A stretch of 64,000 bases of DNA from an uncultured bacterium. Its GTDB lineage: Bacteria > Patescibacteriota > Minisyncoccia > Phycocordibacterales > Phycocordibacteraceae. The stretch covers positions 506,356 to 570,355 of the forward strand of contig CALFMK010000001.1 of assembly GCA_937879955.1 (NCBI GenBank). The letters run 5' to 3'. The position numbers were made by a program, and so were the translations under genes. The notes under the pieces were generated by a model. It had not been told where the DNA came from and made no database searches. It saw only the letters and a list, made by a program, of their open reading frames with translations. This document shows, piece by piece, positions 1 through 64,000 of this stretch (position 1 is the first letter of the stretch; each line of letters opens with the position of its first letter).

Positions 1-67
1 TAATCGTGCTCCTGTTTCCACGGAGCTTATCTATTTGAACAGAACGGAACTGCTTTGCAAGCGTCGC

Positions 68-541
68 TTATGACGGACGTGTGGACAGCGCGCAGATGGC
101 GAGCGCTATGGCGTCGAGCTCGTCGTCGAGCCGCTTCTTGGGCGGGAGCTCGATGAGTCGCGGGATCATGAGCGCCACCGCCTTCTTGTCCGCGTTCCCG
201 TATCCCGTGACGGCGAGCTTCACCTGCTGCGGGGAATGCTCGGTCACGGAAAGCCCAGCCTCGGCCGTAGCGGAGAGGGCAGCGCCGCGGGCTTCCGCCA
301 CGCCGAGCGCGCTGCGCTTGTTGTTCGTGCTCCAGAACAGGCTCTCGATGGCGACGCGCTCAGGCATGTGCTCCGTTATCGCGCGCGCGACGGCGTCATG
401 GATGGCCGCGAGACGGTCTGCGGCTACTCCTTTTGGAGGGATGACACAGTCGCTCCAGACGTGGGTCGGGCGCGACGGGTCGCCCTCGAGCACGGCGAGA
501 CCCATGCGATCGTATCCGGGGTCTATCGCCAGGATGCGCAT
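68..541 (-). CDS. ruvC: Holliday junction resolvase RuvC
   Basis: 157 aa; N-terminus MRILAIDPGYDRMGLAV typical of RuvC RNase-H-like resolvase; followed by yebC and ruvB. Confidence 0.85.
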   Translation of the reverse strand: MRILAIDPGYDRMGLAVLEGDPSRPTHVWSDCVIPPKGVAADRLAAIHDAVARAITEHMPERVAIESLFWSTNNKRSALGVAEARGAALSATAEAGLSVTEHSPQQVKLAVTGYGNADKKAVALMIPRLIELPPKKRLDDELDAIALAICALSTRPS

Positions 542-1102
542 CTAGTCGCTCTCGTTATCCTCGTATCCGCGCGCGTTCGTGTAGACGCGCTGGATATCGT
601 CGTTCTCGTCGATCTGGTCGAAGATCTTCCCGAGGGATTCCTCGTCCGCTTCCGACAGGTCCATCAATGGCTCGTTCGGGGTGTAGGAGCCGTCCGGCGA
701 CTTCTTGAACGCCCACGCGGCAGAGCCCTGCGCGCCGAGCTCGAAGCCGTTCTTCGTTATGAGATGCTTCATCTCCTGGGTGGTGCGGTTCGTATTGTCG
801 GTGAGCGCGTCGATGATGATCGCGGTGCCGCCCGGGCCGTACCACTCGTAGACCACCTGCGTGAGCTCGCCTGCGTCCTTCGACGCACCCTTCGCGATCG
901 CACGGTCGATGCTGTCCTTCGGCATGTTTATCGCCTTCGCGCGCGCGATGGCGGCGGCGAGTCCCGGAGCCGATACGGCGCCCCCCGCCTTCTTCGATTC
1001 GAGGGCTATGAGCTTCGAGAAGCGGCCGAACGCCTTAGCCTTTGCGCCGTCCGCGGCGCCTTTCTGTCGCTTTATCTGCGACCATTTGCTGTGTCCTGAC
1101 AT
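542..1102 (-). CDS. yebC: YebC/PmpR family DNA-binding regulator
   Basis: 186 aa; MSGHSKWSQIKRQKG N-terminal signature of YebC family; start ATG abuts ruvC stop. Confidence 0.85.
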   Translation of the reverse strand: MSGHSKWSQIKRQKGAADGAKAKAFGRFSKLIALESKKAGGAVSAPGLAAAIARAKAINMPKDSIDRAIAKGASKDAGELTQVVYEWYGPGGTAIIIDALTDNTNRTTQEMKHLITKNGFELGAQGSAAWAFKKSPDGSYTPNEPLMDLSEADEESLGKIFDQIDENDDIQRVYTNARGYEDNESD

Positions 1103-1131
1103 GTATTCACTATATCAAATGCAGCCCATCC

Positions 1132-2133
1132 TTACGTCTTAAGGTATTCCTTTCCTTTGTTCGTGAGAATGCGTCCCCTCGGAGACCGTTCGACGAACCC
1201 AAGGCGCATGAGATACGGCTCGTAGACGTTCTCGACCGTGTCCGGATCCTCGTGGAGCGCAGACGCGAGCGCGCGGATACCGGAAGGCCCGCCCTTGAAC
1301 GAATCGCGGAGCGTCTCGAGATATCGGCGGTCGTCCTTGGTGAGGCCGAGTGCGTCGATGCCGAAGAGCTCGCAGGCGAGGTCCGCTACCTCCGCGGAAA
1401 GAGGACGTTCTTCTACTTCCGAATAATCGCGAACGCGCTTGAGGAGGGCGTTCGCGACGCGCGGCGTCGCTCGGCTCCTCGACGCCACGCGCTCGATGAC
1501 CTCCTCGGGCGCGTCGAGCTTCAGCACCTGCGCCGAACGGCGGATGATGCTCCGGAGATCGTCGTCGTTATAGAAATCGAGCTGGTACACGCCGCCTCCG
1601 AAGCGGGAGCGGAGCGGTGAGGAGAGCTGCGCCATGCGGGTCGTGGCGCCTACCAAGGTAAACGGCGGGAGCGCGAGCTCGACGGTGCGCGCGGACGGCC
1701 CCTTGCCGAGCACGATGTCGAGCGATCCGGACTCGAGGGCGGGGTAGAGGAGCTCCTCCACCTTCGAGGAGAGCTGATGAATCTCGTCGATGAAGAGGAC
1801 AGTGCCCGGTTCGAGGTTCGTGAGGATGCTCGCCAGGTCCGCGGCGCGCTCGATGGCGACGCCGGAGGTGCTCTTCAGCGGAGCGTCGAGCGAAGCCGCT
1901 ACGAGGTGCGCGAGGGTGGTCTTCCCGACGCCCGGAGGACCGTAGAAGAGGATGTGCTCGGGCATGTCCCCGCGCTTCTTCGCGGCCTCCAGGACCACGG
2001 AAACATTGGCTTTTACGTGACCCTGGCCGACATAATCGTCCCAGACGGATGGACGGAGCGCGGCGTCGAGCGCCTGGTCCCGGAGCTTCGGTGTATCAGT
2101 AGGGCTTGACATAAAGTTGCACTGTGCTAGCAT
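1132..2133 (-). CDS. ruvB: Holliday junction branch migration ATPase RuvB
   Basis: 333 aa; Walker A GPPGVGKTTLA, AAA+ layout, C-terminal winged helix typical of RuvB. Confidence 0.9.
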   Translation of the reverse strand: MLAQCNFMSSPTDTPKLRDQALDAALRPSVWDDYVGQGHVKANVSVVLEAAKKRGDMPEHILFYGPPGVGKTTLAHLVAASLDAPLKSTSGVAIERAADLASILTNLEPGTVLFIDEIHQLSSKVEELLYPALESGSLDIVLGKGPSARTVELALPPFTLVGATTRMAQLSSPLRSRFGGGVYQLDFYNDDDLRSIIRRSAQVLKLDAPEEVIERVASRSRATPRVANALLKRVRDYSEVEERPLSAEVADLACELFGIDALGLTKDDRRYLETLRDSFKGGPSGIRALASALHEDPDTVENVYEPYLMRLGFVERSPRGRILTNKGKEYLKT

Positions 2134-2400
2134 TCTATCACACCGGCTCTTTCACAGGGCCGATTCTCTTTTCAGATCGTACATAGCACCCTCTAGGCAA
2201 GGCTTGACGGCTTAAGGGCGTTTCCCCAAGGATCATCTGGTACCGCGCTTGTTCGCGGCTCGCTGGGTGCCTCCTCAGGCGACTCGTTCACCTTCCTTAA
2301 TTGGAAGGAGTGCCTGGAGGGTACTGTTTGGGATCTGCAGAGAGCAAACGGGAACAAAACGCACGCTACGGCGTGCGTTTTGCGTATATACTGGTGGCAA

Positions 2401-2582
2401 TGCAGGCCACTGACATACGCATCGCGTACGACGACATCGCAGATGCGCTTTCGAGAGAGCATCGCGACGAGCTCGCTTCCATCGAAGAGGCCGCGCTCGC
2501 GCTCAAGCGCTCCATCGCTGAGCGCGCGGCAGATACCAAGAAGGCATCGGTCCTCGACCGGCTCTTCAAGCGATCCGTATGA
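2401..2582 (+). CDS. small hypothetical helical protein (60 aa)
   Basis: internal ATG of ORF 2301..2582, downstream of hairpin 2357..2381 and a TATATACT box; its TGA overlaps the ATG of the next gene (ATGA). Confidence 0.3.
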
Positions 2583-3277
2583 GCCTCGAATCCCCGCACG
2601 AGTACGCAGAGATCGAGGTTGGGCATGAGTCCGTCTTCGACGACGTCGACGCGATAGCCGCCGACGCGGACAAGAGGGCTGAGGTTATGGAAGCGGGAGA
2701 GGGACGCGTCGCACAGACCCTCGAAGGGATACGGCCGCAGACTCCCGAGGACGAGCGTCTCCTTGCCGAACTCAGCGAGCGCCTCGCGGAACTCCCGGCC
2801 TCACGGGAGGATCTGAAGAACGTCACGCAGTCCGCCGCGCTCGATACGCTTCTGAGCGTTATCGCGTCCCCTGCGGAAGCGGATGACGGCACGCGCGAGG
2901 AGAAGGTGGCGCGCGTCCTTGCGGACAACCCGAGCCTCCTCGAGACCCTGGTACGAGGCCTCGCGAGCGTGACCCAGATGAACGTGCCGCAGCTCGACAA
3001 GCATCCTATCGACCACTCGGAACACGAGCGCCTCGCGTCCGAGACGAAGGCCATACTCGACGAGCTCGAGGCTGCGGACAAGAAGCTGTTCAAGGGCGTC
3101 GCGCTGCGCACCGCAGAGCGCGTCGCGCGCGCGATCCTGAGCGCGAGCACGCTCGGCATCGGCGGGCTCGTCTATGACTCCGCGAAGGACGCGTACCTGA
3201 ACATGCAGAAGCGCAAGGAGATACGGGCGCGCCGGAAGAAGCTGCTCGAATCCGCGAGCGCGTACGCGATGGCGTAA
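2579..3277 (+). CDS. hypothetical acidic alpha-helical protein
   Basis: 232 aa ORF ending just before a strong hairpin terminator; no family recognised. Confidence 0.5.
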   Translation: MSLESPHEYAEIEVGHESVFDDVDAIAADADKRAEVMEAGEGRVAQTLEGIRPQTPEDERLLAELSERLAELPASREDLKNVTQSAALDTLLSVIASPAEADDGTREEKVARVLADNPSLLETLVRGLASVTQMNVPQLDKHPIDHSEHERLASETKAILDELEAADKKLFKGVALRTAERVARAILSASTLGIGGLVYDSAKDAYLNMQKRKEIRARRKKLLESASAYAMA

Positions 3278-3284
3278 GCAACGA

Positions 3285-3314
3285 GAAACCCCGATACGGA
3301 CGTATCGGGGTTTC
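3285..3314. terminator. bidirectional rho-independent terminator hairpin
   Basis: GAAACCCCGATACGGACGTATCGGGGTTTC perfect inverted repeat between convergent genes. Confidence 0.7.
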
Positions 3315-3328
3315 TTCTATAAGACGGC

Positions 3329-5020
3329 TCAATCGCGCGGCAGGTCTACGACCCGGAACACCTCGTCGAGCGATGTCTCTCCGGCGAGCGCCTTCAGCAC
3401 GCCGTCCTGCGCCATGGTGAGGAATCCCTGGCGGCGGACCGACTTCGCGATGTCGCCCTCGCTCGGGTTGTCGCGCAGGAAGGTGCCGAGCTCGTCGTCC
3501 ATGAAAATCGCCTCGTAGAGCCCGGCGCGTCCCTTATACCCGGTCTCGTCCGGGCTCTTCGGGTCCGCAACCCAGAGCGTGTCGAGCGACGCCGGCATGA
3601 GGGACGGGTCCGCGAGGGTAGAGAGGACCTTCTCCATGAGCCGCTTCTGCTCGTCGGTGGCGGGTACCTGCTTCTTCGCGTCAGGGTCGAGCGTGCGCAC
3701 GAGGCGCTGCGCCATCGCGACTGATACTGCGGACGCGAAGGTCTTCGGGTCGACGCCGAGGTCGACGAGGCGGGGGAAGGTACCGGCCGCGTTGTTCGTG
3801 TGGAGCGTCGAGAACACGAAGTGTCCCGTGAGGGCAGCCTGGACCGCGGTCGCGGCAACCTCGCTGTCGCGCACCTCGCCGACCATGATCACGTCAGGGT
3901 CCTGGCGGAGCACGGAGCGGAGCCCGGAGGCGAACGTGTAGTCCGTCCCGTTGGTCTGCGTCTGCACGATGCCGGGAAGGTGATACTCGATCGGGTCCTC
4001 GATTGTCACGATCTTGATCTCGGGCGTATGGATATGGCGGAGGAACGCGTAGAGCGTCGTGGTCTTTCCGGAGCCGGTCGGTCCCGTCACGAGGAGCATG
4101 CCCGTCGGGCGGGTGATCTCGGTAGTGAGACGGTCGAGCAGGTTCTTCCTGATGCCGAGCCGCTCGAAGGTCACGCCGAGCATCGCCGGATCGAGGATGC
4201 GCATCACGAACGATTCGCCGTACGCGCCCGGGATGAGCGAGGTGCGGATCTCCACCTCCGTGTCCCCGGACGGGACCGAGAAGCGCCCGTCCTGCGCGCG
4301 GTCGCGGATGTTGAGCTTCAGGCCCGAGAGGAGCTTGATGCGCGAGGAGAGGAGCTGATACGTATGCGCGTCGAAGGTGTACGCGTCCGTGAGCTGGCCG
4401 TCGAGACGGAGCCTTAGGCGGATGCCCGCCTCTTCGGGCTCCAGGTGGATGTCGGACGCCTTCATGGCGAACGCGGTAGCGAGTATGAAATCGAGGACCC
4501 GCGAGACCTGCGCGCGGGCTCCCGCGACGAGCACCTCGTCGAGCTGTGCCCTGAGCGCGGCGAGGCTCGTGAGCTTTCCGCGAAGCTCCTTGAGCTCGCC
4601 GCCCGAGATCTCGAAGACGCCGGCCTTCGACTCGCTCGCGAACGAGAGCTCGGCGTAGCGGAGGAACGCCCGCTCGAGCGACTTCTTGGAGACGAGGAAG
4701 CGGGAGAGGATATACCCCTGGCTCTCGAGCGCGTGCTCTATCTGCGCGAGCGCGACGCTGCTCGGGTTCCGGAGCGCGATGGAGAGGTGCTTCCCGGTCT
4801 TCTCGAACACCACCATCTCCGCTTCACGCGCCTCCTTCTCGGGAACGAGCCGAAGCGCGTCCACGTTGATCGGCATGATGGTGAGGTCCGTGTACGTGTA
4901 GCCGTACTTCTCCGAGAGGACGCGCGCGAGGTCCTCCTCTTCCTGCGCGCGCACGCTCGCGAGCTTCGCGTCCTCTGCATCGGTATCGAACGGTCCAGGC
5001 ATAGCCTCATGATAGCGCAT
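3329..5020 (-). CDS. pilB: type IV pilus assembly / type II secretion ATPase (PilB/GspE family)
   Basis: GspE N-terminal domain, Walker A GPTGSGKTT, Asp/His boxes; ORF runs to 5206 but upstream part (MRERRLPRAE...) is non-GspE-like and would overlap tsaE, so start placed at MRYHEAMPGP (5020) or MPGP (5002). Confidence 0.8.
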   Translation of the reverse strand: MRYHEAMPGPFDTDAEDAKLASVRAQEEEDLARVLSEKYGYTYTDLTIMPINVDALRLVPEKEAREAEMVVFEKTGKHLSIALRNPSSVALAQIEHALESQGYILSRFLVSKKSLERAFLRYAELSFASESKAGVFEISGGELKELRGKLTSLAALRAQLDEVLVAGARAQVSRVLDFILATAFAMKASDIHLEPEEAGIRLRLRLDGQLTDAYTFDAHTYQLLSSRIKLLSGLKLNIRDRAQDGRFSVPSGDTEVEIRTSLIPGAYGESFVMRILDPAMLGVTFERLGIRKNLLDRLTTEITRPTGMLLVTGPTGSGKTTTLYAFLRHIHTPEIKIVTIEDPIEYHLPGIVQTQTNGTDYTFASGLRSVLRQDPDVIMVGEVRDSEVAATAVQAALTGHFVFSTLHTNNAAGTFPRLVDLGVDPKTFASAVSVAMAQRLVRTLDPDAKKQVPATDEQKRLMEKVLSTLADPSLMPASLDTLWVADPKSPDETGYKGRAGLYEAIFMDDELGTFLRDNPSEGDIAKSVRRQGFLTMAQDGVLKALAGETSLDEVFRVVDLPRD

Positions 5021-5059
5021 CAGGAGCGCGTTGCCGCCCCGCTTGGTACAATTCTCCCC

Positions 5060-5503
5060 ATGAGAGAACCCCGCACGCTCGACAGCCTCGAGGTCCTGGA
5101 AGCGGAAGCGGCAGCCTTCGCGCATTCGCTCGTGCCGAACGATGCGCATGCGACCCTCGTGACGCTCTCCGGTGGGCTCGGCGCGGGGAAGACGACGTTC
5201 ACGCAATCCGTGGCTCGCACGCTCGGCGTGACAGAGCCGGTCACGAGCCCGACCTTCGTGCTCGCGAAGTCATACCCGCTCCCTGCCGGGAACGCGTTCT
5301 CGACGCTCGTGCACATAGACGCGTACCGCCTCGAGGAAGGGAAGGACCTCGTGCCGCTCGCCTTCGACGAGATGATGAGGGACGCCGGCACGCTCGTCAT
5401 GCTCGAGTGGCCGGAGATGGTCGCTGACGGATTGCCTGCGGCAGACGTCGCGATCACCCTCGCACCGGTATCCGATACGAGCCGCACCATTTCCTATGCC
5501 TAA
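5060..5503 (+). CDS. tsaE: tRNA threonylcarbamoyladenosine biosynthesis ATPase TsaE
   Basis: 147 aa from internal ATG; P-loop GGLGAGKTTF and size typical of TsaE/YjeE. Confidence 0.75.
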   Translation: MREPRTLDSLEVLEAEAAAFAHSLVPNDAHATLVTLSGGLGAGKTTFTQSVARTLGVTEPVTSPTFVLAKSYPLPAGNAFSTLVHIDAYRLEEGKDLVPLAFDEMMRDAGTLVMLEWPEMVADGLPAADVAITLAPVSDTSRTISYA

Positions 5504-7901
5504 GAAGAACGAATCAACAGGGAAGACCCGCCTCGTGCTGCTCGACTCGCATGCGATCATCCATCGCGCGTACCATGCCCTCCCGGACTTCACGGCACCC
5601 GACGGCCAGCCTACCGGCGCGCTCTACGGCCTCACCTCGATGCTGATGCGCATCGCGACCGACCTCAAGCCCGATTACATCGTCGCTTGCTACGACCTCG
5701 CGGGCCCTACCGTGCGCCATGAGGCGTACGCCGAGTACAAGGGGACGCGCTCGGTTATCGACGACGCGCTCGTCACGCAGCTCAATACCTCGAGGAACGT
5801 CTTCAAGGCGTTCAACATCCCGATCTACGAGAAGGCGGGGTTCGAGGCCGACGACATCCTCGGCACGATCGTCGAGAAGCTGAAGGATGACGACTCGGTG
5901 GAGATCATCATCGCCTCGGGCGACATGGATACCATGCAGCTCATCGAGGGAAAGAAGGTGCAGGTCTACACCCTGAAGAAGGGACTGAACGACACCATCC
6001 TCTACGACGAGGCGGCCGTAATAGAGCGGTACGGCTTCGCCCCGGAGCGCATCGCGGACTACAAGGGCCTGCGGGGCGATCCTTCTGACAACATCAAGGG
6101 CGTGCCGGGCATCGGAGAGAAGACCGGGACGGAGCTCATCCAGAAGTTCGGCTCGGTAGAGGATATTTACAAGGCCATCAAGAAGGACGAGCCGAAGCTC
6201 CTTGAGGCCGGGATCAAGCCGCGCATCGTGAACCTGCTCAAGGAGCATGAGGAGGACGCGCTCTTCTCGAAGTCGCTCGCTACGATCCGTCATGATGCCC
6301 CGATCTCGTTCTCGCTTCCGGCGAAGGAATGGAGGGAGACGGTCGATGCTACCGCGCTGCTCGCGCTCTTCGACAAGCTCGGGTTCCGGTCGCTCAAGCC
6401 CCGCGTCCGCCTCTTGCTCGGCGAAGGGAATGACGAGGAGGACGAAGACGGGGACGAGCCGGCGGAAGACGAGGAGGATGTCCCGGAGGACCGCCTCGAG
6501 GAAGCGAAGGTGATGCTCTGGCTCCTGTATTCCGATTTCACGAATCCGACGCTCGACGACATATTCGCGTACACGAAGGCGAAGGACTTCGACGAGGCGT
6601 ACGCCGAGCTCGAGAAAGGCCTCGCCGAGACCGGCCGGCTGAAAGAGCTCTACGACACGATCGAGAAGCCGCTCATCGCCGTGCTTAGCGAGATGCACGA
6701 ATGCGGCGTGCGCATCGACACGAAGGTGCTCGAGCGGCTCCAGAAGGAATACCGGAGGGACCTGGAGCAGATCGAGAAGCGCATCTATGCGGCTGCGGGC
6801 AAGGAGTTCAACATAAGCTCGCCGAAGCAGCTCGGCGACGTACTCTTCGACGACCTCGAGCTCGGCGCGAAGGGGCAGAAGAAGACCTCGACCGGGCAGC
6901 GCTCAACGAAGGAGTCCGAGCTCGAGAAGCTCAAGGACCAGCACCCTATCGTCGCGGACGTGCTCGAGTTCCGCGGGCTGCAGAAGCTGCTCTCTACCTA
7001 CATCGAGGCGCTGCCGCCCTTGCTCGACGAGCACGGCCGCCTGCACGCGACCTTCCTCCAGTACGGCGCCGTCACGGGACGCATGGCGAGCCAGAATCCG
7101 GGCCTGCAGAACATCCCGATACGCACCGACCGCGGACGCGCGATCCGTCATGCGTTCGTGCCGCGCGACGGCTTCACGCTCGTAGGCCTCGACTACTCGC
7201 AGATCGAGCTGCGCCTCGCCGCCATACTCTCGGGAGACGAGAAGCTCATCGAGATATTCAAGAGCGGACGCGACGTCCACACCGAGGTGGCGGCCGCGGT
7301 CTTCAAGGTGGCTCCCGAGGACGTGGACCGCGAGATGCGCCGCCGCGCGAAGATCATCAACTTCGGCATCCTCTACGGCATGGGCGTGAACGCGCTCAAG
7401 ACGCAGCTCGGCACCTCCGCGGCAGATGCGCACACGTTCTATGACGACTATTTCGCGACGTTCGACACGCTCGCGAAGTACCTCGAGTCCACGCGCGGCT
7501 ATGCCCGCAAGCACGGCTACACGGAGACGATGTTCGGTCGCCGCCGCCAGTTCCCGGAGATGAAGTCCACGCTCCCGTACGTGCGCGCGCAGGCCGAGCG
7601 CATGGCGATCAACGCGCCGATACAAGGAACGCAGGCCGACATCATAAAGCTCGCCATGGTGCGCGTGGACCGTCTCCTCAAGGACGCGGGCGCGAGCGAG
7701 GACGCGCATCTCCTCCTCCAGGTGCATGACGAGCTCGTGTACGAGGTGCTCGATGCAAAGGTGGAGGAGCTGGCCCAGAAGATCCAGGAGACCATGGAGG
7801 ACGCGCTTCCGAAGGACCTTGCGCGCGGCGTGCCGATCATCGCCGAAGCGAAGGCCGGGCCTGACTGGGGAAACATGGAACCGCTTGCGAAGGGCAGGTA
7901 A
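5496..7901 (+). CDS. polA: DNA polymerase I (5'-3' exonuclease + polymerase; 3'-5' exonuclease domain absent)
   Basis: 801 aa; N-terminal 5'-3' exo (LLDSHAIIHRAYHAL), acidic linker, palm/fingers motifs (RRRAKIINFGILYGM, QVHDELV); only about 90 aa where the proofreading domain normally lies. Confidence 0.9.
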   Translation: MPKKNESTGKTRLVLLDSHAIIHRAYHALPDFTAPDGQPTGALYGLTSMLMRIATDLKPDYIVACYDLAGPTVRHEAYAEYKGTRSVIDDALVTQLNTSRNVFKAFNIPIYEKAGFEADDILGTIVEKLKDDDSVEIIIASGDMDTMQLIEGKKVQVYTLKKGLNDTILYDEAAVIERYGFAPERIADYKGLRGDPSDNIKGVPGIGEKTGTELIQKFGSVEDIYKAIKKDEPKLLEAGIKPRIVNLLKEHEEDALFSKSLATIRHDAPISFSLPAKEWRETVDATALLALFDKLGFRSLKPRVRLLLGEGNDEEDEDGDEPAEDEEDVPEDRLEEAKVMLWLLYSDFTNPTLDDIFAYTKAKDFDEAYAELEKGLAETGRLKELYDTIEKPLIAVLSEMHECGVRIDTKVLERLQKEYRRDLEQIEKRIYAAAGKEFNISSPKQLGDVLFDDLELGAKGQKKTSTGQRSTKESELEKLKDQHPIVADVLEFRGLQKLLSTYIEALPPLLDEHGRLHATFLQYGAVTGRMASQNPGLQNIPIRTDRGRAIRHAFVPRDGFTLVGLDYSQIELRLAAILSGDEKLIEIFKSGRDVHTEVAAAVFKVAPEDVDREMRRRAKIINFGILYGMGVNALKTQLGTSAADAHTFYDDYFATFDTLAKYLESTRGYARKHGYTETMFGRRRQFPEMKSTLPYVRAQAERMAINAPIQGTQADIIKLAMVRVDRLLKDAGASEDAHLLLQVHDELVYEVLDAKVEELAQKIQETMEDALPKDLARGVPIIAEAKAGPDWGNMEPLAKGR

Positions 7902-7943
7902 GGGGCTATAGTTTATCCGGGCAATAACACAAGGGAGGAAGAC

Positions 7944-8087
7944 ATGGCCCACTACGAGCTGGCACGCCCGTCCGCCGGTATCATGCGCGCGGGGAAGAAA
8001 CTGCCCGTCGCGATCGGCCTGCTCATTGCCGTCGCCGCGAGTTGCGCTCTTTGGAGCGTTATTCTCCGCGGATTGTCCCTGCTCTAA
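7944..8087 (+). CDS. small hydrophobic protein (47 aa)
   Basis: ATG preceded by AAGGGAGGAAGAC Shine-Dalgarno; one predicted TM helix; not in ORF track because <60 aa. Confidence 0.3.
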   Translation: MAHYELARPSAGIMRAGKKLPVAIGLLIAVAASCALWSVILRGLSLL

Positions 8088-8187
8088 GCACCTTAGGTTC
8101 CTGATGATTCTGGTTCGAGCATGTATGTAAGGCGTTCCCTGGCTATGCCATGGGGACGCCTTTCTCGTTCAGGTATAGTGAGAAGCG

Positions 8188-8838
8188 ATGATCTACCTCT
8201 TCCACGGAAGCGATACCGCTCGCGCTCGCGCGAAGGCGTTCACGTGGATCGCCGCTGCGCGCACGAAGGCGCCGGATGCGGCGTATGTCCGGCTGCAGGG
8301 AAGCCAGATAACCGAGGAGGCGCTGCGCGACGCCATAAGCGCGCAAGGGCTCTTCTTCGCGAAATCCCTCATCCTGATCGACGATCCGTTCGCGGACGAG
8401 GCGTCCGGAGAGACCGTGCTCACGATGCTCGATGAGCTCGCGGCGTCTGATAATCCGGTGGGCATACTCGCGCCGAAGCTGCTCGCTGCACGCGCGAAGA
8501 AGCTCGAAGCCGCTGCTGCGAAGGTATTCAAGGAGGATGCCGTGGCGAAGAAGGAGCGGGGATTCAACAGCGCGCTCGTGAACGCGCTCGGCGCGAAGGA
8601 CGGCAAGGCGCTCTGGAAGGAGATCGTGAAGGCGGAACGCGAGGGCGACGTGCCGGAATCGATACACGGCCTCCTGCACTGGAAGGCGCGCGACATGATG
8701 CAGAAGGGAGGCGGCGCGTGGGGCAAGGACGGCGCGCGCGAGCTCTCGCTCTCGCTCATAGAGCTCGTGTCATCCGCGCGCTCGGGAGATCTTCCGCTCG
8801 GCCCTTCGCTCGAGCGGTTCGCGCTCTCGCTCAAGTAG
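8188..8838 (+). CDS. holA: DNA polymerase III delta subunit-like protein (short HolA)
   Basis: 216 aa; N-terminus MIYLFHGSD resembles HolA start (YLLxGxD), clamp-loader-like helical remainder; weak. Confidence 0.45.
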   Translation: MIYLFHGSDTARARAKAFTWIAAARTKAPDAAYVRLQGSQITEEALRDAISAQGLFFAKSLILIDDPFADEASGETVLTMLDELAASDNPVGILAPKLLAARAKKLEAAAAKVFKEDAVAKKERGFNSALVNALGAKDGKALWKEIVKAEREGDVPESIHGLLHWKARDMMQKGGGAWGKDGARELSLSLIELVSSARSGDLPLGPSLERFALSLK

Positions 8839-8840
8839 CC

Positions 8841-9374
8841 ATGAACATCGGCGTCGGCTCGAAGAATAGGACGAAGGTGGAGGCGGTCGAGACCGTGCTC
8901 AAGGACTACGCACAGCTCAAGGACGCGGCGGTGAGCGGCGTCGCCGTTACCGTCGAAGAGTTCGGACATCCGAAGAATCTCCAGGAGACAGTAGATGGTG
9001 CTATCGGACGCGCGAAGCAAGCGTTCGTAGGGAACGACCTGGGCTTCGGCATCGAGGGCGGGCTCATGGAGGTTCCTGGCACCAAGTCCGGCTTCCTCGA
9101 AGTGGCGGTGTGCGCGATCTACGACGGAGGGAAGACGCACCTCGGGTTCTCGCCTGCGTTCGAGTGGCCGAAGAAGGCGATCGAGGGAATCCTGAATGAC
9201 GGTCTCGACGGGAGTCAGGCCATGAGAGCGGCCGGCCTCACGGACGAGGACAAGATAGGGGAGAGCGGCGGCGTGATACGCATGCTGACGGACGGACGCA
9301 TGGACCGCACAGCGTTCAACGCGCTCGCGATACGCATGGCGCTGATTCACGTGGAGCACCCCGAACTTTTCTAG
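8841..9374 (+). CDS. inosine/xanthosine triphosphatase-like (YjjX/DUF84, Ham1/Maf superfamily)
   Basis: 177 aa from internal ATG; similarity pattern to E. coli YjjX (GVAVTVEEFG...VPGTKSGFLEVAV). Confidence 0.6.
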   Translation: MNIGVGSKNRTKVEAVETVLKDYAQLKDAAVSGVAVTVEEFGHPKNLQETVDGAIGRAKQAFVGNDLGFGIEGGLMEVPGTKSGFLEVAVCAIYDGGKTHLGFSPAFEWPKKAIEGILNDGLDGSQAMRAAGLTDEDKIGESGGVIRMLTDGRMDRTAFNALAIRMALIHVEHPELF

Positions 9375-9385
9375 TGCCAAACGAA

Positions 9386-9415
9386 GAGGGCCTCTGACAT
9401 GCGTCAGAGGCCCGA
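9386..9415. terminator. bidirectional terminator hairpin
   Basis: GGGCCTCTGAC...GTCAGAGGCCC inverted repeat between convergent genes. Confidence 0.6.
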
Positions 9416-9418
9416 TTC

Positions 9419-9790
9419 TTACATGCCGAGGAGTCGCTGAACCGATTCTCTGAATGTCACCTGGTGCCTTTCGGTCTTGTTGGCATAAACCGCCCCCAGG
9501 GCTTCCACGACCCTCTGCGTCTCCGAAGGAAGGTCGGCCGAGAAAACAATGATCGGAGCCTCGCTTCGAAATCGGTGCGCCGCTTGAATGAGGTCGACGC
9601 TCGCGTTAGCGATATCGAGGAGCGTGTTGTCGAAGACGAGCAGGTCATGCCCTCCTTTACTGAGCGCCTGCATGCCCTCGCCATAGTCACGGGCGAGCGT
9701 CATGTCGGCATCGATCTCCCGCATATGGTCCGCCAGGAACTTCTGCCACAGTTCATGGTCCTCGACGACGAGGACGGATTTCTTACCCAT
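9419..9790 (-). CDS. stand-alone response regulator receiver domain (CheY-like)
   Basis: 123 aa from MGKKSVLVVEDHE; receiver-domain acidic pocket residues; SD AGAGAGG upstream. Confidence 0.75.
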   Translation of the reverse strand: MGKKSVLVVEDHELWQKFLADHMREIDADMTLARDYGEGMQALSKGGHDLLVFDNTLLDIANASVDLIQAAHRFRSEAPIIVFSADLPSETQRVVEALGAVYANKTERHQVTFRESVQRLLGM

Positions 9791-9858
9791 GGGCGCCTCT
9801 CTGTTCTGTGTCTGGAGAGACACTACGTGCACCGAGCAGTGCAGTCAATTCTCGATAG

Positions 9859-9931
9859 TGCGCCCACCTGGGCTCGAACCAGGGACCGTCTCCTTAAAAG
9901 GGAGCTGCTCTACCAGCTGAGCTATGGGCGC
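9859..9931 (-). tRNA. tRNA-Lys (anticodon TTT)
   Basis: cloverleaf GCGCCCA/TGGGCGC acceptor, anticodon loop CTTTTAA, T-loop TTCGAGC. Confidence 0.85.
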
Positions 9932-9954
9932 AAGGGAACCTGACCGTTATACCG

Positions 9955-10905
9955 CTAATACGTATAGAGGTCCACGGTCTTGCCGTCGCGATCGACGAGC
10001 TTCACGGCGTCCCGCGTCGTCTTCCAGAGCTCTGCCGGATCGCCGTCGCGGTCCTCGTACTCGAGATAGATGTGCCAGGTGCGTCCGAAGAAGCTCGAGT
10101 CGTTGCGGTGCTTCTCCATGCAGCCGTTGTAATTGAGATAGTCGTCGATGAGGCGGATGCAGGCGTTCGACATCCCGCTGTCGTCAGGCGTGACGCAGGA
10201 CGGCGCGCTGCGGACCCGATCGTAGCACTTCTGGTCGCGCAGCTCGTTGCCGGTGAAGAAGCGGTCGAACTCGTCGTAGGCGGTAGGGCACTGCGTCTGG
10301 ACCGCAGGATAGAACTTCTGGCTCTGTCCGAGGTAGCCGACGCACATGTTCTCCTTGAACGAGATGCCGTTCGGCGATTCGCCCGTGATCACGTAGGCCT
10401 GCTCTCCCGGCTTGAGGATGATGTGCGCCGTGTCGTTCACGCGCCCGCGCGTCGGGAGCTCCGCGCCTTCGGGTATGCGCGCGCCGCGTCCTGAAGCGCC
10501 TGAGACCAGTCGCCAGCCGGTTATGTCGACGCTCTGGTTCCCAGACGCGGTGAGCGTGACGTATTCCTTGTCCGGGTCGGTGGCGCTGACCCCGCTCGCG
10601 GACACGGTCACCTGGCCCTTGTACGGGGACGCCTCGCCGAACGCGCGGATCTCCGACGAATCCCGCTGCAGGCCCGCGACCGTGTTCTCTATGTTCATAA
10701 TGCTGGACCAGAAGCTTCCGCCGGAGCCGTTGTATCCGTCATAGGTCCCTACGGATCCGTAGCCGTACTGCTGCGAATCCACGTCGGTGATGGGCGTGAT
10801 GTAGGGACCGGCGAACGAGATGGGCTTGGACGGCCCTCCGGTCGAGAGCCAGAGTATGAAGAAGAACGCGAGGACGCCGAAGAAGAAGAGGCCGTCGCTT
10901 TTCAT
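9955..10905 (-). CDS. secreted lamin-tail-domain (LTD) protein with C-terminal Cys-rich region
   Basis: N-terminal TM/signal segment; EYVTLTASGNQSVDITGWRL matches LTD motif; at least 10 Cys in C-terminal half. Confidence 0.6.
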   Translation of the reverse strand: MKSDGLFFFGVLAFFFILWLSTGGPSKPISFAGPYITPITDVDSQQYGYGSVGTYDGYNGSGGSFWSSIMNIENTVAGLQRDSSEIRAFGEASPYKGQVTVSASGVSATDPDKEYVTLTASGNQSVDITGWRLVSGASGRGARIPEGAELPTRGRVNDTAHIILKPGEQAYVITGESPNGISFKENMCVGYLGQSQKFYPAVQTQCPTAYDEFDRFFTGNELRDQKCYDRVRSAPSCVTPDDSGMSNACIRLIDDYLNYNGCMEKHRNDSSFFGRTWHIYLEYEDRDGDPAELWKTTRDAVKLVDRDGKTVDLYTY

Positions 10906-10924
10906 GGGCTTATAGTAGCAAGCC

Positions 10925-12190
10925 CTACTTCAATCTACGAAGCTCTTCGCGCACCACCTGCGCATCGCTCCACGGCGTCTTCGCGCCGTCCGCTCCCATG
11001 ATGTACGGATCGGTGCCTTTGCCGGTTATGAGCACGGCGTCGCCGGTACGGGCGAGGGAGAGCGCGTGCGCGATAGCCTCGCGGCGGTCCATGATGATCG
11101 CGGGTTTCTTCTCCATGCCTGCTGCCATCGCGTCGACGATCGCTCTCGGGTCCTCGTCGTACGGGTCCTCGTTCGTGAGGATCACGGCATCGCAGTGCTC
11201 CTCGGCGATCCTGCCCATCTCCGGGCGCTTCCACGTGTCGCGTCCGCCGCCCGTGTTCCCGAGCACGCAGATGCGGCGCGTCGGGTAGGCCTCGTAGAGC
11301 GCCTTCAGGGAATCCGGTGTATGCGCGTAGTCGACGATGGCCTGGAAGTCCTGGCCCTCCTCGATGCGCTCGGTGCGGCCCGGGATGCGGTCGAGCTTCG
11401 CGAGCGCCTCGCTGATGGTTGGAAGCGGGACGCCGAGGAACCGTGCCGCACGTATCACCGCGAGCGCGTTCATCACGCTGAAGCTGCCGGGCAGCTTCAG
11501 GTCGAAGCGCGTGCCCTCGTAGGTGAACGAGACCGCGCCTGGCGCGTGCACGACGTCCGATACGTCCTTGAACGAGAAGGGAAGCTTCTCCTCGACGGGA
11601 AGCGCGAGATAGGGGGTGCTCTGTACGTCGTCCGCGTTCGCGATGATGGCGCGCGGGCGCTTCGGGGAGCGCGCGAGCTCCTTCCCGATCTCGAGCTTCG
11701 CCGCGGCGTAGTTCTCGAAGGAGCCGTGCGACTCGATGTGCTCCTTCTGGAGGTTCGTGAATATGAGCGCGTCCTGGAAGAGGTAGCGATGGCGGGACTG
11801 CCGCACGCTCTCCGACGTTATCTCCACGACCGCGTGCGTTACGCCTGCGGCTCGCGCACGTCCGAGGAAGTTATGGATGAAGCCGCGTCCGGGCATCGTC
11901 ATCTTATAGAGGTTCGGCTGCGACTCGTCGTTGATCGCGAAACGGATGGTGCCCGCCACGGCGGCCTTGATGCCTGCATGGCGCAGTACCGTGAAGAGCA
12001 TGTCGGAGACCGAAGACTTTCCTTTGGTGCCGGTCACGCCGACGATCGTCATGTGCTTCGCAGGGAAGCCGTAGGACGCGGCGAGGAGGTACGCGAGCAT
12101 GCGATGGTAGGCAGGAAGGAACGGCTTCACGAGCGAGCGCGGGAGCAGCTTCTTCAGGAACTCGATGAATCCGTTCAGGAGGGCGTACAT
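10925..12190 (-). CDS. murE: Mur ligase family protein (MurE-like, short form)
   Basis: 421 aa; ATP-binding VGVTGTKGKSS motif and Mur ligase central/C-terminal layout; N-terminal domain reduced. Confidence 0.7.
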   Translation of the reverse strand: MYALLNGFIEFLKKLLPRSLVKPFLPAYHRMLAYLLAASYGFPAKHMTIVGVTGTKGKSSVSDMLFTVLRHAGIKAAVAGTIRFAINDESQPNLYKMTMPGRGFIHNFLGRARAAGVTHAVVEITSESVRQSRHRYLFQDALIFTNLQKEHIESHGSFENYAAAKLEIGKELARSPKRPRAIIANADDVQSTPYLALPVEEKLPFSFKDVSDVVHAPGAVSFTYEGTRFDLKLPGSFSVMNALAVIRAARFLGVPLPTISEALAKLDRIPGRTERIEEGQDFQAIVDYAHTPDSLKALYEAYPTRRICVLGNTGGGRDTWKRPEMGRIAEEHCDAVILTNEDPYDEDPRAIVDAMAAGMEKKPAIIMDRREAIAHALSLARTGDAVLITGKGTDPYIMGADGAKTPWSDAQVVREELRRLK

Positions 12191-12192
12191 GC

Positions 12193-12738
12193 CTATTTCG
12201 CGGAGAGCGCTGCCTTGAGTCGTGCGTCCTTGCCGACGATGCTCGTCGGGATCTTCCCGAGCGTGGTCCGTGCCTCGCGCTCGGTGTAGCCGAGCGCCAC
12301 CAAGGTATCGAAGACCTCCGAGTCGTCGGCGTCCGGTGCCGTGCCGGTACCCACCTTCTCTGAGAGCTCTACCATGAGCTTCTCAGCCGCCTTCTTCCCG
12401 AGGCCGATCACGCGGGTGAGGTAGTCGAGGTCCCGCTTGCCGATCGCGCCCTGGAGCGCCTCGTGCGGCGCCTTCCGGAGAATCGAGAGCGCGGTCTTCG
12501 GTCCCACGCCCGGCACGCCGAGCAGGAGCTCGAAGAAGGCGCGTTCCGCCTCGTCCGGAAAGCCGTAGAGCTCCATCCCGTCCTGCTTCACGGCGAGGTA
12601 GGTCTTGAGCGTTATCTCCATGCCTTCGGCATAGGTCTCGGGGGAGGCGACGTTTACGAGCGTGCCCCAGCCGGCGACGTCCACCACGATGCCGGCGGCC
12701 TCCGCGCCCACGACGATTCCCCGTACCTGCCGTATCAT
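12193..12738 (-). CDS. ruvA: Holliday junction DNA helicase RuvA
   Basis: MIRQVRGIVV start, HhH pair (LLLGVPGVGPKTALSIL) and C-terminal domain III typical of RuvA. Confidence 0.85.
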   Translation of the reverse strand: MIRQVRGIVVGAEAAGIVVDVAGWGTLVNVASPETYAEGMEITLKTYLAVKQDGMELYGFPDEAERAFFELLLGVPGVGPKTALSILRKAPHEALQGAIGKRDLDYLTRVIGLGKKAAEKLMVELSEKVGTGTAPDADDSEVFDTLVALGYTEREARTTLGKIPTSIVGKDARLKAALSAK

Positions 12739-12796
12739 GCGCATATCCTAGCATTTCCTTGCGCATATCGGTGATATGCCGTACTATCCGGGACAC

Positions 12797-13060
12797 ATGG
12801 CAATCACGAAGAACGCGAAGAAGGCGCACCGCGCATCCCTCAAGAAGCACGTATTCAACGTGCGCAGGAAGCGTGCGCTCACCGACACCGTAAAGGTGGT
12901 GAAGAAGGCTATCGGCACCGACGTAAAGGAGGCCGAGAAGTCCCTCGCGGCGGCCTACAAGGCCATCGACAAGGCGGCGAAGGGCGGCGTCATCAAGAAG
13001 AACGCGGCATCCCGCAAGAAGTCCCGCCTCGCGAAGGCGATCGGACGCGCGAAGGCGTAA
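12797..13060 (+). CDS. rpsT: 30S ribosomal protein S20
   Basis: 87 aa basic protein MAITKNAKKAHRAS... matches S20; followed by terminator. Confidence 0.85.
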   Translation: MAITKNAKKAHRASLKKHVFNVRRKRALTDTVKVVKKAIGTDVKEAEKSLAAAYKAIDKAAKGGVIKKNAASRKKSRLAKAIGRAKA

Positions 13061-13072
13061 GCCGAAGCGAAG

Positions 13073-13100
13073 AAAAGCCCCGGATTATTCCGGGGCTTTT
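13073..13100. terminator. rho-independent terminator
   Basis: AAAAGCCCCGGATTATTCCGGGGCTTTT hairpin plus T tract. Confidence 0.75.
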
Positions 13101-13136
13101 CTCTTAGATGCATGGGCGGGTGATATCATCATCCGC

Positions 13137-13664
13137 ATGAAAGGCACGCGAGCGTTCACCCTCATCGAGCTCCTCGTCGTCATCGCGATCATCGGCATCC
13201 TCTCGAGCGTCGTGCTCGCATCGCTGAACACGGCTCGCATGAAGGCGCGCAATACGCAGCGCCTCGCTGCGGTGACGGAGCTGCGGAAGGCCGCACAGCT
13301 CGGATTCAACGATCTTGGATCGTATCCGTTGGTGACGACGTGGAAATGCGTCACGCAGTCCTGCTACGGCACCTGGAACTATCCGGCGGACGCGTCGGTG
13401 GATGCATTCTTCTCGCCTTATATGGGGAAGCCCGAGGATCCTGCGTCCGGCAGGTCCGGAATCGGCGGCATCCTGTACTCGAACTGGCCGGGCGGCACGT
13501 CGTCCGCGGGGCCGAATGCGGGCGTCTATTTCCCGTCAGGCTTCTACTTTACGTACATGCTCGAGCTCTCAGGCTCCACCGTCACTGACGCCATGTGCGG
13601 GCCCGGGAAGGTCTGGACCTTTGCAGCTAATACCTACTTCCAGTGCCTGCTAAGGCTCGAGTAA
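13137..13664 (+). CDS. type IV pilin / pseudopilin-like protein
   Basis: prepilin leader plus FTLIELLVVIAIIGILSSVVLASL N-methylation/TM segment. Confidence 0.75.
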   Translation: MKGTRAFTLIELLVVIAIIGILSSVVLASLNTARMKARNTQRLAAVTELRKAAQLGFNDLGSYPLVTTWKCVTQSCYGTWNYPADASVDAFFSPYMGKPEDPASGRSGIGGILYSNWPGGTSSAGPNAGVYFPSGFYFTYMLELSGSTVTDAMCGPGKVWTFAANTYFQCLLRLE

Positions 13665-13686
13665 TCTCGTGCCGTATACTTCGAAC

Positions 13687-14229
13687 ATGGAATCATCGCC
13701 TTCGCCTCGCGGCTTCACCCTCATCGAGCTCCTCGTCGTGATCGCGATCATCGGCATCCTCTCGAGCGTCGTGCTCGCGTCGCTCAGTACTGCGCGCACG
13801 AAGGGTCAGATCGCGGCGGCGAAGGCCGACATGAGCACGTTCGTGAAGGCGGTTACAATCGCGCAGGGCGAGGGCAGCAAGCGTCTCAGTACCATGTCTG
13901 CCGAGGGCGGCTCTGGCACGTCGAACTGCAGTCAGTGCGCGTGTACGGCGGCGACCGACCTTAGGAATATCTCATCCACGAGCCAGTGCTACATCAATTG
14001 GATCGGCGTCCTGACAGGCGTGCAGGCGAATACCGGTGGCCTCGTGACGAACCTCACGTCCATGACACGCGATCCCTGGGGAAGCCCGTATCTCGTGGAT
14101 GAGAATCAGGGAGAGGCGGGGAACTGTTCCTCATTCGACTCGCTTCGGTCTGCGGGTCCGGACGGCATCAAGAGCACCAGTGACGATGTCGTCGGTCCTC
14201 AGATACCACTCTCGCCGACGTGCCCGTAG
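13687..14229 (+). CDS. type IV pilin / pseudopilin-like protein
   Basis: GFTLIELLVVIAIIGILSSVVLASL prepilin N-terminus; 4 Cys in C-terminal region; alternative start 13669. Confidence 0.7.
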   Translation: MESSPSPRGFTLIELLVVIAIIGILSSVVLASLSTARTKGQIAAAKADMSTFVKAVTIAQGEGSKRLSTMSAEGGSGTSNCSQCACTAATDLRNISSTSQCYINWIGVLTGVQANTGGLVTNLTSMTRDPWGSPYLVDENQGEAGNCSSFDSLRSAGPDGIKSTSDDVVGPQIPLSPTCP

Positions 14230-14237
14230 ATAATCAG

Positions 14238-14309
14238 TGCTCTCAGTAGGAATCGAACCTACATCTCAGGCTTCGGAGGCCTACGCTCTATCCATTGAGC
14301 TATGAGAGC
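14238..14309 (-). tRNA. tRNA-Arg (anticodon CCG)
   Basis: GCTCTCA/TGAGAGC acceptor, anticodon stem TAGGC/GCCTG, loop CTCCGAA. Confidence 0.85.
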
Positions 14310-14983
14310 GTGCGGCCAATTTCACGGCCGAGCGCTATGAGTTCTCGCTGAATAGCACTCGAAGCATAGTGCACATTGCAGATGCCCGCAAAGTTTTCGC
14401 GGTAATTCTTTCCCGTGCCACGAGGTTTTACGTACGGCTTCCAGAATTGCGATTTCGGAACCCCTAACTTCTTAGACCAGAAAGTAAGCACCTTGGCTTG
14501 GATATGAGTCTCGTGTATCTGGAGCGCGATGCGTATACGCGACTCATCTATGCTGTATGCGCGCCTGAGTAAGGTGAGGAAAAGAAGGGCGAGATCGGCA
14601 TCGGTGTTGGTGAACTTCAAATTTCCCTCCTGCTTTCCTCCTTCTGCCCAGTAGAGCATCGCGAGTAGGGCTTTATCAAGATTCATGTCACGCAGATTCA
14701 GCGCGTCCGCTACTTTCTTTGCGCTGATTTCGGCGTTAGCGATCCGTTCGAGGCGCTTTCTTCGTATCGTTACGACTGCGAGCTTCCGGGCACTTCTCAA
14801 GTGACGCAGCTGACGTTCTGGATCTCGAGGTATCGCTTCGCGCGTAGCCCATAGCGAAAGGGTGCTCTTCGGAACTCCAAGGCGGGTGCATATTTCTGAA
14901 TAGGGAACCTTCTTCCTTAGCAGTGCCATTGCTTCCGACTTCACTTCGTCAGACCATCTGTTCATATTATAGATTATATACAA
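14300..14983 (-). CDS. HTH-domain protein with LAGLIDADG-like motif (putative homing-endonuclease-like, lower-GC gene)
   Basis: 227 aa; N-terminal HTH (EICTRLGVPKSTLSLW); LAMLYWAEGG resembles LAGLIDADG; about 50% GC versus about 65% flanks; stop overlaps 5' end of tRNA-Arg. Confidence 0.4.
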   Translation of the reverse strand: MYIIYNMNRWSDEVKSEAMALLRKKVPYSEICTRLGVPKSTLSLWATREAIPRDPERQLRHLRSARKLAVVTIRRKRLERIANAEISAKKVADALNLRDMNLDKALLAMLYWAEGGKQEGNLKFTNTDADLALLFLTLLRRAYSIDESRIRIALQIHETHIQAKVLTFWSKKLGVPKSQFWKPYVKPRGTGKNYRENFAGICNVHYASSAIQRELIALGREIGRTLS

Positions 14984-15026
14984 TATAAGAGTATCTATCT
15001 ATAATTGCTTTTCTGGTCATCACTAA

Positions 15027-15056
15027 AGCAAAAGCGCCCGCACGGGCGCTTTTGCT
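15027..15056. terminator. terminator hairpin
   Basis: GCAAAAGCGCCCGCACGGGCGCTTTTGC. Confidence 0.7.
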
Positions 15057-15062
15057 TATGTG

Positions 15063-15134
15063 TGCTCTCGGATGGAATCGAACCATCATTTTAACTTCCG
15101 CAAAGTTATGTCCTATCCATTGAACGACGAGAGC
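15063..15134 (-). tRNA. tRNA-Arg (anticodon GCG, unusual)
   Basis: GCTCTCG/CGAGAGC acceptor, anticodon stem TAACT/AGTTA, loop TTGCGGA (G37 consistent with CGN-reading tRNA). Confidence 0.7.
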
Positions 15135-15195
15135 AGGTCCGTTCCTCGGGAATGAGGGCTGGGTAGAACGACTCTACCGCACCAGGGCCCGTAAA

Positions 15196-15669
15196 TCAAA
15201 GGCGCAGCAGGTCGATGATGCGGTCGACGGCCGATTCGTCATGCTTTCCTTCCTCGATGTGGTCGGCGAAGAACTCGTACACCTCGAGCGGATCGGGGCC
15301 GACGATAGGGATGAGGAGATGCGGCGCGAACACCTTGCGAGTCCGGAGCGAGAGGGCAGGAGGCATCTTCGGGTCGAGGTACTCGAGCACCGAGAACGAG
15401 ATGATGCTGTCGTACTCGTAGAGGTTGTCGTCGATCATCACGCCGTCCTCCGTTATCCGGAACTGATGGAGACGCGGGCGCTTCAGGGTAGAGAGCGCGA
15501 GCGTGCCGCTCGCCGCGAGGATGAGGAGCGCGAGGATGACGTTGCCGAAGAGCGCGCTCGCGATCGCGGACGCGAGCGCCACGATGCCGAGCGACCAGTA
15601 CCAGTCAGCGCTCTTCTCCTCGAAGAGGTATCCGACCGCTTCCCATTCGAAGAAGACCGCGCGTGCCAT
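15196..15669 (-). CDS. hypothetical membrane protein
   Basis: two TM helices after MARAVFFEWE start; ORF extends to 15705. Confidence 0.5.
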   Translation of the reverse strand: MARAVFFEWEAVGYLFEEKSADWYWSLGIVALASAIASALFGNVILALLILAASGTLALSTLKRPRLHQFRITEDGVMIDDNLYEYDSIISFSVLEYLDPKMPPALSLRTRKVFAPHLLIPIVGPDPLEVYEFFADHIEEGKHDESAVDRIIDLLRL

Positions 15670-15732
15670 AGATAGGGGAATGATAGCACTCGTACGCGCG
15701 TCCATGGACGCGAAGTCACACGTTCTCCTGTG

Positions 15733-15817
15733 CGGACGGGGTGGGATTCGAACCCACGAGACCTCTCGGCCTGGCTGTTTTCAAGACAGCTCGTTTCGAC
15801 CACTCACGCACCCGTCC
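15733..15817 (-). tRNA. tRNA-Ser (anticodon TGA)
   Basis: type II tRNA with long variable arm, anticodon loop CTTGAAA, acceptor GGACGGG/CCCGTCC. Confidence 0.85.
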
Positions 15818-15830
15818 GTATCTATGAGTT

Positions 15831-16112
15831 TTACGCGTCCGTCGCGCTTGGCGCAACCGCAGGTGCCGGCGCGACGTAGGACTGCTTGTCCTTCCGGAAG
15901 GCGAAGAGATACACGAGCTCGAGTATGCCGAGCGTATTGAGGACGAGCACCGCCACGAACCAGTACGGCTGCCTGTTCCTCGCGGCGTACCAGAGCGCGA
16001 ACGCCTTGATGACGGTGGTCCAGATCGTGAGGAAGATGAATACGGTCAGGAGCGCGACGTGCGGTATGGCAGATATGAAAGGAAGGCTCTCGATGCTCGG
16101 GTACGGGATCAT
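15831..16112 (-). CDS. small membrane protein (93 aa)
   Basis: internal start MIPYPSIESLPF; two TM helices; upstream part of ORF would overlap ruvX. Confidence 0.45.
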   Translation of the reverse strand: MIPYPSIESLPFISAIPHVALLTVFIFLTIWTTVIKAFALWYAARNRQPYWFVAVLVLNTLGILELVYLFAFRKDKQSYVAPAPAVAPSATDA

Positions 16113-16160
16113 ATGCGCCCGAGTGTAGCATGCAGCCCGCAGGCACTGTACGATGCATCC

Positions 16161-16559
16161 ATGCGCTACATGGGCATCGATTTCGGCACGAAGAAGGTGG
16201 GCATCGCGTTTTCTGACGAGGCCGGCCAGATGGGATTCCCGTACGGGATCATCCCGAACGACGGACGGCTCATCGACGAGATCCTTGCGCTCATCGAGCG
16301 CAAGGAGGTAGGCGCCGTTGTGATCGGGGAATCTCGCGATTATGCGGGCAACGAGAACGCGGTGGCCAAGCACGCGAAGGAGTTCGCGATGCTGCTCGAG
16401 AGACGCTCGGGCCTGCGCGCCGCGTTCGAGCCGGAGATGCTCACCACCCAGGAGGCCCGACGCGACTTCGAGGGTGTGCGCGTTGCCGGGAGTCCGAACG
16501 TCGACGCGTCGGCCGCCGCCCTCATCCTTACCAGCTACCTATCCCGTACCCATGCCTGA
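16161..16559 (+). CDS. ruvX: Holliday junction resolvase-like protein RuvX/YqgF
   Basis: MGIDFGTKKVGIAFSD RNase-H-like motif, C-terminal DASAAALILTSYL as in YqgF. Confidence 0.8.
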   Translation: MRYMGIDFGTKKVGIAFSDEAGQMGFPYGIIPNDGRLIDEILALIERKEVGAVVIGESRDYAGNENAVAKHAKEFAMLLERRSGLRAAFEPEMLTTQEARRDFEGVRVAGSPNVDASAAALILTSYLSRTHA

Positions 16560-16941
16560 AGAGATTATTGAAGAGAAGCCTGAGGAGGTCGTCGAAGAGT
16601 CATCGACGCCGCGCATCTCCATAGACGAGTTCGCGAAGATCAAGGTGCAGGTGGGCACCGTCCTGTCCGCCGCGCTCGTACCCGAGACCGAGAAGCTGCT
16701 CCGCCTTTCGGTCGACTTCGGCGAGCCGAAAGGTCCGCGCCAGATCGTGTCGGGCATCCGCGCGTACGTGGAGGAGCCTGAGGACCTCGTCGGGCGCCAG
16801 CTCGCGTTCGTGACGAACCTCGCGCCGCGGAAGATCAAGGGGTTCGAGTCCGACGGCATGCTGTTCGCGGTGGGGGAGGCGGATGCGTTCGCGTTCCTCA
16901 CGCCTGACCGTCCGATCCCTCCTGGTACGTCCGCGCACTAG
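16552..16941 (+). CDS. tRNA-binding domain protein (Myf/CsaA-like, MetRS C-terminal-type domain)
   Basis: 129 aa; FAKIKVQVGTVLSAALVPETEKLLRLSVDFGE OB-fold tRNA-binding signature; start overlaps ruvX stop. Confidence 0.7.
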   Translation: MPEEIIEEKPEEVVEESSTPRISIDEFAKIKVQVGTVLSAALVPETEKLLRLSVDFGEPKGPRQIVSGIRAYVEEPEDLVGRQLAFVTNLAPRKIKGFESDGMLFAVGEADAFAFLTPDRPIPPGTSAH

Positions 16942-16988
16942 GCCCTCTTTCGTTGACCCCTCTGGTCGGGGCGGATACTGTTATTTAC

Positions 16989-17060
16989 GCCCCTATAGCT
17001 TAATGGATAAAGCTGCGGACTTCTAAGCCGTCGATCTTGGTTCGATTCCAGGTGGGGGCA
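16989..17060 (+). tRNA. tRNA-Arg (anticodon TCT)
   Basis: acceptor GCCCCTA/TGGGGGC, T-loop TTCGATT, loop CTTCTAA; anticodon stem has one mismatch so lower confidence. Confidence 0.65.
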
Positions 17061-17080
17061 CATTGTAGCGGCTCCGGTAT

Positions 17081-17575
17081 ATGATTAGGCGAGTGAACGA
17101 ATCGTCTCTCAACAGCCGGGGCTTCACCCTCATCGAGCTCCTCGTCGTGATCGCGATCATCGGCATCCTCTCGAGCGTCGTGCTCGCGTCCTTGAACAAC
17201 GCTCGCGCGAAGGCTCGTGACGCGGAGCGGAAGTCCGACATGCGTGCGGTGCTGAACGCGCTCGACCTCTACGCGTTCGACAATGGCGGGAAGTACCCGA
17301 TCGCGGCGAACCCGGGTACCGGCTGCGCAGGCGCTCGTCCAGGGTACTGTCTCGGTGACAGCAACGTGGTCGCGGCGCTCGTCCCGCAGTATCTCCCGGA
17401 GATGCCGCACGATCCGCTGTATGCGAACACGACGAACGACTATCTGTATCAGCAACTGAACCAGAGTGTGTACATCCTCCTCGCGAAGAGCGAGAAGCTC
17501 AACAGCTGGTGCGTGCCGCCATCGTCAGCGATGTACGTAGGGCATGCCTGGTTGACCTCCTATCCCTCCTGCTAG
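17081..17575 (+). CDS. type IV pilin / pseudopilin-like protein
   Basis: GFTLIELLVVIAIIGILSSVVLASL prepilin N-terminus; Cys pairs in C-terminal region. Confidence 0.75.
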   Translation: MIRRVNESSLNSRGFTLIELLVVIAIIGILSSVVLASLNNARAKARDAERKSDMRAVLNALDLYAFDNGGKYPIAANPGTGCAGARPGYCLGDSNVVAALVPQYLPEMPHDPLYANTTNDYLYQQLNQSVYILLAKSEKLNSWCVPPSSAMYVGHAWLTSYPSC

Positions 17576-17622
17576 CCTCCTGGGTTCATCTTGAGGACTG
17601 CAGGTGCTACAGTCCTACAGAC

Positions 17623-17707
17623 GCGCACGTGGCGGAATTGGTATACGCGTACGTCTCAGAAGCGTATGGAGCAATCCTTGGAGGTTCAAGTCCTCTCGTG
17701 CGCACCA
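17623..17707 (+). tRNA. tRNA-Leu (anticodon CAG), CCA encoded
   Basis: type II tRNA, anticodon stem TACGT/GCGTA loop CTCAGAA, T-arm GGAGGTTCAAGTCCTCT, 3' ACCA. Confidence 0.8.
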
Positions 17708-17708
17708 C

Positions 17709-17740
17709 GGAGAAAGGCCGGCGATATGCCGGCCTTTCTC
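17709..17740. terminator. perfect 13-bp stem hairpin between convergent tRNA genes
   Basis: GAGAAAGGCCGGC-GATA-TGCCGGCCTTTCTC. Confidence 0.6.
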
Positions 17741-17748
17741 GTTTCCGG

Positions 17749-17821
17749 TGCGCGATGCAAGACTCGAACTTGCGACCATCCCGGTGTAAACGGGGTGCTC
17801 TACCAACTGAGCTAATCGCGC
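17749..17821 (-). tRNA. tRNA-Val (anticodon TAC)
   Basis: GCGCGAT/ATCGCGC acceptor, anticodon stem CCCCG/CGGGA loop TTTACAC. Confidence 0.85.
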
Positions 17822-17893
17822 GCAGAGGTAGAGTAGCGCAGATTCCGGATATTTTGAAGTGACCTAGGCCAGTCGTGCTAGGTTCTTATCTAT

Positions 17894-18172
17894 ATGCCCG
17901 AACGCCTCGAAGCCATCGTCTCCGGAAGGGTGCAGCTCGTGATGTACCGGGATTTCGCGCAGCGCAAGGCTCGCGGAATGAAGCTCGCGGGCACCGTGCA
18001 GAATCTTTCGGACGGGACGGTCCGCGTCATCGCGGAAGGTCCGCGCGAATCGCTCGACCGCTATCTCGCGAAGCTTCATGGCGGGCCGCTCCTCGCGAAG
18101 GTGGATGGCGTGGACGCAACGTGGCTCCCTGCGACTGGCGAGTTCGAAGGATTCGAGATCATCTATGGATAA
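17894..18172 (+). CDS. acyP: acylphosphatase
   Basis: 92 aa; VSGRVQLVMYR and GxVQN motifs of acylphosphatase fold. Confidence 0.8.
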   Translation: MPERLEAIVSGRVQLVMYRDFAQRKARGMKLAGTVQNLSDGTVRVIAEGPRESLDRYLAKLHGGPLLAKVDGVDATWLPATGEFEGFEIIYG

Positions 18173-18845
18173 GGGGCCGCGCTCGATCGGCGTGATCATG
18201 GACGGGAACCGCCGATGGGCGAAGTCCCGGGGGCTGCCGACGCTCGAAGGGCATAAGGCTGGCGCGGAGAAGATATTCGAGCTCGCGGACTGGGCGCATG
18301 CGGCCGGCGTCGAGGAGGTGATCCTGTACACGTTCTCGACCGAGAACTGGCAGCGGGCGGAAGAGGAGGTCGGGTACCTGATGCGCCTCGCCGAGCATCT
18401 GTTCACGGAAGAGCTCGGGCGCTTCGAGGAGGCGGGCGTCCGCGTCCGCTTCATCGGCGACCTCTCGCGCGCGAGCGACCGCATCCAGTCCGTCATGAAG
18501 GAAGCGGAAGCGCGCACGAAGGACGGCACGAACGGCACTATCGTCTTCGCGTTCTCGTACGGCGGACGCCCTGAGATCCTCGCGGCGGTCAACCGGCTGC
18601 TCCTAGAAGGGAAGGGGTCCGTGGACGAGGAGGGGTTCAAGGACGCGATGTGGAGCGCCGGGCTCCTCGACCCGGATCTCATCCTGCGCACGGGCGGGGA
18701 TCATAGGCTCTCGAACTTCCTGCCGTGGCAGTCGGTGTACAGCGAGCTCTTCTTCCTCGACACGATGTGGCCGGACCTCTCGAAGGAGGAGTTCGACGGC
18801 GTCCTCGCCGCGTTCCGCGAGCGCGAGCGCAGGCACGGGAAATAG
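18165..18845 (+). CDS. uppS: undecaprenyl diphosphate synthase (cis-prenyltransferase)
   Basis: IGVIMDGNRRWA, YTFSTENWQR, RTGGDHRLSNFLPWQ signatures; ATG overlaps acyP stop. Confidence 0.85.
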   Translation: MDKGPRSIGVIMDGNRRWAKSRGLPTLEGHKAGAEKIFELADWAHAAGVEEVILYTFSTENWQRAEEEVGYLMRLAEHLFTEELGRFEEAGVRVRFIGDLSRASDRIQSVMKEAEARTKDGTNGTIVFAFSYGGRPEILAAVNRLLLEGKGSVDEEGFKDAMWSAGLLDPDLILRTGGDHRLSNFLPWQSVYSELFFLDTMWPDLSKEEFDGVLAAFRERERRHGK

Positions 18846-18867
18846 CCCTTTGTGCTAGGGTGTCCCT

Positions 18868-19599
18868 ATGAACCCCACCATCCTCTACGAGGACGACGAG
18901 ATCGTAGCCATCGCCAAGGAGGCGGGCTGGATGACGCACCCGGACGGCCACACTACGGACGAGACTCTGAGCGACTGGTTCGCGCGAGCGTATCCGGCGT
19001 CCGCTACCGTGGGCGAGACCCAGCGACTCAAGGACGGGACGGAGATCGCGCGCCCGGGCGTGGTGCACCGTCTCGACCGCGACACCTCAGGCGTGCTCGT
19101 CTTCGCGAAGACCCCCGAGTCGCACGAGCGCCTCAAGGAGGCCTTCAAGGGCCGCCAGGCGAAGAAGACCTATCTCGCGTTCGTGTACGGCGAACTGAAG
19201 GAAGAGAAGGGGGCGATCGACTTCGCCATTGGACGCAGCAACAAGGACTTCCGTCTTCGCAGTGCGCAGCCGAAGGCGAAGGGCATGCTGCGCGATGCGC
19301 TCACGAGGTACCAGGTGATCGACAGCATCGGCACGCACTCGCTCGTTCGAATGATGCCGGAGACCGGTCGCACGCATCAGATTCGCGTGCACCTGAAGGC
19401 GATTCATCACCCGGTGGTCTGCGACCCGCTCTATGCGCCGGGCCGTCCCTGCGATCTCGGCCTCCCGCGCCTCGGCCTCCATGCGTACTCCCTCGAGGTG
19501 CCGCTCGCGTCCGGCCGGAAGCTCATCACGGCGCCGGTGCCAGGCGACATGAAGGCCGCGATTGCGCGCTTCAATGCGGGAGAGTACGCTTCGGCCTAG
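18868..19599 (+). CDS. RluA-family pseudouridine synthase
   Basis: HRLDRDTSGVLVFAKT catalytic Asp motif, HQIRVHL motif. Confidence 0.85.
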   Translation: MNPTILYEDDEIVAIAKEAGWMTHPDGHTTDETLSDWFARAYPASATVGETQRLKDGTEIARPGVVHRLDRDTSGVLVFAKTPESHERLKEAFKGRQAKKTYLAFVYGELKEEKGAIDFAIGRSNKDFRLRSAQPKAKGMLRDALTRYQVIDSIGTHSLVRMMPETGRTHQIRVHLKAIHHPVVCDPLYAPGRPCDLGLPRLGLHAYSLEVPLASGRKLITAPVPGDMKAAIARFNAGEYASA

Positions 19600-19626
19600 A
19601 CAGTCATTTCAAATACGGAGGCTTCG

Positions 19627-20160
19627 ATGGAAGCACACGAGATCCTGACGAAGGTCAGGCGCTATCCCGGATACGACGAATGCGTCGTGAAGGACGAGAG
19701 GTCGTTCATCATCATGAACGTCATGTGGCATCTCGCGAAGAGCGTGCGCGTCTGCACCGAGGCTCGCAAGCGCGCGGAGGTCGGATACAGCTACGAGCAG
19801 TTCTGCGAAACGCTCGCCACGCTCATGCGCGGCGCGATCCTTGCCGCGCTTACGGGCGGCGTAGGCTCGGTGTCTCTCGAGAGCGTCCTGGACGAATGGA
19901 AGTCGGAACGGGAACCGTCCGCGGACCCCTTCAAGAAGGGACGGGACAGCCTCTACTTCCCGGATCTGTGCGACCGCCTGATCGAGGAGATCTTCCTGGT
20001 GCTCGAGCTCACCGCATCCTCCGAGCCTCGTTACCAGGATCTGGAGAAATCGCTCCTGCGTCTTGTCCAGCACACTCTCCGTCTGGCTACTATGTTCAGC
20101 TATGGTCGGGAGGAGTTCGAGCGATTCCTCACATCTCCGGCCCAAGGCCTTGCGGCCTGA
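19627..20160 (+). CDS. hypothetical protein
   Basis: 177 aa; GGAGG SD 7 nt upstream; no family recognised. Confidence 0.55.
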
Positions 20161-20175
20161 ACGCGCTATTTCTAC

Positions 20176-20201
20176 GGCGGCTTCCCTTGGGGAGCCGCCG
20201 T
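20176..20201. terminator. terminator hairpin
   Basis: CGGCGGCTTCCCTTGGGGAGCCGCCG. Confidence 0.6.
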
Positions 20202-20202
20202 T

Positions 20203-20230
20203 TTGCTTTTGGAAACCGCCGTGGTACAGT
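20203..20230 (+). promoter_or_regulatory. putative sigma-70-type promoter of rplS (TTGCTT-N16-TGgTACAGT)
   Basis: -35-like TTGCTT, extended -10 TGGTACAGT; same TGgTACAGT element upstream of rpsF (43161..43170) and rplJ leader (54745..54753). Confidence 0.4.
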
Positions 20231-20239
20231 ACCGCGGCA

Positions 20240-20782
20240 ATGAACGCAGTCCACACACCAGTCAAAACCGAAGAGCGCACCCAGCTCGGCATCCGCCCGG
20301 GCGATACCGTTCGCGTCCACCAGAAGGTGATCGAGAAGGGGAAGACGCGCCTCCAGGTATTCGAGGGCCTCGTCCTCGCCGTGAAGCACGGCACCGAGGC
20401 AGGCGCGACCTTCACGGTCCGCGCCATGATGTCCGGCATCGGCGTCGAGAAGATCTTCCCGCTCTACAGCCCGATCATCGACAAGATCGACATCGTCCGC
20501 CGCTCTAAGGTCCGCCGCGCGAAGCTCTACTTCATCCGCGAGAAGGTCGCCCGCGAGGTACGCCGCCAGCTCCGCAACATGCGCATGGTCAACCTCTCCA
20601 CGGCAGACTTCAAGGAAGAGGAGAAGCCGGAGGCTCCTATCGAGGAGGAGGTCGTCGCGACCGACGCCGCAGATGTCACCGTCGAGGTGGACACCGTCCC
20701 TGAGGGAGACCAGGATGTCGTCACTTCGGAGGAGACCGCCGCAGAGGAGGCTCGCGAGGAGAAGAAGAACGAGGAGGCGTAA
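20240..20782 (+). CDS. rplS: 50S ribosomal protein L19 with acidic C-terminal extension
   Basis: N-terminal 120 aa match L19 ([26 protein letters not shown]); extra 60 aa E/D-rich tail. Confidence 0.85.
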
Positions 20783-20803
20783 GCCACTCTTTCGCACGAG
20801 GAT

Positions 20804-20828
20804 GAAGAGCCGGCCATGCCGGCTCTTC
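20804..20828. terminator. terminator hairpin
   Basis: GAAGAGCCGGCC-ATG-CCGGCTCTTC followed by T-rich tract. Confidence 0.65.
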
Positions 20829-20865
20829 ATATTTTCATTACCGACGCAGCGTATGCTTCGGGTAT

Positions 20866-21549
20866 ATGGGACTGCGCGGGCCGAAGCCTAAGAGGCAGGA
20901 GATTAAATGGACCGAGGATTTCGCCTACGCGGTCGGGCTACTCGCGACCGACGGCTGCCTCTCTTCTGACGGGAGACATCTCTCGCTTGTATCGAAGGAT
21001 CGCGAGCAGGTAGAGGCAATCAAGAGGTGTCTCGGCTTAGGGGCGGGCATACGTCGTCATGATGCCGGAGTCGCTGGTAAGGACCGGGCATACTTTCGCA
21101 TCCAGTGGGGAGACGTGATTCTGTACGACTTCCTAAGGTCCATAGGGATCAGGGAGCGGAAATCTCTCACCATCGGCGCACTCCAGATACCGGACGAATA
21201 CTTCTTCGATTTCCTGCGAGGCTCGTTCGACGGGGATGGAAGCTTCTACAGCTATCGCGATCCTCGATGGAGCACGAGCTTCATGATCTATACGAGCTTC
21301 GCATCAGCCAGCCATGCCCATGTATGTTGGCTCCGCGAGACCGTACGACGCCTCGCTGGAATCGTCGGACACGTGTCTGTCAGCAAGAGGGGGAATGGCA
21401 TGTACAGCCTCCGGTACGCCAAGCGGGAATCGTTGCAGCTGCTCGCCCGGCTGTACTCTAAGGCCGGCTCGGCCTGCCTTGCGAGGAAAAGATTGAAAAT
21501 AGAGCGCAGTTTGCGTATAGTAGGCGAGTTGCTGCCGGCTGGCAGCTAG
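20866..21549 (+). CDS. double-motif LAGLIDADG homing endonuclease (free-standing)
   Basis: two LAGLIDADG motifs: FAYAVGLLATDGCLSSDG and FFDFLRGSFDGDGSFYSY; 227 aa; GC slightly below flanks; abuts tRNA-Leu. Confidence 0.8.
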   Translation: MGLRGPKPKRQEIKWTEDFAYAVGLLATDGCLSSDGRHLSLVSKDREQVEAIKRCLGLGAGIRRHDAGVAGKDRAYFRIQWGDVILYDFLRSIGIRERKSLTIGALQIPDEYFFDFLRGSFDGDGSFYSYRDPRWSTSFMIYTSFASASHAHVCWLRETVRRLAGIVGHVSVSKRGNGMYSLRYAKRESLQLLARLYSKAGSACLARKRLKIERSLRIVGELLPAGS

Positions 21550-21554
21550 AACGA

Positions 21555-21636
21555 GCCCGGGTGTCGAAATTGGTAGACGAGCATCCTTGAGGTGGATGTG
21601 CCGAAAGGCGTGGAGGTTCAAGTCCTCTCTCGGGCA
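21555..21636 (+). tRNA. tRNA-Leu (anticodon GAG)
   Basis: type II tRNA, anticodon stem CATCC/GGATG loop TTGAGGT, T-arm GGAGGTTCAAGTCCTCT. Confidence 0.8.
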
Positions 21637-21747
21637 CACTGTAAGGTAATCGAAGCAAAAGGGACTTCTTGTGGAGTCCCTTTTGCCGTCCAGGATAGAG
21701 ACAGGGACTCACCATTTCCCGGTTCTCGTGCTATAACCCTTCTACAT

Positions 21748-21821
21748 GGCGGCCTTAGCTCAGTTGGTAGAGCATCGGTTTGTGGTACCGACGGTCATGG
21801 GTTCGAGCCCCATAGGTCGCC
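21748..21821 (+). tRNA. tRNA-His (anticodon GTG) with genome-encoded G-1
   Basis: extra 5' G pairing with discriminator C, anticodon loop TTGTGGT, T-loop TTCGAGC. Confidence 0.85.
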
Positions 21822-21830
21822 CCTAGTTAT

Positions 21831-22232
21831 ATGAAGTCCTTCCTCGAAGAGTTCAAGAAGTTCGCGCTCCGCGGCAACGCCGTCGACCTCGCGATCGGCG
21901 TCGTGATCGGCGGGGCCTTCACGGCCATCACGAACTCGCTCGTGACGAACATCATCACGCCGCCTCTGTCGCTCCTGACCCGCGGCATCAACTTCGCGGA
22001 CCTCGCGTTCCAGATCCCGACCACGGACGCCGAGATCCAGTACGGCCTCTTCGTCCAGTCCGTGATCACCTTCGTCATCACGGCGTTCGCGCTCTTCCTC
22101 CTCGTGAAGCTCATCAATCACCTCACGATGCTCGCGCGCAGGGACCAGGAGCAAGGCAAGACCGAGCCTGCCGCGAAGAGTCCCGAGGTTATGGTGCTCG
22201 AGGAGATCCGCGACGCCCTCAAGAAGCAATAG
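21831..22232 (+). CDS. mscL: large-conductance mechanosensitive channel MscL
   Basis: 133 aa; FALRGNAVDLAIGVVIGGAFTAI signature. Confidence 0.85.
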   Translation: MKSFLEEFKKFALRGNAVDLAIGVVIGGAFTAITNSLVTNIITPPLSLLTRGINFADLAFQIPTTDAEIQYGLFVQSVITFVITAFALFLLVKLINHLTMLARRDQEQGKTEPAAKSPEVMVLEEIRDALKKQ

Positions 22233-22236
22233 GCGC

Positions 22237-22890
22237 ATGAAGCAGCTCCTCTCGCTCTCGGCCATCCTCCTTGTCGTCGGCATCGCGGGCTTCCTGTACC
22301 GCAACGCGGTAGAGAAGCCGTACGCGACGGAAGAGCGCGCCTGCACGCTCGAGGCGAAGGTCTGTCCGGACGGGTCGAGCGTAGGACGCAGCGGCCCGTC
22401 GTGCTCGTTCGCGCCGTGCGCGTTCCCGAATATGGAGCTGCCGGCCGCCGGCCTGAGCTTCATCGTGCCTGAGGGGTACACAGCCGATACGGACGCAGGG
22501 TCTGCGCTCGCGGCGTTCTCGAAGCCCGCGACGCTCGACTGGCCCGCGCACACTATCAGCGTGTACCGCTACCCGATCCCGGAAGGGGAGACCGCAGAGG
22601 ACGTCATGCTCGCGAACGTCAGGTTCCAGCCCGCCGATGAGCAGGCGACCGACCTCTCGCGCTTCCGCGATCTCAGGGCAGGCGGCAGGACCTTCAAGGA
22701 GGTGACCGTCGAGCGGTTCGAGGGCCTCGTGCATACCTCGTACTTCTTTGTCCGTGACTCCGACGTCGTCAGGTTCGATGTCTCGGAGAAGGGCGTGCAG
22801 GGCTGGACCGATGCCGCGCTCGACATCCGCGCGCTCCCGGAGCATAAGGCGCTCTCCCGCCTCCTCTCGAGCCTCCAGGCGGCGCCGTAA
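22237..22890 (+). CDS. hypothetical membrane-anchored/secreted protein
   Basis: N-terminal TM helix, Cys-containing segment, no family recognised. Confidence 0.5.
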   Translation: MKQLLSLSAILLVVGIAGFLYRNAVEKPYATEERACTLEAKVCPDGSSVGRSGPSCSFAPCAFPNMELPAAGLSFIVPEGYTADTDAGSALAAFSKPATLDWPAHTISVYRYPIPEGETAEDVMLANVRFQPADEQATDLSRFRDLRAGGRTFKEVTVERFEGLVHTSYFFVRDSDVVRFDVSEKGVQGWTDAALDIRALPEHKALSRLLSSLQAAP

Positions 22891-22947
22891 GACAAGGGGC
22901 GCTCGCACGTCGTGATACGATAAGTGCGATCCAATAACGAAGCCACC

Positions 22948-23751
22948 ATGAAAACGTTCCTCGACGAATTGACCAGCAACCGCACCGCGCGCATTGCCGC
23001 GGTCGCCGTGCTCGTGTTCCTCGCGCTCTTCCTCCTCGTGAAGACGTGGGACGCCGCGTTCGGCCGCGACATCAGTGATCCGTACAACACCATCACGGTG
23101 GAGGGTACAGGCCGCGCCGCGATGGTGCCGGACACCGCGCGCATCACGTTCACCGTCACCGAGTCCTCGGCGAACGTCGCTGACGCCCAGAAGAAGGCCA
23201 CCGACAAGACCGATGCCGTGCTCGCAGCGCTCAAGGACCAGGATATCGACGATCGCGACGTGAAGACGCTCTCGTACAACGTGTCCCCGCGCTACGAGTA
23301 CAATCAGCGCGCATGCCTCGCCGGCATGATCTGCCCGCCGGTCTCCGGAAGCCCGACCATCGTCGGCTACGACGTGTCGCAGACCATCCAGGTAAAGGTC
23401 CGCGAGACCGACAAGGCAGGCGACGTGCTCGCGTCCCTCGGCAGCCTCGGCGTGCAGAACGTGAATGGCCCCGAGTTCGTCGTGGATGACGAGACCGCCG
23501 TCCAGGCAGAGGCGCGCGAGGAGGCGATCGCTGAGGCTCGCGCGAAGGCGAAGGCGCTCGCGAAGGAGCTCGGCGTGCATCTCGGCGACATCGTGTCCTT
23601 CTACGAGGGTCCGACCGGCGGCGAGGCCTACGGCTACAAGGGCGGCGTCATGATGGACGCGTCCATGGCCGTCCCGCAGGCCGCGCCGACCCTCCCGGTG
23701 GGGGAGAACGAGACCGAGACCACCGTCTCGATCACCTACGAGATCCGCTAG
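22948..23751 (+). CDS. SIMPL-domain (DUF541) protein
   Basis: N-terminal TM anchor; ITVEGTGRAAMVPDTARITFTVTE and C-terminal pattern typical of SIMPL/26 kDa periplasmic immunogenic protein family. Confidence 0.7.
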   Translation: MKTFLDELTSNRTARIAAVAVLVFLALFLLVKTWDAAFGRDISDPYNTITVEGTGRAAMVPDTARITFTVTESSANVADAQKKATDKTDAVLAALKDQDIDDRDVKTLSYNVSPRYEYNQRACLAGMICPPVSGSPTIVGYDVSQTIQVKVRETDKAGDVLASLGSLGVQNVNGPEFVVDDETAVQAEAREEAIAEARAKAKALAKELGVHLGDIVSFYEGPTGGEAYGYKGGVMMDASMAVPQAAPTLPVGENETETTVSITYEIR

Positions 23752-23766
23752 GGATCGAGAGAGGAG

Positions 23767-23796
23767 ACAACAGCCCCGCACGCGCGGGGCTGTTGT
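23767..23796. terminator. terminator hairpin
   Basis: ACAACAGCCCCGCACGCGCGGGGCTGTTGT. Confidence 0.7.
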
Positions 23797-23798
23797 CG

Positions 23799-23827
23799 TT
23801 TGACACAGTATCCAGGCCGCAGTATGC
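23799..23827 (+). promoter_or_regulatory. putative promoter of secE-nusG-rplK (TTGACA-N17-TATGCT)
   Basis: consensus -35 TTGACA, 17-nt spacer, -10 TATGCT immediately after upstream terminator. Confidence 0.5.
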
Positions 23828-23873
23828 TATCGACATACAAGGCCCGCGGGGCTTTTTTATTTACACGACCACC

Positions 23874-24065
23874 ATGAAATCACTCTTCACCTACCTCAGG
23901 AACGTGCGCGGCGAGCTCGCCCATGTCGTCTGGCCTGACCGCACGCAGGCCATGGTGCATACGGTGCTCATCATCCTCATCTGCGCCGTCGTCGCGCTCT
24001 ACCTCTCCGGGCTCGACTACGTCTTCACCGGCGTGGTGAACCGCCTCGTCACGGGCTCCTACTAG
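23874..24065 (+). CDS. secE: preprotein translocase subunit SecE (short form)
   Basis: 63 aa, single TM helix, directly upstream of nusG as in conserved secE-nusG-rplK cluster. Confidence 0.7.
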   Translation: MKSLFTYLRNVRGELAHVVWPDRTQAMVHTVLIILICAVVALYLSGLDYVFTGVVNRLVTGSY

Positions 24066-24086
24066 TCTCCTAACTATCCCGCCACT

Positions 24087-24653
24087 ATGGAAATGACCGC
24101 ACCCCAGTTCAACGAAGAGGCCGCGGACCAGACCCCGCGCTGGTACACCATCCACACGTACGCCGGCTACGAGAACGCCGTCGAACGCAACCTCAAGCAG
24201 CGCATCGAGTCGCTCGGCATGGAGAACAAGATCTTCGACGTGGTCGTCCCGACCGAGAAGAAGATCCGCGTGAAGGGAGGAAAGCGCATCGTCGAGGAGG
24301 AGAAGATCTACCCGGGCTACATCCTCGTGCGCATGATCGTGGACGAGGACTCGTGGTTCGTCGTCCGCAACACCCCGCGCGTCACCGGCTTCGTCGGCGC
24401 CGGCAACACGCCGGTCCCTATGGAGGAGAACGAGGTCAACACGCTCATGAAGCGCATGGACCAGGAGGCGCCGAAGCATCGCATCGACCTTATGAAGGAC
24501 GACCCGGTGGCCATCGTCGACGGCCCGTTCAAGGACCTCGAGGGCAAGATCGGCGAGATCGACGAGGAGCGCGGCAAGGTGAAGGTCATGGTGGCCATGT
24601 TCGGCCGCGAGACCCCGGTCGAGCTCGACTTCCTCCAGATCCGCAAGCTCTAA
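24087..24653 (+). CDS. nusG: transcription termination/antitermination factor NusG
   Basis: NGN domain (WYTIHTYAGYENAV) and KOW domain (VDGPFKDLEGKIGEID). Confidence 0.9.
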   Translation: MEMTAPQFNEEAADQTPRWYTIHTYAGYENAVERNLKQRIESLGMENKIFDVVVPTEKKIRVKGGKRIVEEEKIYPGYILVRMIVDEDSWFVVRNTPRVTGFVGAGNTPVPMEENEVNTLMKRMDQEAPKHRIDLMKDDPVAIVDGPFKDLEGKIGEIDEERGKVKVMVAMFGRETPVELDFLQIRKL

Positions 24654-24701
24654 TCCGGCTCAAATTGACCCCGGTGTTTATTTAGGATACATTCCACTGA
24701 C

Positions 24702-25121
24702 ATGGCAAAAGCAATTAAGAAGATCAAGCTCCAGATCCCTGGAGGAAAGGCTACCCCGGCTCCTCCGGTCGGTACCGTGCTCGGCCCTGCCGGCGTGAAC
24801 ATCGGCGATTTCGTCAACAAGTTCAACGAGCAGACCCGCGACCAGATGGGCGTCATCATCCCGGTGGAGATGACCGTCTACGACGATCGCACGTTCACCT
24901 TCGTCCTCAAGGTGTCCCCGATGTCCCGCCTCATCCTCAAGGCGCTCGGCATCGAGAAGGGTTCCTCGAAGACCCCGTTCTCGAAGGCAGGCACCCTCAC
25001 CAAGGATCAGGTCCGCCAGATCGCGGAGACCAAGATGCCGGACCTCAACGCAGGCAGCATCGAGGCCGCAGAGCGCATCGTAGAGGGCACCGCCCGCTCG
25101 ATGGGAGTCACGGTCAAGTAA
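24702..25121 (+). CDS. rplK: 50S ribosomal protein L11
   Basis: [34 protein letters not shown] classic L11 N-terminus. Confidence 0.9.
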
Positions 25122-25140
25122 GGAAAGGAGACCGAAAGAT

Positions 25141-25170
25141 AAAAGCCCCGCGCGAGCGGGGCTTTTGCTT
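25141..25170. terminator. bidirectional terminator hairpin
   Basis: AAAAGCCCCGCGCGAGCGGGGCTTTTGCTT between convergent rplK and folA. Confidence 0.75.
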
Positions 25171-25678
25171 ATGGGCGCTCGAGATCGAGCCAGGCGTAAC
25201 GGAGCCCTTCGAAATCTCGCTCGTCACGGGCGACTTCCTTCGAGAACTGGCTCTCATACTCAGGGAAGAACGCATCACCCTCCTTCTTGTCGTCGATGAC
25301 GGTGAGGTAGAGGCGGTGCGCGAAGGGAAGCGCGCACTCGTATACCTGCTGGCCGCCGATGGTGAAGATCTCGTCCGCGCCTTCGGCATCGCGCGCGAGG
25401 GAGAGCGCCTCGGGGAAGGAGCGGGCGATTCTTGCGCCCGGTGCCTCGTACGCGCTGTCTCGCGTTATGACGATATTGGCGCGGCCGGGAAGGGGACGGA
25501 ACGTCTCCGGCAGGGACTCCCAGGTCCTGCGGCCCATGATCACGGGATGCCCTAGGGTGAGCGCCTTGAAGCGCTTCAGGTCGTCCGGGATGCTCCAGAG
25601 GAGCTTCCCGTCCTTGCCGAGGGCGCGGTTGCGGCCGAGGGCGGCGATGACGCTTATTTTTTCTCCTTCTTGTGCCAT
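25169..25678 (-). CDS. folA: dihydrofolate reductase
   Basis: ISVIAALGRNRALGKDGKLLW, VIMGRRTWESL, TIGGQQVY motifs of DHFR. Confidence 0.85.
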   Translation of the reverse strand: MAQEGEKISVIAALGRNRALGKDGKLLWSIPDDLKRFKALTLGHPVIMGRRTWESLPETFRPLPGRANIVITRDSAYEAPGARIARSFPEALSLARDAEGADEIFTIGGQQVYECALPFAHRLYLTVIDDKKEGDAFFPEYESQFSKEVARDERDFEGLRYAWLDLERP

Positions 25679-26370
25679 GCCTGCACTTTCTTTATGTCCT
25701 TGTCTCCCCAGAGCTTCGGGAGCATCATCTCCGGTTTCCAGGTCTTCTTGAGCTCGGAGAGGTTCGTGGAGGAAGCGTACTTGCCGGCCTTCGTGTAGTC
25801 ACGCTCGAGGATCGGGCCGGTCTCGAAGAAGATGATCTGCGCGATGCGGCGGCCGACCACGAGCGGGATGATGTAGTTCTTCGAGTTGTTCGTGATCTCC
25901 ATGGTCCAGCGGTTCACGTAGCCCACGTCGCCCCAGCCGGCGCACTTGCAGACCTCGATGAACTGGCGGCCGGTAGAGGAGCGCGCCTTCATCATCGTGG
26001 TGATGTGGTCCTTGCCGCCGATGAACTCGTTGGTGTGCGCGAGGATGGTCTCGCCGGGGCGCAGTACGATGACCTTGTCGTCCTTGTGGATGCCCTGGTC
26101 CCAGTCGAAGTTGTACTTCTTGAACGCCTCGGATGCCTTCACGGCGCGCTGGACCTTGTCGGCGCCCCACACGTGGCGCGTGTGCTCCTCGCTCCAGATG
26201 TTGTAGAGGCTGTGGTTGTAGTTGGGCGGCTGCTCGCGGTAGAACCATTCGCCGAGCGTCACGTCATAGCTCGACGTCGCGAGCTGCGACTGGTCGAACG
26301 GGGAGATCACGATGTCGCCCTTCTTCATCTCTTCGAGGATCCTGCGGTCAGATAGTGCCATAGTCCTCAA
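25654..26370 (-). CDS. dcd: dCTP deaminase / dUTPase-superfamily protein (Dcd-like)
   Basis: 238 aa; jelly-roll Dcd pattern (DIVISPF...SYDVTLG; ARSSTGRQFIEVCKCAGWGDVGYVNRWTMEITN); Lys-rich C-terminal tail; 3' end overlaps folA start. Confidence 0.6.
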   Translation of the reverse strand: MRTMALSDRRILEEMKKGDIVISPFDQSQLATSSYDVTLGEWFYREQPPNYNHSLYNIWSEEHTRHVWGADKVQRAVKASEAFKKYNFDWDQGIHKDDKVIVLRPGETILAHTNEFIGGKDHITTMMKARSSTGRQFIEVCKCAGWGDVGYVNRWTMEITNNSKNYIIPLVVGRRIAQIIFFETGPILERDYTKAGKYASSTNLSELKKTWKPEMMLPKLWGDKDIKKVQAWHKKEKK

Positions 26371-26388
26371 AGTGTACTCGCGCGGGGC

Positions 26389-27222
26389 CTAGACCGCCAT
26401 ATCCGCCTTGATGGTCGGATGGGATTCGTAATTCTCGAGCCTGATGTCGTCCATCGTGAAGCCGTCGATATCCTTCACATCGGGATTGAGCCACAAGGTA
26501 GGAGCCGGGAACGGTTCGCGCGTGAGCTGCTCGGTCACGGCGTCGAAATGGTTCTTATAGATATGCGCGTCACCAAGCGAATGGATGAACTCGTATGCCT
26601 CGAGGCCGGTGGCCTGAGCGACCATATGGAGGAGGAGGGAATAGGAGGCGATGTTGAACGGGACGCCGAGGAACATGTCGCAGGAGCGCTGGTGCATGAG
26701 GAGCGAGAGCTTCCCGTCCGCGACGAAGAACTGGAAGAACATGTGGCAGGGCGGGAGCGCCATCTGGTCGAGCTCGCCGGGGTTCCAGGCGGTGACGATG
26801 AGGCGGCGGTCGTTCGGGTTCGTCTTGATCTTCTCGATAACGTCCGCGAGCTGGTCGACGGTGGTGCCGTCGGGCTTCAGCCACTTCCGCCACTGCACGC
26901 CGTACACGCGGCCCAGGTCGCCCGGGAAGGCGGCCTTCGGGGTCCAGTAGTCGGCTTCCGCGTTCGCGGTCCAGATGGTCCGTTCGGAGCCGTTCAGCTC
27001 CTTGAGGCGGTTGTCGTCGCCCGAGCCCTCGATGATCCAGAGGAGCTCGCTCTTAACGGCCTTGAAGGCGAGCTTCTTAGTCGTGATGGCAGGGAAGCCG
27101 TCCTTCATGTTGAAGCGCATCTGGAGGCCGAAGAGCGCCCGGGTGCCCGTTCCGGTGCGGTCGCCGCGGTCCACCCCGTTCTCCATGATGTTCCTGAGGG
27201 CGTCGAGATAGGGCTGTTCCAT
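26389..27222 (-). CDS. thyA: thymidylate synthase (ThyA, folate-dependent)
   Basis: RTGTGT, VTAWNP, catalytic [24 protein letters not shown] signatures. Confidence 0.9.
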
Positions 27223-27242
27223 GCGCCTAGTATACTGGGGTC

Positions 27243-27935
27243 ATGAAGAAAGGCCTGTTCATAGTCCTCGACGGGAACGACGGCTCGGGGAAGGCCACCC
27301 AGGCGGCCCTGCTCATCCAGTACCTGGCGGATAACGGCATCGTGGGGCTGAAAGTGGATTTCCCGGCATATGAGCGGAACCTCTTCGGCGCGCTCATCGG
27401 CGAATGCCTCGCCGGCAAGCACGGGGACTTCGTGAACCTCGATCCAAAGATAGCCTCCACCCTGTATGCGGCCGATAGGTATGAGGCGACGCGCCCGATA
27501 CGCGAAGCGCTCAACAACGGGATGATCGTGGTCGCCGACCGCTTCGCGAGCTCGAACCAGATTCATCAGGGAGGGAAGATTGCGGACCCTGCGAAGCGCG
27601 AAGCGTTCCTCGTCTGGCTCGACCGCATGGAGCACGAGGTCTTCGGCATCCCGCGCCCGGACGCCATCGTCTATCTCAAGGTCCCGGTCGAGACGAGCCT
27701 CGCGCTGTTGCAGGAGAAGCGGGCCGTGAAGAACGGGCAGCTCGAGGAAGGAGAGAAGGACGCGGTCGAGGAGGACCGGAATTATCTCGAGCGCAGCAGC
27801 GAGACGGCGCAGTGGCTGCTCGAGACCCAGCCGAACTGGCATCTCGTCGACTGCATGGAAGATGGCCGGCTCCGCTCGCGTGAGGATGTCCATGAGGACG
27901 TGGTGCGCATAGTCGAGGACCTGCTCATTGCGTAG
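27243..27935 (+). CDS. tmk: thymidylate kinase
   Basis: P-loop FIVLDGNDGSGKATQ, DRF motif region, LID region. Confidence 0.85.
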   Translation: MKKGLFIVLDGNDGSGKATQAALLIQYLADNGIVGLKVDFPAYERNLFGALIGECLAGKHGDFVNLDPKIASTLYAADRYEATRPIREALNNGMIVVADRFASSNQIHQGGKIADPAKREAFLVWLDRMEHEVFGIPRPDAIVYLKVPVETSLALLQEKRAVKNGQLEEGEKDAVEEDRNYLERSSETAQWLLETQPNWHLVDCMEDGRLRSREDVHEDVVRIVEDLLIA

Positions 27936-28026
27936 TGCTTTTGCCGTTTCTGCATAAGGCGGTACGATTCAATCATCATGAGATAGGGTCACTGGCGAGC
28001 ACGCATTTACTACTAGGAACCGACCT

Positions 28027-29328
28027 ATGCATCCCTACGACCACATCAAGAACGAGGACCAGGACGTCTTCGCTGCCATAACGGGAGAAGAGACGCGCGA
28101 GGCAGAAGGCCTCGAGCTCATCCCGTCCGAGAACTACGTGTCCGCTGCCGTCCGCGAGGCGATGGGCAGCGTCCTCACGAACAAGTACGCGGAGGGCTAT
28201 CCGGGCAAGCGCTACTACGGCGGCCAGGAGTTCACTGACCAGGTGGAGACGCTCGCCATCGAGCGCGCGAAGGCGCTCTTTCGTGCGGATCACGCGAACG
28301 TACAGCCGCTCGGCGGCGCGGCCGCGAACATCGCTGCCTACTTCGCCTGGCTCGAGCCCGGCGACACGGTCCTCGGCATGGACCTCGCGCACGGGGGACA
28401 CCTCACGCACGGCTCGCCCGTGACCTACATGACGAAGCTCTACAACTTCGAGCGCTACGGCATGAAGGACGCGGACACCGGAGAGATCGACTACGACGAG
28501 ATGCTCCGCGTCGCGAAGGAGACGCGTCCGAAGATCGTGCTCGCGGGATTCTCCGGCTACCCGCGCTCCTTGGACTGGAAGCGCATCGCGGATATCGCGA
28601 GGGAGGTGGATGCGGTAGCAATGGCGGACGTGGCGCATATCGCGGGACTCATCGCTGGCGGCGCGCTCGAGAACCCGCTCGACTACGGGTTCCACGTCAT
28701 GACCACGACGACGCATAAGACGCTGCGCGGTCCGCGCGGCGCCATGATCCTCTCGAAGGGGACCGTGTCCTCGCCGCTCAAGGCGCCCGAGAAGACCATA
28801 GAGAACCTGCCGACCCTCATCGATCGCAGCGTGTTCCCGGGGTTCCAGGGCGGCCCGCATATGCACCAGATAGCAGCGAAAGCCATCGCGCTCAAGGAGG
28901 CGGGAACGCCCGCGTTCGCGGCCTACGCGCATCAGGTGGTGAAGAACGCGCAGGCGATGGCAGAGGTGTTCCTCGATGGCGGCGTACGCCTCATCACGGG
29001 CGGTACCGACAACCACCTCATCCTCGCGGATGTGTTCTCGTCGCTCGGGATCTCAGGCGGAGAAGCGGAGACGCTGCTGGACCGCGCTGGCATGACGCTC
29101 AATAAGAACTCAATCGCGGGCGATACCCGGAAGCCGTTCGACCCGTCCGGCATCCGCTTCGGCACGCCGGCGATGACCACGCGCGGCCTCGCCGAGGAGG
29201 ACGCGAAGGCCGTGGCGCACCTCATGCTCGAGGTCCTCACGAAGCGAGACGACGAGACCGTGGCACGCGCGAAGGAGACGGTGCGGCAGCTCGCGCTCGC
29301 GCACCCTGTACCGGACTCGTTCGTATAG
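28027..29328 (+). CDS. glyA: serine hydroxymethyltransferase
   Basis: 433 aa; NKYAEGYPGKRYYGG, TTTTHKTLRGPRGAMI PLP-Lys motif. Confidence 0.9.
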   Translation: MHPYDHIKNEDQDVFAAITGEETREAEGLELIPSENYVSAAVREAMGSVLTNKYAEGYPGKRYYGGQEFTDQVETLAIERAKALFRADHANVQPLGGAAANIAAYFAWLEPGDTVLGMDLAHGGHLTHGSPVTYMTKLYNFERYGMKDADTGEIDYDEMLRVAKETRPKIVLAGFSGYPRSLDWKRIADIAREVDAVAMADVAHIAGLIAGGALENPLDYGFHVMTTTTHKTLRGPRGAMILSKGTVSSPLKAPEKTIENLPTLIDRSVFPGFQGGPHMHQIAAKAIALKEAGTPAFAAYAHQVVKNAQAMAEVFLDGGVRLITGGTDNHLILADVFSSLGISGGEAETLLDRAGMTLNKNSIAGDTRKPFDPSGIRFGTPAMTTRGLAEEDAKAVAHLMLEVLTKRDDETVARAKETVRQLALAHPVPDSFV

Positions 29329-29404
29329 CATCACGCGCGCTTCACGCGGCTTCTGGTTAGATACGTGCATTAGCAGACGCACGACACTAACCAACCCATG
29401 CCCT

Positions 29405-29521
29405 ATGAATGCTCTCGGAAAGACGCTCTTGGAATCAGGCGCTGTGCTCGCGGTCGGTCTCGCCATCGTCGGCTCGATGATGTTCGCGTTCGGCCAGAAT
29501 GCCGCGGCGTTCGGCGCATAG
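29405..29521 (+). CDS. small hydrophobic peptide (38 aa)
   Basis: ATG..TAG ORF MNALGKTLLESGAVLAVGLAIVGSMMFAFGQNAAAFGA followed by hairpin terminator 29528..29570; below ORF-track size cutoff. Confidence 0.25.
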   Translation: MNALGKTLLESGAVLAVGLAIVGSMMFAFGQNAAAFGA

Positions 29522-29584
29522 GCTGATCCCTCGGAAATGCCAGGCCTCCTCACGGAGCCTGGCATTTTCTGCTAGTATCGCCCT

Positions 29585-31267
29585 ATGGAAGAGACCCTGT
29601 CGCTCGCGATCCGGAACGCCCTCGACGAGATGGGCGCGGCTGACGTCGCGTTCGCGCTCGAGTGGCCGGCAGACCTCGCGCACGGCGACTTCGCGACCAA
29701 TGCGGCCATGGCGGCAAGCAAGGCGCTCGGGAGGAATCCGCGCGAGATCGCCGAGGAGCTCGTGGGGAAGCTCAAGGAGTCGCTCGACGACTCGGTAGAG
29801 ACGGTCACGGCTGCAGGACCCGGCTTCGTGAACATCACGCTCGCGCGCGCCGCTATCGCCGCCGAACTCGCGCGTGCCACGTCGCTCAAGGGCGACTGGG
29901 GGAGGGGTGTCGCCCGCGACGGCGAGCGCGTCGCGTTCGAGTACTCCTGCCCGAACCCGTTCAAGGAGATGCACGTCGGCCACCTCATGAGCACCGTCAT
30001 CGGGGAGGCGGGAGCCCGCATCCTCGAGAACCAAGGCGCGCGCGTGCTGCGCGATACCTACGGCGGCGACGTCGGCCCGCACGTGGCGAAGGCGCTCTGG
30101 GCGCTCAAGCGCAGCGGCATCGACACCCCGACGACCGCCGAAGAGGTGGGGAACGCGTACGCGGAAGGCTCGAGGGCGTACGAGGAGAGCGAGAACGCCA
30201 AGGCCGAGATCGACGCGATAAATACGCAGCTGTACCGCGCGCTCGCGAAGGAGGATGCCGAGCGCGACGAGTCCGATCGTGCCTTGCTCGAGACCTGGCG
30301 CCACGGGCGCGAAGTGTCCTTCGAGGCGAACCGCGCGATCTGGAGCGCGCTCGGCACGAATTTCGATTACGTGATCCATGAGAGCGAGACCACGCCGCTC
30401 GGCATGCAGGTGGTGAAGGACGCGCTTTCTCGCGGCATCTTCGCCGAGAGCGAAGGCGCCGTCATCTACGAGGGCGAGAAGAAGGGGCTCCATACGCTCG
30501 TCTTCCTCACGTCCCGCGGCAACCCGACGTACGAGGCCAAGGAGGTCGGCCTCGCGTTCCTCAAAGAAGAGCGCATGGGTCCGCTCGACCGGGTCTACAT
30601 AACCACCGCCGCGGAGCAGAAGGGGCACTTCCAGGTGTTCCTCGCGGCGCTCGAGGATATCGCGCCGGCGCTCGCCGCAAAGACTGCGCATGTCCCGCAC
30701 GGGTTCCTCCGCCTCACCACCGGCAAGATGTCGTCTCGCGAGGGCAATATCGTCACGGCCGCCGGCCTCATCGAGGAGATCGTGGCGAAGGCGTCCGAGC
30801 GCAACGAGGATCCGCTCGTGGCGCAGGCGGTAGCGATCGGCGCCATAAAGTACATGATCCTGCGCCAGGCCGCGGGAGGGGATATCGTCTTCGATCCGGA
30901 GAAGTCCCTTTCGCTCGACGGCGATTCGGGCCCGTATCTCCAGTACGCGTTAGTTCGCGCGAAGTCCGTCATCGCGCAGTCCGAGAAGAAGGCGGATAGC
31001 GCAGACGCTCCTCCCGAAGCGTACGATCTCGAACGGCTTCTCATCCGCTTCCCGGAGGTAGCGCGGAAGGCGGAGAGCCTGCGCGCATCGCATCAGGTGA
31101 CGCAGTACCTCACGCAACTGGCAAGCGAGTGGAACTCGTTCTATGCGAACGAGCGCATCCGTGATGGCGCGCATGAGGCGTACAAGCTCCTTATCGCGAG
31201 CGCGTTCGTTACGACCATGGAGAATGGGCTCGCGCTCCTCGGCATCCCGGTCCCGGAACGTATGTAG
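29585..31267 (+). CDS. argS: arginine--tRNA ligase
   Basis: 560 aa; class I HIGH-type motif NPFKEMHVGHLMSTVIGEA, KMSSR-like GKMSSREGN, DALR anticodon-binding C-terminus. Confidence 0.9.
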   Translation: MEETLSLAIRNALDEMGAADVAFALEWPADLAHGDFATNAAMAASKALGRNPREIAEELVGKLKESLDDSVETVTAAGPGFVNITLARAAIAAELARATSLKGDWGRGVARDGERVAFEYSCPNPFKEMHVGHLMSTVIGEAGARILENQGARVLRDTYGGDVGPHVAKALWALKRSGIDTPTTAEEVGNAYAEGSRAYEESENAKAEIDAINTQLYRALAKEDAERDESDRALLETWRHGREVSFEANRAIWSALGTNFDYVIHESETTPLGMQVVKDALSRGIFAESEGAVIYEGEKKGLHTLVFLTSRGNPTYEAKEVGLAFLKEERMGPLDRVYITTAAEQKGHFQVFLAALEDIAPALAAKTAHVPHGFLRLTTGKMSSREGNIVTAAGLIEEIVAKASERNEDPLVAQAVAIGAIKYMILRQAAGGDIVFDPEKSLSLDGDSGPYLQYALVRAKSVIAQSEKKADSADAPPEAYDLERLLIRFPEVARKAESLRASHQVTQYLTQLASEWNSFYANERIRDGAHEAYKLLIASAFVTTMENGLALLGIPVPERM

Positions 31268-31304
31268 ATAAGCGCTATTGCGCATTTGACGGGCGAGCGG
31301 TAGT

Positions 31305-31592
31305 GTGGCATCTGACTCCATTCGGGGGTCATTGATATTTAGGGAGCTACCGTTGAGCAAGAAGAGCGATCGTAAGACGGACCGTGTCCGCAAGGCCTGC
31401 AAGAGCTTCGGCATGTCGGCCATCGCCCTCTTCCAGAGGGCGTACCAGTGGTACCACGGCACGCTTGTCCCGAAAGCGGCCCGTCTGGCCCATACGGCCT
31501 ATGTGCGGACGAAGAAGGCCCCGAGCTGGGTCCTCAACTACATCAGTCGCGGGCATAAGGAATGGCTCGACAGGGCCGCCGTTGCCGCCTGA
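31305..31592 (+). CDS. hypothetical basic protein
   Basis: 95 aa ORF ending before hairpin terminator 31607..31640; possible alternative TTG start with AGGGAG SD. Confidence 0.4.
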   Translation: MASDSIRGSLIFRELPLSKKSDRKTDRVRKACKSFGMSAIALFQRAYQWYHGTLVPKAARLAHTAYVRTKKAPSWVLNYISRGHKEWLDRAAVAA

Positions 31593-31681
31593 CACTGCTT
31601 CATCGGTTTTGTATCAACGGCCGTCGCACTACGCGACGGCCGTTTTCCTTTTGGTACGCAAAACGCTAGGATGAAGAGACT

Positions 31682-34600
31682 ATGGCAGATACCGAGAAGA
31701 CAGAGGTCGCTAAGCGCGAAGAGGCCATACAGGCTTTCTGGAAGGACCGGAATATCTTCAAGAAGACGCTCGAGAAGGACGCGCCGAAGGGTGAGTTCGT
31801 CTTCTACGACGGTCCGCCGTTCGCGACCGGCCTTCCGCACTCAGGCTCGCTTCTGTCCTCGGTCTCGAAGGACCTCATGCCGCGCTATAAGACGATGCGC
31901 GGGTACCGCGTCCGCAGGCGCTGGGGCTGGGATACGCATGGGCTTCCGATCGAGTCGCTCGTGGAAAAGAAACTCGGTCTCAAGAACAAGAAAGAGATCC
32001 TCCAGGTTGGGGTAGAGACCTTCAACGAGACGGCGCGCTCGATGGTGCTCGAGTACGTGCATGAATGGAAGCGCTACGTGGAGCGCGTCGGCCGGTTCGT
32101 GGATTTCGACAACTCGTACAAGACCATGGACAACACGTTCATCGAGTCGGTGTGGTGGGGACTGAAGCAGATCCACGGAAAGGGCCGCCTCTACGAGGGG
32201 CGGAAGGTGCTCATGTATTGCCCGCACTGCGAGACGCCGCTGGCGAAGGCGGAGATCGCGATGGACAACACCTACAAGGACATCACGGAAGAGACCGCTA
32301 CCGTGAAGTTCAGGCTCACGGAGCCATCGAAGAACGGTCTGCCGGAGAATACCTATCTTCTTGCCTGGACGACCACCCCGTGGACGCTTCCGGGCAATGT
32401 CGCGCTCGCCGTGGGGCCGGACATCATGTACGGCATCTACGAGCACGAGGGGAAGAACCTCGTCGCGGCAAAGGATCTCGCCGAGAAGCTCGGTCTCGGA
32501 CCGATCAAGCACGAGCTCTCCGGGACGGTGCTCCTCGGAGCCGAGTACGAGCCGCTCTACGAGATTTCGAAGGTGCGCGCCCATGAAGGGAAGAAGTGGC
32601 TCGTCCTTCCGGCAGATTTCGTGACGACTACCGACGGTACGGGCATCGTGCACACGGCCGTCATCTACGGCGAGGACGACTACCAGCTCGGGGTCAAGGA
32701 AGGGCTCCCGATGATACCGATCCTGAATCCGAACGCGACCTACAACGATGACGCGCCGGAGTTCCTCCGCGGAAAGTACATCAAGAAGGCTGAGGCCGAG
32801 ATAAAAGAGGACCTCGCATCGCGCGGGCTATTGTTCGCGCGCGATATGCATACGCACTCGTACCCGCACTGCTACCGGTGCGGCACCGCGCTCATCTATA
32901 ACGCCGTCTCGTCCTGGTTCATCGACATCCAGGCGGTGAAGGACCGCATGCTCGCCGAGAACGAGAAGATCACGTGGGTGCCCGGGCACCTCAAGCACGG
33001 CCGCTTCCAGAAGAACCTCGAGACCGCGCCGGACTGGACGATATCGCGCAATCGCTTCTGGGCGAGTCCGCTCCCGATATGGAAGGGGCAGGACGGGAGC
33101 GTTCTCGTTGTCGGGTCGCTCGACGAGCTCAAGGAGCGGACGAAGAAGAGCGGGAACCGGTACCTCGCGATGCGTCACGGCGAGACTGAGAACACGCTCG
33201 CCTCGATACTCAGCAGCGACCCCCTGAAGAACCCTCTCACGGAGAGTGGGCGCGAGGACGTGCTCGCACGGGCACGGGAACTGAAGGCGAATCCTCCGAC
33301 GCGCATATACGCATCGCCGGTGCTGCGTGCGCGCGAGACTGCCGAGATCCTGCGGAAGGAGCTCGGCCTCGAGGAGGACCTGCTCGTGTTCGATGATCGG
33401 CTCCGCGAGCTCTCGCTCGGCGAGTTCGAGAATAAGAATCTTGAAGACCTCCTCAGCTGGCGCGCGACGCACGCGTACGATGAGGCGTCGGAAGGAGGCG
33501 AGAGCTATCTCGAGGCGAAGCGCCGTTTCGGCGATTTCCTGTACGAGATAGAAGGACGGCACGAAGACGAGACCATACTCATCGTGACGCACGGCGTCGG
33601 TCTCGAGTCGCTGTCTATGCTCGCGCAGGGCCTCGATACGGACGCCTCGAAGCAGGCGATAGAGACCATGTCGTTCAAGCCTGCGGAACTGATCGAGATT
33701 CCGTTCGTGCCGTTGCCGCATAACCGCGACTACGCGCTCGATTTCCATCTTCCCTATATCGACCGCATCCAGCTCGTGGACGAGCAGGGAGGGGCGCTTA
33801 CGCGCATACCTGAGGTGGTCGACTGCTGGGTAGAGTCCGGATCGATGCCGTTTGCGGAGTACCACTATCCGTTCGAGAACAAGGCTGAGTTCGAGCGCCG
33901 GACGCCGGGAGATTTCATATCGGAGTACATCGGGCAGACACGCGCCTGGTTCTACTACATGCATGCGATAAGCCTCGAGCTGTTCGACCATCTCGCGTTC
34001 AAGAACGTGATAACGACCGGGAACGTGCTTGCCGCGGATGGCGCGAAGCTCTCAAAGAGCAAGAACAACTACACCGATCCATATATCCTCTTCGACAAGT
34101 ACGGAGCGGATGCGTACCGCTACGCGCTCATGTCGAGCGTCGTGATGCAGGCAGAGGACCTCACGTTCAGGGATGACGACGTGAAGGATGCGCATGCCCG
34201 TATCGTGAACATGCTCCGGAACATATACGGCTTCTACGAGCTCTACAAGGATGATCTTATCGAGGGAACGAAGCTCTCTAACGAGCATCCGCTCGACCGC
34301 TGGATACAGGCGCGCCTCCAGGCACTCGTATCCGATGTCACGGATTCGTTCGACCGCTATGACGTGCCGCGCGGCGTCCGCGCATATCGTGATTTCATCG
34401 ACGATCTCTCCAACTGGTACGTGCGACGTTCCCGCGATCGCGCCAAGGGAGATAATGAGGCTGACAAGCAGCACGTCCTCGTCATGCTGCGCGAGGTGCT
34501 CATGACCTTCTCGAAGGTCATAGCTCCGGTGATGCCGTTCATCGCTGAGGAGGTGTACCAGGGCGTCCGGACCGATACGGACCCTGAAAGCGTGCACCTC

Positions 34601-35059
34601 GCTTCGTGGCCCGAGCATCATGTGGGCGTTCTCGATACGCTCCTCGGAAAGCAGAAGAAGGATGCGCAGCTCGTCGAGGATATGAAGCGTGTCCGCTCCC
34701 TCGCGTCCGATGCGCTCCGTCTTCGCCAGAAGGCCGACATAAAGGTGCGCCAGCCGCTCGCATCGCTTTCCATTCCGGGAACGCTTTTGCCTGAGCTCGC
34801 CGCGATCCTCGCGGACGAGGTGAACGTGAAGGAGGTGGTCATGAACGCGGAGGAGATGGTACTCGATACCGAGCTCACGCCAGAGCTCGTCGCCGAGGGA
34901 GACGAGCGTGCGTTCGCGCGCGCGGTCGCCGAGGCTCGTAAGAATGAGGACCTGTCGCCGAAGGATATCGTCAGGGTAGAGAAGCGCGAGGACGGGACGC
35001 ATGTCGCGGAGCTCTCGACCGGTCCGGTCCGGTTCTCGCTCGTACGGGATGCGGCATAA
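31682..35059 (+). CDS. ileS: isoleucine--tRNA ligase with inserted histidine-phosphatase-like domain
   Basis: 1125 aa; HIGH region PFATGLPHSGSLL, CP1 editing region, DWTISRNRFWASPLPIW, KMSKS-like KLSKSKNN; about 180 aa RHG...H domain inserted between the SRNRFW motif and HLPYIDRI. Confidence 0.9.
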   Translation: MADTEKTEVAKREEAIQAFWKDRNIFKKTLEKDAPKGEFVFYDGPPFATGLPHSGSLLSSVSKDLMPRYKTMRGYRVRRRWGWDTHGLPIESLVEKKLGLKNKKEILQVGVETFNETARSMVLEYVHEWKRYVERVGRFVDFDNSYKTMDNTFIESVWWGLKQIHGKGRLYEGRKVLMYCPHCETPLAKAEIAMDNTYKDITEETATVKFRLTEPSKNGLPENTYLLAWTTTPWTLPGNVALAVGPDIMYGIYEHEGKNLVAAKDLAEKLGLGPIKHELSGTVLLGAEYEPLYEISKVRAHEGKKWLVLPADFVTTTDGTGIVHTAVIYGEDDYQLGVKEGLPMIPILNPNATYNDDAPEFLRGKYIKKAEAEIKEDLASRGLLFARDMHTHSYPHCYRCGTALIYNAVSSWFIDIQAVKDRMLAENEKITWVPGHLKHGRFQKNLETAPDWTISRNRFWASPLPIWKGQDGSVLVVGSLDELKERTKKSGNRYLAMRHGETENTLASILSSDPLKNPLTESGREDVLARARELKANPPTRIYASPVLRARETAEILRKELGLEEDLLVFDDRLRELSLGEFENKNLEDLLSWRATHAYDEASEGGESYLEAKRRFGDFLYEIEGRHEDETILIVTHGVGLESLSMLAQGLDTDASKQAIETMSFKPAELIEIPFVPLPHNRDYALDFHLPYIDRIQLVDEQGGALTRIPEVVDCWVESGSMPFAEYHYPFENKAEFERRTPGDFISEYIGQTRAWFYYMHAISLELFDHLAFKNVITTGNVLAADGAKLSKSKNNYTDPYILFDKYGADAYRYALMSSVVMQAEDLTFRDDDVKDAHARIVNMLRNIYGFYELYKDDLIEGTKLSNEHPLDRWIQARLQALVSDVTDSFDRYDVPRGVRAYRDFIDDLSNWYVRRSRDRAKGDNEADKQHVLVMLREVLMTFSKVIAPVMPFIAEEVYQGVRTDTDPESVHLASWPEHHVGVLDTLLGKQKKDAQLVEDMKRVRSLASDALRLRQKADIKVRQPLASLSIPGTLLPELAAILADEVNVKEVVMNAEEMVLDTELTPELVAEGDERAFARAVAEARKNEDLSPKDIVRVEKREDGTHVAELSTGPVRFSLVRDAA
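33143..33676 (+). other. histidine phosphatase (phosphoglycerate mutase-like) domain embedded in ileS
   Basis: RYLAMRHGETENT (RHG catalytic motif) and LIVTHGVGL (second catalytic His) with intervening helical region; in frame within IleRS. Confidence 0.6.
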
Positions 35060-35600
35060 GTACGTCACGAGCTCCTTCGTTCTCGCCCGGACACCGCTCG
35101 CGGAATCCGCGACGCTCGTCACGCTCCTCACCGACGAGTTCGGCCTCATACGGGCGCGCGCGGAAGGACTCAGGAAGCCCGGCGCGAAGCTCGCGCATGC
35201 GCTGCAGACCCTCGACCGTTCCGAGGTGACGCTCGTGCGCGGGAAGGAAGGATGGCGCCTGTCGGGCGCGATCCTCGACGCGCACTGGTTCGAGAAGCTC
35301 GACCGGGCTTCACGGCTGCGTGCCGGACGCATCGCCGGCCTTTTGCTGCGCCTTGTGCACGGAGAAGCGAACGAACCCGCGCTCTTCGACCTCTTCGCGG
35401 ATTTCATGCGTGCGCTATCCAGCCTTCCCGAGGCGTCGCAGGACACGCTCGAGTGCGTGACCGCGCTCCGCATGCTCGCCCTGCTCGGTCTCGATGCCGG
35501 ACCTCTGCCGGCGACGGATGCGTACGAGCCGCTCTCGGCAGAGGAGCGCCGCGCGATGGTGACGCGCATCAATCACGGCATACTCGCGTCGGGACTCTGA
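35049..35600 (+). CDS. recO: DNA repair protein RecO-like (short)
   Basis: 184 aa; N-terminal OB-fold pattern VLARTPLAESATLVTLLTDEFGLIRARAEGLRKPGAKLAHALQ like RecO; start overlaps ileS 3' end by 11 nt. Confidence 0.55.
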   Translation: MRHKYVTSSFVLARTPLAESATLVTLLTDEFGLIRARAEGLRKPGAKLAHALQTLDRSEVTLVRGKEGWRLSGAILDAHWFEKLDRASRLRAGRIAGLLLRLVHGEANEPALFDLFADFMRALSSLPEASQDTLECVTALRMLALLGLDAGPLPATDAYEPLSAEERRAMVTRINHGILASGL

Positions 35601-35633
35601 TTCGCGCACGCGCGTTGCTATACTAGGGGGACG

Positions 35634-37526
35634 ATGCCACCGACCCCTGAAGACGACCTCAGTACGCTCGAGCGCATGCGTCGCAGGCTCTACGCTGCCG
35701 ACGCGCCGGAGGAATTCAAGGCCCCGGCCCTCGCGCACGCAGATGCGCCGGCGCCTGCGGCAGAGGAGGGCTGGGCGCCTCCGGTCGTCGCGCCTAAGAA
35801 GCGCCGCGTATCCTACGCCGCGCTCTTCCTCGGGGGCGCCGCGCTCTTCTTCGTGCTCGCGACCGCCGCCGCCGCGTACTTCCTCATCTTCGGCGGGCGC
35901 TCGGTCTCGACCGATCACATAACCGTCACCACAGACGGCCCGACGAGCATAAGCAGCGGCGACACCGTCACGCTCCTCATCGCGGTAGAGAACGGGAACC
36001 CGGTGGCCGCGAAAGGGACCACGCTCTCCGTGGAGCTCCCCGATACGGCCCGGTCTCCGGAGAACCAGGAGGAGCCGTTCGCGCGGTACGAGGACACGCT
36101 CGGCGACATCGCGCCGGGCGAGACCGAATCGCGCTCGGTCCGCATGGTGCTGTTCGGCGCGGAGAACGAGCGCGTGGCCATCCCGATACGCCTCGAGTAC
36201 CGCGTGGACGGATCGAATGCGGTGTACGTGAAGGAGGCCGAGTACGACGTCGTCATCACGTCCTCGCCGATAAGCATCAGCGCGGAAGCCGTGACCGAGG
36301 CGTCGGCAGGGCAGACAATCACGTTCGCCGTGAAGGTGCGCTCGAACGCGAAGGAGACGATAGAGAACGTGGCGGTCCTCGCCGAGTACCCGTTCGGGTT
36401 CCAGGCGGCGCGCGGCCAGGGCCCGGTCTATCAGGTGGGTACGCTCGAGCCGGGAGAGGAACGCACCATCGCGGTGTCGGGCACGCTCTCGGGCGAGGAC
36501 AGCGACGAGCGCGTCTTCCGCTTCACGGCAGGCACCCGCAAGGACGCGTCGGCGAACCTCCTGACCGTCTCCTACGCGACGACTCCGGTATCGGTGGGGC
36601 TCAAGAAGCCGTTCCTGCAGACGACGCTCTCGATCGATCGCGATACGAGCACGTCGCCTGTCGTCGCGGCAGGGGCGCAGATCCAGAGCATCATCTCGTG
36701 GGTGAACACGCTCACCTCGCCGATCCTCGACGGACAGGTGTCCGTGAAGCTCTCGGGAACCGCGCTCGACGCCTCGTCGGTGACCGCCTACAGCGGCTTC
36801 TACCGCTCCTCCGACATGACGATCGTTTATTCCAAGGAGTCGGACCGCGGCCTCGCGAACCTTGCGCCGGGTGCGACCGGCAGCGGCTCGTTCATCTTCA
36901 GGGTGAAGCCGAACGCGTCGCTTGCGAACGTGAAGAACCCGACGATCGTCGCGACTGTCTCGGTAGCCGGGCGCCGCTATGACGAGAACAACGTGCCCGA
37001 GAGCGTCTCGTCCACGCTCGTGCGCACCATAAAGGTGGGTACCGAGCTCGAGCTCGCCGGGACCTCTCGCTACACGACGGGCCCGTTCAAGAACACCGGT
37101 CCGTGGCCGCCGGTCGCCGACCAGGAGACCACCTACACGCTCGACCTCGCGCTCTCGAACACCGTGAATTCGGTGGCGGACGCGGTCGTGACCGGCACGC
37201 TCCCGTCCTACGTGCGCTACGTAGGCGCCACGAACCCGGCTGACGGCTCCATCACCTATAACGCTGCGTCCCGTACCGTCACCTGGAAGGCAGGGGATGT
37301 CGCGATCGGCAGCGGGCACGGCACGGCTGCGCGCCAGGCCTCGTTCCAGGTCGCGCTGTTGCCAAGCATCTCGCAGCGCGGTACAAGTCCTGTACTCATG
37401 TCCGGGCTGAAGGCGACCGGATTCGACCGCTTCACGGAGCGGCAGCTCTCGGTCGGGCAGTCCGACATAACCACCCAGACGCTCGGCGATCCGGCCTTCG
37501 TCCAGGGGAAGGCAGAAGTGAAATAA
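35634..37526 (+). CDS. large membrane-anchored extracellular protein (repeated beta-domain architecture)
   Basis: 630 aa; N-terminal cytoplasmic segment, one TM helix, then long Thr/Ser/Val-rich beta-type repeats; no family recognised. Confidence 0.6.
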   Translation: MPPTPEDDLSTLERMRRRLYAADAPEEFKAPALAHADAPAPAAEEGWAPPVVAPKKRRVSYAALFLGGAALFFVLATAAAAYFLIFGGRSVSTDHITVTTDGPTSISSGDTVTLLIAVENGNPVAAKGTTLSVELPDTARSPENQEEPFARYEDTLGDIAPGETESRSVRMVLFGAENERVAIPIRLEYRVDGSNAVYVKEAEYDVVITSSPISISAEAVTEASAGQTITFAVKVRSNAKETIENVAVLAEYPFGFQAARGQGPVYQVGTLEPGEERTIAVSGTLSGEDSDERVFRFTAGTRKDASANLLTVSYATTPVSVGLKKPFLQTTLSIDRDTSTSPVVAAGAQIQSIISWVNTLTSPILDGQVSVKLSGTALDASSVTAYSGFYRSSDMTIVYSKESDRGLANLAPGATGSGSFIFRVKPNASLANVKNPTIVATVSVAGRRYDENNVPESVSSTLVRTIKVGTELELAGTSRYTTGPFKNTGPWPPVADQETTYTLDLALSNTVNSVADAVVTGTLPSYVRYVGATNPADGSITYNAASRTVTWKAGDVAIGSGHGTAARQASFQVALLPSISQRGTSPVLMSGLKATGFDRFTERQLSVGQSDITTQTLGDPAFVQGKAEVK

Positions 37527-37539
37527 CCTTTAGATACCT

Positions 37540-38865
37540 ATGAACGTCACGCTCGAACAGATAGTCTCGCTCGCGAAGCGCCGCGGATTCGTATTCCCGG
37601 GCTCAGAGATCTACGGCGGCCTCGCCGGCACCTTCGACTACGGGCCGCTCGGCGTGACGCTCAAGAAGAACATCGAGAACCTCTGGTGGCGCATGTTCGT
37701 GGAGGAGCGCGACGACATGTACGGCATCGACGCCGCCATCCTCATGAACCCGAAGGCGTGGGAGTCGTCCGGCCACGTGGCAGGATTCTCCGATCCTCTC
37801 GTCGACTGCAGCAACTGCAAGAAACGCTTCCGTGCGGATCATCTCGAGGACCCGAACGTATGCCCGGCATGCGGCAAGGAGGGAACGCTCGGCGAGGCGC
37901 GCCAGTTCAACATGATGTTCGCCACGAAGGCAGGCGCGTCCGAGGACGAGTCCGCCACCGTCTACCTCCGTCCCGAGACCGCGGGCGGCATGTTCGTGAA
38001 CTTCAAGAACGTCGTCGACTCCTTCCATCCGAAGCTCCCGTTCGGCCTCGCGCAGATCGGCAAGGCGTTCAGGAACGAGATCGCGCCGCGCGAGTTCGTG
38101 TTCCGCGTCCGCGAGCTCGAGCAGATGGAGGTGGAGTACTTCGTGCGCCCGGAGGAGTGGGAGGCCTCGTTCGAGGCATGGCGCGTAGGCATGCTCGCGT
38201 TCGCAGACGCTATCGGCCTCCCGAAGGACATGCTCCACGAGCTCGAGGTGTCGGCGGAGGACCGCGCGCACTACTCGAAGCGCACCATCGACTTCGAGTT
38301 CGACTATCCGTTCGGCCGCCGCGAGCTCTGGGGCCTCGCGTACCGCACCGACTTCGACCTGAAGGCGCACCAGGAGGGCTCGAGCGTGAGTCTCGAGTAC
38401 CAGGACGAGGAGACGAAGACGAAGTTCCTCCCGCACGTCATCGAGCCGTCGCTCGGCGTCGGCCGCACCATGCTCGCGGTCCTCGCGTCCGCGTACCGCG
38501 AGGACGAGCTCGGCGGCGAGACGCGCACCTACCTCGCGCTCAAGCCTGCGCTCGCTCCGGTGAAGGCCATGGTCTCGCCGCTCCTGAAGAACAAGCCCGA
38601 GCTCGTCGAGAAGGCGAAGGAGGTGCGCAAGCTCCTCCAGAAGGTGCATCCGGCAATCGCCTGGGACGATAACGGCAACATCGGCAAGCGGTACCGCCGC
38701 CAGGACGAGATCGGCACGCCGTTCTGCGTCACGGTTGATTTCGATACGCTCGGCGAGAACCCTGAGCTCGAGGGCACCGTCACGCTCCGCCATCGCGATA
38801 CGGGCGCGCAGGAGCGCCTCTCGATCGAGGAGGTCGCGGAGCGCATCCGCGCGTCCCTCGCCTAG
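37540..38865 (+). CDS. glyQS: glycine--tRNA ligase (dimeric GlyQS type)
   Basis: 441 aa; class II motifs, zinc-knuckle CSNCKKRFRADHL...CPACG, anticodon-binding C-terminus. Confidence 0.9.
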   Translation: MNVTLEQIVSLAKRRGFVFPGSEIYGGLAGTFDYGPLGVTLKKNIENLWWRMFVEERDDMYGIDAAILMNPKAWESSGHVAGFSDPLVDCSNCKKRFRADHLEDPNVCPACGKEGTLGEARQFNMMFATKAGASEDESATVYLRPETAGGMFVNFKNVVDSFHPKLPFGLAQIGKAFRNEIAPREFVFRVRELEQMEVEYFVRPEEWEASFEAWRVGMLAFADAIGLPKDMLHELEVSAEDRAHYSKRTIDFEFDYPFGRRELWGLAYRTDFDLKAHQEGSSVSLEYQDEETKTKFLPHVIEPSLGVGRTMLAVLASAYREDELGGETRTYLALKPALAPVKAMVSPLLKNKPELVEKAKEVRKLLQKVHPAIAWDDNGNIGKRYRRQDEIGTPFCVTVDFDTLGENPELEGTVTLRHRDTGAQERLSIEEVAERIRASLA

Positions 38866-38925
38866 CTTGACGGAGCGGGGAGGCGGGCGCATGCTCGCAC
38901 CAGACCAGGTCCCAAGGAGGAAGCC

Positions 38926-39249
38926 ATGCATGAAGGAAAGGCGCTCTGCGCCGTCCTGCTCGTGTTCGGATCTTCATCCGTACGCGCGCAGGAGATACAT
39001 CCCGATTTCCGGATCATCCGCTATTACGACCAGAGATTCTATGATGGCGCCGACGTGCCGTTCGCGGTATCGCCCCCGGAGATCTTATTCCGGCAGGGCA
39101 TATCCGAGCGGAGCATCGAGTCCGTCGTACGGAGGAAGGGCGTCGTTATAGAGGTCTGCGCGCCCATGAGAGAGAGGGATGGGTCGCTCCGGTGGCCGGT
39201 GCTCCGTGAGGAGCGGGAACGCTACTGCGTGCGGTACCGGAGACAATGA
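38926..39249 (+). CDS. small secreted protein
   Basis: 107 aa with signal peptide MHEGKALCAVLLVFGSSSVRA; GGAGG SD. Confidence 0.5.
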   Translation: MHEGKALCAVLLVFGSSSVRAQEIHPDFRIIRYYDQRFYDGADVPFAVSPPEILFRQGISERSIESVVRRKGVVIEVCAPMRERDGSLRWPVLREERERYCVRYRRQ

Positions 39250-39308
39250 GCGAAGCGGCAGTCAGGGACCCTGACTGCCGCTTTTCCGTTTCGTGGTACC
39301 ATTTCGCC

Positions 39309-40370
39309 ATGAATAAGAACGTCTCGATCAACATCACCGCGGGCACCATGCTGCTCGCGCTCGTCATCGGCGCCGCGGCCTACGCCCTCTGGCTCCTCCG
39401 CGATATCGCGCTCCTGGTGCTCACGGCCATCGTGATCGCCTCGGCGATCGAGCCTGGCGTCATGTTCTTCACGAAGCACCGCGTCCACCGCATCGTAGCC
39501 GTCACGGTCATGTATCTCCTGGTCTTCGGGTCGCTCTTCGGCCTCATCTACGCGTTCCTCCCGCCGATACTCGCGGAGACGCAGAGCTTCCTCATGAGCG
39601 CGCCGCAGTACCTGGATACGCTCAATCTGCCGTCCTCGCTCTCGGGCGTGGCCGAGACCGCGCGCACGGCCGCGGGCCCTGACCAGGCGCAGTCCATCTT
39701 CGACACGCTCCTCGCGTTCCAGTCCGCGTTCGCCGACACCTCGGGCGGCGCCATCCGCGTCATCTCGACCTTCTTCGGCGGCATCTTCTCGCTCATCCTC
39801 GTGGTGGTGCTGTCCTTCTACTTCGCTATCCAGTCGACCGGCGTCGAGGACTTCATCCGCCTCGTGACCCCTGCGAACCATGAGAAGTACGCGGTCGGCC
39901 TCTGGCAGCGCGCCCAGCGCAAGATAGGGCAGTGGATGCAGGGCCAGCTCCTCCTCTCGCTCATCGTGGGCGTCATCGTGTATCTCGGCCTCCTCATACT
40001 CGGGGTCCCGTACGCGCTCCTGCTCGCGGTCATCGCGGCGCTCCTCGACCTCATCCCGATCTTCGGGTCCTTCATCGCGGGCATCCTCGCGACCATCGTC
40101 GCGCTCGGCTCGGGCGGCATCACGCTCGCGCTCATCGTGGCGGGCCTCTTCCTCATCGTGAACCAGTTCGAGGGCAACCTCCTCTATCCGCTCGTGGTGA
40201 ACAAGGTGGTAGGCATACCGCCGCTCCTCGTTATCCTCGCCTTACTTGTCGGCGGCAGCCTCGCCGGCTTCCTCGGCGTGGTGCTTTCCATCCCGCTCGC
40301 CGCGGCCTTCCGCGAGTTCCTCTCGGACGTCGAGCGCACCAAGCGCCAGAAGGCGGCGTCCCTCGCATAG
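39309..40370 (+). CDS. AI-2E family transporter (UPF0118/PerM-like permease)
   Basis: 353 aa, about 8 TM helices, overall pattern of AI-2E family. Confidence 0.75.
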   Translation: MNKNVSINITAGTMLLALVIGAAAYALWLLRDIALLVLTAIVIASAIEPGVMFFTKHRVHRIVAVTVMYLLVFGSLFGLIYAFLPPILAETQSFLMSAPQYLDTLNLPSSLSGVAETARTAAGPDQAQSIFDTLLAFQSAFADTSGGAIRVISTFFGGIFSLILVVVLSFYFAIQSTGVEDFIRLVTPANHEKYAVGLWQRAQRKIGQWMQGQLLLSLIVGVIVYLGLLILGVPYALLLAVIAALLDLIPIFGSFIAGILATIVALGSGGITLALIVAGLFLIVNQFEGNLLYPLVVNKVVGIPPLLVILALLVGGSLAGFLGVVLSIPLAAAFREFLSDVERTKRQKAASLA

Positions 40371-40374
40371 GCGT

Positions 40375-41817
40375 ATGGCGCGCTACCTCACGACGACGCT
40401 CCCGTACGTGAACAGCGATCCCCATATCGGGTTCGCGCTCGAAATCGTGCAGGCGGACGCGCTCGCGCGCGCATGGCGCCTTTCCGGCGAGGAGGTCTTC
40501 TTCTCGACCGGCACCGACGAGCACGGGCAGAAGATCCTCCAGGCGGCACAGAAGGCGGGGCAGGGGGTACAGACATACGTCGACCATTACGCCGGCGAGT
40601 TCGAGAAGCTGAAGGGCGCGCTCGCGATAAGCAACGACGCGTTCATCCGTACTACGGACCCGCGCCACGTCCTCGCGGCGCAGGAGATGTGGCGCCGATG
40701 CGAGAAGGCAGGTGATATCTATAAGAAGAGCTATACGGGCCTGTACTGCGTCGGCTGCGAGGCGTACAAGACCGAGAAGGAGGTCTCCGAGGACGGGCAC
40801 TGTCTCATCCACACGAACCTGCTCCTCGAGGAGATCGTGGAGGAGAACTACTTCTTCCGCCTCTCGAAGTACCAGGACCGGCTGCTCGCGTACCTCGAGA
40901 AGCCTGAGTCCGTTATCCCGGACTGGCGTCGCCAAGAGGCGATCAACTTCGTGAAGGGCGGCCTTGAGGACTTCAGCATCTCGCGCGACGTGGCGAGGCT
41001 CTCGTGGGGCATCCCGGTGCCGGGTGACGATACGCAGGTGATGTACGTCTGGTTCGACGCGCTCACGAACTACGTCTCCACGCTCGGCTGGCCCGAGGAA
41101 GGAGGGAATTTCGATGCGTTCTGGAACGAAGGGACGGTGCTCCAGGTTGCCGGGAAGGATCAGGTCCGCTTCCAGTCCGTCATGTGGCAGGCGATGCTCA
41201 TGTCGGCGGAGCTGAAGGCCACCGACCGGGTCTTCTATCACGGCTTCATAAACTCGGGCGGACAGAAGATGTCGAAGTCCCTCGGGAACGTCATCAGCCC
41301 GTACGAGCTCAAGGACAAGTACGGCACCGACGCGACCCGGTACCTCCTCCTGCGCCACGTGCATCCGACCGAGGACTCCGACGTCACCTGGGAGCGTCTC
41401 GACGAGTGGTACACCGCGAACCTCGTGAACGGCCTCGGGAACCTCGTGGCCCGCGTGATGAAGCTCGCGGAGGACAACCTCACGGGCCCGGTCAAGCTCG
41501 AGAAGGGCGATATGGACATCGATCCGGCCTTCGCCCATGCGCTCGATCGCTTCGCCTTCAACGAGGCTGTCGATTACGTCTTCGCCATCATCGGCGAGTG
41601 CGACGCGTACATGACCGCGAAGGAGCCGTACAAGAAGGTGAAGAGCCCGGACGACGGCATCGCGAACGACGGCAGGGAGGATATCTCGTTCCTGGTCCGG
41701 AAGCTCGCCCTCGTCGGTACGCACCTGGCGCCTCTCATGCCTGCCACGAGCGAGCGCATCCTCGAGGCGGTCGCGAGCAACGCGAAGCCGGAGAACCTGT
41801 TCCCTCGTTTGACATAG
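40375..41817 (+). CDS. metG: methionine--tRNA ligase (short form, no C-terminal tRNA-binding domain)
   Basis: HIGH motif PYVNSDPHIGFALE, zinc knuckle CVGCEAY...DGHC, KMSKS motif QKMSKSLGN. Confidence 0.9.
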   Translation: MARYLTTTLPYVNSDPHIGFALEIVQADALARAWRLSGEEVFFSTGTDEHGQKILQAAQKAGQGVQTYVDHYAGEFEKLKGALAISNDAFIRTTDPRHVLAAQEMWRRCEKAGDIYKKSYTGLYCVGCEAYKTEKEVSEDGHCLIHTNLLLEEIVEENYFFRLSKYQDRLLAYLEKPESVIPDWRRQEAINFVKGGLEDFSISRDVARLSWGIPVPGDDTQVMYVWFDALTNYVSTLGWPEEGGNFDAFWNEGTVLQVAGKDQVRFQSVMWQAMLMSAELKATDRVFYHGFINSGGQKMSKSLGNVISPYELKDKYGTDATRYLLLRHVHPTEDSDVTWERLDEWYTANLVNGLGNLVARVMKLAEDNLTGPVKLEKGDMDIDPAFAHALDRFAFNEAVDYVFAIIGECDAYMTAKEPYKKVKSPDDGIANDGREDISFLVRKLALVGTHLAPLMPATSERILEAVASNAKPENLFPRLT

Positions 41818-41869
41818 GCGGTCCAGGAACCCATCCTGACGACAGGGTCCATCAAGGAAGGGTCTTTCG

Positions 41870-42262
41870 ATGTTCGCACTATCCAGGATATCCGGGTACG
41901 TCACGCTCTCCGCGCTGATCGTGTTCGGTCTCGCGCATGCGGTGCTGGTCCATACGGGCGTCCGGTCCGAGACGATCGCCATGATCCACTGGATCGCGCT
42001 CTGCGCTGCCGTCTTCGGAAACCTCGTCATGGCTGCGAGCCGCCGGGCACCGCTCTCGTACTGTCTTGCGGTCATGATGGCGGTCGCGCTGCCGTGCATC
42101 CTTAGCGCGTACGCGGTCTATGAGCCGGGACGGGCGCTCGTCGTCGGCTCGCTGTACGGAGGCGTGATTGCCGCGCTCCTGTATGCAGAGAGCGGCCAGT
42201 ACGCCGACCCTACCGGCTTCATGGGCGACGCTCCGTCCGAGGCGTCGGACGGCGATGCATAG
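41870..42262 (+). CDS. hypothetical membrane protein
   Basis: 130 aa, 4 predicted TM helices. Confidence 0.5.
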   Translation: MFALSRISGYVTLSALIVFGLAHAVLVHTGVRSETIAMIHWIALCAAVFGNLVMAASRRAPLSYCLAVMMAVALPCILSAYAVYEPGRALVVGSLYGGVIAALLYAESGQYADPTGFMGDAPSEASDGDA

Positions 42263-42317
42263 TACGGTCACGGGCCCGTCTTCGGACGGGCCCTCTTTCT
42301 GTGCTACGGTATCCTCC

Positions 42318-43109
42318 ATGAAGTATTTCGACGCGCACTGCCACGTCCAGTTCGATCCGTACGACGCGGACCGTGCGGACGTCATCCGCACGATGCAGGA
42401 GAAGGAGGTGGGCGGCATGGTCGTCGGCGTCGACCTCGACTCGTCGGTGAAGGCGCTCCGGCTCGTCGAGAACCTGCCGGGCTTCTACGCGGCGGCCGGC
42501 CTCCATCCGAATTACGTCACGGAAGAGCGCTTCGATATGGAATCGTTCCGCGCGATCCTCCGCCATCCGAAGATGAAGGCGGTAGGGGAGTGCGGCCTCG
42601 ACAATTACCGTCCTGAAGACGTTGAGGCGGCGAAGGAAGAACAGAAGAAGGTATTCGTGCAGCATATCGAGCTCGCTATCGAGGCCGACAAGCCGCTCAT
42701 GATCCACTCCCGTCCGTCGAAGGGGACGCAGGACGCGTACCGGGACATGATCGACATCCTCTGCTCCTACAAGAAGGACCATGGGGACCGGCTCCGGGGC
42801 GACATCCATTTCTTCGTAGGAGGCGTCGAGGAGGCGAGGGACTTCGTCGACCTCGGATTCACCATGTCCTTCACGGCGGTCCTCACCTTCGCGCGCGACT
42901 ATGACGAGGTGGTCAGGTACCTGCCGCTTTCGAGCATCATCACGGAGACCGACTCCCCGTACCTGGCTCCCAAGCGCATCCGCGGGAAGCGCAACGAGCC
43001 CGTCTCGGTGATCGACGTGGTCGAGGCCATGGCAGAGATCCGCGGCGAGGACCCCGAATCGGTCCGGGCGGCCGTCCTCGCGAACGCCACGAGGCTCTTC
43101 GAGCTCTGA
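42318..43109 (+). CDS. tatD: TatD-family metal-dependent hydrolase/DNase
   Basis: FDAHCHVQF N-terminal His pair, GECGLD, downstream H/D metal ligands in TIM-barrel spacing. Confidence 0.85.
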   Translation: MKYFDAHCHVQFDPYDADRADVIRTMQEKEVGGMVVGVDLDSSVKALRLVENLPGFYAAAGLHPNYVTEERFDMESFRAILRHPKMKAVGECGLDNYRPEDVEAAKEEQKKVFVQHIELAIEADKPLMIHSRPSKGTQDAYRDMIDILCSYKKDHGDRLRGDIHFFVGGVEEARDFVDLGFTMSFTAVLTFARDYDEVVRYLPLSSIITETDSPYLAPKRIRGKRNEPVSVIDVVEAMAEIRGEDPESVRAAVLANATRLFEL

Positions 43110-43141
43110 TTTGCATAAAAGCGAGCATCTATAAGGGTTTC

Positions 43142-43170
43142 TTGCCGCCCATGCCTTTGCGTGGTACAGT
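43142..43170 (+). promoter_or_regulatory. putative promoter of rpsF-ssb-rpsR (TTGCCG-N17-TGgTACAGT)
   Basis: same extended -10 element as upstream of rplS and rplJ. Confidence 0.4.
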
Positions 43171-43181
43171 GCGCGAGTTAT

Positions 43182-43670
43182 ATGAACACAGACATCGAAA
43201 ACGGTGCAGGCAGCACCGAGCAGGAGCTTGAAGCGGGATATAACGAGTCCCGTGTGTATGAGCTCGGCTTCCATATCGATCCTGAACTGCCTCAGGAAGA
43301 AGTGAAGAAGACCTACCAGTCGATCCGCGAGAAGGCATCGACCCTCGTCGCCGAGGGCGAGCCGCAGAAGATCCCGCTCGCGTACACCATCTCCCGCAAG
43401 GTGCAGGGAGGCGGCCGCCGGGACTACGACAGCGCGTACTTCGCCTGGATCGCCTACGAGGCAGCCGCTCCGGAGCACGAGGCGCTCCTCGAGGCCGTGA
43501 AGGCCGAGGGCCGCATCATCCGCTTCATCGACCTCCGCACCGACGCTGACGCGGCGAAGCACGCAGCCGAGATGCACGAGATCTACGCGAAGATGGGCGA
43601 GAGTCAGATCGCAGAGACCGAGGTGAACGACACCGAGCTCGACGCGGCACTCAAGGAGGCGGGCGCTTAA
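43182..43670 (+). CDS. rpsF: 30S ribosomal protein S6 (with N- and C-terminal extensions)
   Basis: core RVYELGFHIDPEL...IRFIDLRTD resembles S6 fold; heads canonical rpsF-ssb-rpsR arrangement; alternative GTG start 43161. Confidence 0.7.
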   Translation: MNTDIENGAGSTEQELEAGYNESRVYELGFHIDPELPQEEVKKTYQSIREKASTLVAEGEPQKIPLAYTISRKVQGGGRRDYDSAYFAWIAYEAAAPEHEALLEAVKAEGRIIRFIDLRTDADAAKHAAEMHEIYAKMGESQIAETEVNDTELDAALKEAGA

Positions 43671-43692
43671 CACGGGGTATACTTAAGGGCAT

Positions 43693-44160
43693 ATGTATCT
43701 CAACAAAGTCCTTCTCTACGGAAACCTTACCCGCGACCCTGAGCTCAAGGCGCTGCCTTCGGGCCAGCAGGTAGCATCCTTCGGCCTCGCGACGAACCGC
43801 TCCTTCAAGGGCAAGGACGGCGCGCAGCAGGAGCAGACCGAGTTCCACAACATCGTGGCGTTCGGCCGCACCGCGGAGGTCATGGGCCAGTACCTGAAGA
43901 AGGGACGCCCGATCTACGTCGAGGGCCGCATCCAGACCCGCTCGTGGGATAAGGATGGCCAGAAGCAGTACCGCACCGAGATCGTCGTCGATACCTTCCA
44001 GTTCGGCGCGCAGGCAGGAGGCGATGGCGCGTCTCGCAGCTACGGCAGCTCTGCTCCTCGCGAGGAGTCGAGCGCTCCTGCAGCCCAGGCTCCGGCCGAC
44101 ATGGGCGCGGACATCCAGTACCCGGACGAAGAGATCAACCCAGAAGACATCCCATTCTAG
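43693..44160 (+). CDS. ssb: single-stranded DNA-binding protein
   Basis: OB fold MYLNKVLLYGNLTRDPEL..., acidic tail ending DIPF. Confidence 0.9.
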   Translation: MYLNKVLLYGNLTRDPELKALPSGQQVASFGLATNRSFKGKDGAQQEQTEFHNIVAFGRTAEVMGQYLKKGRPIYVEGRIQTRSWDKDGQKQYRTEIVVDTFQFGAQAGGDGASRSYGSSAPREESSAPAAQAPADMGADIQYPDEEINPEDIPF

Positions 44161-44180
44161 TTTCAGATTAAACAATTACC

Positions 44181-44387
44181 ATGGCACATCACTCAGACCG
44201 TGAAGAGATAGAGCAGAAGAAGTTCGTGGACTACAAGGACGTCCAGTACCTCCGCCAGTTCATGTCGCCGCACGCGAAGATCCTCGCGAAGAAGCGCACG
44301 AACGTCCAGGCGAGCCGCCAGCGCGAGATCGCGCTCGCGATCAAGCGCGCCCGCTACATGGCGCTCCTCCCGTACCTCGCCGCGTAA
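44181..44387 (+). CDS. rpsR: 30S ribosomal protein S18
   Basis: 68 aa; KKFVDYKDVQYLRQFMSPHAKILAKKRTNVQASRQREIALAIKRARYMALLPY. Confidence 0.9.
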   Translation: MAHHSDREEIEQKKFVDYKDVQYLRQFMSPHAKILAKKRTNVQASRQREIALAIKRARYMALLPYLAA

Positions 44388-44400
44388 GCGAAGAGGGAAG

Positions 44401-44436
44401 GATGACAAGACCCGCTCATGGCGGGTCTTGTCATTT
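44401..44436. terminator. terminator hairpin
   Basis: GATGACAAGACCCGC-TCAT-GGCGGGTCTTGTCATT plus T tract. Confidence 0.75.
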
Positions 44437-44508
44437 TCATCCGTACATGGTTTCCTTCGCTCGGAAGGACGGCACGAGGCCGTTCCCAAAGAAGGAAAGG
44501 GAGGACCT

Positions 44509-44679
44509 ATGTCCACCAAGAAGAAAAGTGGCGGCGTGCCCGGCTGGCTCATCGCCGTGGTCGTGATCGCTCTGGCCGGCCTGGGCTACTGGCTGCTCAA
44601 CTACAAGCCGGCGCAGTCGCAGACGCTCGCTCCCGCCCCCATGGACGCCGTGCCGGTCACCTCCCAGACCGCGCACTAG
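44509..44679 (+). CDS. small membrane protein (56 aa)
   Basis: GGGAGG SD then ATG; MSTKKKSGGVPGWLIAVVVIALAGLGYWLL single TM helix; track ORF start 44428 lies inside terminator so internal start preferred. Confidence 0.4.
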   Translation: MSTKKKSGGVPGWLIAVVVIALAGLGYWLLNYKPAQSQTLAPAPMDAVPVTSQTAH

Positions 44680-44803
44680 CGCGCACCGAGGCCCTCTTCG
44701 CGAGAAGGGGGCCTTTCGCTTTGCACATGAGCCTGGCATAGGACGCGTCATGCAAAAAGGGCGGCGGATACAATCCGCCGCCCTTTAGCTGCATCCTCTC
44801 GAG

Positions 44804-45379
44804 CTATGCCTTCTCGACGCGCTCGACGTACTCGCCGGTGTCGGTGTTGATGCGCAGGACATCCCCCTCGTTGATGAAGAGCGGGGTGGTGACATAGGCG
44901 CCGCTCTCGAGCATGACCTTCTTGTCGCCGCCGGTGGCGGTGTCGCCCTTCACCGCAGGAGGGGCCTCCTTCACCTTGAGGTCCACCTTGATCGGGATGG
45001 AGATGGTCATCGGCTCGTCATTGTAGAGCATGACCTCCACCGGCGCGTTCTGCACCAGCCACTGGAGCTTCTCGTGGATGGCATCCTCAGGGAAGGAGAA
45101 GCGGTTCTTCGGGTTGCCCGCCTCCGTGAACCAGGACTCGCCGCGGTTCGTGTAGAGGTAGGTCGCCTGCATGCGGCCGATGTCGGCCTCAGGGACGGTC
45201 TCGCTCTGGTGGAAGGAGATCTCGAGGACCTTGCCCGAGACGAGGTGCTTGAGCTTCGTCTGGTTCACCGGCTTCCTCTGCTGCATGCGGAAGACGTGCG
45301 AGGACAGGACCTCGTACGGCTCATTGTTGTACACGATGACCTTCTTCTGCGTGATCTCGTTGTAGGAAAGTATTGCCAT
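44804..45379 (-). CDS. efp: elongation factor P
   Basis: 191 aa from internal ATG (MAILSYNEI...); three OB/KOW-like domains typical of EF-P; upstream extension of the ORF would overlap the sigma factor gene. Confidence 0.85.
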   Translation of the reverse strand: MAILSYNEITQKKVIVYNNEPYEVLSSHVFRMQQRKPVNQTKLKHLVSGKVLEISFHQSETVPEADIGRMQATYLYTNRGESWFTEAGNPKNRFSFPEDAIHEKLQWLVQNAPVEVMLYNDEPMTISIPIKVDLKVKEAPPAVKGDTATGGDKKVMLESGAYVTTPLFINEGDVLRINTDTGEYVERVEKA

Positions 45380-45416
45380 GGATGTAACGAAGGGAGCGGT
45401 GGGCGCGTTATAAAAA

Positions 45417-46040
45417 ATGCCGGGCTCCCGGATAGGGGGTATGATACAGGACACCATGCGGGAAGCAACCACGCCGCCGGAGGTCCTGTCCGACGAGGAC
45501 ATCCTCAGGGCCTCGAACGAGGACCCGGCACTCTTCGCGACCCTCGTCTCTAGGTATGAGGCGGCGTTCCTCCGGAAGGCGCAGTCCATCGTCCGCTCGC
45601 CCGAGGACGCCGAGGAAGTGGTCCAGGACGCCTTCACCCGCATCTACCTGTATGCGGACCGGTATCAGGCGCAGGAGGGCGCCAGCTTCTCCTCCTGGGC
45701 GTACATGATCCTCACGAGGCTCGCGTTCACCCGGTACCAGAAGCTGAAGGCGAAGAACGTCCGGTTCCCGGAGCTCGACCCAGAAGCGTACGAGCGGATA
45801 CCGGAGGAGGGTACCTTCCTCGACGGCCTCACGCTCCGGAACGAGGTGCTCATGGCGCTGGCCAAGCTCCCGGAGGCTGCCGCCCGGGTCCTCTCGCTCC
45901 AGTTCCTCGAGGGGAAGACGCAGGAGGAGATCGCGGCGAGCGAGGGCTCTACGGTCCCGGCCGTGAAGACCAGGGTGCATCGCGCGAAGAAGCTATTAAA
46001 GGAAGCGCTCGAACGTAACGCTAAGACCCATGAACGATAG
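45417..46040 (+). CDS. ECF-type RNA polymerase sigma-70 factor
   Basis: region 2 (VVQDAFTRIYLYADRY) and region 4 HTH (LSLQFLEGKTQEEIAASEGSTVPAVKTRVHRAKKLL). Confidence 0.8.
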   Translation: MPGSRIGGMIQDTMREATTPPEVLSDEDILRASNEDPALFATLVSRYEAAFLRKAQSIVRSPEDAEEVVQDAFTRIYLYADRYQAQEGASFSSWAYMILTRLAFTRYQKLKAKNVRFPELDPEAYERIPEEGTFLDGLTLRNEVLMALAKLPEAAARVLSLQFLEGKTQEEIAASEGSTVPAVKTRVHRAKKLLKEALERNAKTHER

Positions 46041-46353
46041 CTCATCCATTTCGAATACTGTTATGCGCCGCGTGCGCGCGATACATCTCCTGCGCGCCGT
46101 TTCGTCGATCGCGCTATCCGCCATGCTCCTCCTGCTCGCGCTCTATACCATAGGCAGGGAAGTGTGGGTGTCCAAGGTTGTCGAGAACGTGCTCGCGCTC
46201 GCGAACCCATCCTCGATGCTCGCGTACCTCGCGAGTGCGTTCCTCCATACGGACCTCCTCGTGCAGGTTGTCTCCGTCATCGCGGTCTTCGCTACGGTCT
46301 GGCTGGCACGGGAGCTCGCTCGAGCCATGGCGCCGTCTACGCACTTCGCGTAG
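46030..46353 (+). CDS. putative membrane anti-sigma factor
   Basis: 107 aa, start overlaps sigma stop by 11 nt, two TM segments; role by genomic context only. Confidence 0.45.
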   Translation: MNDSSSISNTVMRRVRAIHLLRAVSSIALSAMLLLLALYTIGREVWVSKVVENVLALANPSSMLAYLASAFLHTDLLVQVVSVIAVFATVWLARELARAMAPSTHFA

Positions 46354-46428
46354 TGGAAAAAGGCTCTTCGTGTGGTAAAAAGGGACGAGTGACCTCATAA
46401 GAGGCCGTGTTCCATTAGGAGAAGAACC

Positions 46429-46659
46429 ATGCCCTGGATTGGCGATGATGCAGTAAGCGGCAATACGTGCCTTTGCTGCGGTCGGACCAAAGAAGGCTGT
46501 GCCTGCATGAACCCTGGCACGCGTCGTTCGAAGGTCATCCCGACGGAGTTCGACGCACGAATCAGCGCTGAAGACTCGGCTCTCGACCGCTTCGCGAGGA
46601 TGTCGCTCGTGAACGGCGACCCCGACGCTACGGTCAGTCAACTGTGTCACCCGACCTGA
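46429..46659 (+). CDS. small Cys-rich protein (76 aa)
   Basis: GGAG SD; CLCCGRTKEGCAC cluster suggestive of a metal-binding knuckle; terminator hairpin 46665..46691. Confidence 0.4.
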   Translation: MPWIGDDAVSGNTCLCCGRTKEGCACMNPGTRRSKVIPTEFDARISAEDSALDRFARMSLVNGDPDATVSQLCHPT

Positions 46660-46714
46660 ACGACGAAGCCCGCATCGAAAGATGCGGGCTCGACTCTTTT
46701 AATAATGTCTGACT

Positions 46715-47779
46715 CTAGTCCTGCGCCAGCTTCTCGCGGATCTGCTTGAGGATCTCGTTCGCTACCGGCTTGTTCTCGCGGAGGAACGTGCGGGTCGCGT
46801 CGTAGCCGCGTCCGATGGACTGCTCCTTATACTTGTAGCTCGATCCCGACTTCTGGAGGATATCGTACTTCTCGCCGAGCGCGATGATCTCGCCTTCGCG
46901 GCTGATGCCCTCGTTGTAGAGGAGGTCGAACTCCGTGGTCTTGAACGGGGCAGCCACCTTGTTCTTCACGACCTTCACGCGCACGCGGCCTCCGACGATC
47001 TCCTCGCCCTTCTTGATCTGGGCGATACGGCGGATATCGAGACGGACGGACGTGTAGAACTTGAGGGCCTTTCCGCCGGTGGTGGTCTCAGGGTTGCCGA
47101 ACATCACGCCGATCTGCATGCGGATCTGGTTGATGAAGATGATGATGGTGTTCGACTTCGCGGTGATGGCGGTGAGCTTGCGGAGCGCCTGGGACATGAG
47201 GCGCGCCTGCTTACCCATCTGGGAGGAGCCCATGTCGCCCTCGATCTCGTCCTTCGGGGTCAGTGCCGCCACCGAGTCCACGACGATCACGTCGATGGAG
47301 TTCGCGCGGACCAGGGACTCGACGATCTCGAGCGCCTGCTCGCCGGTGTCCGGCTGGGAGATGAGGAGCTCAGGGAGCTTCACGCCGATCTTGCGGGCGT
47401 ACTCGGGGTCGAGCGCGTGCTCCGCGTCCACGAACGCGCAGATGCCGCCCTTCTTCTGGGCCTCCGCGATCACGTGGAGGGCAAGGGTGGTCTTTCCGGA
47501 CGATTCCGGGCCGAATATCTCGATGATGCGGCCGCGGGGGAGTCCGCCGATGCCGAGGGCCGCGTCGAGCCCGAGCGAGCCGGTCGGGATGGAATCGATG
47601 GATGCGACCTTGCCGCTGCCGTAGGTCATGATCGACTCGTCGCCGAACTTGGTCTGGATCTCCTTGATGGCGAGGTCGATAGCGCGCTGCTTCGCGTCGG
47701 CGGAGGATGCTCCTTCTACGGCTTCGGGCGCTGCTGAGGCCTTCACGGCCTTCTTTGCTGCTGGTTTCTTTGCGGGCAT
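46715..47779 (-). CDS. recA: recombinase RecA
   Basis: 354 aa; Walker [14 protein letters not shown]1/L2 loops, overall RecA pattern. Confidence 0.95.
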
Positions 47780-47786
47780 AGGATGA

Positions 47787-48113
47787 TTAGTTAACGAATA
47801 CGGAACGTCGCTCAGTTACTTCGCGCCCGAAGCGGTCTGTCGCGGTTAAGGATAGTATAGCGCCCCCTGAAGGAAGGGTGAGGGCGGTCGAGAAGCGACC
47901 CTGCTCGTCCATGAGGAGGGGCGCGCCGTTCAGCCACAGGGTTTCCGTGTGCTTCGCGGTGCCCTCGATGAGGGTGTAGCCGTTCGGAAGGAGCTGGAAG
48001 CCGTCCGGGGAGGCGATGGAGAGCGTCGGACCTGAGAGGATGGGGAGGGCGGCTACCACGCCGTAGGCGGCGAGCGCGAGGAGGAAGACGGCAGCTATTG
48101 TGCGGGTAGGCAT
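47787..48113 (-). CDS. hypothetical secreted/membrane-anchored protein
   Basis: 108 aa, N-terminal hydrophobic signal-like segment; sits between ftsK and recA on same strand. Confidence 0.5.
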
Positions 48114-48116
48114 AGG

Positions 48117-50297
48117 CTAGATATCGTCCTCGTCGTCGCTCCCGCCGCCTTCGCCTGCGCGTGAGAGCACCTCGCGCGGGCGGGAGCCGTCCGCGGGGCC
48201 GATGACACCCTTCTCCTCGAGGAGGTCCATGAGGCGGGCGGCACGGGAGTAGCCGATGCGGAGCTTGCGCTGGAGGTAGGAGGTGGACGCGCGTCCGGCC
48301 TCTTCTACGGCCTCGCGGGCCTGACCGTAGAGGTCATCGTCCACGTCGTCGTCCTCGCCGGCGAGCATGATGGCGTCGTTCGCCTCATGGACGCCCGTGC
48401 CACCGGTGCCACCGCCAAGGTCCAGGGAAGAGAGGGTGCCCGCATTGCGCTCCTTGATGAAGCTCACGACCTTCTTCACCTCCTGCTCGCTTATGTACGC
48501 CGTCTGGAGGCGGACCGGCTTCTGCATGTCAGCCGACTGATAGAGCATGTCGCCGGCTCCGAGGAGGAGCTCTGCGCCCGATGCGTCGAGGATGGTCCTG
48601 GAGTCGATCTGGCTCGCCACCTGGAGCGCGAGGCGGGTAGGGACGTTCGCCTTGATGAGGCCGGTGATGACGTTCACCGACGGGCGCTGGGTGGAGAGGA
48701 CCAGGTGGATGCCCACGGCGCGAGACATCTGGGCGAGGCGGACGATGGCGGCCTCGAGCTCTCTCGGGTAGGTCTGCATGATGTCGGCCAGCTCGTCGAT
48801 GACGATGACGATATACGGCATGGCCTCAGGGATCTCCTTCGCCTTGCGCTTCTTCGCGGGCTCGAGGACGGTCGAGTGGTAGGACTCGATGTCGCGGACT
48901 TGGCAGTCCTCGAGGATGCCGTAGCGGCGATCCATCTCCTTCGCGGCCCACTTGAGAGCGAAGATGGCCTTCTTCGGGTCGGTGATGACCGGGGTAAGGA
49001 GGTGCGGGATGCCGTTATAGAGGGTGAGCTCCACGCGCTTCGGGTCGATCATGATGAACCGGAGCTGGTTCGGCCCGTTCCTGAAGAGGAGGGAGGTGAT
49101 GACGGCGTGGATCGCTACGGACTTTCCGGAGCCGGTGGCGCCGGCGATGAGGCCGTGCGGCATCTTCGCCACGTTCACGTAGTGCGGAGTACCGGCAATG
49201 TCGCGGCCGACCGCTGCGAGGAGGGGCTTCTTCGAGGCGTTCCATTCTGGAGCGCCGATGACGCCGCCGAGGCCGACCATGGCCTTCGAGGCGTTCGGCA
49301 CCTCGATGCCCACGAGCGACTTGCCTGGGATCGGCGCCTCGATGCGGACCGGGTGCGCAGCAAGCGCGAGCTCGAGGTTCGTCTGGAGGCCGACGATCTT
49401 CTGGAGGCGGACGCCTTCGGCTGGCTTTATGGCGTAGCGGGTGACGGTAGGGCCGACGGATACCTCGTCCATCTCGACGGAGATGCCGAAGTTCTGGAAG
49501 GTGCGCTTGATGATGTTCGCGTTCGCCTTGATGTCGCCGACGCCCGGCTTGCCCTTATCCTCGCCGAGGAGCGAGAGAGGGGGAGCCTCGTACTCTGCGT
49601 CCACGTTCGGGATGGCTGCAGCGCTTGGCGCGACCGCGTCGTTGAACATGGTCACCACCGGTTCCTTCTCTACGTGCGCGCGTGCCGGAGCCGCGTCCTC
49701 TTCCTCAGCCTCCTCTTCTGCCTCGGGTCCCTCGTCCTCTTCTTCGTCCTTCTTGTTCGCCTTACGCTCCTTCTTCTCAGGGAGCGAGAGCTTCACGCTT
49801 GAGAGCTTCGCCGAAGCGGCGTCAGCCGCCTCCTTGAGTGCCTTGAGGATGGCGACCACGTCTGTGGCGATGATGAGGCCGATCGCGATTATCGCGAGGA
49901 GGATGATGATCGCGCCGGCGAGTCCGAAGGCCTGCGCTGCGGCATGCCCGAGGGATGCTCCTGCGGCGCCTCCGAGCGCGTCGGTCACGATGCCGAGGAA
50001 GGTGAGGGTGGCGATGATTATGAGCACGACGCCGGTCGCGGTGAGAGGGGCGATGAAGCTCTTCTCGAGCATGACCGAGAGGCCTACCGCTATAAGGAGT
50101 ACTGGGAGGAGGAAGGTGGCGACGCCGATGAGGCTGAACCCGAACCCGAAGATTGCGGTGCCCGCGAGGCCCGCGAGCCCGAGGCAGGCGAGCCCGAATA
50201 TGAGCCCAAAGGCGATGAGCACGATGCTCGTCGTTATCTTCGCGAGCGCCTTGTAATCGTTCTCTGCCTTGCTCTTCCTGCGGCGCTTTTTCATCAC
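48117..50297 (-). CDS. ftsK: DNA translocase FtsK/SpoIIIE
   Basis: 726 aa; N-terminal TM segment, acidic linker, motor domain Walker A GATGSGKSV, C-terminal gamma winged helix. Confidence 0.9.
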   Translation of the reverse strand: MMKKRRRKSKAENDYKALAKITTSIVLIAFGLIFGLACLGLAGLAGTAIFGFGFSLIGVATFLLPVLLIAVGLSVMLEKSFIAPLTATGVVLIIIATLTFLGIVTDALGGAAGASLGHAAAQAFGLAGAIIILLAIIAIGLIIATDVVAILKALKEAADAASAKLSSVKLSLPEKKERKANKKDEEEDEGPEAEEEAEEEDAAPARAHVEKEPVVTMFNDAVAPSAAAIPNVDAEYEAPPLSLLGEDKGKPGVGDIKANANIIKRTFQNFGISVEMDEVSVGPTVTRYAIKPAEGVRLQKIVGLQTNLELALAAHPVRIEAPIPGKSLVGIEVPNASKAMVGLGGVIGAPEWNASKKPLLAAVGRDIAGTPHYVNVAKMPHGLIAGATGSGKSVAIHAVITSLLFRNGPNQLRFIMIDPKRVELTLYNGIPHLLTPVITDPKKAIFALKWAAKEMDRRYGILEDCQVRDIESYHSTVLEPAKKRKAKEIPEAMPYIVIVIDELADIMQTYPRELEAAIVRLAQMSRAVGIHLVLSTQRPSVNVITGLIKANVPTRLALQVASQIDSRTILDASGAELLLGAGDMLYQSADMQKPVRLQTAYISEQEVKKVVSFIKERNAGTLSSLDLGGGTGGTGVHEANDAIMLAGEDDDVDDDLYGQAREAVEEAGRASTSYLQRKLRIGYSRAARLMDLLEEKGVIGPADGSRPREVLSRAGEGGGSDDEDDI

Positions 50298-50419
50298 CTC
50301 ATTCTAACATTCTGAATTGAGAAACGCCTGATTCTAGGCCGTCATTTACGTGTCCGTAAGGGACGGTTGCGGTCGCTGTCTTAGAGACATATACTGACCT
50401 TGACGGAATAAAGGACACT

Positions 50420-51256
50420 ATGAGCGATAAAGGACAGAACAAGGATTCCCACTCGCTAAAGGCATCTCGAAACAATGCCGATATTTCTGATTTTGTCCTA
50501 GATAAAGCTATATTCTCGAACGTATTTGAAAAGGACATACGTCGCGTCTATCTCTACAAGAAGGCCGAGCGGCTTGCGAAAGCGGTCCATCTCATCGGTC
50601 CGGCATTCATCTCCTCGGGTCCTCTGAAGGACCGTCTCGATCGCATCGCGATTGGTCTCGTTGACGCTGCGGTGCTCCCGCCGATGGCGTCCCGCGAAGC
50701 CCTCTCGCGCGAGCTCCTCGCGCTCTCGAGCATCCTCGGGATCGCCCGCACCGGCGGCATGCTCTCGGCCATGAATGCCGACCTGATCATCCGCGAAGCG
50801 CACGTGCTGCTCGCTGAGGCAGCGGGGTACGAGGAGCCGCGTCTCGCGCTCGAAGATATGCCTTCCTTGGCAGCGCTCGCGAAGTCTTCCTCCGCGCTCT
50901 CCTCCGGAACCGATACTCGCGAAGTCGCACGCCTCCGGTCGCTCGCGCGCGTCGAATACGATCCGTCGCTCGGCACCGAGGAGGTCGCGGATGGTATCGG
51001 ACATGATAAAGGACACGTAAAGGACACTGCACCTGTAGCGAAGAAGATGCCTGAGAAGGTGGTGGGGAACAGTAGCCGCCGCGACAGCATCCTCGCCGTG
51101 CTCGGCTCGAAGGGCCCTTCGTATATAAAGGATATCTCTCTCGTGATACGCGACGTGAGCGAGAAGACCATCCAGCGCGAGCTCGCCGGACTCGTGTCCG
51201 AAGGGAAGGTTATCCGGAAGGGAGACCGTCGCTGGACCACGTACGAGCTCGCGTAG
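50420..51256 (+). CDS. hypothetical protein with C-terminal winged-HTH-like domain (AT-rich 5' half)
   Basis: 278 aa; C-terminal RDSILAVLGSKGPSYIKDISLVIRDVSEKTIQRELAGLVSEGKVI resembles wHTH; first about 150 nt and upstream region about 42% GC. Confidence 0.55.
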   Translation: MSDKGQNKDSHSLKASRNNADISDFVLDKAIFSNVFEKDIRRVYLYKKAERLAKAVHLIGPAFISSGPLKDRLDRIAIGLVDAAVLPPMASREALSRELLALSSILGIARTGGMLSAMNADLIIREAHVLLAEAAGYEEPRLALEDMPSLAALAKSSSALSSGTDTREVARLRSLARVEYDPSLGTEEVADGIGHDKGHVKDTAPVAKKMPEKVVGNSSRRDSILAVLGSKGPSYIKDISLVIRDVSEKTIQRELAGLVSEGKVIRKGDRRWTTYELA

Positions 51257-51855
51257 GCTCGAGCAGGGACCTGAAGGGGAGGTGAAGCGGATACATTGAC
51301 GATTGGCCCTAATCGGCCTAGTATTCACCCCGTGGTACCCGCAAGGATCCAGTCGTAAGAAAAGGCCGGCAACGGCCTGTTTTGCGTTTGGTTCTGAGCG
51401 GGTTATCCACACGGTTTTTACCGGTTCGCGAAGCTGTATCTCTGTATACTAGGGATATCGCGCTAGGGTTCTCCTTAGCGCGAGATTCTGAAAAGGCTGG
51501 CGCGGTCCGCGGACGCAAGATACGTCCGGTGCGATCCTTGATAAAGGAATAGGGAATAGAAAGACCTGCGGCGTAAGAAGCCGTAGGCACGTCCGTCTTC
51601 ATGAATAGACGTACGGCTGAAACGACTGATTTTGATAGACCACGATTGGACGATAGAAGGACTGAACATTCGCCAGCTAGCCGATGGGACGCTCGTCGAT
51701 AAAGCGCCCTGTCGGGTAGTGTGAACCGTTCGAAAAAACTCACTCCCTTCCTCTCGGGGAGGGGAGGAGATTAAAAAGAGAGAAAAAGGTTCGTGTGCGA
51801 TGCGTACATTTATTAGTATCCGCATCGCATGCGCGCTTCCAATTAATTAGAACGC

Positions 51856-53844
51856 ATGACTACAACAAACAACACGATCGCAAAGTTTGCGGCTGTCGTT
51901 GCTATGCTCGGTCTCGTTGCTTCTTCGGCTTTCGCTTTTGCTCCAGCAGCAAAGGCAGCTGATTCTGCAACTGACCTCCAGGCACAGATCAACGCACTTC
52001 TCGCACAGATCGCAGCGCTCCAGGGTAACACCGGTACGACTGCAGCGGTCTCGTTCACGCAGGACCTCACCCTCGGCTCTTCCGGAGCTCAGGTTACGGC
52101 TCTTCAGAACTGGCTTATCAGCAAGGGCTTCACTATCGCAGCTGGCGCGACCGGATACTTCGGCGCACAGACGCAGGCAGCTCTCGCTAAGTACCAGGCT
52201 TCGGCAGGTATCACCCCAGCTTCCGGTTACTTCGGCCCGATCACTCGCGCTAAGGTAAACGCAGCTGCAGGCACCGGCACCGGAACTGGCACTGGCACGG
52301 GTACCGGCACCGGTACTTCGACTGGCGGCCTTTCTGGCGGCGAGGCAAACCTCACCGACTACGATCTCAAGCGCGAGGAGTCTTCCGGCGCTGAGGGAGA
52401 GCAGGAGGTACAGGTTGCTACGGCTGAGTTCGACGTAGAGGATGGCGACGTTCGCGTCGAGCGCCTCGAGGTCGAGTTCCAGGCTGCTTCCACGGCAAAC
52501 GGTGTTAGCACCAAGCCTTGGGACTTCATCGACAACGTATCTGTCTGGGCAGACGGCAAGAAGATCGACGACATGGATGTCGACGGTCGCGCTGACTGGG
52601 ACGAGAACAACGATGATTCCGACCACTCCGGTTCGACTGCTGACTACTACAGCCTTTCCTTCACGGGTCTGGACTACGTAGTTGAGGAGGGCGACACTGC
52701 AGAGATCACCATCGCAGTTGATGTTTCTGACAACATCGACAGCGACGACCTCGCACAGTCCTTCGTCGTTACCATCCCAACCGATGGTATCCGCGCTGTC
52801 GATGCAGAGGGTATCCAGCAGTACACCGGTAAGGTGTCTGATGCGATCACCTTCAGCTTCGACTCTGAGGAGAACGGCGACCTCTCGGTCCGCGAGAACA
52901 GCGACAACCCAGATGCAGCTAACCTCAAGGTTGAGGATGACAAGACTTCGGAGGAGTACTCCGTATTCAAGTTCGACATCCGCAACACTGACGATGCTGA
53001 CTCGCTCCTCACCGAGCTCAAGATTGGTACGACCATCTCTGGTTCCACGACGACTGACCGTGTCATCCGCAAGGCTACTCTCGTAGTAGACGGCGATGAG
53101 TACGATGCAGACATCGCTACGACCGACGATGGTAACCTCACCTTCGATGACCTCGATGTTGAGCTCGCTGGCGACAGCACCACTGAGTTCGAGCTCCTCG
53201 TTGAGTTCAACCGCCAGGCTGGCAACTTCGCTTCTGGCGACACTGTTGTCTTCTCTGTCGACCCAGCTGATATTGACGCTGAGGGCCTCGAGAGCGGTGA
53301 CGACGTTGCTGATATCAGCGGCGGTGCTGACTCTGAGACTCACACCCTCTCTCTCACCGGCTTCGCTGTTGAGGCAGTATCCACCAGCCAGTCTTCGGAC
53401 AACGCTGACACTGCTTCTGCATCGACTGGTACCTTCACGATCAAGTTCGACGTGACGGCTGATGAGGATGATGCTCTCTACATCGACAACGTTGCTGCTA
53501 ACGCTTCGACTACGGCTTCTACGACGGCTGGCGCAAGCTACCGCGTGTTCCGCAACGGTGCTGCTGCTTCCCTCGCATTCACGTCTGAGAACGCTGTTCT
53601 CACTTCGACGGCGAAGATGGAGGGTGGTGCATACCGTGTCGACGCTGGCGACACCGAGACCTTCACCCTCACGGTGACGATCGATCCAGCACAGTCCGGA
53701 CTCTTCGCAGTCGAGCTCGATGCTGTCAACTACGCAACGTCTGCAGCCCTCGCTACCTCCGGTAACGCGGCTGACAACCTGACGCTCGATGTTGATGGAA
53801 ACAACTCTGACTTCGAGACTGATCCAACTAACATCAACAACTAA
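51856..53844 (+). CDS. large secreted surface protein (peptidoglycan-binding domain + GT-repeat linker + acidic beta-rich region), S-layer-like candidate
   Basis: signal peptide; PG-binding-like repeat (LTLGSSGAQVTALQNWLISKGF...GYFGAQTQAALAKYQ); (GT)8 linker; D/E/T/S-rich 450 aa remainder; codon usage shifted to A/T-ending codons versus neighbours. Confidence 0.7.
   Translation: MTTTNNTIAKFAAVVAMLGLVASSAFAFAPAAKAADSATDLQAQINALLAQIAALQGNTGTTAAVSFTQDLTLGSSGAQVTALQNWLISKGFTIAAGATGYFGAQTQAALAKYQASAGITPASGYFGPITRAKVNAAAGTGTGTGTGTGTGTGTSTGGLSGGEANLTDYDLKREESSGAEGEQEVQVATAEFDVEDGDVRVERLEVEFQAASTANGVSTKPWDFIDNVSVWADGKKIDDMDVDGRADWDENNDDSDHSGSTADYYSLSFTGLDYVVEEGDTAEITIAVDVSDNIDSDDLAQSFVVTIPTDGIRAVDAEGIQQYTGKVSDAITFSFDSEENGDLSVRENSDNPDAANLKVEDDKTSEEYSVFKFDIRNTDDADSLLTELKIGTTISGSTTTDRVIRKATLVVDGDEYDADIATTDDGNLTFDDLDVELAGDSTTEFELLVEFNRQAGNFASGDTVVFSVDPADIDAEGLESGDDVADISGGADSETHTLSLTGFAVEAVSTSQSSDNADTASASTGTFTIKFDVTADEDDALYIDNVAANASTTASTTAGASYRVFRNGAAASLAFTSENAVLTSTAKMEGGAYRVDAGDTETFTLTVTIDPAQSGLFAVELDAVNYATSAALATSGNAADNLTLDVDGNNSDFETDPTNINN
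52270..52317 (+). repeat. hexanucleotide tandem repeat (GGYACN)8 encoding (Gly-Thr)8
   Basis: ggcaccggcaccggaactggcactggcacgggtaccggcaccggtact. Confidence 0.8.
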
Positions 53845-54018
53845 TAGTCATTCGAGATACGTCTCGATAGCTACTAGCTAGATGTTTGCAAAACCCCCGC
53901 GGTACGCCGCGGGGGTTTTGCTTTATCTCGCAGGGAAGGGAAGCCTTCTCCTGCGGAAACGGGACTTGGCCCTCATGTCCGAGTCTCGTTTCCGCAGCTG
54001 GCTTGATAGAATGGATGA

Positions 54019-54588
54019 ATGCTCACACCTAAGGCCGCGTATCGGCTCATCCTCGTTCAAGACCTTGCTTTCATCGTCTTGAGCATCGTCGTTGCGATAG
54101 CTCTGGTGAAGACCGGAGTACTCGAGAGTGTGCTCACAATGACGCGCGAGCTCGACTACCTTGGAAGCTTCCTCGCTGGACTCTTCTTCACGTCTATATT
54201 CACGACAGCGCCTGCCATCGTGACGCTCGGAGAGATCGCGCAGCTGAATGGCATCTGGACAACAGCATTGTTCGGTGCGCTCGGCGCCGTGGCGGGGGAC
54301 CTCGTCATCTTCCGCTTCATAAAGGATGGTCTCAGCGAGCATGTTGCCCAGTTGCGAAGCGCGCCTTCGCCGAAGGTGTGCCTCGAGCAGTGCCTGAAGA
54401 ACAGGCGCATGTTCCGCTGGATAACCTTCGTCGCAGGAGGTCTCGTCATAGCGTCGCCACTGCCGGACGAGCTCGGGGTGAGCATGCTCGGCATGTCGAA
54501 GATGCGGCTCGCGATGTTCGTCCCCATCTCGCTCGCGTTCAATTTCCTCGGGATCCTCGCGATCGGGCTCGTGGCATCCGCCCTCTAG
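54019..54588 (+). CDS. hypothetical integral membrane protein
   Basis: 189 aa, about 5 TM helices. Confidence 0.55.
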   Translation: MLTPKAAYRLILVQDLAFIVLSIVVAIALVKTGVLESVLTMTRELDYLGSFLAGLFFTSIFTTAPAIVTLGEIAQLNGIWTTALFGALGAVAGDLVIFRFIKDGLSEHVAQLRSAPSPKVCLEQCLKNRRMFRWITFVAGGLVIASPLPDELGVSMLGMSKMRLAMFVPISLAFNFLGILAIGLVASAL

Positions 54589-54715
54589 GGGTACGTGGTA
54601 TCCTCGGTAGACCTGTATGGAGTACTTCTACCATTTCCTCAAGTTCCTCGGCGTCTTCACCATAATCATCGCCCTGTCCCTCTTCAGCATGCAGTTCATG
54701 GGCGGGGCGGTCTAG

Positions 54716-54930
54716 GAACGTCCGTTGCAGGGAAGGCCCCGCTGCGGTACAGTGCCCGGGTACGGACCGAAGACAGCCAGCAGCCCTTTCGAGGGCATGA
54801 GCCTGGCCGAGGACTCAAAAGGGGAACGCCGTTATTCTATTGGCGCGAACCGGTCGAATGTCTCCTCACAACGGTCCCGATTAGGGACCGTTGTCCGTTT
54901 CCGTACGAAGCCTCACGGCAAAACACACAC
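54716..54930 (+). promoter_or_regulatory. rplJ 5' leader (candidate L10(L12)4 autoregulatory leader) with upstream TTGCAG-N17-TACAGT promoter
   Basis: 215-nt untranslated region upstream of rplJ containing promoter-like element 54725..54753; position equivalent to bacterial L10 leader. Confidence 0.4.
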
Positions 54931-55428
54931 ATGGCAATCACCAAAGCAAAGAAGCAGGAAGTGACGGAGAAGATCGCAGACGCCGTAAAGGATGCTGCAT
55001 CGATCGTCTTCGTGCATTTCAAGGGCCTCACGGTCGGAGACACGAGCGCGATGCGCAAGAGCCTCCGCGAGGGAGGCGTCGGCTACTACGTGGCCAAGAA
55101 GACGCTCATCCGCCGCGCGCTCGCTGACAAGGGATACGAGGGCACCATGCCTGAGCTCCCTGGCGAGATCGCGATCGCATGGAGCAAGGACGACGCGACC
55201 CAGGCTGCGCGCGACGTGTTCGAGCACGGCAAGAAGCACAAGGGAGCGCTCGCAATCATGGGCGGTATCTTCGAAGGGAAGTTCACGGATGCAGCCGGCA
55301 TGAACGCCGTCGCGCTCATCCCATCGGTACCGGTCCTCCGTGGCATGTTCGTCAACGTGATCAACAGCCCTATCCAGGGTCTCGTTATCGCGCTCGACAA
55401 GATCGCCGAGAAGAAGGCTGCTGCATAA
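54931..55428 (+). CDS. rplJ: 50S ribosomal protein L10
   Basis: 165 aa; MAITKAKKQEVTEKIADAVKDAASIVFVHFKGLTV typical of L10. Confidence 0.9.
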   Translation: MAITKAKKQEVTEKIADAVKDAASIVFVHFKGLTVGDTSAMRKSLREGGVGYYVAKKTLIRRALADKGYEGTMPELPGEIAIAWSKDDATQAARDVFEHGKKHKGALAIMGGIFEGKFTDAAGMNAVALIPSVPVLRGMFVNVINSPIQGLVIALDKIAEKKAAA

Positions 55429-55464
55429 GCAGACGATTAGTTACTCACACATAAACGATTACGT

Positions 55465-55938
55465 ATGGCTGATGAAGAGATCAAGCAGGAGGAGGCGGTC
55501 GAGGAGACTGCAGCCCCTGTAGCAGAGGCAGCAGCTCCGGCTGCTCCAGAGGCAGAGGTAGAGGTTCCTGAGAAGTTCAAGAAGATCGTCGCTTCGATCG
55601 AGGAGATGTCCGTCCTCGAGCTCTCCGAGCTCGTGAAGGTCTTCGAGAAGAAGTTCGGGGTGTCGGCAGCGGCAGTCGCCGTTGCTGGTCCTGCGGCAGG
55701 CGGCGCAGCGGGCGGCGAGGATGCGAAGAGCACCTTCACCGTCGAGCTCTCCGACGCAGGTGCGAACAAGATCCAGGTGATCAAGGTCGTGAAGGAGGCC
55801 CTCGGCCTCGGCCTCAAGGAGGCAAAGGACCTCGTCGATGGCGCTCCTTCCGTCGTGAAGGAAAACCTCGGCAAGGACGATGCAGACGCCCTCAAGGCGA
55901 AGATCGAGGAGGCAGGAGGCAAGGTTACCCTCAAGTAA
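55465..55938 (+). CDS. rplL: 50S ribosomal protein L7/L12 (extended Ala/Glu-rich N-terminus)
   Basis: C-terminal domain [56 protein letters not shown] is canonical L7/L12. Confidence 0.9.
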
Positions 55939-55953
55939 CACCCCCCTGTTCCA

Positions 55954-55990
55954 AGCGAAAGGCATCCGCGAAAGCGGGTGCCTTTCGCTT
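55954..55990. repeat. 37-bp terminator hairpin, copy 1 of direct repeat flanking Fic gene
   Basis: AGCGAAAGGCATCCGCGAAAGCGGGTGCCTTTCGCTT; 36/37 identical to 57221..57257. Confidence 0.8.
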
Positions 55991-56079
55991 TTAAAGATAG
56001 TTGCGATAGGTTGACGACATATTAACTAAATACTAAGATAGTATCTATTAGATTAATAGATGCCAACTAACATATCTCC

Positions 56080-57207
56080 ATGCTGATCGGCAAAAACATA
56101 AAGCAAAAAGAGGGTTTCTCTGCGTTCGTTCCTGAGCCTTTCCCGCCCGTGGGACTGGGTGATTTTTCGCATGAGCTCCTCATTAAGGCGGCAGAAGCGG
56201 ACCGTCTGGTGGGGAAGCTCGATGGTGTAACGCACACGCTTCCGGATCTCGACTTCTTCCTCAAGATGTTCGTGACGAAGGACGCTACGTCGTCAGCGCA
56301 GATCGAAGGGACGAAGGCGACGATCATTGATGCTATCGAGATGGATGCTGGTATCGCTACGACGCAGACCGATGCGGATGACATTCTCTACTACGTGAAA
56401 GCGCTTCATTATGGAAGCGAGAGGCTCGCCAATTTCCCGCTATCGCTCAGGCTTATACGGGAGATACACGGACAGCTCATGACAGGAGCGCGCTCCTCGC
56501 ATTTTGCCGACCCAGGCTCCTTTCGGAGGACGCAGAATTGGATTGGAGGAACGTCGCCATCGAACGCGCTCTTCGTGCCGCCTCCGGTTCAGGAGATGAT
56601 GCGGGCGCTCGGCGACCTCGAGGCATTCCTTCACGACGAGATGCAGACGCTCCCAATAATGCATATCGCCCTCACTCACGCGCAGTTCGAAACGATCCAC
56701 CCGTTTCTCGATGGTAACGGGCGTACCGGGCGCTTGCTTATAACCATGATGCTCTGTCATCGTGAACTGCTTGAGCGTCCGGTGCTCTTCCTTTCTTCCT
56801 ATTTCAAGAAGCATCAGAAGACCTACTACACGCGCCTGAACGGATACCACGAAGGGGACGTGGAGCCCTGGGTGGACTTCTTCCTCGATGGCGTAATAGA
56901 GACTGCGAATAATTCGATCGCGATCTCTAAGGAAGTCAGAAAAATCAGAGACGAAGACATGGCGAAGATCCTCAAGCTCGCGAAGCGGGAATCGGAGAGC
57001 GGCGTGCTCGTGCTCTCGAAGCTATTCGGAAATCCTATCGTAACGACCCGTACGATAATGGAGTGGACCAATTTCTCCCGAGCGGGAGCACAAAAGCTCA
57101 TCGAACGCTTCATCGTGCTCGGCATCTTGCAGGCCCGGGAGGAGAAGGGGACCTACGATCGCACGTACGTGTACAAGACCTATCTCGACGTGTTCACGAA
57201 GTCGTAA
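56080..57207 (+). CDS. fic: Fic/Doc family protein (putative AMPylator) with N-terminal inhibitory helix motif and C-terminal wHTH
   Basis: Fic motif HPFLDGNGRTGRLL; N-terminal SSAQIEGT (S/TxxxE(G/N) inhibitory motif); lower GC than flanks; AT-rich promoter region 55991..56079. Confidence 0.9.
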   Translation: MLIGKNIKQKEGFSAFVPEPFPPVGLGDFSHELLIKAAEADRLVGKLDGVTHTLPDLDFFLKMFVTKDATSSAQIEGTKATIIDAIEMDAGIATTQTDADDILYYVKALHYGSERLANFPLSLRLIREIHGQLMTGARSSHFADPGSFRRTQNWIGGTSPSNALFVPPPVQEMMRALGDLEAFLHDEMQTLPIMHIALTHAQFETIHPFLDGNGRTGRLLITMMLCHRELLERPVLFLSSYFKKHQKTYYTRLNGYHEGDVEPWVDFFLDGVIETANNSIAISKEVRKIRDEDMAKILKLAKRESESGVLVLSKLFGNPIVTTRTIMEWTNFSRAGAQKLIERFIVLGILQAREEKGTYDRTYVYKTYLDVFTKS

Positions 57208-57220
57208 TCAGAGTCCGCTG

Positions 57221-57257
57221 AGCGAAAGGCACCCGCGAAAGCGGGTGCCTTTCGCTT
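57221..57257. repeat. 37-bp terminator hairpin, copy 2 of direct repeat flanking Fic gene
   Basis: AGCGAAAGGCACCCGCGAAAGCGGGTGCCTTTCGCTT. Confidence 0.8.
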
Positions 57258-57311
57258 GATTCGTCAAGGTTGCGCCCCCAGGTCCGGAATAGGTACAATG
57301 CCCCCACGTTC

Positions 57312-57890
57312 ATGGATCCGCTTGCCCGACTCTTTGGTTCTCCTGCGCGCGTAAAGCTCCTGCGCCTCTTCCTGTTCAACGATGAGCTCACGTTCCTCGC
57401 GGCAGATGCCGCGTTCCGCGCGCGCCTCTCGAAGGATGCGACCCGCAAGGAGCTGACCCAGCTCGTGGCCGCAGGCATCGTCCGCAAGAAGACGGGGAAG
57501 GGTCCGCTCGGCTACACGGCCGACAAGCGCTTCGCGCACTTCGAGGCGCTCAAGGTGTTCCTGCGCACCACGACCGACGTGAGCGATACGGCGATCGTGA
57601 CCTCGCTCAAGAAGGCCGGCACCGTCCGCCTCGTGGTGCTCTCGGGCCTCTTCACCGGCGCGATCGAGTCGAAGGTGGACGTTCTCATTGTGGGGGACCG
57701 GATGGAGGAGAAGCCGCTCGCGTCTGCGATCCACGTGCTCGAGGCCGAGCTCGGCCGCGAGCTCCGCTACGCCTGCTTCTCGACCGAGCAGTTCAAGTAC
57801 CGTCTCGGCGTCTACGACCGCCTCCTCAGGGATGTCTTCGATTATCCGAACCGGATCATCATCGACAAGATCGGGCTCGCAGCGAAGTAA
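57312..57890 (+). CDS. hypothetical protein
   Basis: about 192 aa from MDPLARLFG (ORF begins 57270); no family recognised. Confidence 0.5.
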   Translation: MDPLARLFGSPARVKLLRLFLFNDELTFLAADAAFRARLSKDATRKELTQLVAAGIVRKKTGKGPLGYTADKRFAHFEALKVFLRTTTDVSDTAIVTSLKKAGTVRLVVLSGLFTGAIESKVDVLIVGDRMEEKPLASAIHVLEAELGRELRYACFSTEQFKYRLGVYDRLLRDVFDYPNRIIIDKIGLAAK

Positions 57891-58019
57891 GGCCGGCAGG
57901 GAAGCCGGCTTTTCTCGTTCCCGGACTGTCCACACGCACCCCTTTCATGAAGCCGCACCTTGCTACACTTATTCTATTAACGGAGTCATGCCGCTAATAC
58001 GCTAATTAATACCAATCCT

Positions 58020-58697
58020 ATGTTCCTCACTACCTGGGCAGATGTGCTCACACAGTCCTTCCAGAACCTGTTCTACGGACTCGTCGCGTTCATCCCTAAC
58101 TTAGTCATCGCGCTCGTCATCTTCGTGATCGGCTGGCTCGTGGGTGCCGGCATCGGCCGCCTCATCGCGCAGGTCGTCTCGTCGCTCCGCGTCGACCAGG
58201 CGCTCCGCGCCGCCGGCGTCGAGCGCGTCGTCGAGCGTGCAGGGTTCTCGCTCAACGCGGGCGCGTTCCTCGGCTTCCTCGTGAAGTGGTTCTTCATCAT
58301 CGTATTCCTCGTGGCGGCCCTCGACGTGCTCGGCCTCACGCAGGTGACGGCATTCCTCACGGGCGTCGTCCTCGGCTACCTCCCGCAGGTGATCGTGGCG
58401 GTGTTCATTCTCCTCCTCGCGGCGGTCATCGCCGAGGCAGCGCAGCGCGTCGTCGCGGGCGCTGCTCGCGCGGCGAACGTCCGCGCGGCGAACCTGCTCG
58501 GTGCGGTCGCTCGCTGGGCTATCTGGATCTTCGCGATCCTCGTAGCGCTCGAGCGCCTCGGCGTCTCGCCGCTCATACAGACCCTTTTCACGGGCATCGT
58601 CGTAGCGCTCGCGCTCGCGTTCGGTCTCGCGTTCGGTCTCGGCGGCCAGGCAGCCGCAGCGAAGTACATCGAGAAGATCCAGCACGAGATCAAGTAG
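58020..58697 (+). CDS. membrane protein with repeated conserved-TM-helix motifs
   Basis: 225 aa; internal duplication (RAAGVERVVERAGFSLNAGAFLGFLVKWFFII / RAANLLGAVARWAIWIFAILVALERLGVS), 4-5 TM helices; terminator 58722..58752. Confidence 0.55.
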   Translation: MFLTTWADVLTQSFQNLFYGLVAFIPNLVIALVIFVIGWLVGAGIGRLIAQVVSSLRVDQALRAAGVERVVERAGFSLNAGAFLGFLVKWFFIIVFLVAALDVLGLTQVTAFLTGVVLGYLPQVIVAVFILLLAAVIAEAAQRVVAGAARAANVRAANLLGAVARWAIWIFAILVALERLGVSPLIQTLFTGIVVALALAFGLAFGLGGQAAAAKYIEKIQHEIK

Positions 58698-58783
58698 GTC
58701 TCACTGGCAGAAGGCAAAAGCCCCGCATCTGCGGGGCTTTTGCTATACCGGACCCCTCGGAGGAGGGGAGCCCGGTCCGTAAT

Positions 58784-58812
58784 TTGACACTGGTAATGCA
58801 GCCGTATATACT
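58784..58812 (+). promoter_or_regulatory. putative rRNA promoter (TTGACA-N17-TATACT)
   Basis: near-consensus sigma-70 hexamers about 240 nt upstream of 23S; second weaker TTGACA-N18-TAATCA at 58931. Confidence 0.5.
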
Positions 58813-59594
58813 CCTCTTACGTGTTAAAGACCAAGAAATTAGTAACCAAACGGAGCGGATAAGCGAAAGCCGTAAGGCTCTCGACACCGCCCCGCACGGG
58901 GCTTTTTTCTTGAAAGGGCACGCAGGTCGTTGACAGACGAATATGCAAATAGGTAATCAACGCCGCTAGGCGTGGACGTTCGCGTCCATGGCTGGCGGAT
59001 TGAATATTGCAGAATCACACAATCGTTAGAAAGTGGTGTTCAGGTTTCCGCACAGGAGACATGAAGGGTGCACGGTGGATGCCTAGGCTTGCGACAGCGA
59101 TGAAGGACGCGACTAATCAGCGAAATGCTTCGGGGAGGCGATTTGTAGCCTTTGATCCGGAGGTGTCCGAATGGGGAAACCCAACCAGCAATGGTTACCT
59201 CTCAATATTTTGTAGAGGAGCGAACCCAGGGAAGTGAAACATCTCAGTACCTGGAGGAATAGAAAACAACAACGAGTTGCGTTCCGTCTATTCGATGCTT
59301 CGAGTAGATGGAACGCGACTCTCGTGATTCCCTAAGTAGCGGCGAGCGAAACGGGAATAGCCCAAACCTGATACTTCGGTATCAGGGGTTGTAGGGCGGA
59401 AGCGCCGTACTTGATACGGCACAAGTTACAAAAGTTCTACATAGCAGAAGAAGCTGGAAAGCTTCGCCCCAGAGGGTAATGGCCCCGTATGCGAAATGTA
59501 AAACCCTTGTGAGCTTCCGATCCTGAGTAGTTCGAGACACGAATAGCTCGGATGAATCTGCCGGAACTAACCGGTAAGGCTAAATATGTCGCAG

Positions 59595-59640
<46 letters not shown>

Positions 59641-61079
59641 GAGAGGGGAGTGAAATAGAACTGAAACCGTGTACTTACAAAGGGTTAGGGTGGGCTCCGG
59701 TCCATCCTAGCGTGCCTATTGAAGAATGAGCCTGCGAGTTTATGTATGTCGCTTCGGCTAAGCCCGTTACGGGGCGGAGCCACAGGGAAACCGAGTGTTA
59801 ATAGCGCGTCCGTGTCATACATAAGACCCGAAGCCAGGTGAGCTTGCCATGAGCAGGGTGAAGTCTGTCGAAAGACAGATGGAGGCCCGAACCCGTATGT
59901 CGTACAACGCATTGGGATGACTTGTGGTAAGGAGTGAAAAGCTAATCGAACCTGGTAATAGCTGGTTCTCTCCGAAACATCTTTTGGGATGGCGTCGCGT
60001 GGTCCCCTTGGGGGTAGAGCACTGGAAGGGATGAACAGGGAGAAATCTCGTCATTCCTATCAAACTCCGAATACCAAGGATTATGAGCGCGGCAGTTAGA
60101 CGGTGGGGGCGAAGCTCCACACGTCGAAGGGGGAAGAGCCCTGGATCGCCAGTTAAGGTCCCTAAATCTACGCTAAGTACAACTTAAGGAAGTGAGGATT
60201 CATTGACAATGAGGATGTTGGCTTAGAAGCAGCCACCATTTAAAGAAAGCGTAACAGCTCACTCATCGAGAGTCCTTGCGCCGAAGATGATCGGGGTTAA
60301 GCGTAGTACCGAAACTGCGGGAATGGAGATCCTCCGGGATCTCCATTCGGTAGGAGAGCGTTCCGTTCTGCTGTGAAGCTAAAGGGGTGACCCATAGTGG
60401 AGCGTACGGAAGTGAGAATGCAGGCACAAGTAACCACAATGCGGGTGAGAACCCCGCACGTCGAAAGAACGAGGTTTCCTCAGCTATGACGATCAACTGA
60501 GGGTTAGTCGGGCCTTAGGGGATGGCGAAAGCCGCACCTGATGGACACAGGGTTAATATTCCCTGACCGATCATATGTGCGATGGAGTGACGGATTGCTG
60601 TATCTATGGCCCATTATTGGATTTGGGTTGGTGCCGTGAGGAGGCTTGGTAGGTAAATCCGCCAGGCGCTACTCCGAGCGGAAAAACAATGTTCTCCTTC
60701 GGGGGAGCAGAGCATAGAGAGCGCGGTTCCAAGAAAAACTTCTAAGCTTCAGCATATGACGACCGTACCGGAAACCGACACAGGTGTTCAGGTCGAGTAG
60801 ACTAAGACGAACGAGTGAGAGGTCCTCAAGGAACTCGGCAAAAAAGCGGCCGTAAGTTAGCGATAAGGCCTGCCCCTAGCAATAGGGGCCGCAGCGAAAG
60901 ATTTTCTGCCAACTGTTTACCAAAAACACAGCTCCCTGCGAACTCGTAAGAGGATGTATAGGGGGTGACGCCTGACCAATGCCGGAAGGTCAAGCAGGGA
61001 CGGTACATTGATTTCGATTGATGTGCTAGGCCCTATAAGCCCCGGTGAATGTCGGCGATAACTATAATCGTCCTAAGGT

Positions 61080-61275
61080 CCTGCATCTGAGCGATCGGAT
61101 GCAGGACGGATTGGGGCGGTTATAGGAGACCGTAAACAGTTCTGAGAAGATTACGTCATCAAAAGCTACCTCTTCAGACCGGAAGGTCTGTTGAATCCGC
61201 GACTCACATGAGAGGCCATACGTCGCGCCCCTAGCAATAGGGTGAAGATATGGTCCTACGTTAAAGGAATAGTAG
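61080..61275 (+). mobile_element. putative group I intron (about 196 nt, no ORF) in 23S domain IV
   Basis: interrupts conserved CCUAAGGU|AGCG; 5' exon ends in U, insert ends in G, contains GAAGATATGGTCC resembling group I P7/P9.0 consensus AAGAUAUAGUCC. Confidence 0.5.
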
Positions 61276-61936
61276 AGCGTAATTCCTTGTCTGGTAAGTT
61301 CAGACGTGCACGAATGGCGTAATGAGTGGAAAACTGTCTCGAGGACTTGCTCGGTGAAAATGCAATACCGGTGAAGATGCCGGTTACCTGTAGTTAGACG
61401 AAAAGACCCCAGGAGCTTTACTACAGCTTGGTATTGGGGTTGTGTGTCGTATGCGTAGCATAGGTGGGAGACTTTGAAGCGTACCTCTTGGGGTACGTGG
61501 AGTCGCCAGTGAAATACCACTCTTACGATGTGCAACTTCTAACCCGCGTAAGAACTACGTGGGGACAGTGCCTGGCGGGTAGTTTTGGTGGGGCGCTATC
61601 CTCCTAAAAAGTAACGGAGGAGTCTATTAAGGTTGGCTAGGCGCGAATGGAAACCGTGCCGATAGTGTAATGGCACAAGCCAGCTTAACTGTAAGGGGTA
61701 CATCCCGCACAGATGCGAAAGCAGAGCATAGTGAACCGATGGTCCGCCTTAGATGCGGCCAGAGATTAACGGATAAAAGTTACCCTGGGGATAACAGGCT
61801 AGTTCCGCCCAAGCGTCCATAGCGACGGCGGAGTTCGGCACCTCGATGTCGGCTCACCTTAGCGCGGGGCTGGAGAAGGTCCCAAGCGTATGGCTGTTCG
61901 CCATTTAAAAAGGTACGCGAGCTGGGTTCAAACCGT

Positions 61937-62249
61937 GTGGGGCTCGAATCTTCGGATTCGTTCCTCACACCGTTTGAATCCCTTCGAGATTTCTGTTGTC
62001 AGAATTCGAAAAAGTGCGAAAGAATGAGAGTGAATGTCTTTTCGTCTTGAAACTAAGATAGAACCAACCACGACACGGCGGCGTGTTCCTGAAAGGGGAC
62101 ACGGGAAGCTGACTGGTATCGGTGGAACCCTACTCGAAAGAGGGGCGACACCGAGGGAAGCCGAAAGGCGCCCGTAGAGACTGAACGTCAGACACCCGGA
62201 AGGGTGATATTACAGTCCGATCCTCCGAGTAATCGGAGCAAACGAAATG
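61937..62249 (+). mobile_element. putative group I intron (about 313 nt, no ORF) in 23S domain V at the I-CreI/I-CeuI-type site
   Basis: interrupts conserved AACGU|CGUGAGACAG; ends in G; contains GATATTACAGTCCGATCC resembling AAGAUAUAGUCGGACC of group I introns. Confidence 0.5.
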
Positions 62250-62643
62250 CGTGAGACAGGTTGGTCTCCTATCTACTACAGGCGTTGATTCTTGAGGAGA
62301 CTTGCCCCTAGTACGAGAGGACCGGGGTGAACTGACCTCTGGTCTACGAGCTGTCACGCCAGTGGCATCGCTCGGTAGCTATGTCGGGATGTGATAACTG
62401 CTGAAAGCATATAAGCGGGAAGCACGCTCCAAGATTAGGAATCGTTATGAGGCTCCTAGAAGATGACTAGGTTGATAGGCTTTAGATGGAAGCGCAGTAA
62501 TGCGTTGAGTCGAGAAGTACTAATATGCCCAGACTTCTGTGCGGAACTCTGTATGTCACATCTGATGATGCGTGACTGCAATATTGAATGGAGATCCTAT
62601 TTGCATATTCGTCCGTCTGCGAAGACGGAGAAAACGTGCGTAT

Positions 62644-62754
62644 GATGCTGGTGATTTATCGGGAGGGCCACACCCGTTCTCATTCCGAACACGGCAGTTA
62701 AGCCTCCTTGAGCCGATGGTACTCGTAAGGGGAGAGTAGGTTGTCGCCAGCATC
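62644..62754 (+). rRNA. rrf: 5S ribosomal RNA
   Basis: helix I GATGCTGGTGA/TCGCCAGCATC, loop CCGAACACGGCAGTTAAGC, GGTACTCGTAAGGGGAGAGTAGG; about 100 nt after 23S. Confidence 0.85.
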
Positions 62755-62778
62755 ATGCGCATGTTCTTTCCATACGGT

Positions 62779-62805
62779 TAAAGCCGCCCTCACGGGCGGC
62801 TTTTG
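62779..62805. terminator. rRNA operon terminator hairpin
   Basis: AAAGCCGCCCTCACGGGCGGCTTTT. Confidence 0.75.
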
Positions 62806-62858
62806 CTATTTCCTGCGGGAGTGATAGAACGGGTGAGGACAGTGAAAGGAGGGCGCGT

Positions 62859-63326
62859 ATGCCCGATGAGACAATCACGTTTTTGGGTGGCAGGCTCTAT
62901 GACGTCCTGCCTTCCTCGGATGGCGCGCGATATGCCGAGGAGTCGTACTACTTTTTCACGGGCTACGTACCGTCCGTAGCCGGGTTCATGGAGCTTCGTG
63001 CGCTCTTTGAGGAGCGCGCGGCCGCCGATTCGTGCAAGAGCATCATCGTGCTCGGCGCGTTCGATGATTTCGCCGGCCTGCCTGATCCGTCGGGTCTGGC
63101 GCGGATCCCGAGCCTCGTGTTCTGGGCACGGGCTCGTCCCGCGGTCGGTGCTGAGCGCATCGGCATCAGTCTCCTCGAGTACCGGTACGAGGAGCCGTCC
63201 CCGCCAGTACCCTCACGCGACTGCGTCATCGGGCCCATCGTCTCTACGGAGCCGTACTATACGCGGTTCCTCGATCAGTGGGGTCGTCCGCCACGGACGC
63301 TCGGGAGGATGGCCCAGAAGAGATGA
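62859..63326 (+). CDS. hypothetical protein
   Basis: 155 aa; AAGGAGGG SD; followed by hairpin terminator 63326..63362. Confidence 0.5.
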   Translation: MPDETITFLGGRLYDVLPSSDGARYAEESYYFFTGYVPSVAGFMELRALFEERAAADSCKSIIVLGAFDDFAGLPDPSGLARIPSLVFWARARPAVGAERIGISLLEYRYEEPSPPVPSRDCVIGPIVSTEPYYTRFLDQWGRPPRTLGRMAQKR

Positions 63327-63380
63327 AGCCGGCCGCCGCGTTCTCGAACGCGGCGGCTTTTCCTATATACTGGTACGCAT

Positions 63381-64000
63381 ATGGCACTCACCTGGTCCGA
63401 TAGGCGCCGCGCGTGGATCATCGCAGGATTCGCGATCGTCGCCCTGCTCGTAGTCTCCGGCATCGCCTTCGCGGTCATGTACCAGGTGCCGTCCTGCACG
63501 GACGGGAAGCAGAACGCGGACGAGGCGGGAGTGGACTGCGGCGGGTCCTGCGCATACCTCTGCACGGCGGATGTGGACGCGCCGCGCGTTACCTTCGCGC
63601 GCACGGTCGCAAGCGCGGGACGCACCGACGTGATCGCGTACGTGGAGAACAGGAACCGCGATGCGGAGGCGAAGGCCGCGACGTTCTCGGTGGAGGTGTT
63701 CGACGAGGCCGGCGCGCCGCTCGGCAAGCGCGAGGGAACGATCGACCTCCCGGCGCGCGCCGTGGTGCCTGTCTTCGTCCCGGGCATCCTCGCCGGCATC
63801 GGTACCGCTCCGCGCGCATTCATCTCCTTCGATGACAGCATGCAGTGGCGCACGCCGACCGGAGACGCGTCGTCGTTCGTGGTGTCGAGCGTCGCGCTCA
63901 CGCAGGGCGCGCAGCCGCGCGTGACCGCGAAGATAGGGAACACGTCCGCGACGGCCGCCTATGGCCGGACCGCGATCGCTACCGTCTTCGACGCGGACGG
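63381..64000 (+). CDS. hypothetical membrane-anchored protein (5' partial, continues beyond window)
   Basis: ATG after TATATACTGGT box; MALTWSDRRRAWIIAGFAIVALLVVSGIAFAV TM anchor then Cys-containing extracellular segment; open to window end, not in ORF track for lack of stop. Confidence 0.4.
   Translation, partial: MALTWSDRRRAWIIAGFAIVALLVVSGIAFAVMYQVPSCTDGKQNADEAGVDCGGSCAYLCTADVDAPRVTFARTVASAGRTDVIAYVENRNRDAEAKAATFSVEVFDEAGAPLGKREGTIDLPARAVVPVFVPGILAGIGTAPRAFISFDDSMQWRTPTGDASSFVVSSVALTQGAQPRVTAKIGNTSATAAYGRTAIATVFDAD

Follow-up and report, generated by a model that had tools for sequence, protein, structure and literature searches.

How did a lone gene for a Fic-family protein come to lie between two almost identical hairpins directly downstream of the ribosomal protein genes rplJ and rplL? 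The window (the whole 64-kb stretch of DNA analysed here) carries 37-nt hairpins at 36/37 identity on either side of the gene (Table 1). The initial annotation, whose coordinates and sequences for the pair are exact, took the segment for a site-specific insertion with duplication of the target or, alternatively, for a mobile unit bringing its own hairpin, and suggested that a neighbouring gene might be an antitoxin partner. Comparison with related genomes bears out the insertion and the duplicated target; site specificity, the hairpin-carrying unit and the antitoxin neighbour find no support.

Table 1. Features of the rplL-fic region; positions are those of the window.
Feature	Position	Strand	Details or basis
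rplJ	54931-55428		upstream of rplL
rplL, ribosomal protein L7/L12, upstream host gene	55465..55938	+	ORF list; Pfam Ribosomal_L12 on identical L001 protein
10-nt spacer CCCTGTTCCA, left copy of the left-hand part of the original duplication	55944..55953	+	L002 repeat comparison
Hairpin copy 1 (resident, rplL terminator-type), AGCGAAAGGCATCCGCGAAAGCGGGTGCCTTTCGCTT	55954..55990	+	stem 55954-55969 / 55974-55989, loop 55970-55973
AT-rich leader, 89 nt, GC 0.29, travels with fic	55991..56079	+	promoter scan and leader alignment
Operator-like repeat 1	TAGTT 55998-56002 ... AACTA 56024-56028	+	leader alignment
Promoter-like site TTGACG-17-TAAGAT	56011-56039		-35 at 56011-56016, -10 at 56034-56039; promoter scan
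Operator-like repeat 2	TAGTA 56039-56043 ... AACTA 56065-56069	+	leader alignment
fic, SoFic-type class II Fic gene, 375 aa	56080..57207	+	Pfam, PADLOC and PDB matches
13-nt tail TCAGAGTCCGCTG	57208..57220	+	last ~7 nt: right-hand copy of the 10-nt spacer, decayed
Hairpin copy 2 (duplicated target), AGCGAAAGGCACCCGCGAAAGCGGGTGCCTTTCGCTT	57221..57257	+	stem 57221-57236 / 57241-57256, GAAA loop
192-aa conserved host gene, ArsR-like winged-helix N-terminus	57312..57890	+	present in empty-site relatives

Both hairpins have a 16-bp stem and a GAAA loop, and their sole mismatch, T/C at position 12, converts a C-G pair into a U-G wobble. The folding energies are -33.4 kcal/mol for copy 1 (z -7.1) and -39.7 kcal/mol for copy 2 (z -7.2). 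Four U residues follow copy 1 (a UUUU run, in place since the insertion) and two follow copy 2. The hairpins are best called putative terminators, because a classical U-tract is missing from both and a consensus terminator scan called neither. Copy 2 occupies the position expected of a fic terminator, 5′ of the next gene's promoter region. About 25 other long hairpins with perfect stems stand at gene ends in the window, all with distinct sequences, and the rplL hairpin is the only one of them that is duplicated. A third copy with up to three mismatches is absent from the 64 kb (as it is from 100 shuffled controls), and the 37-nt sequence was not found elsewhere in the 131 comparison loci. No Rfam family matches the hairpin or the leader.

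The enclosed gene encodes a protein with Pfam Fic_N (3.4e-17) and Fic (2.1e-19) domains. Its catalytic motif HPFLDGNGRTGR (residues 207-218, H207-PFLDGNGRTGR) fits the consensus HxFx(D/E)GNGRxxR. The N-terminal SxxxEG motif, which had been noted beforehand together with the catalytic one, reads SAQIEG (S72-x3-E76-G77), and S72, E76 and G77 are invariant among 27 homologues. The PADLOC SoFic model matches with an E-value of 5.7e-105 over positions 13-373 of 375, and phmmer aligns residues 39-374 with residues 38-364 of the SoFic structures 3eqx/3zcn/9tch (E ~1e-29), the C-terminal region falling on the SoFic winged-helix domain. The length of ~375 aa is that of SoFic as represented in PADLOC/DefenseFinder, by S. 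oneidensis SoFic/MloA and by E. coli EcSofic. In contrast, similarity to the solved SoFic is low where it can be aligned, and the score against the NCBIfam equivalog model NF046030 (140.7 bits) lies under the cut-off of 550. As judged from its sequence the protein belongs to the SoFic family without being an equivalog of S. oneidensis SoFic.

S. oneidensis SoFic binds the promoter of its own gene, at a distance of less than 100 bp from the ATG, and SoFic AMPylates EF-Tu (bioRxiv 10.64898/2026.07.09.737422); toxicity and a role in defence are described in the literature on Sofic homologues (PMC12249575, PMC12259885). By analogy, the window protein would be a dimeric class II AMP-transferase kept inactive by its own N-terminal inhibitory helix, with a C-terminal winged helix that would bind the promoter of its own gene and so provide autoregulation. 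Once activated, it would AMPylate EF-Tu and stop translation, resulting in phage defence of the abortive-infection type. The toxin or defence role first suggested for the gene is plausible on the strength of the PADLOC match.

Like the class I pairs FicT/FicA (VbhT/VbhA) and Doc/Phd, this small mobile module would encode a toxin-like enzyme of the Fic fold that inhibits growth if unrestrained. Unlike them, it has no antitoxin gene, and inhibition would be intramolecular (class II). The 192-aa neighbour that had been suggested as a partner is a core host gene: it occurs without fic in all empty-site genomes, directly 3′ of the single hairpin in each, and its family matches are weak (DUF7342, ArsR; PADLOC PDC-M05A, 1.5e-17). 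E. coli Sofic is accompanied by a downstream 47-aa AS1 (PMC12249575), in contrast to the window gene, where a tail of 13 nt between the stop codon and hairpin copy 2 leaves no room for an AS1-like gene. With the 89-nt leader on the other side, no separate adjacent antitoxin gene is co-inherited with fic. Three proteins resembling type IV pilins are encoded elsewhere in the window.

The promoter-like site that the initial annotation reported in the AT-rich leader was recovered by promoter scan. The leader also contains two operator-like 31-nt inverted repeats, 41 nt apart, of which one overlaps the -35 element and the other follows the -10 element. This arrangement holds in 10 aligned leaders from different genomes, in which the half-sites and both promoter elements are invariant, and the conserved leader starts ~87-90 nt upstream of the ATG. 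The AT-rich upstream region with its operator-like repeats, less than 100 bp from the ATG, would fit the promoter binding reported for S. oneidensis SoFic. The insert (1.22 kb, 55991-57210) consists of the leader and fic only, with no mobility gene, integrase or transposase, and neither a conserved 3′ tail nor terminal repeats of the Fic unit were found across the compared loci. The GC content of fic is indeed lower than that of the whole window (0.547 versus 0.616, with the leader at 0.29); the contrast is real but modest, as GC3 of fic (0.70) lies within one standard deviation of the window ORFs (0.78 +/- 0.11).

The comparison that bears on insertion is with orthologous rplJL loci. Sixteen related contigs span the site, namely L001 and 15 contigs of more distant relatives, and every one of them has rplL, a single orthologous hairpin and the same downstream gene, with fic and the second hairpin absent (16/16). 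L001 is 93-97% identical to the window in DNA, and its RplL protein is identical; there the rplL stop codon is followed by the single hairpin, then GATTCGTCAAGG... and the 192-aa gene. The same sequence, GATTCGTCAAGG..., stands 3′ of hairpin copy 2 in the window. Among the more distant outgroups, hairpin and spacer occur as four or more distinct alleles (75-87% identity), all of them empty. Since 16 related contigs have one hairpin and no Fic gene, fic is evidently an insertion and the second hairpin a target duplication, as the initial annotation had proposed.

One sister strain, L002, is also occupied and has the same left junction as the window. Its direct repeat is 47 nt long, comprising the 10-nt spacer and the hairpin (L002:3725-3771 versus 4990-5036, 91% identical). 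At the right junction the window reads TAA-TCAGAGT-CCGCTG-hairpin, versus TAG-T-CCGTATTCCA-hairpin in L002. Two independent insertions in the window strain and L002 were rejected on account of the shared left junction, the TCCG common to the right junctions and a divergence of fic equal to that of its flanks. Both hairpin copies in L002 carry a compensatory pair change (G8->A / C29->T), and all four stems of the two strains are perfect or near-perfect; the hairpins are evidently under constraint in both.

Codon comparison of the window with L002 reveals 63/376 synonymous and 9 non-synonymous codon differences in fic, and synonymous differences of 25/158 in rplL, 39/193 in the 192-aa gene and 42/226 in the gene for an MS channel. 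These counts match: fic and its flanks have diverged at the same pace, with fic under purifying selection, and the insertion is old. L001 stands nearer to the window than L002 does (10/158 in rplL), yet it lacks fic, which points to secondary loss. Recombination between the two repeats is the likeliest origin of its clean empty site. The loop is TTTT in the empty L001 allele and GAAA or GGAA in the four hairpins of the occupied strains, so that simple recombination between repeats would need an additional loop change; flipping of the loop between GAAA, TTTC and TTTT is seen among relatives.

Is this insertion an isolated event? Fic-family loci were collected from a genome-contig scan, which gave 23 loci with Fic (the window's own genome not among them), and from a metagenome scan by generic motifs, which returned mostly relatives of ~40% identity. 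Direct repeats of 30-171 nt, sought within 700 nt, flank 17 of 89 Fic-family loci and differ in sequence in every case, compared with 5 of 113 size-matched neighbouring genes used as controls (Fisher p = 0.0012). Four of these five control genes are themselves of toxin or defence type, and HipA, reverse-transcriptase and AbiEii-like genes in the compared loci display the same repeat-flanked pattern. Several of the repeats are pieces of flanking genes, such as gene starts or the 3′ end of rmuC, or tRNA segments. Most repeats other than that of the window have no hairpin and no common motif. Some of the 17 could be local repeated elements instead of target duplications. L008 (21-25 nt, AT-rich) and L021 (imperfect, three copies) were not counted as firm events; a clear duplication was not seen in L003/L006 (gyrB-fic-secE) or L004/L007. 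Some 80% of the Fic loci have no flanking repeat, reflecting either decay of the repeats or other routes of entry, and plasmid-borne homologues from finished sequences have none (0/7).

A second event could be verified by its empty site, making two in all. In the Collierbacteria locus L012, fic lies within the 3′ end of rmuC, bracketed by 95-nt repeats, and L131, collinear with L012 on both sides, has the 95-nt segment once and no fic. L127 was rejected as an empty site for L012 as its left neighbour differs. The L012 insertion recurs on 22 contigs from several samples, and its identical protein is always in the same rmuC context, so nothing here speaks for recent transposition; a recent donor was not found, the next relative being 70% identical. 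An assembly artefact was discarded for both verified events, each of which was recovered from independent samples and with independent assemblers, point differences included. Homologous Fic units thus lie at many unrelated sites between repeats of differing sequence, mostly without a hairpin, which contradicts the site specificity suggested at the outset. Insertion of the Fic unit is evidently recurrent and not directed to a particular site.

This pattern has a precedent in restriction-modification genes. Insertion with long target duplication, of variable length and without mobility genes, was described for them from compared genomes, with a threshold of >30 bp, and from a search for repeats at the flanks (Furuta, Abe & Kobayashi 2010, NAR, PMC2853133); the source of 2000 for this mode is listed there as reference 37. 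As in those cases (PMC2853133), the Fic insert is a small unit free of transposase and integrase genes, absent from a relative with alignable flanks: it is missing, and the repeat single, in L001, in the 15 further contigs and in L131 relative to L012. At 1.22 kb it is well within the 20-kb limit applied to inserts without mobile-element genes. The repeats exceed 30 bp and vary by event: the window has 37 nt and L002 has 47 nt, L012 reaches 95 nt, and the range at other loci is 30-171 nt. Some include gene ends or tRNA parts, and they offer a route to excision or amplification. In contrast to the R and M genes required in that study, the cargo consists of one Fic AMP-transferase gene and the operator and promoter that belong to it, and explanations that rely on a DNA-cutting cargo do not transfer. 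The hosts also differ, being mostly uncultured CPR bacteria. Long target duplication has so far been known from restriction-modification genes, and no report of such insertion of SoFic or other Fic genes was found in the literature searched.

The reading that best accommodates these observations, with a probability of roughly three in four, is a single, host-mediated and non-site-specific insertion of a SoFic unit with long target duplication, which has persisted and could be lost again through its repeats. It would have taken place once, in the common ancestor of the window strain and L002, in the 106 nt that separate rplL from the next gene, duplicating at least 47 bp (the 10-nt spacer and the 37-nt rplL hairpin). 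A horizontally acquired fragment with promoter and gene may have been trapped where the two ends of a break shared an overlap of tens of bases. Closely spaced nicks in the two strands could leave ends of this kind, as could replication that switched template and resumed further upstream, and fill-in would then have doubled the overlap. The enzymes responsible would probably be those of the host and not an element-encoded recombinase. Cleavage of a cruciform, which predicts a duplication equal to the palindrome, was set aside because the L002 repeat is 47 nt and not 37. After insertion, one hairpin would end the rplL transcript, while the other would end the fic transcript and shield the downstream gene. 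Insertions that spare both neighbours would survive, and here each transcription unit would retain a terminator; exit would occur by precise loss through recombination between the two repeats.

An unlikely but coherent alternative is entry anchored by homology, in which a donor already carried fic beside a sequence resembling the rplL terminator and was integrated by a homologous crossover plus an illegitimate join, or as a circle in the manner of Campbell. The repeat would then be the overlap of the anchor, which accounts for host-derived repeats of any length without an element-encoded enzyme, and repeats of this kind would permit excision of a circle and its homology-based re-entry into empty alleles. 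The pilin-like proteins of the window are compatible with DNA uptake. However, this scheme needs an earlier donor with fic next to the same host sequence, which merely moves the problem of origin back, and no such donor appeared among the Fic relatives searched; the next Fic relatives are 70-77% identical, and none is close enough to look for microhomology at the junctions. The repeats are also host-specific in every event, distant phyla included.

It is very improbable that the SoFic unit mobilises itself, with an operator-bound Fic/winged-helix dimer, or an effect of the protein on host DNA transactions, setting the left end and promoting capture with a long staggered duplication. The enrichment of flanking repeats around the SoFic-type family would suit this idea, as would the tight trimming of the insert to operator-leader and ORF in many independent events (leaders of 56-130 nt, tails of 1-45 nt) and a left junction 7-8 nt upstream of the first operator half-site in both the window and L027. 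Against it, no Fic protein is known to process DNA, and the trimming could come from the deletion bias of streamlined genomes. The same pattern in restriction-modification genes (PMC2853133) and in the HipA, reverse-transcriptase and AbiEii-like genes speaks for a general route provided by the host, combined with selection.

Even less credit is due to a cassette that is targeted to hairpins, brings its own and is moved by a recombinase acting in trans, in the manner of integron attC, Xer/dif or IS200/IS605-type elements. The resemblance is clear enough, as a single gene stands between two similar palindromic sites, here perfect palindromes with a 16-bp stem, and strong hairpins also lie within the repeats at a few other loci, L067 (16-bp stem, TTTT loop), L116, L085 and L065. 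Unlike the palindromes of integrons and of pdif/Xer modules, this one belongs to the host: it is the orthologous single-copy putative rplL terminator in 16/16 empty-site contigs, and the L002 repeat exceeds it by 10 nt into the rplL 3′ spacer. These two facts also speak against the mobile unit with its own hairpin envisaged in the initial annotation. The hallmarks of integron, Xer and IS elements (a recombinase, conserved ends, a short fixed duplication) were not seen at the insert, nor were attC or dif features; the repeats are long, variable and host-derived, most of those elsewhere being coding or tRNA fragments without hairpin or motif, and L012 duplicates 95 nt of rmuC coding sequence. 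The least probable reading makes fic and both hairpins ancestral and the single-hairpin relatives deletion products of a site that was never a target: one such deletion is deduced for L001, nested between two occupied strains, but all sampled outgroups are empty and would demand many independent clean losses, close Fic relatives are scattered over CPR classes, Nitrospirota, Actinobacteria and one archaeon, and a tandem 47-nt duplication around a foreign-looking gene would be left unexplained.

Insertion of a SoFic unit with long target duplication, as preferred here, bears on how single-gene defence systems spread into genomes nearly free of recognisable mobile elements, such as those of CPR bacteria. 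SoFic reportedly ranks second in prevalence among the defence families of groundwater genomes and favours neither mobile elements nor defence islands (PMC12259885). Two events verified by empty sites, together with repeats at about one in five Fic loci, suggest that such insertion is a more general route of entry for selfish defence genes. A bolder extension, which is a long shot, would place SoFic-type units, and perhaps HipA, AbiEii-like ATPases and defence reverse transcriptases, in one class of mobile elements that need no transposase. The long-staggered duplication would then be an active property of the unit (for example through an operator-bound Fic/winged-helix dimer that marks out and shields the fragment and favours its capture at hairpins or stalled forks) and the repeats a device for excision and re-entry; if true, defence genes would have a life cycle independent of phage, plasmid and transposon. 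The mechanism of insertion with long target duplication is testable with a 1.2-kb unit. Entry can be seamless: here, next to an essential ribosomal operon, the duplicated target would provide a terminator for the original transcription unit as well as for the new one. A lone defence gene flanked by host-derived repeats of 30-170 nt also gives a sequence signature by which acquisitions may be traced in metagenomes.

Beside the ribosomal operon of this CPR bacterium lies a clean example, with verified empty sites, of the insertion of a single-gene SoFic unit with long target duplication. The genome is of CPR/Patescibacteria type, its close relatives being annotated as Paceibacterota. The unit, a leader and a fic gene, sits between two 37-nt hairpins of 36/37 identity, for which the coordinates in the initial annotation are exact and which have no further match in the window at 3 mismatches or fewer (0 in 100 shuffles). 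Both copies form a 16-bp stem with a GAAA loop (folding energies of -33.4 and -39.7 kcal/mol, z ~ -7), and their sole mismatch, which turns a C-G pair into U-G, preserves pairing. About 25 long perfect-stem hairpins stand at gene ends in the 64 kb, every one of distinct sequence; that of rplL is the only duplicated one. Gene-end hairpins of the window have stems of 11-16 bp with A-rich 5' arms and T-rich 3' arms, mostly without a separate U-tract, and are not called by a consensus terminator scan.

The fic product carries the catalytic HPFLDGNGRTGR and the inhibitory SAQIEG motifs. It matches the PADLOC SoFic model over residues 13-373 (E 5.7e-105), in keeping with the proposal of a probable defence or toxin gene, and its best matches among solved structures are to Shewanella oneidensis SoFic, in an alignment that spans residues 39-374 and includes the C-terminal winged-helix domain. 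The score against the NCBIfam SoFic equivalog model falls under the cut-off, making the protein a family member and not an equivalog. Sofic is toxic and has a role in anti-phage defence (PMC12249575), and in groundwater genomes SoFIC reportedly ranks second in prevalence among defence families (PMC12259885). E. coli Sofic is accompanied by a 47-aa antitoxin, AS1, encoded downstream (PMC12249575); the present unit has no space for such a gene since only 13 nt separate the fic stop codon from hairpin copy 2. The neighbouring 192-aa gene, once suggested as an antitoxin, is a core host gene present in empty-site relatives and not a Fic partner. Its product starts with an ArsR-like winged helix and matches PDC-M05A, a candidate-defence model of PADLOC (E 1.5e-17); the gene nevertheless keeps the same position in all relatives. 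In the leaders of ten genomes, whose Fic proteins are about 60-98% identical to that of the window, there is no variation in the -35, the -10 or the pair of 31-nt inverted-repeat sites, which are spaced 41 nt apart; as judged from these sequences, the leader travels with the fic gene.

Coordinates of features in the window (no prefix) and in compared contigs (L-prefix)
Feature	Coordinates	Remarks
Hairpin copy 1	55954-55990	after rplL
Leader		89 nt between hairpin copy 1 and fic; GC 0.29; TTGACG-17-TAAGAT promoter-like site
Inverted-repeat site 1	55998-56028	TAGTT...AACTA
Inverted-repeat site 2	56039-56069	TAGTA...AACTA
fic ORF	56080-57207	375 aa; Pfam Fic_N and Fic matches
Hairpin copy 2	57221-57257	after fic
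192-aa gene	57312-57890	
Gene-end hairpins	2355-63357	~25 sites, e.g. 3284-3315, 13071-13102, 15026-15057, 53888-53921, 58714-58743
Type IV pilin-like ORFs	13137-13664, 13669-14229, 17081-17575	tRNA-rich stretch
144-nt repeat family	13149-13292, 13708-13851, 17117-17260	73-82% identical
Peptidoglycan-binding surface protein	51856-53844	662 aa; unalignable over 52368-54160
VTT-like membrane protein	54019-54588	189 aa
23S rRNA	59050-62544	3495 nt vs 2925-nt model; ~570 nt insertions
ORF within 23S rRNA	61062-61535 (minus)	
5S gene	62647-62752	
Fic unit by gyrB	L006:3779-7444	
RhuM+Fic protein gene	L022:4615-5595	46-nt flanking repeat
Reverse transcriptase	L050:1072-2076	121-nt flanking repeat
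AAA_21/AbiEii-like ATPase	L024:4698-5912	31-nt flanking repeat
HipA	L021:1964-3220	30-nt flanking repeat
Threefold 30-34-nt repeat	L021: about 1862, 3629, 5154	

Elsewhere in the window, the 144-nt repeats form the 5' ends of three paralogous type IV pilin-like genes whose products bear an N-terminal methylation motif, an arrangement compatible with an apparatus for DNA uptake or with a pilus. The surface protein and the VTT-like membrane protein are hypervariable between close strains, the latter being 71-73% identical vs 93-99% for neighbouring genes. The 5S gene follows the 23S rRNA, near which there is no 16S; the only sizeable ORF within the 23S rRNA has no Pfam hit.

An exact look-up of the window RplL leads to L001, a closely related contig (93-97% DNA identity) in which the rplL stop codon is followed by a single hairpin, GATTCGTCAAGG... 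and the 192-aa gene, with 106 nt from gene to gene. The downstream MS-channel protein belongs to a 90% cluster that yields 18 more contigs of related lineages, and all 15 of those that span the site are empty, each with a single orthologous hairpin. Both fic and the second hairpin are hence absent from L001 and the 15 relatives, bearing out the reading of an inserted cassette. The outgroups are 75-87% identical at anchor sequences and have at least four different hairpin/spacer alleles; because all are empty, the empty site is the ancestral state. In L002, a sister-strain contig from another sample, the site is occupied in the same manner by a Fic that is 98% identical. The direct repeat there measures 47 nt, comprising the hairpin and 10 nt of rplL 3' spacer, CCCTGTTCCA, the right-hand copy of which is partly decayed in the window. 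This repeat, together with the empty relatives, identifies the hairpin as the resident terminator-type hairpin of rplL and the second copy as a target duplication, as the initial annotation had suggested; its other idea, a mobile unit bringing its own hairpin, finds no support, on the same two points.

By DNA identities the strains group as ((window, L001), L002). The window and L002 have identical left junctions and share TCCG at the right junctions, and their fic genes differ by 63 synonymous and 9 non-synonymous changes in 376 codons, similar to the synonymous differences of the flanks (rplL 25/158, 192-aa gene 39/193, MS-channel gene 42/226). Shared junctions and flank-like divergence point to one old insertion, inherited vertically under purifying selection, and a long residence would fit the GC3 of fic, which at 0.70 falls inside the host range (0.78 +/- 0.11). 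In L002 the same compensatory change (G8 to A with C29 to T) occurs in both hairpin copies, which therefore remain under structural constraint and evolve in concert or in parallel. L001 is nested between both occupied strains, its flanks consistently nearer to the window than to L002, yet it is empty and scar-free; precise loss through recombination between the two repeats is its likeliest history. A caveat on this loss is the L001 loop, TTTT vs GAAA or GGAA in each of the four hairpins from occupied strains; loops flip between GAAA, TTTC and TTTT among relatives. The orthologous hairpin has GAAA in L029, L031, L033, L034 and L043-46, TTTC in L030, and TTTT in L001 and L039-42, its stem (L001, L029-L046) keeping its pairing via compensatory changes. 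Such flipping suggests recurrent small inversions inside the palindrome.

A second event, independently verified, concerns rmuC. On L012, a contig of Collierbacteria, fic is located in the rmuC 3' end, bracketed by 95-nt repeats of 100% identity, and RmuC has 330 aa vs 328, its last residues being exchanged for a few insert-derived codons. In the empty-site counterpart, L131, both flanks are collinear with those of L012 (89% and 94.6% identity), the 95-nt segment occurs once and fic is lacking. The occupied allele is found in 22 contigs from several samples.

A script comparing the two 700-nt flanks of Fic at 89 loci from genome and metagenome scans finds direct repeats of 30-171 nt (84-100% identity) at 17, every one different in sequence, against 5 of 113 size-matched neighbouring genes (Fisher p = 0.0012). 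Four of these five control genes are themselves toxin or defence-type (RhuM-Fic, reverse transcriptase, AbiEii-like ATPase, HipA), and none of the window's own housekeeping genes scores. Many of the Fic-flanking repeats are pieces of neighbouring genes or of tRNAs; a strong hairpin is present in only about a third of all the repeats. The pattern, though frequent, is not universal: none of seven plasmid-borne homologues in finished sequences is flanked by repeats. The units compared have neither common terminal repeats nor a conserved 3' tail, the conserved part extending from about 87-90 nt 5' of the ATG to the stop codon. Members of the Fic family in CPR classes, Nitrospirota, an actinobacterium and an archaeon share 70-77% identity and occur in many and varied contexts; this, with repeats that differ from locus to locus, speaks against the site-specific insertion originally envisaged. 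In L021, one repeat occurs three times and separates HipA from Fic in a cassette-array-like arrangement. In L006 (= L003), from one MAG, the Fic unit stands directly between gyrB and secE-nusG-rplK, with no duplication detectable. Several more distant homologues lie inside or adjoin type I restriction-modification operons (L069, L073, L145), for instance beside hsdS on Synechocystis pSYSX; in L069 and L073 the upstream gene's 3' end serves as the flanking repeat. Streptococcal prophages likewise contain distant homologues, annotated MloA.

Furuta, Abe and Kobayashi 2010 (PMC2853133) described 'insertion with long target duplication' of restriction-modification systems, without an established mechanism, requiring that a relative whose two flanks align lack the insert, that the repeat exceed 30 bp, that the insert be shorter than 20 kb and that other mobile elements be absent. 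The rplL-site structure agrees with these genome-comparison criteria in all but the cargo, here a member of the known SoFic defence family and there restriction-modification systems. In open-access text, no report was found that ties SoFic or other Fic genes to such insertion.

The comparisons show that the unit consists of one gene and lacks a recombinase, that the repeats derive from the host and vary in length, and that the presence/absence alleles are precise. The unit would enter as a DNA fragment, captured where two host ends overlap by tens of bases; two nicks close together on opposite strands, or a template switch re-entering upstream, could create this overlap, and fill-in would duplicate it. 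Insertions leaving both neighbours functional would persist: here the duplication would supply one hairpin each to rplL and fic, with the next gene's promoter untouched, and recombination between the repeats could excise the unit cleanly, as in L001. Alongside break fill-in and template switching, homology-anchored illegitimate recombination may be a route; the collections searched hold no close donor sequence for the unit. A Fic/operator complex may also mobilise its own unit, which the left junction 7-8 nt 5' of the first operator half-site in the window and L027 would fit, but unrelated toxin genes and restriction-modification genes have the same flank pattern, which favours a general route. 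Cruciform cleavage predicts a 37-nt duplication and misfits the 47-nt repeat. Beyond the rplL site, there is evidence for the same flanking-repeat signature at roughly every fifth locus of the Fic family.

Follow-up and report, generated by a model that had tools for sequence, protein, structure and literature searches.

The 23S rRNA gene in the window, i.e. in the whole 64,000-nt stretch of DNA analysed here, is interrupted by a 196-nt insert (61080-61275, + strand), which almost certainly descends from the group I intron lineage found at site L1931 in Patescibacteria and has lost the whole P4-P5-P6 domain on the way. In textbooks, this domain is the scaffold on which group I ribozymes fold. 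As such, an intron in the 23S rRNA gene of a member of the Patescibacteria is ordinary and already known. The P4-P6-less structure derived from the sequence comparisons, in contrast, is a solid result and surprising to ribozyme specialists, while splicing activity is putative. A diversified natural family has dropped both the scaffold and the splice-site U.G wobble, and its P3-P9 core, its guide sequence and its terminal guanosine (omegaG) are kept under selection within the 23S rRNA gene.

Insertion site and relatives of the insert

The 23S rRNA gene was located at 59050-62544 (3,495 nt; 2345 bits) with the Rfam model LSU_rRNA_bacteria, which comprises 2,925 positions, and the 5S rRNA gene follows next to it. 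A block of ~199 nt was left without alignment between model positions 1953 and 1954, inside CCUAAGGU|AGCG. By MAFFT alignment (locus L172), the 196-nt insert was placed after nucleotide 1930 of a 2,903-nt E. coli rrl copy, which is U1931 in standard numbering. The insertion point is the U1931|A1932 junction, i.e. L1931, a known insertion site of group I introns (PMC1995217, PMC11270868). The 5′ exon end (61072-61079; E. coli 1924-1931) and the 3′ exon start AGCGUAAUUCCUUGUC (61276-61291; E. coli 1932 onward) enclose the insert as ...CCTAAGGT(61079)|CCTGCA...TAGTAG(61275)|AGCGTAATTCC, and only a single placement is possible from the sequence. Excision of the insert in silico yields the conserved strand GGTAGCGTAATTCCTTGTCTGGTAAGTTC. 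With U61079 preceding the insert and G61275 (omegaG) at its end, both boundaries are those of a group I intron. Thereby, an initial annotation made from this sequence, which had described a ~3.5-kb 23S rRNA gene with a 196-nt insert at about 1925-1931, a 5′ exon ending in U, an insert ending in G and a conserved sequence restored upon removal, was borne out. The same gene carries a second insert of 313 nt at L2593 (61937-62249) and IVS-like hairpin inserts near its 5′ end.

On the + strand of the L1931 insert, no ORF longer than 26 aa was found. An antisense ORF at 61062-61535 (157 aa) gave no significant Pfam match, so that the earlier statement of an insert devoid of a meaningful ORF holds for both strands. 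The sequence GAAGATATGGTCC is located at 61244-61256, and AAGATATGGTCC was matched only once in the 64-kb window. For an S-type motif with one mismatch 0.22 chance matches are expected in 64 kb, and therefore the motif by itself is weak evidence.

To find relatives, one genome per species was scanned for an S element followed by the 3′ exon within 5-35 nt, which resulted in at least 119 loci. Among the loci listed, three classes of L1931 inserts were distinguished: inserts of ~700 nt, mostly from Acidimicrobiia and other Actinomycetota, of which those checked encode LAGLIDADG_1 proteins; inserts of ~230-400 nt; and inserts of 178-210 nt, nearly all from Patescibacteria. A scan of metagenomes with three family motifs contributed 52 more loci. 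After dereplication, the short family comprised at least 52 distinct L1931 inserts of 178-220 nt including that of the window (alignment A1), so that the window insert has at least 51 distinct homologues located at L1931 in independent assemblies and is more than a chance occurrence. Members of A1 were defined by the L1931 site, the 5′ hairpin, helix X, the guide G(C/U)UAC(C/U)U, a GNRA-capped P2, P3 with (U/A)C-N(2-5)-AGAG and the P7 strand directly behind it, AAGAUAURGUCC, and AGGAA in the P9 loop. The window insert shows all invariant columns and all helices of A1. It is 84-90% identical to the inserts of loci L036, L060 and L057, and its 23S rRNA gene is ~95% identical to those of L120, L169 and L036, the latter being a Paceibacterota MAG. 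Upstream of the 23S rRNA gene, the genes are syntenic with those of L120, L169 and L036 (~78-80% nucleotide identity). These matches assign the window to a Paceibacteria-type host within the Patescibacteria.

For 20 hosts with clean flanks (940 nt of flank), distances between inserts and between their 23S flanks were correlated (Mantel r 0.87; 0 of 2000 permutations as high), and the short insert evolved ~2.4 times as fast as the flanking 23S sequence. This comparison points to long vertical retention in working rRNA genes, although flank co-conversion during homing could have inflated the correlation. An exception is the window in comparison with L169 and L120, where the exons differ by less than 1% and the inserts by 17-20%, mostly in peripheral stems. 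The same data bear on the reading that the 23S rRNA gene analysed here is a pseudogene or was misassembled, with an insert irrelevant to the working ribosome. We regard this as extremely improbable. Rfam detected no 16S rRNA gene linked to it in the 64-kb window, which would suit such a copy, but the remainder of the gene aligns over its whole length to the full bacterial LSU model with 5S adjacent, the same insert is found in syntenic 23S rRNA genes of many independent assemblies, the divergence of intron and host is correlated, and only one rRNA copy is usual in Patescibacteria (PMC11270868).

A group I core without P4-P6

A search with the group I intron model RF00028, proposed in the initial annotation, was unsuccessful: there was no match at E ≤ 10 over 61000-61350 (351 nt) and none at the gathering score (50 bits) in the whole window. 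This failure alone does not refute a group I origin, because the L2593 insert was missed by Rfam as well, despite reading as a complete group I core with P3 (GCUGAC/GUCAG), P4 (UCGGUG/CACCGA), P6 (GCC-GAAA-GGC), P7 (GACUG/CAGUC) and P8. A canonical relative at L1931, the 249-nt Patescibacteria insert L083, is matched by RF00028 above the gathering score of 50 (55.1 bits; E 1.3e-13) and carries the full series P3, J3/4, P4, P5, P4′, P6, J6/7, P7, P3′, P8, J8/7, P7′ and P9 of this model. Also the 707-nt insert L022 is matched (E 3.8e-6).

For comparison of the anatomy, the window insert and five short-family members were aligned with five canonical Patescibacteria relatives (L083, L119, L093, L096 and L094). 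Both groups share a 5′ flank consisting of the 5′ hairpin, GGAYU, GGGACGAUUAU, AAGCU(G/A)CCU, a GNRA hairpin, (A/G)RUCC and the P3 5′ strand, and a 3′ flank consisting of (C/G)AGAG(A/G)C(C/U)A(A/U)ACG, P3′, P8, GAAGAUAU(A/G)GUCC and P9. Between these flanks, the canonical inserts contain the block UAUAUGCUGGAAA...AAUCAGCAGGGAAG together with P6 (~70-85 nt), which is missing from the short family, where 5-10 nt are found instead. In the window, the 10-nt junction UCACAUGAGA at 61204-61213 alone takes the place of J3/4, P4, P5, P6 and J6/7; its 3′ AGA is invariant. The possibility that the 5′ 120 nt represent a relocated or permuted P4-P6 was ruled out, since the canonical relatives have the same 5′ domain and in addition a normal P4-P6.

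The proposed structure was evaluated with A1. Standard pairs were found in 97.1% of 3,064 cells, compared to 34-43% in controls with the 3′ partners slid by 1-3 columns, and compensatory double changes occurred in 35 of 60 pairs. The covariation score was 0.442 versus 0.05-0.07 in the slid controls, and none of 500 shuffles reached the observed values. When no structure was supplied, RNAalifold found the 5′ hairpin, P2, P3, P8 and the helix between the P9 loop and the 3′ exon. Unpaired core positions were invariant in all 52 members (AGAG.C.AUACG and AAGAUAU.GUCC), and these are the positions expected to matter for catalysis. Judged from this pattern of substitutions, the structure of the family is evidently under selection.

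The insert starts with an 11-bp hairpin (61080-61105) with a GCGA loop at 61091-61094, which was obtained by MFE folding and RNAalifold and shows compensatory changes in 11 of 11 pairs. The subsequent GGAUU (61108-61112) is the 5′ strand of helix X, which is also present in the canonical relatives, pairs with AAUCC (61194-61198) and thereby encloses the guide and P2; it covaries as GGACU/AGUCC, GGAUU/AAUCC and UAACU/AGUUA. Within this domain, a small hairpin UUAU...GUAA followed by a conserved ACAG (61120-61135) is paired in 96.6% of cells with one-sided changes only, and a 3-bp hairpin with a GAGA tetraloop (61141-61150) occurs only in the subfamily of the window, with compensatory changes in all three pairs (UCU/AGA, CCC/GGG, GUU/GAC and others). 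On the basis of covariation, the latter replaced a pairing of GAGA(A/G) (61144-61148) with CUCUU considered before. A CGGU/ACCG pairing of 61117-61120 with 61129-61132 was dismissed, as it is not conserved and has an A.C mismatch in most relatives. Downstream of the guide, the P2 hairpin (61172-61193) has a GGAA loop of the GNRA type (61181-61184) with invariant G and A; all seven pairs covary, and it was recovered by RNAalifold.

The 3′ strand of helix X abuts P3, which is formed by CGCGAC (61198-61203) and GUCGCG (61222-61227), with compensatory changes in four of five pairs and 100% of cells paired in A1, and with 6 bp in the RNAalifold structure. The 5′ strand of P7, G-A(bulge)-GGCCAU (61212-61219), pairs with 61250-61256 (100% paired; CG<->UA in four sequences) and in the alignment matches the R element assigned by RF00028 to L022 and L083; G61214 is the counterpart of the G in the guanosine-binding G-C pair. 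The hairpin CCCUAGCAAUAGGG at 61229-61242 (CCCUA-GCAA-UAGGG) is P8, according to the covariation of helices 9-10, RNAalifold and alignment of its relatives to the P8 of RF00028. It is followed by J8/7 (UGAAGAU) and the P7 3′ strand (AUGGUCC), which together constitute the classical S element (61243-61256); AAGAUAU and GUCC are invariant in 52 of 52 members, and the relatives align to UgAAGAUAUAGUC of RF00028. P9 (UAC/GUA; 61257-61274) has three covarying pairs (helix 11), and the terminal G61275 is a G in 51 of 52 members. In this way, the P3-P7-P8 pseudoknot with J8/7, a bulged-A P7 and the G-binding G-C pair was recovered by covariation and by alignment to the RF00028 blocks. The GAAGAUAUGGUCC block at 61244-61256, previously regarded as P7/P9.0-like, was assigned to the J8/7-P7 element, and the CCCCUAGCAAUAGGG hairpin noted before was assigned to P8. 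In an RNAalifold run, GGGAC.GAU (61113-61120) was also seen paired to the P7 3′ strand, in competition with P7.

Altogether, the insert departs from group I introns in P4-P6, in the U.G wobble described below and in the covariance-model score, but agrees with them in the other structural features. The initial annotation as a group I intron thus stands as far as an intron-like element with a P3-P9 core at the known group I site L1931 is concerned. It does not extend to P4-P5-P6, which are lacking, or to the splice-site pair, which is U-A and not U.G.

Since the missing domain could be supplied by another RNA, group I chemistry with P4-P6 provided in trans by a co-resident intron, such as the complete L2593 intron at 61937-62249, was considered. 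Of the 34 short-family hosts that could be assessed, 32 have an L2593 insert, and the other two have another insert between both sites. The L2593 insert of the window reads as the complete core of a group I intron, including P4-P6. Furthermore, Doudna and Cech in 1995 reportedly complemented a deleted Tetrahymena ribozyme in vitro by a separate P4-P6 RNA. Against this, an L2593 insert also occurs in seven of ten hosts of canonical L1931 introns, so that an excess over background is not clear, no complementary contacts were identified, and the strands J3/4 and J6/7, where P4-P6 would dock, are reduced to 5-10 nt. We regard this arrangement as very improbable.

Guide sequence and splice sites

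The guide GCUACCU (61165-61171) is exactly complementary over its 7 nt to the ligated junction AGGU|AGC and spans P1 (ACCU/AGGU) and P10 (GCU/AGC). The 5′ exon part AGGU is located at 61076-61079, and 100% of cells of this helix (helix 1) are paired. A guide pairing with exon UAAGGU had been anticipated earlier; the guide found here is located away from the 5′ end of the insert and pairs with AGGU. It can pair with both exons and is homologous to the guide of the canonical Patescibacteria relatives (AAGCUGCCU in these, AAGCUACCU in the short family). As the exons are invariant, no covariation is possible for these helices. However, the variants GUUACCU and GCUACUU keep the pairing through G.U, and in A1 the guide positions U, A and C are invariant.

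The U.G wobble is a hallmark of 5′ splice-site recognition in group I introns. In the short family, the base opposite the splice-site U (A61168 in the window) is A in 52 of 52 members, of which an independent regex count caught 50, whereas it is G in 14 of 14 canonical relatives of the Patescibacteria type (13 and L012); L059 also has P4-P6. In L077, which has no 5′ domain and starts with UAAUAGCUAGCCUUAG, GCCUUAG pairs with exon CUAAGGU and forms the canonical U.G wobble. From established group I biochemistry, J4/5 of P4-P6 is known as the receptor of the splice-site G.U wobble. Because the receptor resides in P4-P6, the short family has lost this receptor along with the wobble. The loss of P4-P6 and the change from G to A in the guide may represent one historical event rather than repeated co-loss, and monophyly of the short family was obtained in 52 of 100 bootstraps of an NJ tree, which is not clean. 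Therefore, the perfect association between both traits does not count as independent statistical evidence.

Two more conserved pairings involve the exons. The P9 loop sequence AAGGAAU (61264-61270) is complementary to AUUCCUU of the 3′ exon (61282-61288) over 7 bp, and this helix is 97% paired with A-U<->G.U changes only. At the 5′ side, the stem of the first hairpin can be extended across the splice site by U61079-A61106 and G61078-C61107, and such an extension would be an alternative to P1 according to the fold. U61079 thus faces an A in both arrangements, A61168 of the guide or A61106 of the hairpin.

The position of the 5′ junction inside a long perfect hairpin is one of the observations that would suit an insert which does not self-splice and is removed by host machinery, either by a dedicated protein-dependent splicing activity or by endonuclease excision leaving a fragmented 23S rRNA, like that of intervening sequences (IVSs) processed by RNase III. 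There is a precedent in lichen rDNA group I introns lacking ~100 nt, which show no self-splicing in vitro but are nevertheless removed from the RNA in vivo (PMC8527467), and the hairpin inserts resembling IVSs close to the 5′ end of this gene would fit as well. Nevertheless, this explanation appears unlikely. P7 with its G-binding site, J8/7 and omegaG are strictly conserved, which suits catalysis by RNA and not a nuclease. Moreover, there is no pairing between the two ends of the insert like that in the stems of IVSs, the site lies outside the variable helices in which IVSs occur (PMC11270868), and no candidate protein was identified.

Putative splicing and known systems

We consider it fairly probable that the insert is excised by the two-step transesterification of group I introns, catalysed by the retained P3-P9 core and possibly with help; the splicing itself is inferred. 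This chemistry is favoured because selection has retained what it requires: P7 with the guanosine-binding site and a bulged A, J8/7, P3 and P8, omegaG and a guide that matches both exons. Counted against it are the missing wobble in 52 of 52 members, the silence of RF00028, a splice-site U that can be locked in a hairpin and the pairing that competes with P7. In the proposed pathway, the guide GCUACCU in the pre-23S rRNA would form P1 with the terminal AGGU of the 5′ exon, and a guanosine bound in P7 would attack after U1931. Subsequently, omegaG would take the place of the guanosine in the pocket, while the guide would hold AGC of the 3′ exon (P10), assisted by the 7 bp that the P9 loop forms with this exon, and ligation of the exons would restore the conserved CCUAAGGUAGCG. 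For folding and docking without P4-P6, the RNA may rely on its enlarged 5′ domain with GNRA loops, on the exon pairings and possibly on a helper. Candidate substitutes for the scaffold are the 5′ domain with three GNRA loops, the P8 GNRA loop and the U-A pair, and furthermore the exon pairings, a protein or the P4-P6 of another intron.

Inserts in rRNA genes of Patescibacteria have been reported to be removed from the transcripts (Brown 2015, as summarised in PMC11270868). Catalysis persists within P3-P7 in ribozymes with deleted P4-P6 (Ikawa 2000, as cited in PMC6257700 and PMC2879505), and a T4 td mutant without P4-P6 is described as ~1000-fold slower (PMC2879505). In addition, self-splicing Diderma introns tolerate a G:C pair at the 5′ splice site as well as omegaA (PMC3679873).

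The alternative of a dead remnant, which is never removed so that the 196 nt stay in mature 23S rRNA as an expansion segment near H69-H71, seems decidedly unlikely to us. The losses of P4-P6 and of the U.G wobble resemble ribozyme decay, and the insert has a stable fold (MFE; z = -3.3). For Simkania, an L1931 intron was described under the title 'An unspliced group I intron in 23S rRNA' (Everett 1999, as listed in PMC11270868), and by analogy an insert at L1931 may be tolerated in mature rRNA. However, the unpaired core positions, omegaG and the guide complementary to the junction have been kept across 52 diverged copies while the peripheral stems vary freely, and a passive expansion segment would need none of catalytic core, omegaG or guide. 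Moreover, the insert interrupts a universally conserved strand in the subunit-interface region, and the reported absence of Patescibacteria rRNA inserts from transcripts (PMC11270868) also speaks against retention.

Within the favoured reading of group I splicing, the strongest version would be a self-sufficient natural ribozyme without P4-P6 or a G.U wobble, which would consist only of the P3-P9 core, the enlarged P1-P2 domain and the exon pairings and would splice an essential rRNA in vivo. This version is doubtful. If true, it would be the living counterpart of a 'minimal, presumably ancestral' form so far represented only by engineered deletions. If the family splices, with or without help, it offers a compact (~190 nt) natural system for the minimal RNA of group I catalysis, and with it a way to ask how the 5′ splice site is chosen without the wobble receptor and whether proteins or co-resident introns compensate for the lost domain.

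Group I introns at L1931, some with LAGLIDADG genes and some without, have been described from Simkania, Thermotoga, Synechococcus, organelles and Patescibacteria (PMC1995217, PMC11270868). With these canonical introns, including those at the Patescibacteria site 23IS7 with the I-ShaI intron, the window family shares the site after U1931, the R and S elements, P3, P7, P8, P9 and omegaG, and with the Patescibacteria members also the 5′ domain and the position of the guide. It differs from them by the absence of P4-P5-P6, by an A in the guide instead of the wobble G and by scores below any RF00028 threshold, and it has no ORF, whereas the long canonical forms carry LAGLIDADG_1 genes. The engineered P4-P6 deletions of the Tetrahymena and T4 td introns ('minimal catalytic domain', Ikawa, Shiraishi and Inoue 2000; as presented in PMC6257700 and PMC2879505) likewise combine a periphery of the P1/P2 type with P3-P9. 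These are laboratory constructs with rates given there as ~1000-fold lower, in contrast to a natural and diversified family in an essential gene and under purifying selection, which also has a changed splice-site pair and extra exon pairings.

The degenerate nuclear rDNA introns of lichen fungi are similar in being ~200-230 nt long, derived from group I, missing some sequence required for catalysis and vertically retained, but they are eukaryotic nuclear introns at other sites and have been proven not to self-splice (PMC8527467). In the window family, the whole P4-P6 has been lost and the P3-P9 core is fully conserved. RNase III IVSs of bacterial 23S rRNA are also short, without ORF and unseen by Rfam intron models (PMC11270868). 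They are located in variable helices (such as H9, H25 and H45) and have paired ends, while the window insert splits a conserved strand, has unpaired ends and contains a group I core. An IVS of this type was rejected, as the site is the conserved 1931/1932 junction and no helix joining the ends was found by MFE folding, RNAalifold or covariation. A group II intron (5′ GUGYG, 3′ AY, six domains with domain V among them, >400 nt) was rejected in view of the ends CCUGC...UAG, the length of 196 nt and the lack of a group II match in Rfam, and for an archaeal bulge-helix-bulge element the anatomy of the junction does not fit according to hand inspection, folds and covariation.

No description of a natural group I lineage without P4-P6 was found by full-text search, which represents absence of evidence only, with most subscription journals outside its scope. 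In a survey of Patescibacteria based on RF00028, short inserts without a match were left as 'uncharacterized short insertion sequences' (PMC11270868). As RF00028 misses elements such as the one described here, intron counts in Patescibacteria are underestimated.

Peripheral stems and an alternative pairing of the L1931 insert

When the window was compared with two homologous loci, L169 and L120, the flanking 23S sequence differed by less than 1%, while the introns at E. coli site L1931 differed by 17–20%. These intron differences were located mainly in the 5′ hairpin (61080–61105) and in the P2 (61172–61193) and P8 (61229–61242) stems. From these sequence comparisons, the peripheral stems appear to undergo very fast turnover or exchange between lineages.

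RNAalifold favoured a pairing of 61113–61120 (GGGAC.GAU), a conserved motif of the 5′ domain, with 61250–61257 (AU.GGUCCU), the 3′ strand of P7. In the modelled fold, this pairing would be in competition with P7. The changes found in it were one-sided A-U/G.U changes only, and it might represent a folding switch or a coincidence.

Terminal bases and neighbouring inserts of L1931 introns

In eight of the 13 canonical Patescibacteria L1931 introns, i.e. those retaining P4-P6 (loci L016, L041, L049, L082, L083, L088, L094, and L111), the 3′ end reads ...CGAAA or ...CGUUA directly before the exon sequence AGCG, so that, judged by sequence, these introns seem to terminate in A rather than in the canonical omegaG, the terminal G of group I introns. 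For the P4-P6-less family, a terminal G was present in 51 of 52 inserts.

Some relatives carry extra inserts only a few nucleotides from the L1931 insert. At three homologous loci (L128, L134, and L147), the 3′ exon is broken after AGCGUAAUUCC (about L1942), and at four others (L136, L144, L168, and L170) foreign sequence is found on the 5′ exon side directly before CCUAAGGU (about L1923). Micro-exons of 8–11 nt are thereby left between neighbouring introns.

Further inserts in the 23S rRNA gene of the window

The gene also contains another intron-like insert, 313 nt long, at 61937–62249, which corresponds to E. coli site L2593. This insert is preceded by U and its last base is G. Inspection by eye revealed a full group I core including P4-P6, with P3 (GCUGAC/GUCAG), P4 (UCGGUG/CACCGA), P7 (GACUG/CAGUC), and J8/7 (GAUAUUA); despite this, no match to the Rfam group I intron model RF00028 was obtained at E ≤ 1. 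Two short inserts are located near the 5′ end of the gene, one of 52 nt (59271–59322; near E. coli 23S position 228), which forms a long near-perfect hairpin, and one of 47 nt (59394–59440; near position 291). Both resemble extensions of helices or intervening sequences of the RNase III type.

Gene layout and GC content of the window

The window extends 59 kb upstream of the 23S-5S pair and 1.2 kb beyond it on the downstream side, and no 16S rRNA gene was found in either stretch; the rRNA genes therefore appear to be unlinked. Eight tRNA genes are spread over 9.8–21.8 kb of the window. Outside the rRNA gene, the GC content is about 56–66%, which seems high for Patescibacteria.

Follow-up and report, generated by a model that had tools for sequence, protein, structure and literature searches.

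A probable ORF-less group I intron with a displaced guide sequence after U2593 of a CPR bacterial 23S rRNA gene

The window, which is the whole 64,000-nt stretch of DNA analyzed here (G+C content ~63%), carries a full-length bacterial LSU rRNA gene at 59050-62544 (Rfam, 2345 bits) and, downstream of it, a 5S rRNA gene at 62647-62752. An Rfam search of the 64-kb window found no 16S gene upstream of the 23S gene. The 23S gene is 3495 nt long, compared with the 2925 positions of the Rfam model. To map inserts, the gene was aligned with MAFFT against L001, a copy of E. coli rrl, and positions were corrected for its numbering offset. We found two large inserts, at 61080-61275 (196 nt) and 61937-62249 (313 nt), plus smaller expansions. 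In E. coli numbering, the 196-nt insert follows U1931 and the 313-nt insert lies between U2593 and C2594. Affiliation of the host with the CPR is indicated by the nearest 23S gene, which comes from a Parcubacteria MAG (L102), and by homologues of proteins encoded in the window, which are named as Patescibacteria, Minisyncoccia, or Paceibacterota.

The 313-nt insert has exactly defined borders. It is preceded by the exon sequence GGGUUCAAACCGU, ends in G, and is followed by CGUGAGACAGGUUGGUC. Two pairs of helix 93 (2588-2606 and 2590-2604) show compensatory differences from E. coli, which fixes the register of the alignment. Furthermore, L214, a sequence that contains neither insert, matches the exon-only 23S of the window with 97.4% identity over 2391 nt, and both of its ligated junctions are identical to the window exons over ±40 nt. 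As L214 stops exactly where the 23S does at its 3' end, it may be a transcript rather than a gene; in either case, its junctions match those predicted and thus confirm the exact intron borders. The 33-nt ligated junction is also present in at least 120 metagenome contigs, and 31 of the junction contigs listed run several kilobases past the rRNA gene and are clearly genomic.

These results agree with the original prediction, made from the sequence of the window, of a 313-nt ORF-less insertion in the 23S gene that ends in G. Alignment to the intron-less 23S of E. coli and to L214 confirms the insertion at 61937-62249 and maps its junction exactly to the conserved site; G62249 directly precedes C2594, and no sense-strand ORF overlapping the insert is longer than 47 amino acids. 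A terminal G is found in all 20 aligned members of the intron family. The same prediction had named the insertion point as the classic I-CreI/I-CeuI homing site. The I-CreI part of this is correct (after U2593), but the I-CeuI part is not, as the I-CeuI target (TAACTATAACGGTCCTAAGGTAGCGA) lies around 23S positions 1908-1933, close to 1923-1931 and beside the first insert.

The general Rfam model does not detect the 313-nt insert. An Rfam group I scan, put forward with the original prediction as a check on it, was negative: RF00028 (Intron_gpI) had no match to the window at the gathering score, and none to the insert even at E ≤ 10. The identity of the insert is therefore shown only by comparative analysis. 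For this, one genome per GTDB species was scanned for 23S exons ending in U2593 and followed by a base other than C. We detected at least 120 L2593-type loci, which are mostly from CPR/Patescibacteria, with others from Acidimicrobiaceae and Omnitrophota and a few archaeal false positives. Among the loci listed, 92 have complete inserts of 213-840 nt, and more than 50 have inserts that match the 3' half of the window insert (nhmmer, E < 1e-3). The closest among the matches listed is L102, whose insert lies at the same site and is 78% identical over its full length; the 3' part of its 23S is 95% identical to that of the window.

A lineage-specific covariance model recovers the window insert with high significance. 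This model (R1), which extends from P3 to P7', was built from 15 homologues from other genomes, with the window sequence left out. It matches window positions 62105-62218 with 100.8 bits (E = 3.6e-22), and its sole further match in the whole window falls within the first insert (22.3 bits, E = 0.004). The same model matches more than 50 L2593 inserts of other genomes at 58-109 bits. Several same-site inserts also pass the RF00028 threshold: those of L102 (57.6 bits), L100 (50.8 bits), and L025 (50.5 bits). The Rfam alignment of L102 puts P3, P4, P5, P6, P8, and P9 on the segments that were assigned by eye in the window, and between the two introns, P7, P8, P9, and the 5' hairpin all show compensatory changes. 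The Rfam miss is thus a limit in the sensitivity of the general model, and not counter-evidence to group I membership. The group I reading of the original prediction is borne out by the lineage covariance model, core covariation, the exact junction, and the Rfam-positive homologues at the same site. The motif it had likened to a group I P7/P9.0 element (GGGTGATATTACAGTCCGATCC) is present at 62202-62223, where it covers the 3' strand of P8, J8/7, and the 3' strand of P7.

The insert possesses a canonical group I core, including the P3/P7 pseudoknot (Table 1). Its minimum free energy (MFE) fold gives P4-P5, P6, P7 enclosing P8, and P9 (z = -3.6). Core covariation was assessed in an alignment of 20 sequences (A2). 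We show that the proposed core helices, P3 to P9, are paired in 96.6% of cells, compared with 30-40% in slid controls. Fifteen of the 34 core pairs are changed on both sides, and the observed covariation score was reached by none of 500 shuffles. P7 is 100% paired, with a closing pair that is AU in 12 sequences, GC in 8, and unpaired in none. The segments GUAGA-G-A-GACUG and AUAUUA-CAGUCC agree with the family and Rfam consensus blocks GUAGAGACUA and AAGAUAUAGUCC, respectively. By analogy with G264-C311 of Tetrahymena, the pair G62179-C62217 of P7 is probably the guanosine-binding pair. Both L2 and L9 are conserved GNRA-type loops. Since J7/3 comprises AAC only, the window intron has no P7.1/P7.2, and its subgroup is best given as an IA-like core that lacks these helices.

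Table 1. Positions in the window of the predicted L2593 intron, its structural elements, and the adjoining 5' exon.
Feature	Position	Strand	Basis
Last 12 nt of 5' exon (23S G2582-U2593)	61925..61936	+	E. coli rrl alignment; junction intact in L214
5' splice-site nucleotide, U	61936	+	
Whole intron, 313 nt, no ORF	61937..62249	+	Alignment, L214, ORF list
L1 insertion, lineage-specific, 137 nt; 5' hairpin 61937-61970 (UUCG loop) and others, e.g., 61983-62010	61937..62073	+	MFE fold
Auxiliary exon-binding strand ACCGUUUGAAUC; pairs with exon -1 to -12, A61969 facing splice-site U, C.C mismatch at -3	61969..61980	+	
Internal guide sequence (IGS) CACGGCGG	62074..62081	+	Invariant in 27/27 gapless-aligned members
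P2 hairpin (CGUGUUCC UGAAAG GGGACACG)	62082..62103	+	97.7% paired, 8/8 pairs covary, 27 sequences
P3 5' strand, CUGAC; pairs with 62187-62191 (GUCAG)	62109..62113	+	5/5 pairs changed on both sides; L102 Rfam
P4	62119-62124 / 62149-62154	+	MFE fold, L102 Rfam alignment, covariation
J4/5 (GAA) and P5 with GAAA loop	P5 62128-62135 / 62140-62145	+	Enclosed by P4
P6, GGG/CCC, with P6a (GCC GAAA GGC)	62155-62157 / 62171-62173 (span 62155..62173)	+	MFE fold, covariation
P7 5' strand, G-A(bulge)-GACUG	62177..62183	+	100% paired
J7/3, AAC only	62184-62186	+	
P3 3' strand, GUCAG	62187..62191	+	Covariation
P8 hairpin (CACCC GGAA GGGUG)	62193..62206	+	4/5 pairs covary
J8/7 (AUAUUA) and P7 3' strand (CAGUCC)	62207..62218	+	Rfam L102, alignment, R1 model
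P9 hairpin (CUCCGA GUAA UCGGAG)	62223..62238	+	4/6 pairs covary; AGUAAU loop conserved
Omega-G, final intron nucleotide	62249	+	3' exon begins at C62250 (C2594)

The inserts at this site belong to two lineages. The exon of the classical L2593 lineage ends in GAACGU, while that of the CPR-type lineage, which includes the window, ends in RACCGU. Classical members have a short P1, in which GAACGU is followed across the splice site by ...GCGUYC, so that the guide and its U.G pair lie ~10 nt into the intron. In 73 related introns of the window's type, by contrast, the guide sequence begins 52-299 nt into the intron.

The displaced guide of the CPR-type lineage is CACGGCGG, which is nearly universal among its members. 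GCGG (62078-62081) complements CCGU of the 5' exon and forms P1, in which G62078 faces U61936/U2593 as a U.G wobble, while CACG (62074-62077) complements CGUG of the 3' exon (P10). The whole guide is thus complementary to the ligated junction CCGU.CGUG in antiparallel orientation, a G facing U2593. It is located directly 5' of P2 and ~43 nt 5' of the P4 anchor, the same spacing as that of CACUGCGU in the classical lineage, and the fourth base of P1 tracks exon position -4 between the lineages (C with G, A with U). Within the lineage the exon bases that pair with the IGS are invariant, and the P1 assignment is therefore based on invariance, spacing, and a single between-lineage covariation. The layout IGS(P10+P1)-P2-J2/3-P3 is present in the window intron, as are a U.G wobble in P1, an omega-G, and a possible P10.

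A second stretch of the intron is also complementary to the 5' exon. In the MFE fold, 61963-61980, a stretch that includes the auxiliary strand of the L1 insertion, pairs in a long helix with exon positions -12 to -1 and the first bases of the intron. The base that faces U-1 in this 5' hairpin is A in 44 of 53 introns in a first count, and A in 65 and G in 7 of the 73 introns of a wider set. Only two exon positions are variable among these 73, and both covary with the auxiliary strand: position -6 is AU in 25 and GC in 46, and position -8 is CG in 68 and UA in 4. Exon position -3 is unpaired in 56 of the 73 hairpins. This suggests that the auxiliary strand (61969-61980) acts as a clamp or competitor for the 4-bp P1. 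An alternative 5'-exon hairpin that sequesters P1 nucleotides and competes with the active fold, P(-1), was reportedly described by Woodson and Cech for Tetrahymena pre-rRNA. The competitor strand of P(-1) is within the exon, whereas here it is in the intron, and is conserved and covarying across 73 introns.

The window intron can be compared with two further groups of known introns. Compact tRNA group I introns, such as those of Azoarcus tRNA-Ile and Anabaena tRNA-Leu, belong to subgroup IC3. Like the window intron, they are small and ORF-less, have a P1 of only a few base pairs, and carry GNRA-type loops on P2 and P9; unlike it, they occupy another gene and site, belong to another subgroup, and have neither an L1 insertion nor an auxiliary exon-binding helix. 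The classical L2593 introns are closer. We detected their layout in Acidimicrobiaceae, Saccharibacteria, and Omnitrophota MAGs, and it shares with the window the IGS-P2-P3 arrangement, the 43-nt spacing to P4, and related core blocks (AUAUCGGUGRAA, AUACCGAGGGAA, GUAGAGACU, and AAGAUAUAGUCC). The differences are a short P1 loop in the classical introns versus the 137-nt L1 insertion in the window, and a P7-P3' gap of ~70 nt in classical L104, L028, and L030 versus AAC in the window. The classical L2593 introns of cyanobacteria, like Cr.LSU of the Chlamydomonas reinhardtii chloroplast (I-CreI), occupy the same site as the window intron, after U2593, and the cyanobacterial ones have P7.1/P7.2 and LAGLIDADG ORFs (Haugen et al. 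2007, PMC1995217). The IA3-type P7.1/P7.2 of Cr.LSU and the cyanobacterial L2593 introns are absent from the window intron. Classical introns usually carry a 145-190-amino acid single-motif LAGLIDADG ORF (in part after PMC1995217), while the window intron has no ORF. ORF-bearing members of both lineages encode single-motif I-CreI-like proteins of 143-172 amino acids (143-158 in CPR-type relatives of ~705-745 nt); no such intron-encoded single-motif LAGLIDADG ORF is present in the window intron.

The insert also falls within a class already recognized in CPR bacteria. According to Tsurumaki et al. (2024, J Bacteriol, PMC11270868), 82% of CPR 23S genes have inserts, with recurrent sites that include 1931 and 2593; Rfam assigned 45% of these inserts to group I, and their LAGLIDADG_1 genes are mostly single-domain. 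As cited there, CPR rRNA inserts were first noted by Brown et al. (2015), and earlier work found them to be removed from transcripts. The 313-nt insert belongs to the CPR position-2593 class (inserts of ≥100 nt at E. coli position 2593), and thus agrees with the published inserts in host group, gene, and position (PMC11270868). It is among the roughly half of CPR 23S inserts that Rfam misses. The displaced guide, the exon-binding strand in L1, and the missing P7.1/P7.2 are not described in the excerpts of PMC11270868, nor is the architecture of the 5' region in those of PMC11270868 or PMC1995217.

Taken together, we estimate a probability of roughly 90% that the insert is an ORF-less group I intron located after U2593 of a CPR 23S gene and belonging to a CPR-specific L2593 lineage, with probable self-removal and a probable clamp in L1. 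The intron RNA would excise itself from pre-23S rRNA by the standard two-step mechanism. In the first step, an external guanosine bound at G62179-C62217 would attack after U61936, which is held in the 4-bp P1. In the second, omega-G62249 would replace this guanosine and the freed 5' exon would attack between G62249 and C62250, P1 and P10 keeping the exons in register. The ligated exons would read ...AAACCGU-CGUGAGACAG. In the L1 insertion, the second strand (61969-61980) would pair with 8-12 nt of the 5' exon, and might be either a tether that makes up for the shortness of P1 or a competitor whose last four pairs must open. As the intron has no endonuclease gene, it cannot home unaided; it may persist by vertical inheritance, or may be mobilized by the I-CreI-like enzymes of ORF-bearing relatives at the same site. 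More tentatively, and with a good deal of doubt, we propose that CPR-type L2593 introns recognize their exon in a bipartite manner, through a 4-bp P1 with a guide 50-300 nt into the intron and an 8-12-bp L1 clamp. In the ground state the clamp would also cover the splice site, with U paired to A in Watson-Crick fashion, and splicing would need a switch in conformation that passes CCGU from the clamp to the guide, possibly timed with ribosome assembly or assisted by the rplS-linked LAGLIDADG protein as a maturase of the ORF-less rRNA introns.

The LAGLIDADG gene of the window is rejected here as the homing endonuclease of this intron. The original prediction had pointed to a free-standing LAGLIDADG endonuclease gene at 20866..21549. 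An ORF of 227 amino acids with two motifs does exist there (Pfam LAGLIDADG_3, E = 4.7e-7), but it does not encode an I-CreI-type endonuclease. There are more than 1200 homologues at E ≤ 1e-3; among the 120 listed, with the self-match set aside, proteins are 214-268 amino acids long and 53-73% identical, and the source names of those listed are from Patescibacteria lineages. The window gene follows rplS, and likewise, in two other genomes, the gene comes immediately after a pseudouridine synthase gene and rplS. Among 20 members, neither the two catalytic aspartates nor a basic C-terminal block varies. The match to intron-encoded ORFs is at the motif level only (15 bits), PDB matches are marginal (E ≥ 0.14), and no NCBIfam model matches the protein; the I-CreI-type homing endonuclease was rejected on these grounds. 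The ORF at 20866-21549 is a conserved, syntenic host gene for a double-motif protein, which has nothing but the motif in common with the single-motif I-CreI-like proteins of long L2593 introns. A maturase role for this protein is purely hypothetical.

Such a role bears on the most serious alternative, namely that the group I intron is not truly self-splicing and needs a protein cofactor (a maturase or host factor, e.g., the rplS-adjacent double-motif LAGLIDADG protein). We regard this as possible, though still unlikely. P1 has only 4 bp, the classical P7.1/P7.2 peripheral domains are missing, and the MFE fold sequesters the exon with a U-A pair, so autonomous splicing may be inefficient or cofactor-dependent. 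The LAGLIDADG protein is conserved and retains both catalytic aspartates, and its gene is syntenic with rplS in the window as in two other genomes; maturases of the LAGLIDADG type form an established class (cited in PMC11270868). On the other hand, the core has all canonical elements, and the conserved GNRA-type L2 and L9 are typical of self-sufficient small introns. A different question is which helix serves as P1. If the long 5' hairpin were the catalytic P1, the splice-site U would be in a Watson-Crick U-A pair and CACGGCGG would have some other role. This hairpin gives the pairing of lowest energy, it occurs in 73 related introns in which it covaries with exon variants, and its base opposite U-1 behaves as paired. 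It is nevertheless improbable as P1, since the invariant CACGGCGG complements the ligated junction with G opposite U2593, lies 5' of P2 at the classical spacing, and tracks exon position -4, while the frequent lack of pairing at exon -3 weakens exactly the part that is handed to the IGS. In Tetrahymena, mutants with a Watson-Crick pair at the cleavage site are reportedly impaired in the first step. We therefore set aside the hairpin as catalytic P1, on the invariance of CACGGCGG and the comparison with the classical lineage. The displaced guide supplies a U.G pair and so resolves an apparent breach of the near-universal U.G rule; our literature search for natural U-A pairs, either at the 5' splice sites of group I introns or at L2593, returned nothing relevant.

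Readings in which the insert is not a working intron fare worse. The insert could be the decaying, nonfunctional relic of a formerly mobile intron that has lost its endonuclease gene. The lack of an ORF, with ORF-bearing relatives of ~705-745 nt in the same lineage, is what the gain-decay-loss cycle of homing endonucleases predicts. However, the ribozyme part is intact and its 100.8-bit score is near the top of its family, which makes decay very unlikely. An unspliceable insert at U2593 should also be lethal; CPR genomes usually have a single rRNA operon. Least likely of all is that RNase III excises the insert as an intervening sequence and leaves a fragmented 23S, or that the insert is retained in mature rRNA, as is reported of the Simkania L1931 intron. 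Such elements do exist in bacterial and CPR 23S genes at other sites (PMC11270868), but the ends of this insert do not pair with each other, and it sits in the conserved helix 93, next to the peptidyl-transferase center, rather than at a variable helix tip. We rejected the RNase III reading for its lack of a terminal stem and for the conserved site. Furthermore, a full core, guide, and omega-G are under purifying selection with covariation, and PMC11270868 reports removal of CPR rRNA inserts from transcripts, both of which argue against an intervening sequence or retained insert.

The first insert (L1931, 61080-61275) appears to be group I-derived, without a P4-P6 domain. The original prediction of two ORF-less group I-like introns in this 23S gene thus holds for the second, and only loosely for the first. 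Rfam gave no group I match to the first insert. Common to 16 L1931 inserts are a 5' hairpin, an exon-binding strand, P2, P3, P7, P8, and a terminal hairpin, together with a conserved GCU[A/G]CCU that complements the junction AGGU.AGC. The P3-P7 gap is ~6-8 nt in 11 of the 16, including that of the window, while five longer inserts have a recognizable P4-P5-P6; the L1931 copy of L100 passes Rfam. Across ten mini-introns, pairing reaches 93-100% in P2, P3, and the terminal hairpin, where 13 of 14 pairs show changes on both sides, and 100% in P7. Opposite U-1, the guide has A in the 10 minis with GCU[A/G]CCU and also in L008; it has G in L100, L177, and L189, all three of which retain P4-P6. Our search of the literature for natural group I introns without P4-P6 in CPR bacteria yielded no such description.

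Group I introns at rRNA positions 1931 and 2593 are already known from the literature as a hallmark of CPR bacteria, and the window intron is a streamlined, ORF-less member of this set. Standard Rfam screening misses it, and probably also misses many of the ~55% of CPR 23S inserts that are unclassified. Since a lineage-specific model recovers more than 50 inserts of the type that Rfam misses, published group I counts are probably underestimates. The L1931 insert and the conserved LAGLIDADG host gene offer more promising leads than the 313-nt intron itself, and the more novel threads are bipartite exon recognition in the CPR-type L2593 introns, the P4-P6-less L1931 mini-introns, and the LAGLIDADG host gene. 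The displaced guide sequence calls for caution in the automated annotation of P1, and the conserved auxiliary exon-binding helix is a candidate folding or timing device.

The first insert in the 23S rRNA gene, at the L1931 site (E. coli numbering), is derived from a group I intron. We recognized P2, P3, P7, P8, J8/7, and a terminal hairpin within it, and covariation backs P2, P3, and the terminal hairpin of the L1931 mini-introns. An Rfam scan of the insert returned no match. The spacer between P3 and P7 is only ~8 nt (UCACAUGA), whereas P4-P5-P6 occupies this interval in longer L1931 relatives from other genomes or metagenomes (loci L008, L100, L177, L189, and L228). Thus, the insert appears to be a natural mini-intron without the P4-P6 domain. 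A literature search on natural group I mini-introns without P4-P6 in such bacteria found no description of them. The base facing the splice-site U is A in 10 L1931 mini-introns with a GCU[A/G]CCU motif, as it also is in L008; it is G in L100, L177, and L189, all three of which have kept P4-P6.

Features of the window and related loci (L-numbers are loci from other genomes or metagenomes).
Feature	Location	Details
First 23S insert	61080-61275	196 nt; after U1931
Guide-like GCUACCU	61165-61171	within first 23S insert
L1931 inserts listed as the same short type	L022, L023, L034, L042, L044, L068, L078, L081, L087, L132
Additional L2593-core-model matches	L008, L030, L039, L057, L059, L068, L069, L089, L100	several positions each
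Classical L2593 inserts outside CPR	L018, L028, L031, L036, L037, L046, L053, L064, L069, L095, L103, L110, L113
LAGLIDADG gene	20866-21549 (+)	double-motif; 227 aa
LAGLIDADG homologues	L122 4001-4705; L123 and L124 4001-4696
Fic/DOC-family gene	56080-57207	upstream of 23S-5S unit
Mechanosensitive-channel-like gene	58020-58697	upstream of 23S-5S unit
23S-5S unit	59050-62752
23S expansion	59276-59328	53 nt
23S expansion	59394-59440	47 nt

The original prediction included a “free-standing” LAGLIDADG endonuclease gene. A conserved LAGLIDADG gene is indeed present; its product, however, was rejected as an I-CreI-like enzyme, being instead a conserved double-motif protein, and its gene lies directly downstream of rplS both in the window and in three related loci. 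The protein has >1200 homologues, with Patescibacteria predominating among the matches listed. Across 20 members of the family, the two catalytic Asp residues are invariant, as is a basic RKRLKI...LRIVG block in the C-terminal part. Possible roles are those of a domesticated endonuclease or of a maturase.

No 16S gene precedes the 23S-5S unit within the window, where protein-coding genes lie upstream instead; the rRNA genes therefore appear unlinked. Relative to E. coli, the 23S gene has two further expansions, which map near positions 233 and 290 of the E. coli copy used; both could represent domain I segments of the IVS or expansion type.

The core model of the introns at L2593 (after U2593) gave weaker matches, of 29-77 bits, elsewhere in the 23S genes of nine loci; many of these genes therefore harbor multiple related group I introns, located at distinct sites. 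High-GC Acidimicrobiaceae/Actinomycetota MAGs, which lie outside CPR, contain classical L2593 group I introns that have P7.1/P7.2 and a short P1 of canonical form. Those with I-CreI-like ORFs measure ~735-740 nt, and the ORF-less ones 282-379 nt. Thus, rRNA introns may be more common outside CPR than the part of the literature consulted suggests.

The 23S sequence of L214, a metagenome contig of 2391 nt, is 97.4% identical to the window exons and contains neither insert. The end of this contig coincides precisely with the 3' terminus of the 23S rRNA, so L214 may represent assembled mature rRNA rather than an intron-less gene. If so, it would be direct evidence for precise splicing in a close relative.
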